Virus record (IMG/VR): IMGVR_UViG_3300002220_000047
Length of the DNA stretch: 20,000 nucleotides
Strand: one strand, 5' to 3'
From: an uncultured virus (IMG/VR IMGVR_UViG_3300002220_000047)
Lineage: Duplodnaviria > Heunggongvirae > Uroviricota > Caudoviricetes
The notes beneath the pieces are model-generated. The model was not told the DNA's origin. It saw only the letters and a program-made list of their open reading frames with translations, and did not search any database. Made by a program: the position numbers and the translations under genes. Position 1 is the stretch's first letter; each line of letters opens with the position of its first letter. Of the stretch, positions 1 through 20,000 are shown piece after piece.

Positions 1-2
1 AA

Positions 3-872
3 AGTAATACTCCAAATGATCCTTCTACTATTAAGTTCGATGAGACTAAATTACCAATGATGTCAGTGATGAAAGAACTACAACCTTTGATGATTCATTT
101 TTTAAAGAATCTTGTATATGGAGAAGTATTTAGTACTGGCGCTACTACAGTCCAAGCAATTGATCCTAAAACACATACAATGAAATATATTCAGGTCAGT
201 CCTAAAGAAGTTAGAAAAAGAACTACCTCTAAAGGTATTGAAGATTTAATTAATAAGTTTAAACAAATTAGATTCCGAGATAAATCTGTTGCTGTTTTTG
301 ATTCGGAAGGAAATGAATATTGGATTTATATGATTTATGATCTAGGTAATCGTGTCTATATGTTTAAGACAATAGAAGAGCTTCATTCTCTTATGAATAA
401 AATGAATGACACTAATGATATTGATAGTAGTAAAATAAGATCGCTGACTTGGTCAGAAGTTGTTTATATTGGAACTTGTGTTGTATCGAAAGATAAACAC
501 GCATTCATAACTAGATATCCCGCAATTGAAGATGGATCTATATTTCCTAGTAAGATACACGTTCTATCTACTACTCCCGATAGAAAAGTAGAAGTTGTTT
601 CATTAGCTCAAACTTTCATTCTTCCTCATTATCCAATTTTAGGTTCTAAGTTTCACGATAGTTTGATGGTTCATCCTTCTAAATTAGCTGGTCTAGGTAT
701 GGATTTCGATGGTGATACTGGATCTATTAATGCTCTTATGGCTGACGATACTAATGAAGAAGTAGCTAATTATTTAAATAGCGCTAGGTCTATTATCGAC
801 GACAATATGCAATTAAAACTAGGTGAAGGTGCTGGTATTGTAGAATTTGTAGTTTCCAATCTTAGTAAATAA
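3..872 (+). CDS. Virion-type multisubunit RNA polymerase beta' N-terminal subunit (phiKZ gp180-like), 5'-truncated by the window
   Basis: Frame is open from position 3 (SNTPNDPSTIKFDETKLPM...). Contains ITRYP and the catalytic Mg-binding motif GMDFDGDT near the C-terminus; the protein ends ~50 aa later, as in split jumbo-phage beta' subunits. Virion versus non-virion assignment is inferred. Confidence 0.88.
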   Translation, partial: SNTPNDPSTIKFDETKLPMMSVMKELQPLMIHFLKNLVYGEVFSTGATTVQAIDPKTHTMKYIQVSPKEVRKRTTSKGIEDLINKFKQIRFRDKSVAVFDSEGNEYWIYMIYDLGNRVYMFKTIEELHSLMNKMNDTNDIDSSKIRSLTWSEVVYIGTCVVSKDKHAFITRYPAIEDGSIFPSKIHVLSTTPDRKVEVVSLAQTFILPHYPILGSKFHDSLMVHPSKLAGLGMDFDGDTGSINALMADDTNEEVANYLNSARSIIDDNMQLKLGEGAGIVEFVVSNLSK

Positions 873-881
873 TATCTTCGG

Positions 882-914
882 ATACATCAGGGCGCTAAAT
901 GCGCCCTGATGTAT
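882..914. terminator. Bidirectional intrinsic terminator
   Basis: Perfect 14-bp stem ATACATCAGGGCGC-taaat-GCGCCCTGATGTAT between convergent genes; T-rich downstream on +. Confidence 0.85.
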
Positions 915-922
915 TTTGTTCT

Positions 923-3178
923 TTAATCATATCTTCTAGTTCTAATAACAGAATGAAATTGATTTATATCTACATCTGTAGGTAATTCAACATGTAACTT
1001 TTCTAATGTAAGTGTTGATAAAGAATCTGTATGAGATACTAAATCTTGCGCTAAAGTCAATACATCATCAAAAAGATCAATTGTTCCTAGAACATCTAGT
1101 GATAATTCACTTTCTCCAAATTTCAAAGAATGGTTAGTTAGATTCAGAGAAGTCTCACCGAATAAATTTACTGGTATCTTTAACGATGCGAAACCGAAAG
1201 AACGTGTAAATTCATCCATCCAGTGGGTATGATTAAAAACACTAGCAGCTAATAATACATGAATATTACCTTTATTATCTATAAGTGTAGAACCAACCGA
1301 AATATTAGATATTTCTATTTCAGAACGAGTGTTTATTAATTTATCTGATATTAAAAGATCACTAAAAGACATTACGTAATATTCATAATGATATCCAGAA
1401 AATTCTTCACCAGCTAATAGAGAAAATATTAATTTATTATTAATAGTATCAAAAAAGATATCACATCCGACTATAATGTAAAATCCATCAACAACTACTT
1501 CTTTAGATGATATGAGTGTTAGATCGGATGAAAATTTAAATAACTTAGTAGCTCTATATCCATAAGCTACATTTTCACTATATGTATATAAATTGTCATT
1601 ATTGTCTTTAGTTATTTTCTTGAAGTCAGTTACTTTATTAGGAGAAGATGAATTCAATATAGCTAAATTAGAATCTAATCTAACGATAAGCCCAGAACCA
1701 TTTGAGAATGATCCTTCTCCAACAGCTACAAAATTACCATTTGATAATTCTACAATATCTCTAAGAGAACATGTATAATTTTCTTCACCGATTATTTTTA
1801 AATTAGCTACTTTAGTACTAACGAAATTAAAAGCCATTTTAGCTACAAATGCTTTTTCAATCCCATTCAAATACATAGTGTGTCCAACAACAACAATATT
1901 CAATCCATCGTTAGTAATTATAACTTTATTTAAACTACCTCCGGTAATAAAATCTTTGATTATTACAGAAGAGATTATTTCTAGATTCTTGTTTAGTATA
2001 AGAATTACTGGAAAAGACATCTCTTGTGGTACTGAGATGTCTCCAACTACTATTATTTTCTCTCCATCAGAACTAATACACATACTTTTAAATTCTAATG
2101 ATTTGAGTAGAGTACCGTGTGCATTCAATATTCCATATTTAACTATTCTTTTTACTTTCTGATTTATATTAGAAATAATAATTACTGAATCGCGATTAAA
2201 TGGTTGTCCTGTTGATATTTGTTCAGCCACTTGATGACCGCAAGAATATATAGAATTATCTCTAATAAATGAATCAGTTATGATCGCATCATTAGAACCA
2301 AATTCACTCCAGATTCCGAAATCTTCGTTTACATAAAAATTAACAGAAGATTTAATAGCTTCTTCTACGCCATCATTTATTGTTATTGAAAATGAGATAT
2401 TTCTAATAGTAACATCATCTACAGATACTTTAAATATCGGACTACTTACTGACCCGACTTGGGTTATTACTACTCCGGGATCAATACATGTCATTTCGAA
2501 TACGAGATTCGTTTCATTTGAAGAATTTATATATTTTATTTTAGCGTAGTATTCAGTGAAACAAAATAATCCATTAGGATTCATTTTCTCACCAGGAAGA
2601 ACTCTCATATCTACAAGATCTGTACAATCTGGATCTGTAAAGAATTCTAACTTCTCAATATGAAGATTAGTGATCTCCATAGCTTCTACGTTAACTTCAA
2701 GAAATAGATTCGTTTTTGTTATTGAGTTAGTTATTTTTCCATCATTAACTACAGAGAGAGAATTATTAGGAGCTAGACGTATATCATAATCTACAACAGC
2801 TGCTTTATTTGTAAGTCCTAAAAGTGCAGTATCTTGATTTTCATTAACTATATCTAAGTCATCGAGATCTTCAAGAAAATCAACTAATTTTATTCCACTA
2901 TTAATCAACATTCCATCTTGAGCTATTACTATTTCACCTTCCATTTCTACTGTTGGTTCTATGAATATATTACTTCCAGCTGAAGTTGTATTTAATAATT
3001 CAGTAAGAGTAAAAAGAATGGGCAGATCCTTATATAAAGTCTGCCCATCCCCTAATTTAAATACCCCATTGTCTAAAGCGAAAACAAGTACACCATCTGT
3101 TATTGGTCTAACTGTATCGCTCCAGACATTGGAGGTTCCTTTCGAATATTCGACGATCGCCTTCAATCGTTTAAGCAT
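923..3178 (-). CDS. Putative tail fibre/receptor-binding protein (Mtd_N/hyaluronidase-N-like anchor plus probable beta-propeller)
   Basis: N-terminal W..xxxPITDGVLVFALDNGVFKLGDGQTLYKDLP resembles the KIGDG...WNDLPY tail-fibre anchor motif. C-terminal repeats (SSDGEKIIVVG, TNDGLNIVVVG, LSNGNFVAVG, DNNDNLYTYS) suggest propeller blades. Start overlaps the upstream stop by 8 nt. Confidence 0.7.
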   Translation of the reverse strand: MLKRLKAIVEYSKGTSNVWSDTVRPITDGVLVFALDNGVFKLGDGQTLYKDLPILFTLTELLNTTSAGSNIFIEPTVEMEGEIVIAQDGMLINSGIKLVDFLEDLDDLDIVNENQDTALLGLTNKAAVVDYDIRLAPNNSLSVVNDGKITNSITKTNLFLEVNVEAMEITNLHIEKLEFFTDPDCTDLVDMRVLPGEKMNPNGLFCFTEYYAKIKYINSSNETNLVFEMTCIDPGVVITQVGSVSSPIFKVSVDDVTIRNISFSITINDGVEEAIKSSVNFYVNEDFGIWSEFGSNDAIITDSFIRDNSIYSCGHQVAEQISTGQPFNRDSVIIISNINQKVKRIVKYGILNAHGTLLKSLEFKSMCISSDGEKIIVVGDISVPQEMSFPVILILNKNLEIISSVIIKDFITGGSLNKVIITNDGLNIVVVGHTMYLNGIEKAFVAKMAFNFVSTKVANLKIIGEENYTCSLRDIVELSNGNFVAVGEGSFSNGSGLIVRLDSNLAILNSSSPNKVTDFKKITKDNNDNLYTYSENVAYGYRATKLFKFSSDLTLISSKEVVVDGFYIIVGCDIFFDTINNKLIFSLLAGEEFSGYHYEYYVMSFSDLLISDKLINTRSEIEISNISVGSTLIDNKGNIHVLLAASVFNHTHWMDEFTRSFGFASLKIPVNLFGETSLNLTNHSLKFGESELSLDVLGTIDLFDDVLTLAQDLVSHTDSLSTLTLEKLHVELPTDVDINQFHSVIRTRRYD

Positions 3179-5249
3179 ATTTTACTATCATGTTTTTTAT
3201 TTTAAATGTACTCGTAGTTACATTATTTTCTTTAGGAATAATAACTACATCTATAGTTTCATCGATGTCTGAAATTATATATCTGAAAACAAAATTAACA
3301 TCACGATAGAAAAATTCTCCATAACCAGAAGATACTTCAGTATCAGAATTATAAGAGCTTAGAATAGTTGTAGCTCGTATCGCTGCATCATCAACTTCCT
3401 CGACGATATCATCTACTCCAAGAATAAAATTATTAATAGCCACAAACTCAGTTCCGACTTCATTATCAGCAGCGCCACACGTTGTGAAATCTAGAGTGGT
3501 TCTGGCAATGATTCTATATTTCGTATCAATGACTAATTGATATGCTTCTATCAATTCTACGCTAGGATTCGCTATTAGATCAACGATAATCTTATCAATC
3601 AAGAGTTTATCTACTGCAGAAAAGAACTGTGGATATGCATCAGTATTATCTAAGACAGTAGGAAAGTCAGGATCGCCAAAAGGAGTAACCCCAGCTTCTA
3701 TATCTTTATTAAGAACGATATACATACCTTCGATCATCGGAATGATTTGGGTTTTAGAGGAATAATCGACACCTACAGAAGACCAGGTTGTAACTCCATC
3801 AGGCATCAGAACATCATCGTCTTGAGGAGGAGTATTTGCAGGATCGAAAGGTACTAACAACCAACAAGATTCTTTACCACTAAGATCTTCAATAGAAAGA
3901 GTTTCCTGAAGAGCCACAGTAAGTTTCATTCCAATCTGAAGAATAACACCTTCATAAGATCCACCAGTATTAGCACGAAGAAGTCTTAATTTAGGAGTAG
4001 CTGCAGATAAAACATTATTAGGAACATTGCTATTTAAACAACGTACTGACATAACGCTATTATTAACATTAATAACATCTACAGCTACAGAACATTCAAA
4101 CATCATCTTTGAATATAAAGAAGCTATTCTAAATTTAAATACATCAGATTTAATATAATCAGTAGAACCTTCTACTTGATAAAGAGTAGCAATATTCCAG
4201 AAATGATCTGTACTATCGATTGCGGATACCTTCTTCAACAAAGAGGTACCGCTACTGATATCACCATAAGACGGTAAACCGTTTTGAAGAAGAAGTCGCA
4301 TTTTTCCCTCCAGACTTTGAAGTTGATCTTTCATTTTTGTAATAACAGGCGATGATCTTAAAGTAGGTGCGGTAATAAAAGGATTACCAGTAAGGAAATC
4401 TACTATAGAATTTATTTTTTCATTAGTAGTGACGATACTGGTGACATCAGTCTGACCACCATATGCCTGATAGTCTATTTTAACATCACCGACAAATTCA
4501 ATTAACATCTTTATTGTACTAAACAAACCAGAAGCATTAGCTGAAGTTGATGTTTTTGCAATATCTGCTTCGATTACTTTATAATCTATATCTTCGGTTA
4601 GAACATTTTGAGTAAGATTGTTTTTTACAACGAGAGAGTTTTTAAAGAATGCCCCGTATGTAGGTCTTATGAAAATAATATTATCTAGAGAGTTTACATT
4701 ATGAATTTCATTAGTAATCATATTAGCCGGATTTGTTCCATCTGGATCGATATCTAAAACTCTAATATCTCCAGTTGCGATCGAATAACCTTTTGATCTA
4801 TAAAGAAGAATTTCACTCAACAATTCTAATCTTCGAGACATATTCGATATTAAAGCTGGAGTAAGTTCAACATGCTGAAGAGGATCGATGATTGAATAAT
4901 CAAAAGAATTAGGATATATCTGATTGAATTTCAACTGAATGTGATATTCAGATACAAATGTTTTATTGATAGTAATACTCTTTAATAATGTTTTATTAAA
5001 GGACGCATCAATAGCTTTCATTTTAGACATAGCGTCGTAATTGATATCACTACTCAATATAATAAATTCTGTATTTCTAACAAGATTTACAGGAAGACCA
5101 TCTACCATGATTACTTCTAATTTTTCATTATCGAAAACTGGAATGTCAAACATGATTTTCTGGGTGTTCATGAATACCATGCGTTCAACGTCTGTCACAT
5201 AGAATTCAGGATCAATACCAGTTAAATCGTATGAATAATACATCGACAT
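3171..5249 (-). CDS. Virion structural (baseplate/tail-fibre-associated) protein of phiKZ-like phages
   Basis: Motifs DPDGTNPANMITNEIH, IRPTYGAFF and IDYQAYGG resemble conserved phiKZ-like tail/baseplate proteins; paralogous to 6574..7878; GGGAG SD upstream. Confidence 0.65.
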   Translation of the reverse strand: MSMYYSYDLTGIDPEFYVTDVERMVFMNTQKIMFDIPVFDNEKLEVIMVDGLPVNLVRNTEFIILSSDINYDAMSKMKAIDASFNKTLLKSITINKTFVSEYHIQLKFNQIYPNSFDYSIIDPLQHVELTPALISNMSRRLELLSEILLYRSKGYSIATGDIRVLDIDPDGTNPANMITNEIHNVNSLDNIIFIRPTYGAFFKNSLVVKNNLTQNVLTEDIDYKVIEADIAKTSTSANASGLFSTIKMLIEFVGDVKIDYQAYGGQTDVTSIVTTNEKINSIVDFLTGNPFITAPTLRSSPVITKMKDQLQSLEGKMRLLLQNGLPSYGDISSGTSLLKKVSAIDSTDHFWNIATLYQVEGSTDYIKSDVFKFRIASLYSKMMFECSVAVDVINVNNSVMSVRCLNSNVPNNVLSAATPKLRLLRANTGGSYEGVILQIGMKLTVALQETLSIEDLSGKESCWLLVPFDPANTPPQDDDVLMPDGVTTWSSVGVDYSSKTQIIPMIEGMYIVLNKDIEAGVTPFGDPDFPTVLDNTDAYPQFFSAVDKLLIDKIIVDLIANPSVELIEAYQLVIDTKYRIIARTTLDFTTCGAADNEVGTEFVAINNFILGVDDIVEEVDDAAIRATTILSSYNSDTEVSSGYGEFFYRDVNFVFRYIISDIDETIDVVIIPKENNVTTSTFKIKNMIVKYA

Positions 5250-5265
5250 GATTTATTATCTCCCG

Positions 5266-5874
5266 CTATGGTTGCTGAATTTGAATTATTGTATCTTCGT
5301 ATGACGCGAGAAGATTTTGTAAATCAGCGATGATTTGCTGTAAAGCTAATTTATCTACATAATGATTAGTTACTCTTGTCACTAAAGCTTCTCTAGCTTC
5401 TTTTATTACTAAGTATTCATCCTGAGACATCCATACTTCTTTAGTGGCATAAATGACAGAAGGATTTGATACACCTATCATGGATTCTACGATCTGGTCA
5501 ACTTCACCTTGAATTGTAGTGAGAGTATCAATTTCTTCGTGAATACCCAAACCAATAGAAATACCTAATTCTAAATATTTCTGAATACTCGCATTAGGAG
5601 TTTCTTTTAATATATGTTCTGGAACATAAATAATATTACTTTCATCAAGTACTGATCTTAGTTTATAGATATTTTCATTTCGTAAAATAGGAAGATCCGT
5701 ATCGAAAGTTTCTGTTGGAATTGCTAACTTATCATAAAGATCGGTTTTAATATCGATTCCTAAACCGACCAATTCGGAATAAGATAAAACCATTAGTGAT
5801 GTATATATGCCGTCCAATTCCTCAAACGCAGTTATGAATACGAATTTATATGTGAAGTCTGGTTGAATTCTCAA
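5266..5874 (-). CDS. Jumbo-phage protein, probably virion-associated, with C-terminal coiled coil
   Basis: Start corrected to TTG at 5874, preceded by strong SD AAGGAGGT; the longer ORF call runs through a terminator hairpin. IYVP and GISIGLG motifs plus a coiled-coil tail resemble a conserved phiKZ-like family (from memory). Confidence 0.6.
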   Translation of the reverse strand: MRIQPDFTYKFVFITAFEELDGIYTSLMVLSYSELVGLGIDIKTDLYDKLAIPTETFDTDLPILRNENIYKLRSVLDESNIIYVPEHILKETPNASIQKYLELGISIGLGIHEEIDTLTTIQGEVDQIVESMIGVSNPSVIYATKEVWMSQDEYLVIKEAREALVTRVTNHYVDKLALQQIIADLQNLLASYEDTIIQIQQP

Positions 5875-5940
5875 GGTGTTACCTCCTTTTAATCTGTTAG
5901 TAGACTCATTAGATGATAAATGAATAATACAAAATGTATC

Positions 5941-5971
5941 AGTGAGATGCCTCAATAAGAGGCATCTCACT
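5941..5971 (-). terminator. Intrinsic terminator
   Basis: Perfect 13-bp stem AGTGAGATGCCTC-aataa-GAGGCATCTCACT just after the stop of 5983..6552. Confidence 0.8.
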
Positions 5972-5982
5972 AATTGCACAAA

Positions 5983-6552
5983 TTAGATTGTTGTAGGATC
6001 AATTCCTTTTGATGTCAGAAATGCTATCAAATTCTGACGGATGATCTGAGAATTTTCATTCATAGTTAAAGGATCTTCAGAATTTATAATAGTGTCTAGT
6101 CTATCTTTAGTAATAGAAAATCTCCATTCGCAATATGCATTCACTAATGTCTGAGCTAAAGGTTTCAGTGTATCGACTACATATCCATCATCTCCAGTAT
6201 ATGATAATACAGCCATTACTTCAGAATGGCTCATGAAGATCTTTCTGCTGAATACTCCGAAGAACGTTGAGTCATAAATGTTTCTTGTTACTCTCATCAT
6301 TTCTTTCTTTTTCGATTCTACTGAAGCGCTTAACCGACTAGCTTTTTTAGCATCTAGAACTATTTTTTCTTCAGCAGTAATTTCTCTTACTTTAATTTTA
6401 TATTGATTAGTTAGGTCTTCTTCTATAATGTAGTGATCAGCATTTGTATAATCACTATGTATAACGAAAACTGGAAAATGATCTTTAGGGAGAAGTTCCG
6501 TACTCGAAATCGCATTGATTCTTCTGTTAATGGTATCGACTCTTACAAACAT
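5983..6552 (-). CDS. Hypothetical protein, possible tail-fibre assembly chaperone
   Basis: 189 aa, GAGGAG SD, directly downstream of a tail-fibre gene; beta-rich N-terminus followed by a helical region, as in Tfa-like chaperones. Function inferred from position. Confidence 0.5.
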   Translation of the reverse strand: MFVRVDTINRRINAISSTELLPKDHFPVFVIHSDYTNADHYIIEEDLTNQYKIKVREITAEEKIVLDAKKASRLSASVESKKKEMMRVTRNIYDSTFFGVFSRKIFMSHSEVMAVLSYTGDDGYVVDTLKPLAQTLVNAYCEWRFSITKDRLDTIINSEDPLTMNENSQIIRQNLIAFLTSKGIDPTTI

Positions 6553-6573
6553 TTTTCAACTCCTCGTGTTTAT

Positions 6574-7878
6574 TTAAGCGGGTAGTTTGATATCATTTTC
6601 AATGACAGCTATTGAGATATTACCAGCATTACCATTTCCAGATATTTTAATTTTATCAGTACCAGCTGCTGTAAATGCTATTACTCCAGAAGTCATCTTC
6701 CAAGGATGTGTAATGACGAAAGATCCCCAATTTGTTGCTTCTACGATGATTTCCCAATATCCAGTATCTGGTAAATTAGATACAGAAAGAGTACATGCTC
6801 CATCTGACGTATGTGTAAAATAGTTGGCTTGATCTAAGTTAAAATCGATGTTTCCATTATCGATTCCTAATACATTAGTTTTACCAATTCCCAAAGGAAT
6901 AGCATTTCTTAAAATACTAAACTGTCCGATTAAAGAATTAAGAACACTTGAAAGATTCTGAAAAGATGGAGAAGATTTCAGATTTCCGGAAGTTAACATA
7001 GAATTCGTATTCAAAAAAGTAGCCATAGATACTACAATATCTTTCATCGTATTCATCGTAGTTCTAGAAACCGTATCACCATATGCGTGGTAATCTATTT
7101 CAACTTCTCCAACAAATGCAGTTAGAAATCTTATCGATCTAAAGACTCCAGATGAATTTGCTGACATTGTGGTCAGAGGAATATCTGAGTCTATGATTTC
7201 ATAATCTGTATCTAATATAAATAATGTCTGAGCTAGCTTTCTACGGATAACTACTGAATCTTTAAAGAATGCTCCATACGAAGGACGAATATATGATATA
7301 CCTGCAATCGTGTTTATGTTGTGAGTTTCGTCAGTAATTTCATTTGTTTCATTAATCCCATCAATATCAGGTTCTAATATTTTTATCGTTTGAGATTCTA
7401 AAGAATAGTTTCCATTACTAGATGCCATAACTGATCTGAGCTGTTCTACCTGCAAGGCTAGATTACTTACAAATTCAGTAGTGGCATCCACTAGTTCTTC
7501 GGGATCTACAGAAGACAATGTTACATTATTCGGATATAACTGATTAAACGAAAGACTAACAGAGTAATCAGTCACGAATGTTTTTATAATAGTAATGTTT
7601 TTTAAAAGAGTAGTATTTCCAAAAGCATTATCTATTACAAGCATTTCGCTAATAGCTTCTTCATCGATATCATCAACACCGATTTCCCAATCAACGTCTT
7701 TAACCATAAGAACTGGAACATCGCCAGGTACTAATCTATATACTACTAATTCAGCATTATCAAAAACTGGAAATTTAAATACTAATTTCTGATTATCTCT
7801 AAAAATTCGTTTAATGAGTTCAGTGACATGATAATCCGGAAGTAGTCCGGTTAAATCTGGAGTTCCATAATTTGCCAT
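6574..7878 (-). CDS. Tail-fibre-like virion protein (phiKZ-like anchor domains plus C-terminal beta-sandwich tip)
   Basis: Start at MANYG (GGAG SD). N-terminal ~320 aa paralogous to 3171..5249. C-terminal IDFNLDQANYFTHT...TLSVSNLP...FTAAGTD resembles a widespread phage tail-fibre C-terminal domain. Confidence 0.68.
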   Translation of the reverse strand: MANYGTPDLTGLLPDYHVTELIKRIFRDNQKLVFKFPVFDNAELVVYRLVPGDVPVLMVKDVDWEIGVDDIDEEAISEMLVIDNAFGNTTLLKNITIIKTFVTDYSVSLSFNQLYPNNVTLSSVDPEELVDATTEFVSNLALQVEQLRSVMASSNGNYSLESQTIKILEPDIDGINETNEITDETHNINTIAGISYIRPSYGAFFKDSVVIRRKLAQTLFILDTDYEIIDSDIPLTTMSANSSGVFRSIRFLTAFVGEVEIDYHAYGDTVSRTTMNTMKDIVVSMATFLNTNSMLTSGNLKSSPSFQNLSSVLNSLIGQFSILRNAIPLGIGKTNVLGIDNGNIDFNLDQANYFTHTSDGACTLSVSNLPDTGYWEIIVEATNWGSFVITHPWKMTSGVIAFTAAGTDKIKISGNGNAGNISIAVIENDIKLPA

Positions 7879-7954
7879 ATCAATCTCCATGAGGATTGTT
7901 GTTATTTAAACCTATTCTTATTTCATTTAATGGTAGACCTAATATATTAAACAG

Positions 7955-7987
7955 AGTAATGAACGCCAGTTTGAGGCGTTCATTACT
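7955..7987 (-). terminator. Intrinsic terminator
   Basis: Perfect 13-bp stem AGTAATGAACGCC-agtttga-GGCGTTCATTACT downstream of the DarG-like gene. Confidence 0.8.
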
Positions 7988-8003
7988 TTTAAGAAGCATT
8001 TCA

Positions 8004-9035
8004 TTAAAATCCACTAAATGGATCATCGTTATTAGCTGGAGCTTTACTGTAATTATTAGAATTATTATTACCACTATTATTTTTAGCAGCCCAGTCTCTT
8101 TGACTCATTTTTTTAAGAGCTTCTTTCCAATCGTTTTTCAGAATCAAATACATACGATATCGATCTACACCAAGCTGATCAATTATATCTTTAGCCGCAG
8201 TTTCGAAATGACTAATGTTATTCCCTAACACTAAAGTCATTTTAGTAGGATCAACACCACGCATTGCATTAAATAAGATTCCGTGATTAACCATGAAACT
8301 CATTTTCATCATGAACTCTTTAAAGAATTCACCATGGTCGGTTTTATAAAATTCAACTTCTTTGAAATAACCATTATCTTTAAATACTTTATAAAATCTA
8401 ACTAGAGATGACTTAGACATTTTGTATCTCGATAGTCTAGTGAAAAGATCTTTGAGAACAATCATTACAAGTATATCATCTTTTGAAGACATTCGTGTTT
8501 CTTTAAGAGGATTAATTTTCCACGATACTATAGATTTACCTTGAAGTGTCATGATGTCAATAATAAAATATTTTAATTTATCTTCTTCATCCATGAGATG
8601 AACATCAATAGCTGAATATGATAAGTAATCGATGATAGGTTGAATTGCTAAAGAGTCGGCCAGCCTACTAGTTTTAAAATCAATTACCGGTATAACTATT
8701 TTCTTAATAAAGAATTTATTTTCTAGACTAATCAATTGATCGAGACAATCTAGAATATCCACTAAAGCTGCACCATATCGATCTACTGTTTTTATAACTA
8801 ATAAGATTACTCTGCATTCTTCATTCACTGGAATGATAAATACATTTCCAGGAATAAGAGTTTTCCCAGAATATAATTCATCGAATTTTTGATTAAGTTC
8901 TGGATATTCTTTACATATTGATAAGAAATAACTATTCTCTCTAATATTATCAACGGCTACTGGAATAACTATATCTTTTACATCTATTTCTTTTTTAAGA
9001 TCTGTGATTGATTTACTCGTATGAACTGTAAGCAT
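8004..9035 (-). CDS. Divergent DarG-like protein (degenerate macrodomain plus DarG C-terminal-like domain)
   Basis: Start at MLTVH (GAGG SD). Pattern IVIPV...L...KEYPE...PGNVFII...VILLVIK...L.DI...L..LI...IKKIVIP aligns nearly without gaps to DarG macrodomains as recalled. EFYKTDHGEF matches the DarG C-terminal F.(K)GxYGPY segment. Confidence 0.65.
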   Translation of the reverse strand: MLTVHTSKSITDLKKEIDVKDIVIPVAVDNIRENSYFLSICKEYPELNQKFDELYSGKTLIPGNVFIIPVNEECRVILLVIKTVDRYGAALVDILDCLDQLISLENKFFIKKIVIPVIDFKTSRLADSLAIQPIIDYLSYSAIDVHLMDEEDKLKYFIIDIMTLQGKSIVSWKINPLKETRMSSKDDILVMIVLKDLFTRLSRYKMSKSSLVRFYKVFKDNGYFKEVEFYKTDHGEFFKEFMMKMSFMVNHGILFNAMRGVDPTKMTLVLGNNISHFETAAKDIIDQLGVDRYRMYLILKNDWKEALKKMSQRDWAAKNNSGNNNSNNYSKAPANNDDPFSGF

Positions 9036-9119
9036 TGCGTATTCCTCATGATGGTTATTTTTAAAAGAAGTCATTGAATTGTATTTAACAATAATTTTAA
9101 ACCCGGAGAACGTATAAGA

Positions 9120-10130
9120 ATGAAATCATTCGAAGAAAAGATTGTTGAGTTAATGAACCTTTCTGATGATATAAAAGATTACATCATAAATCAGAAATTC
9201 GTAGATGGAGAAACTCCAGTAGATGCATTAACAGAAACTTCTATTCTAAATAAGTGTTATGAAATATTGATGGATAGTTTAAATGAACAAGGCATTATCT
9301 TTCATGTAGATAAAGAAAGTATTCTGGAAGATGGGCATAATACCAGAACTTTAATTACATTGTTTAATGTATGTACATTCGCTGGTCTTTATAATCAGCT
9401 CGTTGTAAATAAAGATTTGATTTCGGATATATCGAGTATATATGAGAATTTCTCTAATAACGAATATATCACTGAAGTTATGAGATTGTTGAAAGATAAT
9501 ACTGACAATCAAGATTATACCGATATGTACGTTTTCCTATTTGATAAGATTTCATCTGATGATAATTATAGTTTAATATTAGAGTCTTTGTTAGATACAT
9601 TTAAAGATAAAGAAAATCGTATTGATTCTATCGATGGTGAAGATATTGGTGGATATCTATCAGTCCTAAAAGAAGAGAGATTGAATTTAGATAGAAAGAT
9701 CTCAGATCTTTTACATTCCACTATGTTCAGCATTCCTGTTCTTGATGATGTAGTAAAAAGAAAAGATAAACTTTTAACTGAATTATTATTTCCTTGTTAT
9801 TATGCTTCATTTATTGCCAAGCATCTTCTAGCGATAGGTAATAATGAATCTATCCATAATGAAGAAATTGATAATGAATTCAAAACTAGTTTAGATGCTG
9901 TAAGTAAACAAAGTAAACGATATATTAAATATTTTACTATAAGAGAAAGTACTGGAAGTAATTATGAAATACCAACTACAGCTGACTATATATTAATGAT
10001 TCTTACCGCTATTGGGGTGAATAATATATTTGGTGGTATGATCGTTAATGTTGAAAATATCTTGGATTCTATCCACGATGAGAAAGAAAAAGAAATCATC
10101 AGCAATGTTTATCAGACAATAAAAGACTGA
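9120..10130 (+). CDS. Hypothetical acidic helical protein co-transcribed with the virion RNAP subunit
   Basis: 336-aa ORF, GGAG SD, 12 nt upstream of the beta' middle gene; no recognisable motif. Confidence 0.6.
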   Translation: MKSFEEKIVELMNLSDDIKDYIINQKFVDGETPVDALTETSILNKCYEILMDSLNEQGIIFHVDKESILEDGHNTRTLITLFNVCTFAGLYNQLVVNKDLISDISSIYENFSNNEYITEVMRLLKDNTDNQDYTDMYVFLFDKISSDDNYSLILESLLDTFKDKENRIDSIDGEDIGGYLSVLKEERLNLDRKISDLLHSTMFSIPVLDDVVKRKDKLLTELLFPCYYASFIAKHLLAIGNNESIHNEEIDNEFKTSLDAVSKQSKRYIKYFTIRESTGSNYEIPTTADYILMILTAIGVNNIFGGMIVNVENILDSIHDEKEKEIISNVYQTIKD

Positions 10131-10142
10131 GGTAATATATAA

Positions 10143-11477
10143 ATGAACAAAACAATTCTTAATCTTTTATTATCTTATCCAGATAACCTATTAAATAAAG
10201 ATTGTATTATTGACTATTTTACAAAATGTAAACTAAATACTAAAGACGAATTACAGGCTGAAGATAATAGACTGAATACTAATGTTTATGTAGGAAAGAT
10301 TTTTAAACTAGATGAAGATATCTGTACAATAACCACAATGACTTCTAATTCTCTATTCGAATTCGCTAAGATATCAGGCGTCTCTGAAGAAGAAATGCCT
10401 TTCTTGGATTTTCATGAAGATGTTTCTATCGATAGTAAATTTATTAAGAATCTAAAAGATGAAGAAAAGATAACTACGACTCTCGGTAGATTTTTATTAA
10501 ATCATACATTATTAGTAATGACTGTTGGTGATAAAATACCATATATAAATGATAATTGGGATATTAATTCTGTCGGTAAAAAGCTTATTCAATTAGTTAT
10601 GGATAAAGAGATAGGTATTGAACCTGCTAAACTATTTATCAATACTGTTTATTTTCTTAGTAGCTATAGTGAATTCGTAGCTCCTTCTTTAAGCGAAGCT
10701 GCAATTACAGTCGATCCTAGAGTAATAGAACTCAGAAATAAATTATTTGAACAGTATAAAGATCAACTTAATGATCCTGAAATAATGATCAAAATTGAGA
10801 AAGAAGTAATTGCTCTAGATAAAGAAATATTAAGTCATGATCCTGAAGCTGGATTCTTATCATCGGCTAAGAATTTTAATGTTCATCGTAAACGTATGTT
10901 CCTTATGATGGGATTGTTATCAGCATTTGGTGATGAACATAAGCAATTTAATTTCAGTACTACTAATTTAGACGATGGTTGGAAAATAGAAGATCTAGAT
11001 ACCCTCTTCAATGAAGTAAGAAGTGGCTCTTATGGTCGAGCAAAAGAAACAGCCAAGGGTGGAGCTGAATCTAAATATCTCGGTAGAACATTCCAGGAAG
11101 CCAAAATAGTTGAAGATGATTGTGGTACTAAGAAAGGAATTCACGTAAGTCTAAATAATAATAATATCGAAAACTTCTTATATAGAACTTTGATTACCGG
11201 AAGTAAAAATCCAGTTGTTATTACTAAAGCTAATAATTCTCAGTTCATTGGAAAAGATGTTATTGTTAGAAGCCCAATGTTCTGTATTGCTAAAAATGGT
11301 TATTGTTATTCTTGTATGGATGAAAGACATAAAACATTAGGTACTAGAAGATTAAATATTCAACCTCTATCTATTGGAAGTACTTTCCTTACTAATAGTA
11401 TGAAGAAGATGCATGGATCCGCTGTAGACACGTTTGAGATTACTGCTGATGTTTTAGCTCAAGCGTCAGTTGATTAA
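10143..11477 (+). CDS. Virion RNA polymerase beta' middle subunit (phiKZ gp80-like)
   Basis: Bridge helix GSYGRAKETAKGG, Zn site DDCGT...RSPMFC...CYSC, trigger loop SMKKMHG; 444 aa ending shortly after the trigger loop. Confidence 0.9.
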   Translation: MNKTILNLLLSYPDNLLNKDCIIDYFTKCKLNTKDELQAEDNRLNTNVYVGKIFKLDEDICTITTMTSNSLFEFAKISGVSEEEMPFLDFHEDVSIDSKFIKNLKDEEKITTTLGRFLLNHTLLVMTVGDKIPYINDNWDINSVGKKLIQLVMDKEIGIEPAKLFINTVYFLSSYSEFVAPSLSEAAITVDPRVIELRNKLFEQYKDQLNDPEIMIKIEKEVIALDKEILSHDPEAGFLSSAKNFNVHRKRMFLMMGLLSAFGDEHKQFNFSTTNLDDGWKIEDLDTLFNEVRSGSYGRAKETAKGGAESKYLGRTFQEAKIVEDDCGTKKGIHVSLNNNNIENFLYRTLITGSKNPVVITKANNSQFIGKDVIVRSPMFCIAKNGYCYSCMDERHKTLGTRRLNIQPLSIGSTFLTNSMKKMHGSAVDTFEITADVLAQASVD

Positions 11478-11499
11478 AACAAACTTTTGAGGAAAGAAT

Positions 11500-12272
11500 A
11501 TGGCTACCAAAAACAAAAAGAAAAATGTTGTAGAAGCTGATAAGGCTGTTTCGGTATCTCCTGGTGATCAGGCTGCCGCTGCCGCAGTAGCTTCAACTGA
11601 TAACACCACTGTTGGTGATGGTGTAGATACGACCATTACTGATGGTACTCCAGGTGATGTTACTACAATCGTCGATGGTGATACTCTCGACACTACCACC
11701 ACAACTCTGGTCGATGGTGATACATCCGATCTTACGACTGGAGAATCTACTGATGAGGGTGAAACTGAACTAGTAACTGACGATACTTCTTCCAAAGAAA
11801 AATCAGAGAAAGAAGAAATCGATACTAAAAAAGATAAGACTGAACTGAAGGAAGAGAAAGAAGAAACGAAAAAGAAAGAAGNNAAGAGAAACCTCAGAAG
11901 GTCAAACATCTTTCTGTTCAGTTCATGGATCAGTTCATTGACAACATGAAAAGTGGTCGTCGTTCAACCGCCATCCTTTCGATTAATAATATGTGCAAGC
12001 ATATCATTAAGGATGCTGATGATGATTCGATGAATGAGATCGTTAGTAGGTTCAAGGAAGATCCGACTTGCGGCCCGAGATTCATTATGCAGAATATCGC
12101 TACTCTTCAGGTTCGTGATCGTCAGAAGGTGGAAATAATTACTACAGCTATCGCCATCGTTGCAGCTGGTGGTAATATGAAAAATCTTAACATCGATAAG
12201 GTTTCTCAGATGACCGGAAGTAAGCATTTTGTATCTTGGCTTGCTAAGAAGGCTGCAATGGTAAAGAAGTAG
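11500..12272 (+). CDS. Hypothetical protein with disordered acidic/Thr-rich N-terminus and helical C-terminal domain (single gene interrupted by an NN gap)
   Basis: ORFs 11500..11949 and 11925..12272 join across NN at 11882-11883; the downstream frame reads EKPQKVKHLSVQFMDQF without a stop back to the gap. Confidence 0.7.
11605..11735 (+). repeat. Imperfect coding tandem repeats (TT.vDGd)
   Basis: TTVGDGVD / TTITDGTP / TTIVDGDT / TTLVDGDT; the DNA string GTCGATGGTGATAC occurs twice. Confidence 0.7.
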
Positions 12273-12305
12273 TGCGCGCTGCCTCCCCAGTCATGTCGCA
12301 CATCC

Positions 12306-12339
12306 GAGAGACCGCGTCCTCCACGGGGCGCGGTCTCTC
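12306..12339 (+). terminator. Intrinsic terminator
   Basis: GAGAGACCGCG/CGCGGTCTCTC 11-bp stem extended by 4 bp (two G-U), followed by a T-rich tract. Confidence 0.85.
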
Positions 12340-12379
12340 ACTTTATTACTTATTTTTTTATTTCGAAGTATTACTATAT

Positions 12380-12517
12380 GAGTCGAATCAAGAATTATGT
12401 ATTGTAAAATTTATCGTTTAATTCCGACAGGTAAATAACTTGTCTGAAATGCAGAATGCTTCCGCGCTAGGCATAACTCGATGAACAGAATCAATACATT
12501 CTTCAATGATTTAATTC
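12380..12517 (+). ncRNA. Candidate structured non-coding RNA of unknown family
   Basis: 5' GAGTCGAATCA-AGAAT-GTATTG pairs with 3' CAATACATTCT...TGATTTAATTC. Inner helix TTTATCG/CGATGAA encloses hairpins GACAGGT-aaata-ACTTGTC and ATGCTT/AGGCAT. No long ORF; starts at the G of TATG. Confidence 0.55.
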
Positions 12518-12530
12518 AAACAAAAAAAAA

Positions 12531-12597
12531 TCAAATACTCAACTCGGGCAACTGAGTTGAGTATCTCCCGGATCGAAAGATCTGGGAATAGATTTGA
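12531..12597 (+). other. Tandem GNRA-tetraloop hairpins
   Basis: 13-bp stem with GCAA loop (12535-12564) and 9-bp stem with GAAA loop (12566-12587), possibly closed by TCAA/TTGA. Confidence 0.75.
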
Positions 12598-12609
12598 GAT
12601 ATATATTAT
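12593..12609 (+). promoter_or_regulatory. Putative early (virion RNAP) promoter
   Basis: TTTGAGATATATATTAT, identical at 19297 and near-identical at 15873; resembles the phiKZ early TATATTAC core. Confidence 0.75.
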
Positions 12610-12733
12610 TAGATTAACATGGAATATAGTTTAGATAATAAATAAAAAAATGGAGGTTTCTTATGAAGTAATTTATGATTATTAAATCTATTAATAGATC
12701 TATTTATTCAAATTTAATTTTTCAAGGATCAGA

Positions 12734-13195
12734 ATGGCTGCTGAAAAGAGTAACAACTTTGGTTTAGAGTTGTCAGAGATTATCAAACATAGTGAAGATG
12801 TTCCTATCGATGCGCTTAAAGATATTTTTAATTTCACAATAAAAGAGGAGATTGAAAGAAGAAAGAAATTAATGAAATTTGTTAATCTTACTAAACATCC
12901 AGTCAATCTAAACAATGGTAGAATGTTTATACCATCTGGTATTATCTGTAGAACCGTTAATGAATTTTCAGAGATTGATGAATCTGGAATCTGTAGGATT
13001 GTAAATAAGAAAATAACTGGACTTCCTCCAAAAGAGAAAAACACAATATATATTGTTTCTAGTATTGTTCTATCTACTGCGATGGATTTATTTAAAGATA
13101 GAAATGATGTTGTAGCTCCAATGACTACTCATCAGAATGTTAAACGTAATAATAACGGAGATATTATTTCTGTTCCTGGATTCTATAGATCATAA
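12734..13195 (+). CDS. Hypothetical phage protein (NLTxH...PSG...GLP...YIVS...RxDxxxP family)
   Basis: Recognisable small phage domain from Met at 12872; the 46-aa N-terminal extension may or may not be translated. Confidence 0.65.
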   Translation: MAAEKSNNFGLELSEIIKHSEDVPIDALKDIFNFTIKEEIERRKKLMKFVNLTKHPVNLNNGRMFIPSGIICRTVNEFSEIDESGICRIVNKKITGLPPKEKNTIYIVSSIVLSTAMDLFKDRNDVVAPMTTHQNVKRNNNGDIISVPGFYRS

Positions 13196-13210
13196 TCGGA
13201 GAATATTCAT

Positions 13211-13978
13211 ATGTCTGAAGATTTGATAATGCGTGCTTATGATTACGATAATCAAGATGTAACTGATTGGTGGCTTAGTGAAAAGTTTGATGGAGTCATG
13301 GCGATTTGGGATGGTAATCATCTTATTAGTCGATGTGGTAATAAGTTCTTTGCACCGGACTGGTTTACCGAGAAATTTCCAAAGGATTTTCCTTTAAATG
13401 GAGAACTCTGGATAGGTCGTGGACAGTTCCAAAAAGTAGTTTCTGTAGTGAAAAAGAAGTTTCCTATTGATTCAGAATGGGAACAAGTTAAATTTATTAT
13501 TTTCGATACACCGGATGTAATTTCCCCTTTTGAACATCGATTACTATTATGCGGTTCTGTTTCTAAGCAATCTAAATATTTAGGATTCGCAAGACAAATT
13601 CAATGTTCCGATATCTGTCTATTTGAACATGAATATCAATCCATACTAGCTAAAGGTGGAGAAGGAGTAATGCTTCATAGACCTGGTTCTTTATATACAT
13701 ATGGAAAATCAAAAGATGTTATTAAAAGAAAACCTAAAGCTTATGATGAAGCTGATGTTATTGGTTATATTCCAGGTAAAGGTAAAAATACAGGAAAAAC
13801 TGGAGCTCTTATCTGTACTTGGAATAATAAAACTTTTAGATTAGGTTCTGGTCTTACTGACGAACAAAGAAATAATCCGCCAGCTATAGGAGCCAAAGTA
13901 ACCTTCAAACGAAATGGGTTAACCGCCGGCGGGTTCCCTAGACATCCAGTATTTATTGAGGTAAGAGATTATGAGTAA
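13211..13978 (+). CDS. lig: Minimal ATP-dependent DNA ligase (adenylation plus OB domains)
   Basis: Motif I SEKFDG, III LNGELW, IIIa FIIFD, IV EGVML, V IKRKP, OB-domain GSGLTDEQR and motif VI PRHPVF..VRD. Confidence 0.95.
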   Translation: MSEDLIMRAYDYDNQDVTDWWLSEKFDGVMAIWDGNHLISRCGNKFFAPDWFTEKFPKDFPLNGELWIGRGQFQKVVSVVKKKFPIDSEWEQVKFIIFDTPDVISPFEHRLLLCGSVSKQSKYLGFARQIQCSDICLFEHEYQSILAKGGEGVMLHRPGSLYTYGKSKDVIKRKPKAYDEADVIGYIPGKGKNTGKTGALICTWNNKTFRLGSGLTDEQRNNPPAIGAKVTFKRNGLTAGGFPRHPVFIEVRDYE

Positions 13979-14249
13979 ACAAGAACTTAATTTAGAAGAA
14001 GATTTTTCTTCAATTCGTATAGAATCTTCTATTTTAGCTAATATGATAATGGAACTTACATACTGTAATGTCTTTACACCTAGACATGTAAATAGAATAA
14101 ATGTTGTTTTACATAATAGGATTATGGATGCTAAAGAAAATAAAGATGTTCTTATCATCGTTCAAAAACTAATAAAAGCATTAACTAATTTCTCTAAACG
14201 CAATTCAACAGATAGAATTATAATTGATTTAGATAACTGTAAAAACTAG
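13971..14249 (+). CDS. Hypothetical protein
   Basis: 92 aa; GAGG SD; 8-nt overlap with the ligase stop. Confidence 0.6.
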   Translation: MSKQELNLEEDFSSIRIESSILANMIMELTYCNVFTPRHVNRINVVLHNRIMDAKENKDVLIIVQKLIKALTNFSKRNSTDRIIIDLDNCKN

Positions 14250-14346
14250 ACAAAATCGTTCAGAGTAGTACCAAAAATTCTTAAATGTAACGAGTCATTA
14301 AATTAAGATCTTAATAATTTCAATTCAAAACAGAAAGGAGAAAGTC

Positions 14347-15237
14347 ATGCCTAAAGAAAAAACCACCAAAAGCAAGCCCAAGGAAACTGCGGATGATTCA
14401 GTCGAAATGAAAGCTATGTCGGATCGTATGACTAAACTAGAAGAAAAACTAGATCAGTGTGTTACTGCTCTCAATGAGACACTAGCTAGAAATTTATATA
14501 ATGAGATGAATAGCGCTCCTCGCTCTATGTCGTTTGATGAACTGTTTCGTAATTATAACAAACCAGGTCAACCACTTCCATTCGGTATTCCTACATTTAC
14601 TAATCTGATGAAAAATACTAAACAATTTGATAACTCATCATACGAGTTGAAAAGCCATCATCCAATTCATATGCGATATGCGCCAGAAATGATATTGAAG
14701 ACTGGAGCTGAATTAGAAGCATATATCGAAAAGCTAAGAAGAGATATGTATAATGCTAAAGAAAATGAGAATAATAATACGGTATTTAATGGCTTAACGC
14801 TAGAACAATGGATTTCATTAACCACAGATTTATCTGAAGAAAATAATATCTATCAATTCGAATTTTCTAATCGTAATGATTTTGCTGACTTCGAGCCGAA
14901 ACGAACTGGAAGACTTAAAACTGTATTGATTGGTATAACTGAAGTTCTTTTCGTTGATGAAAATGGAAAATCTTGGAATCACTGCAGGCTTGTTAGAGAG
15001 CCAATGATGTGGCAACCATGGTTTCCTGAAACAAATTCTCCAATGCCAGTACCTGGAGATGAACTTTTGTTAGTTAAAACATGCAAAGGATTATTTCAGA
15101 AATCTGTCGCGCTTGATTTCATTTGGGGTTGTTCGACATGTAGAAACCACAAAAGAACTATCTATGAAATGTTTCCGGTTTCGACCGCTAAATCCGTTAG
15201 AAGTTTTATGATCTTGAAATCTAATATCATACGATAA
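14347..15237 (+). CDS. Hypothetical protein with N-terminal coiled coil
   Basis: Strong SD AAAGGAG; 296 aa; followed by a terminator. Confidence 0.7.
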   Translation: MPKEKTTKSKPKETADDSVEMKAMSDRMTKLEEKLDQCVTALNETLARNLYNEMNSAPRSMSFDELFRNYNKPGQPLPFGIPTFTNLMKNTKQFDNSSYELKSHHPIHMRYAPEMILKTGAELEAYIEKLRRDMYNAKENENNNTVFNGLTLEQWISLTTDLSEENNIYQFEFSNRNDFADFEPKRTGRLKTVLIGITEVLFVDENGKSWNHCRLVREPMMWQPWFPETNSPMPVPGDELLLVKTCKGLFQKSVALDFIWGCSTCRNHKRTIYEMFPVSTAKSVRSFMILKSNIIR

Positions 15238-15256
15238 CTTTATTGAGAAATGTTGA

Positions 15257-15291
15257 TGGATGGAGATGGGCATTACGCCCATCTCCATCCA
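15257..15291. terminator. Bidirectional intrinsic terminator
   Basis: Perfect 15-bp stem TGGATGGAGATGGGC-attac-GCCCATCTCCATCCA between convergent genes, T tract on +. Confidence 0.85.
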
Positions 15292-15302
15292 GATTTCTTT
15301 TT

Positions 15303-15818
15303 TTACTTTTCAGAATTTCCAGCAGAAATATCTACTGCAGGAGCTCCTATTTCTAGTTCTCCATCAGTAGCAACAATATTTCTTTTTCCAACTTCGGCAT
15401 CGAGTACTTCGTCTATAGATGCACAGAGTTTAGATCCATCATCTAAAGTTCTACAAGTAGTATTCTTTATAGAAGAAAGAAGTGCAGTTACAGTCTTATT
15501 CACAATAGCCTCAGTATTCGCATCATCTTCCTTAGACTTCATTTTCTGTTTTAGTTTAATTATTTCTCGTTGAGAAGATTCGATAGTATCAAGAGACTTC
15601 GTAAGAGAATCTATTAACATAGCTTTAGCAGCTAATACTTTAGCATTATCATTCTCACCTATTGTAATTCCCATTACTATTTTTTCTAACTTATCAGATA
15701 GATCTACTCGTATTTTTTCTGATTTTCTAGATCTATCTTGTAGTCTTTGAATATCTTTAGATATCTGAATATCGATATCTGCCGTATTTTCGTAATCATA
15801 TTCTTCATTCGGTTCCAT
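15303..15818 (-). CDS. Hypothetical helical/coiled-coil protein
   Basis: Likely start MEPNEE at 15818 (AGGTG SD); lone minus-strand gene within the early region. Confidence 0.65.
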   Translation of the reverse strand: MEPNEEYDYENTADIDIQISKDIQRLQDRSRKSEKIRVDLSDKLEKIVMGITIGENDNAKVLAAKAMLIDSLTKSLDTIESSQREIIKLKQKMKSKEDDANTEAIVNKTVTALLSSIKNTTCRTLDDGSKLCASIDEVLDAEVGKRNIVATDGELEIGAPAVDISAGNSEK

Positions 15819-15872
15819 TGATATCACCTATGGAAAATGGTTGATTAATAGGTATTCATAGAATATACATAA

Positions 15873-15889
15873 TTTTAAATATATATTAT
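15873..15889 (+). promoter_or_regulatory. Putative early promoter
   Basis: TTTTAAATATATATTAT, 15/17 match to the other two copies, at the head of an operon. Confidence 0.7.
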
Positions 15890-15953
15890 TAGAATAGTAA
15901 GAGAAAAAGTTCGATTTATCGAGTAATAAAATAATTCAAAAAGGAGAAAAATT

Positions 15954-16316
15954 ATGAAAGATTCTTATTGGTGTGTAATTATGGTAATAGTATTTGTAAT
16001 GGCTGTGGGACTTTCGGCTATTAATAACCATAGATATAAAATAAATGTTATTGTAAATAATAACACTCAATGGGTTGCTGAAAAACATCCTGAAACAAAA
16101 GAAGAAATGTCTGCAGTAATTAAACAGACAAACGATTTTGTTTCTAAATTAATTAATAAAAATAATGACGAAATTGAACTAATCGATATCATTAGAAGTA
16201 GCTACGATATCTCAGTAGATCTTCATTGTAAAAGAAGACTATATGAAGAACAGAGAAATGCTTCTGGTGTCTTTATTCGTACTGGAAAATGGAAAGAAAT
16301 CGAAGAGGAGAAATAA
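15954..16316 (+). CDS. Hypothetical protein with N-terminal TM/signal segment
   Basis: AAGGAG SD; hydrophobic residues ~5-23. Confidence 0.7.
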   Translation: MKDSYWCVIMVIVFVMAVGLSAINNHRYKINVIVNNNTQWVAEKHPETKEEMSAVIKQTNDFVSKLINKNNDEIELIDIIRSSYDISVDLHCKRRLYEEQRNASGVFIRTGKWKEIEEEK

Positions 16317-16317
16317 C

Positions 16318-16833
16318 ATGAGTATTCCAACGAGAGAAGAATTAACTCCAGAACAAGCAATGCTTTGGAGCCTCCGGATTTATTCACACCGTATTCGTGC
16401 TAGAAAAAGAGAAGTTTCTAACATCGCACTGGATTTTGCTAAAAATATTGAGCAAGGTACTTGCATTACTCAAAACACTACTCCACCTAATCACCCTAGC
16501 TACTATCGGCTTGAAGGACCTGAAGCGGATGCTTTAAAGGATTCGGCATATTGTCCTCTCTGTTATTATAGCAGACCTACTGAACGTGATGTTAAAGATA
16601 TACACCCCGCACTGATGGAAATGATAAACACATGCCCAGTATGGGAGAATTGTACTCTCGAAAATCATGCTTGTGTAGAATTCTTTCATTATAAAAATTT
16701 ATTAGATCTTTATAAAACCGGACAAGTAGAGGATTACTTAATAATTAACGCGATGTGGGCTATCTTCGATCGGATTCTTTTCGCATTAGAGAAGCATTGG
16801 GATGATATTACACCAAAAGAAGGAGAAGAATAG
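16318..16833 (+). CDS. Hypothetical Cys-rich, possibly metal-binding protein
   Basis: Start corrected to MSIPT (GAGGAG SD); CPLC...CP...C...C pattern. Confidence 0.65.
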   Translation: MSIPTREELTPEQAMLWSLRIYSHRIRARKREVSNIALDFAKNIEQGTCITQNTTPPNHPSYYRLEGPEADALKDSAYCPLCYYSRPTERDVKDIHPALMEMINTCPVWENCTLENHACVEFFHYKNLLDLYKTGQVEDYLIINAMWAIFDRILFALEKHWDDITPKEGEE

Positions 16834-17349
16834 ATGTCAGCTGAAAAAGTAGAGAAACCAAGAGGTATTTATCAGCATTCTAAAACTGGTAGATTATACA
16901 CCTATCTAAATTTATGTGAAAATAGAACAAATGATGTTTGTGAAGATAAACCAAATAGTCGAATGGTTTGTTATTTAGATAGGGATCAATCATGGTTTGT
17001 TCGTGATTCTAAAGAATTCCACGGATATGTAGATCTAGATAACGTTAGAGATATTTTTGGCGTTAATAAAAATGGAACATTTAAAAGATTCCGTGAAGTT
17101 ATATTTAGAGAGATTGGTTGTTTTTGTAAAGAAATACAAAATAACGAAATGGCTATAATTCCTATTGATATTTTTCAGAGAATGTTAAAAGTTTTTGATG
17201 TTATTAATCATGAAAAAGCATATTACTATCTAGCTAATGAAAGATATGTTTCTGATGTACGAGTTTTCGATTTCGGACTCTTACATGTTTTGAGAAACAC
17301 ATGGGCCACGCATATCGTGGTCTGCACTAAACCGGGGATTCATCCGTGA
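16834..17349 (+). CDS. DUF1653-like domain protein
   Basis: GIYQHSKTGRLY...MVCY...WFVR..EF matches the G.YRHYKG..Y...VVY...WVRP..F pattern; extra C-terminal region. Confidence 0.7.
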   Translation: MSAEKVEKPRGIYQHSKTGRLYTYLNLCENRTNDVCEDKPNSRMVCYLDRDQSWFVRDSKEFHGYVDLDNVRDIFGVNKNGTFKRFREVIFREIGCFCKEIQNNEMAIIPIDIFQRMLKVFDVINHEKAYYYLANERYVSDVRVFDFGLLHVLRNTWATHIVVCTKPGIHP

Positions 17350-18023
17350 AAACAGACATTCGAGTATTGTGTACGTTTGTAGTTACAATCATAGCACTAG
17401 TTATTTGTTATATTAAACATTTCTATGAATTTGCACATACTCTATATGGTCCGTTGATAGTCATCGTCGGTATTGCGATTGTGGTTGTTAATTCATTAGC
17501 CATGTTCTTCGTCTCTGAATTCGGTGGTAGACATTTTGCTTATTTTAAATATATAATTAAACATAAATGGTTTGTGTTGCTAGCTAGTAGACAACTTAAG
17601 GTTTCTCTATGGAGAGCTTTTATACACGATATTAGTAAGTTCAGACCTTCAGAATGGATACCTTATGCTAATACGTTTTATAACAAAGATGGATCTTCTA
17701 GATATCAAGAAACCAAAGAATTTAATTTAGCTTGGAATCATCATCAGAAACGTAATAAACATCATTGGCAATATTGGACTCTTGTAAAAGATGATGGTAA
17801 ATTAATATGTCTGGAGATACCGGAGAAATATGTCCGCGAAATGATAGCTGACTGGATAGGTGCTGGTAAATCTATCACTGGAAGTTGGAGAGATGTCTTT
17901 AACTGGTATCAGAATAATCAGAATTCTATTAAAATTAATCCTAAAACTAAACGACTAACTGATGATATCTTAAAAGAATTAGAAGATAGAACTTTTGTTA
18001 CGAAGTTTATGCAACGTTTTTAA
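17346..18023 (+). CDS. HD-like (DUF5662-type) putative phosphohydrolase with two N-terminal TM helices
   Basis: HKWFV...HDISKF...AWNHHQKRNKHHWQYW...EMIADW; hydrophobic stretches at ~7-23 and ~33-56; GTGA overlap with the upstream gene. Confidence 0.7.
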   Translation: MKTDIRVLCTFVVTIIALVICYIKHFYEFAHTLYGPLIVIVGIAIVVVNSLAMFFVSEFGGRHFAYFKYIIKHKWFVLLASRQLKVSLWRAFIHDISKFRPSEWIPYANTFYNKDGSSRYQETKEFNLAWNHHQKRNKHHWQYWTLVKDDGKLICLEIPEKYVREMIADWIGAGKSITGSWRDVFNWYQNNQNSIKINPKTKRLTDDILKELEDRTFVTKFMQRF

Positions 18024-18364
18024 TGGAGGTATTGATGCAAACGAGAAATCAAAAACATCCGGTAAAAGAATATTTCTACGCTGCTTTATGTTTCATTTTC
18101 ATGGCATATATATTTTCTTCTAAATTAGTATTTATTTATTCATTAATGATAGAGGCCATTGGATTATCAGCATTTGGTATATTCCTATTTAGTTGGCATA
18201 CTGACAGAAAGTTGTTTACATTTTCTAAGATAATCAAATCGATAATTACAAATATTGATGATGTTATTTACACAATATCGTTAACTACGATAATCATTAT
18301 GACGTGTTCTGTTTTCGTATCTATTATTATTTCTATCATCGATGTATCAAAATTCAACCATTAA
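18023..18364 (+). CDS. Hypothetical membrane protein (~3 TM)
   Basis: Three hydrophobic segments; start at 18023 (TAATG overlap) or 18035 (GGAGG SD). Confidence 0.65.
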   Translation: MEVLMQTRNQKHPVKEYFYAALCFIFMAYIFSSKLVFIYSLMIEAIGLSAFGIFLFSWHTDRKLFTFSKIIKSIITNIDDVIYTISLTTIIIMTCSVFVSIIISIIDVSKFNH

Positions 18365-18374
18365 AGGAATAGAC

Positions 18375-19205
18375 ATGAAGAATTCATTTAGCTTTTGGTT
18401 AGAAACATGGCTTTGGGTATTTCCTTTATCGCTCATAGTTGGGCCATGTGCGATGGAAGATTCTGATTATGGCGAGAATCTTCTAGTATGTAGAACTCAG
18501 TGGATGTTGAAAAATAGACTACATTGGATACTCTCAACTGGTCAGCATAGAAAATACAAATATAAATATATTAAACTCATGCTAAATGATGATAGATACT
18601 TTAATGAAATCCTAACTAGATGGCCGGTATATGGTATAGAAATAAGGCCAGATACTAGCGATTATAATGAACTCAGTATTTATTTTAAGACAAAACCTAC
18701 TATTCTTCTAAGAGAAGATTGTTGTTATGGATACAAATGGTTAAGAAATAATGCGTATGAATGGTTGAAAGAAAATCATATCGGGATATTAGCTGAAAAT
18801 GATCCTGCTGTGCTTTTTAAAGATGAGCCTAAATTACTGCTCGATAACAATCTACCACATCTAATCAGACATCAAAAGTTATGGCTTGTAAATAATCATC
18901 CTGATTTATTGTTCGATAAAGGAGAAGAACAAGATAGATTAATGATGATGCAGACATGTCTGCATTGGGTAATCGAAAATCGATTTGAATATATCGCGAC
19001 TAAATTTTCTAAATTAGCTATTCTGGTGATGCCAGATAAACTGGTTGCTGAATATCCCAATATCGCTTTTGCACAAAATCCGATGTATGTTTTAGAAAAT
19101 AATCCAGATTGGGTTAGAGAAAATGCGCCTAGTTATTTTAAAGAAAATAATTCTGAACGTATTTTAAATAGAATGAATTATTCATCTAAAATATATAATC
19201 CATGA
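18375..19205 (+). CDS. Hypothetical protein with ~8-residue helical repeats
   Basis: Start MKNSF (AAGGA SD); repeats such as YEWLKENH, PKLLLDNN, KLWLVNNH, PMYVLENN, PDWVRENA, PSYFKENN. Confidence 0.7.
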   Translation: MKNSFSFWLETWLWVFPLSLIVGPCAMEDSDYGENLLVCRTQWMLKNRLHWILSTGQHRKYKYKYIKLMLNDDRYFNEILTRWPVYGIEIRPDTSDYNELSIYFKTKPTILLREDCCYGYKWLRNNAYEWLKENHIGILAENDPAVLFKDEPKLLLDNNLPHLIRHQKLWLVNNHPDLLFDKGEEQDRLMMMQTCLHWVIENRFEYIATKFSKLAILVMPDKLVAEYPNIAFAQNPMYVLENNPDWVRENAPSYFKENNSERILNRMNYSSKIYNP

Positions 19206-19236
19206 AGATGTAGAAAAATCGTATCTAAAATGGTTG

Positions 19237-19274
19237 ACATGATCGTATGCGCTTAATTGTGCATACGATCATGT
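19237..19274 (+). terminator. Intrinsic terminator
   Basis: 16-bp stem ACATGATCGTATGCGC-ttaatt-GTGCATACGATCATGT (one G-U) plus T tract. Confidence 0.88.
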
Positions 19275-19296
19275 TTTATTATTTTTTCCTTTTTCA

Positions 19297-19313
19297 TTTG
19301 AGATATATATTAT
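19297..19313 (+). promoter_or_regulatory. Putative early promoter
   Basis: TTTGAGATATATATTAT, identical to 12593-12609, directly after a terminator. Confidence 0.75.
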
Positions 19314-19428
19314 CAATATGTAGTTTGTAGAGGCCTAGAATCTAGGCCTGTGGAAAACCTTAGAAACGTGTTTTTAATAACACAGTATCACTATACAATG
19401 ACTGATATTATTTAACAAGAAGAGGAGA

Positions 19429-19935
19429 ATGAAGATGTTATTTGATGTGTCGAATTATGGGTTTATAAAACAAAAAGGAGAAGCTATGTTATTAGATGGA
19501 ACAATTAATCTTGAGTGCTCATGTCAAACTATGGAACATAATCTTCGTTTCATATTAGATAAAAAAGAACGTGAAATATTTGTTGAATTCTTCTTGTCTG
19601 ATTATCTTCCTTGGTGGAAAAGAATTATTCCTGCGATTAAATATCTATTAGGAATGAAACGTCATCATACCGATTTCGATTGTTTTATTATGAAAGAAGA
19701 AGATATTGAAACATTAAGAAATCATCTTACTAAATTTCTTAAAGATATTGGACCAGATAAACAATTAGCATTTCCTGGATTAAATAAGCACGGATTTCAT
19801 GATTGTAACTTTATTAGAACAATACCTCCATTTGATACATCATCCTTCGTTCCACTACCGACCATTCCATCGCCGAAAATAAACACCGATGTCCAACTTA
19901 ATCAATCTAAGTATTTCAACATAGAGGAGATATAA
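19429..19935 (+). CDS. Hypothetical phage protein (CxC...EH...WKRI..AIKY family)
   Basis: ORF with SD-supported starts at 19435 (GAGGAG) and 19486 (AAGGAG). Confidence 0.65.
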   Translation: MKMLFDVSNYGFIKQKGEAMLLDGTINLECSCQTMEHNLRFILDKKEREIFVEFFLSDYLPWWKRIIPAIKYLLGMKRHHTDFDCFIMKEEDIETLRNHLTKFLKDIGPDKQLAFPGLNKHGFHDCNFIRTIPPFDTSSFVPLPTIPSPKINTDVQLNQSKYFNIEEI

Positions 19936-19941
19936 ATATAA

Positions 19942-20000
19942 ATGGTAACTACCATCGCAAAGATCGGATATTCAGAAGATTCAATTAAACACTTAGCAAA
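19942..20000 (+). CDS. 5' fragment of a gene running off the window
   Basis: ATG after GAGGAG; reads MVTTIAKIGYSEDSIKHLA with no stop. Confidence 0.5.
   Translation, partial: MVTTIAKIGYSEDSIKHLA

What the first reader, a model, noticed from the sequence alone, without database searches (positions are those of the whole stretch)
8004..9035. Phage-encoded full-length DarG-like protein with degenerate ADP-ribose loops: candidate anti-DarTG decoy antitoxin
Seen: DVKDIVIPVAVDNIRENSYFLSICKEYPE...PGNVFII, VILLVIKTVDR, IKKIVIPVIDFKTSRL, then RMSSKDD...MSKSSLVRFY...EFYKTDHGEF. Established: DarG (macrodomain plus C-terminal DarT-binding domain) reverses thymidine ADP-ribosylation by the antiphage toxin DarT; its motifs are NxVNCVGVMGKG, NFPTK (catalytic Lys), PPLGxGxGGL and a C-terminal YGPY. 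Inference from my recalled alignment: both domains are colinear and the Lys is retained, but both Gly-rich diphosphate-binding loops are replaced (VDNIRENS; IDFKTSR). No darT is adjacent, and the gene has its own terminator. This fits an orphan pseudo-macrodomain that sequesters DarT or has been repurposed.
Basis: partly seen in the sequence, partly recalled or inferred. Interest (0 to 1): 0.8.

Follow-up and report, generated by a model that had tools for sequence, protein, structure and literature searches.

The report
Dead DarG antitoxin domesticated by phages
A group of uncultured giant bacteriophages carries a whole copy of a bacterial anti-phage antitoxin (DarG) whose enzyme pocket has been rebuilt, always at the same spot beside an RNA polymerase gene; it is either a decoy against the host toxin or, somewhat more likely, an antitoxin turned to a new DNA-binding job.

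Summary
Gene 8004-9035 (-) of a phiKZ-like jumbo phage encodes a two-domain protein. Both domains best match DarG2 among 48,161 solved chains: macrodomain Z 16.6; C-domain Z 9.1 to DarG-C, tied with generic winged helices. The domains are colinear with DarG2 by profile alignment. In 25 of 25 family macrodomains both glycine-rich loops and the N22-equivalent Asn are gone; the K80 position is Lys in 15 and Arg in 10. It is therefore not an AdfM-type hydrolase. No darT lies near any copy. New here: all 7 distinct loci place it head-to-head with the same gene pair ending in an RNA polymerase subunit, in one clade, with a matching tree. The winged helix is the best-conserved part and is basic (24 of 26), whereas DarG-C is acidic (9 of 10). 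The terminator is real but not conserved. Best reading: a DarG2-derived pseudoenzyme fixed in this lineage (about 0.8) and reused as a nucleic-acid-binding protein (0.45).

The parts
8004..9035 (-). CDS of the DarG2-like pseudoenzyme (343 aa from the likely start; the ORF extends to an upstream ATG at 9074, 356 aa)
   Evidence: Met at this position in 16 of 17 aligned N-termini
9043..9047 (-). Shine-Dalgarno-like GAGGA, 7 nt before ATG 9035
   Evidence: GGAG/GGAGG at the same place in the 6 related loci
8580..9035 (-). Pseudo-macrodomain of the DarG/TARG1 class (residues 14-165), net acidic
   Evidence: Foldseek; VIA Z 16.6; profile score 34.1 vs best shuffle 15.8
8925..8957 (-). Loop 1 (residues 40-50): DarG N-C-V-G-V-M-G-K-G replaced; Asn-equivalent absent in 25 of 25, new invariant Asp42, Phe/Tyr50 in 23 of 25
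8790..8792 (-). Lys95, equivalent to DarG K80 / TARG1 K84; Lys in 15 and Arg in 10 of 25
8661..8690 (-). Loop 2 (residues 129-138): DarG P-P-L-G-x-G-x-G-G-L replaced; Asp/Glu at the G119 position in 15 of 25, Lys/Arg137 in 25 of 25
8514..8579 (-). Beta-hairpin linker (residues 166-187) between the two domains
   Evidence: DSSP of the model
8076..8495 (-). DarG-C/Panacea-like winged-helix domain (residues 194-290) with a long terminal helix (to 333); best-conserved part, net basic
   Evidence: VIA; Atlas TM 0.60 to the C-part of a 372-aa Macro protein and 0.54 to a Panacea cluster
8325..8336 (-). HGEF, the remnant of DarG YGPY (Gly248 in 26 of 26, Pro in 6 of 26), within an acidic-aromatic hairpin
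8007..8069 (-). Low-confidence Asn/Ser-rich tail; most relatives end in a Phe-containing tip
   Evidence: pLDDT under 50; alignment
7955..7987 (-). 13-bp hairpin, probable intrinsic terminator; not conserved in relatives
9120..10130 (+). Divergent 336-aa gene of unknown function, the head-to-head neighbour in 7 of 7 loci
10143..11477 (+). phiKZ-type multisubunit RNA polymerase subunit (phrog_2962), second gene of the divergent unit in 7 of 7 loci
   Evidence: E 2.6e-97

Best explanation
A DarG2 antitoxin was captured whole by the ancestor of one clade of uncultured phiKZ-like jumbo phages, lost its ADP-ribosyl hydrolase pocket, and was kept as a lineage-fixed gene with a new job. SHOWN computationally: DarG2-type two-domain fold; loss of both glycine loops and the N22-equivalent; orphan status; one fixed genomic slot; a gene tree that follows the RNA polymerase tree. 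INFERRED: the macrodomain no longer removes ADP-ribose from thymidine, and its rebuilt pocket (Asp42, Phe/Tyr50, Lys/Arg95, Lys99, Tyr/Phe100, Lys/Arg137) is a closed scaffold or protein-binding surface. INFERRED, weaker: the basic winged helix binds phage DNA or RNA, acting as a regulator or genome-associated protein of the divergent RNA polymerase / tail-lysis units it sits between. Descent plus loss of catalysis is about 0.8; the nucleic-acid-binding role is about 0.45.
For: Both domains rank DarG first among 48,161 chains and align colinearly. PADLOC DarG is the only hit, E 0.0022 over residues 55-282. The family profile picks up the canonical AdfM-type macrodomain of phage Centimanus (E 8.8e-4). 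No GxxGxG or GxGxG in 25 of 25 macrodomains, against all motifs intact in 10 of 10 DarG2. N22A, G119E and K80A each impair T. aquaticus DarG (PMC5179494, passages), and the family carries Ala/Ser/Gly/Cys, mostly Asp/Glu, and often Arg at those positions. Winged-helix core mean identity 38% vs 26% for the macrodomain (18 rows), with Lys221 25 of 26, Lys/Arg252 26 of 26, Lys257 25 of 26, and net positive in 24 of 26 vs net negative in 9 of 10 DarG-C; RNA polymerase subunits of the same genomes are near neutral (-2.3 to +0.9 per 100 aa). Its other structural neighbours are DNA-binding winged helices (Cdc6/ORC, MarR, PadR, RTP). Same slot in 7 of 7 loci of one clade (100/98 support), across about 41-57% RNA polymerase identity.
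Against: No nucleic-acid binding was measured; net charge is a crude proxy, the slices were chosen by hand and the sequences are related. The C-domain match to DarG-C is tied with generic winged helices (Z 9.1 vs 8.7, rmsd 5.4), and by sequence profile alone the C-domains score no better than shuffles (20.0 vs best shuffle 20.7). Six of the 7 loci were found with the gene as query, so 'always present' is not shown; the reverse search with the clade's polymerase returned only one in-clade contig, already known. The gene is absent from a complete sister-lineage genome (G002), so it is not needed by all relatives. Only 7 of 26 family sequences have genomic context. The 'acidic' hairpin around Gly248 is compatible with toxin binding.
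Confidence: 0.45

Rival explanations
1. Decoy antitoxin. The protein is a non-catalytic anti-DarTG2 factor: its DarG-C-like domain binds and blocks host DarT2, and the dead macrodomain is only a scaffold.
For: The C-domain's best solved match is the DarG-C chain of a DarT complex and it is the best-conserved part of the family. In EPEC, the DarG C-domain alone and a catalytically dead full-length DarG both neutralise DarT (PMC7003065, passages). Chimalliviruses are restricted by DarTG2 and carry orphan AdfM (PMC13309987); ICP1 carries the direct binder AdfB (PMC11481870). A conserved acidic-aromatic hairpin (Glu241 25 of 26, Tyr/Phe247 23 of 26, Gly248 26 of 26, Phe251 25 of 26) could mimic ssDNA locally. 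No darT is nearby.
Against: Charge is reversed relative to DarG-C, which is described as mimicking negatively charged ssDNA (second-hand, PMC11481870 citing Deep 2023): 24 of 26 basic vs 9 of 10 acidic. The distal DarG-C motif E-x-L-x-[ST] (10 of 10 DarG2) lies beyond the aligned region, and the matching part of the family is its least conserved (19.5%). Pro of GPY is kept in 6 of 26. T. aquaticus DarG K80A did not rescue DarT toxicity except for minor growth (PMC5179494). Known phage macrodomain counter-defence keeps the enzyme and drops the C-domain, the reverse of this. Fixed position and vertical descent are unlike most counter-defence genes (inference).
Confidence: 0.3
2. Altered enzyme or reader. 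The rebuilt pocket still binds ADP-ribose, ADP-ribosylated DNA or another nucleotide, or slowly hydrolyses it, with the winged helix delivering it to DNA.
For: Residues around the old pocket are strongly conserved as a new set: Asp42 25 of 25, Lys/Arg95 25 of 25, Lys99 22 of 25, Tyr/Phe100 25 of 25, Lys/Arg137 25 of 25. The profile's only solved-structure sequence hits are TARG1 entries (E 0.14-0.18), with K95 on TARG1's catalytic Lys.
Against: All loop glycines that contact ADP-ribose in DarG (G117, G119, G121; PMC5179494) are replaced, Arg replaces the proposed nucleophile in 10 of 25, and the domain is acidic (23 of 25) where DarG's is described as mostly positive around the site.
Confidence: 0.13
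3. Not descended from DarG2: an independent fusion of a TARG1-like macrodomain with a generic winged helix, the DarG resemblance being convergent.
For: TARG1 ranks level with DarG for the N-domain. C-domain identity to DarG-C is 5-7% and tied with Cdc6. The C-versus-C profile score is at shuffle level.
Against: Same domain order, spacing and length as DarG2; one continuous profile alignment that places K-x-x-Y and the F-x4-YG hairpin in register; the Atlas ranks a DarG cluster first for the whole protein and a 372-aa Macro protein's C-part at TM 0.60; PADLOC DarG hit spans both domains.
Confidence: 0.12

Closest known systems
DarG2 antitoxin of DarTG2 (T. aquaticus, EPEC, plasmid copies L012-L023; structures 5M3E, 5M3I, 7OMU, 7YK3)
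   Same: Macrodomain plus winged-helix C-domain in the same order and at similar length (343 vs 344-362 aa); basic residue at the K80 position; Gly of the YGPY hairpin.
   Different: No darT partner; both glycine loops and the N22-equivalent lost; charges of both domains reversed; distal C-domain motif not matched; phage-borne at a fixed slot.
AdfM (phiKZ gp104, T4 Tk.4; PMC13309987, PMC13716836)
   Same: Orphan DarG2-type macrodomain in a phiKZ-like phage; the family profile weakly matches the Centimanus copy.
   Different: AdfM is an active hydrolase with intact motifs; the Centimanus copy is 148 aa with no C-domain. This protein has the C-domain and lacks the motifs.
AdfB (ICP1 Gp145) and AdfA
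   Same: Phage-encoded, non-catalytic, proposed or shown to inhibit DarT directly: the mechanism the decoy reading would share.
   Different: AdfB is 77 aa with under 15% similarity to DarG (PMC11481870); this protein is a full-length structural homologue of DarG2.
Panacea/SocA (PF13274, formerly DUF4065) antitoxin domain
   Same: Related fold (Atlas TM 0.54); DarG-C itself matches it weakly (PMC13621843); the GPV-type hairpin Gly is kept.
   Different: No Pfam match for any family member tested; no adjacent toxin; fused to a pseudo-macrodomain.
TARG1/OARD1 macrodomain
   Same: Top Foldseek and profile hits for the N-domain; Lys in register.
   Different: TARG1 is a single active domain with glycine loops.

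Membership tests
DarG2 antitoxin | N-terminal DarG/TARG1-class macrodomain fold | tested here: met
   Foldseek; VIA Z 16.6, rmsd 2.8, 162 aligned
DarG2 antitoxin | C-terminal DarG-C winged-helix domain, colinear | tested here: met
   Top VIA hit 7yk3_D Z 9.1, rmsd 5.4, 131 aligned, tied with Cdc6 Z 8.7; continuous profile alignment. Met at fold level; specificity moderate.
DarG2 antitoxin | Loop 1 motif N-x-V-N-x-V-G-V-M-G-K-G with the N22 Asn | tested here: not met
   10 of 10 DarG2 vs 0 of 25 family members
DarG2 antitoxin | Loop 2 motif L-G-x-G-x-G-G | tested here: not met
   10 of 10 DarG2 vs 0 of 25
DarG2 antitoxin | Catalytic Lys (K80) | tested here: inconclusive
   Lys95 in this protein; Lys 15, Arg 10 of 25; NFPTK context lost
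DarG2 antitoxin | darT gene directly upstream | tested here: not met
   No DarT-like ORF among 1118 translations, best E 0.37; upstream gene is divergent in 7 of 7 loci
DarG2 antitoxin | Binds and neutralises DarT2 | not testable with these tools
   Needs co-expression and pull-down assays
AdfM anti-DarTG2 hydrolase | Orphan gene in a phiKZ-like phage | tested here: met
AdfM anti-DarTG2 hydrolase | Intact macrodomain catalytic motifs | tested here: not met
   Centimanus AdfM-type protein keeps them; family 0 of 25
AdfM anti-DarTG2 hydrolase | Removes ADP-ribose from thymidine; localises to the phage nucleus | not testable with these tools
   Bench work; the phage is uncultured
Chimalliviridae (host phage) | phiKZ-type multisubunit RNA polymerase genes | tested here: met
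   phrog_2986 E 1.4e-51 and phrog_2962 E 2.6e-97; about 27-34% identity to cultured phages
Chimalliviridae (host phage) | Chimallin gene | tested here: inconclusive
   Own genome not held; single-sequence search of 5 related records, without a positive control
Panacea/SocA (PF13274) | Profile match over the curated cut-off | tested here: not met
   0 of 15 and 0 of 3 members; fold resemblance only

The most novel reading that the evidence does not exclude
A whole toxin-antitoxin antitoxin was domesticated by a jumbo-phage lineage: DarG2 lost its chemistry, flipped its surface charge from DNA mimic to DNA binder, and became a fixed regulator or genome-associated protein at the bidirectional promoter between the RNA polymerase and tail/lysis units, possibly recognising the palindromic ATTCTATAGAAT-type element there. 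The alternative, equally new, is the first anti-DarTG2 factor built on DarG-C rather than on the enzyme.
Probability: 0.4. Interest if true: 0.75.

Novelty: new variant of a known kind. Interest (0 to 1): 0.58.

Why it matters
Described phage answers to DarTG are an orphan enzyme (AdfN, AdfM) or a small unrelated binder (AdfA, AdfB). A structural survey of viral proteins found DarG hits only through the macrodomain (bioRxiv 10.1101/2025.05.14.653371, passage). This family is the mirror image: whole DarG2, enzyme lost, C-domain best conserved. If it is a decoy, it adds a new anti-DarTG2 mechanism that a simple co-expression test can show. If it is repurposed, it is a clean case of a defence antitoxin becoming a fixed phage gene, with 26 natural sequences to trace how. 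It is invisible to Pfam, PHROGs and NCBIfam, so current annotation misses it.

Tried and rejected
Complex prediction of residues 14-335 (alignment A2) with T. aquaticus DarT, a stand-in from another host folded without alignment: 'no answer', score 0.00 in two runs, controls not folded; not used as evidence either way. RNA runs for window 7000-11500: none was listed. Foldseek of the C-domain model gave no match at E 0.001 or better; the rows shown were MarR, ORC/Cdc6, RTP and PadR winged helices, and DarG-C was not among them. Pfam, PHROGs and NCBIfam gave no credible family. phmmer against PDB sequences gave only chance hits. Word-index protein search found no relative with the single query and one with alignment A1. 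tblastn of cultured phages: no match for this protein; one E 5 hit for the L003 copy, not followed. Viral-contig scans with P0001, A4 and A5 and both GTDB scans found no relative. The idea that the 142-aa gene in the same slot of cultured chimalliviruses is a remote homologue was rejected (scores below 0 bits). Chimallin search of 5 related records: nothing, no positive control. PF01661 search of 5 related records: 0 of 5, four of them fragments. The upstream TATAnnAT motif could not be assigned to early or late expression. Deep et al. 2023 (DarT-DarG-C structure paper) is not held, so interface residues were not checked. Earlier scan notes: nothing relevant.

Full report
Numbering follows the 356-aa ORF (P0001); the likely start is Met14 at 9035.

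1. Observation. The quoted peptides lie in one minus-strand ORF, 8004-9074. GAGGA sits 7 nt before ATG 9035, and 16 of 17 aligned N-termini begin there. The window is a phiKZ-like jumbo phage: two multisubunit RNA polymerase subunits (phrog_2986 at 3-872, phrog_2962 at 10143-11477), tail and virion genes and a DNA ligase. The second subunit is only about 27-34% identical to cultured phages. That it is the virion polymerase beta-prime C-part (phiKZ gp80-like) is my recall, not a tool result. The hairpin at 7955-7987 is real (13 bp; -21.6 kcal/mol; z -6.75; 0 of 200 shuffles).

2. Family. An unindexed search of 1.84 billion representatives gave 15 hits including the query, 22-37% identical. A later profile search added more. 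After dropping one duplicate (P0029 = L005), one 111-aa fragment (P0015) and near-identical cluster mates, and replacing P0003 by its longer mate P0017, 26 sequences remained; 25 cover the macrodomain. None has a Pfam, PHROGs or NCBIfam family where tested. PADLOC gives one hit, DarG, E 0.0022 over residues 55-282; 2 of 15 members match it at E 1 or better.

3. Fold. AlphaFold2 on 14 sequences gave pLDDT 87.1, pTM 0.84. Foldseek ranks TARG1 and DarG macrodomains first. VIA-align against 48,161 chains ranks DarG macrodomains first (Z 16.6, rmsd 2.8, 162 aligned; Z 16.3) and places DarG-C (7yk3_D) on residues 196-331 at Z 8.5. The C-domain folded alone (pLDDT 81.7) ranks 7yk3_D first, Z 9.1, rmsd 5.4, 131 aligned, tied with the Cdc6 winged helix at Z 8.7. 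The ESM Atlas ranks a DarG cluster first by structure for the whole protein (TM 0.43, under its bar) and gives TM 0.60 to the C-part of a 372-aa Macro protein. Against 10 plasmid DarG2 proteins (L016 and L022 left out as split or macro-only), one profile alignment runs through both domains, residues 50-264, score 43.6, against a best shuffle of 22.75 and 14.2 reversed. The N-domain carries most of that signal (34.1 vs 15.8); the C-domain alone is at shuffle level (20.0 vs 20.7). Descent from DarG2 is therefore likely, not proven.

4. Pocket. All four motifs are intact in 10 of 10 DarG2. In the family no macrodomain has GxxGxG or GxGxG (0 of 25). The N22-equivalent is Ser/Ala/Gly/Cys, the G119-equivalent is Asp/Glu in 15 of 25, and the K80-equivalent (K95) is Lys in 15 and Arg in 10. 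In T. aquaticus DarG, K80A abolishes activity and N22A and G119E impair it (PMC5179494, passages). Canonical hydrolysis is thus very unlikely (inference). The region is not decaying at random: Asp42, Lys/Arg95, Tyr/Phe100 and Lys/Arg137 are each 25 of 25, Phe/Tyr50 23 of 25.

5. C-domain. Mean pairwise identity is 38% for residues 194-290, 26% for the macrodomain and 19.5% for the terminal helix (18 rows). The winged-helix core is net positive in 24 of 26 and negative in none; the matching DarG-C slice is negative in 9 of 10. The macrodomain is negative in 23 of 25, against 1 of 10 DarG2. Slices were hand-chosen and the rows are related, so this is a trend, not a statistic. [quoted passage not shown] The DarG-C motif E-x-L-x-[ST], present in 10 of 10, lies beyond the aligned region. 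In favour of a decoy, the hairpin around Gly248 is acidic and aromatic, and EPEC DarG-C alone neutralises DarT (PMC7003065, passages).

6. Context. Seven loci were fetched; L001 and L006 are the same sequence, leaving 6 plus the window. In 7 of 7 the gene is head-to-head with the same 315-340-aa gene followed by the polymerase subunit. These 7 form one clade in the polymerase tree (100/98), and the gene's own tree repeats the one well-supported split, window and L002 against the rest (98/97). The reverse search with the clade's polymerase gave 15 loci, one in-clade and already known; none of the other 14 has the gene in its flanks. Whole-record profile searches of 10 outside records found only the Centimanus AdfM-type macrodomain (positive control); one of them is a complete sister-lineage genome. 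Downstream neighbours vary: tail-type genes here and in L003, L004, L007, an endolysin 13 nt after the stop in L001 (phrog_7), so the terminator is local. TATAnnAT lies 23-41 nt upstream in 6 of 7 loci, against 1-4% of random windows and 13 of 93 gene starts; in L004 and L007 it is a 12-bp palindrome shared with the divergent gene. No DarT-like ORF was found in 1118 translations. The host is unknown and a phage nucleus is not established.

7. Mechanism. Best reading: a captured DarG2 that lost catalysis and was fixed in the lineage, with the basic winged helix binding phage nucleic acid (0.45). Rivals: DarT2 decoy (0.3), altered enzyme or reader (0.13), independent fusion (0.12). Fold, motif loss, orphan status and synteny are shown computationally; every functional step is inferred.

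8. Comparison and novelty. It works like neither DarG2 nor AdfM at the pocket and fails membership of both. AdfM (PMC13309987; I read parts 1-3 of 9, introduction to discussion, plus passages, not the supplements, whose homologue lists in Figures S1-S2 could bear on novelty) and T4 Tk.4 (PMC13716836, passages) are macrodomain anti-DarTG2 factors. AdfB is a 77-aa binder (PMC11481870, passages). AdfN was seen only in a listing (PMC11825919). A viral structure survey found DarG hits only via the macrodomain (10.1101/2025.05.14.653371, passage; bioRxiv supplements closed). Passages of PMC13621843, PMC8832971, PMC8120803 and PMC10299810 were read for the Panacea link and phage background. Six literature searches showed no phage-encoded full-length or catalytically dead DarG; subscription papers are not covered. 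Verdict: new variant of a known kind, interest 0.58.

Noticed in passing
window 11500-12272 (+): Two ORFs separated by an NN gap at 11882-11883 are probably one gene; relatives have a single 186-578-aa gene with an acidic repeat-rich N-part and a conserved C-part.
   Followed up: partly
L004 7905-8003 and L007 7912-8003: A perfect 12-bp palindrome, ATTCTATAGAAT, between the divergent genes gives both a TATAGAAT element; the same element precedes other conserved genes of the clade, including a phrog_2943 polymerase gene. Possibly this clade's own promoter motif.
   Followed up: partly
L029 7181-7690 (+): A canonical DarG-type macrodomain gene (E 7e-30 to the DarG profile) lies about 1 kb after the same polymerase subunit in an out-of-clade phage; likely AdfM.
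   Followed up: no
L010 1555-2001 and L011 1495-1968 (Klebsiella phage Centimanus): This phage carries two macrodomain genes: one AdfM-like with intact motifs and a second, more divergent one.
   Followed up: no
window 923-7890 (-): Tail/virion-type block with two paralogues (3171-5249 and 6574-7890) sharing an N-terminal region; L004 has a tandem pair related to 923-3178.
   Followed up: no
window 15303-15827 (-): 174-aa gene conserved downstream of the polymerase unit, on the opposite strand, in L001, L005 and L007; function unknown.
   Followed up: no
window 13211-13978 (+) and 17346-18023 (+): Minimal ATP-dependent DNA ligase, and a DUF5662 protein with a hydrophobic N-terminus.
   Followed up: no
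L026 4143-4966 (+): In a sister lineage two small related-looking genes are inserted between the 335-aa gene and the polymerase subunit.
   Followed up: no
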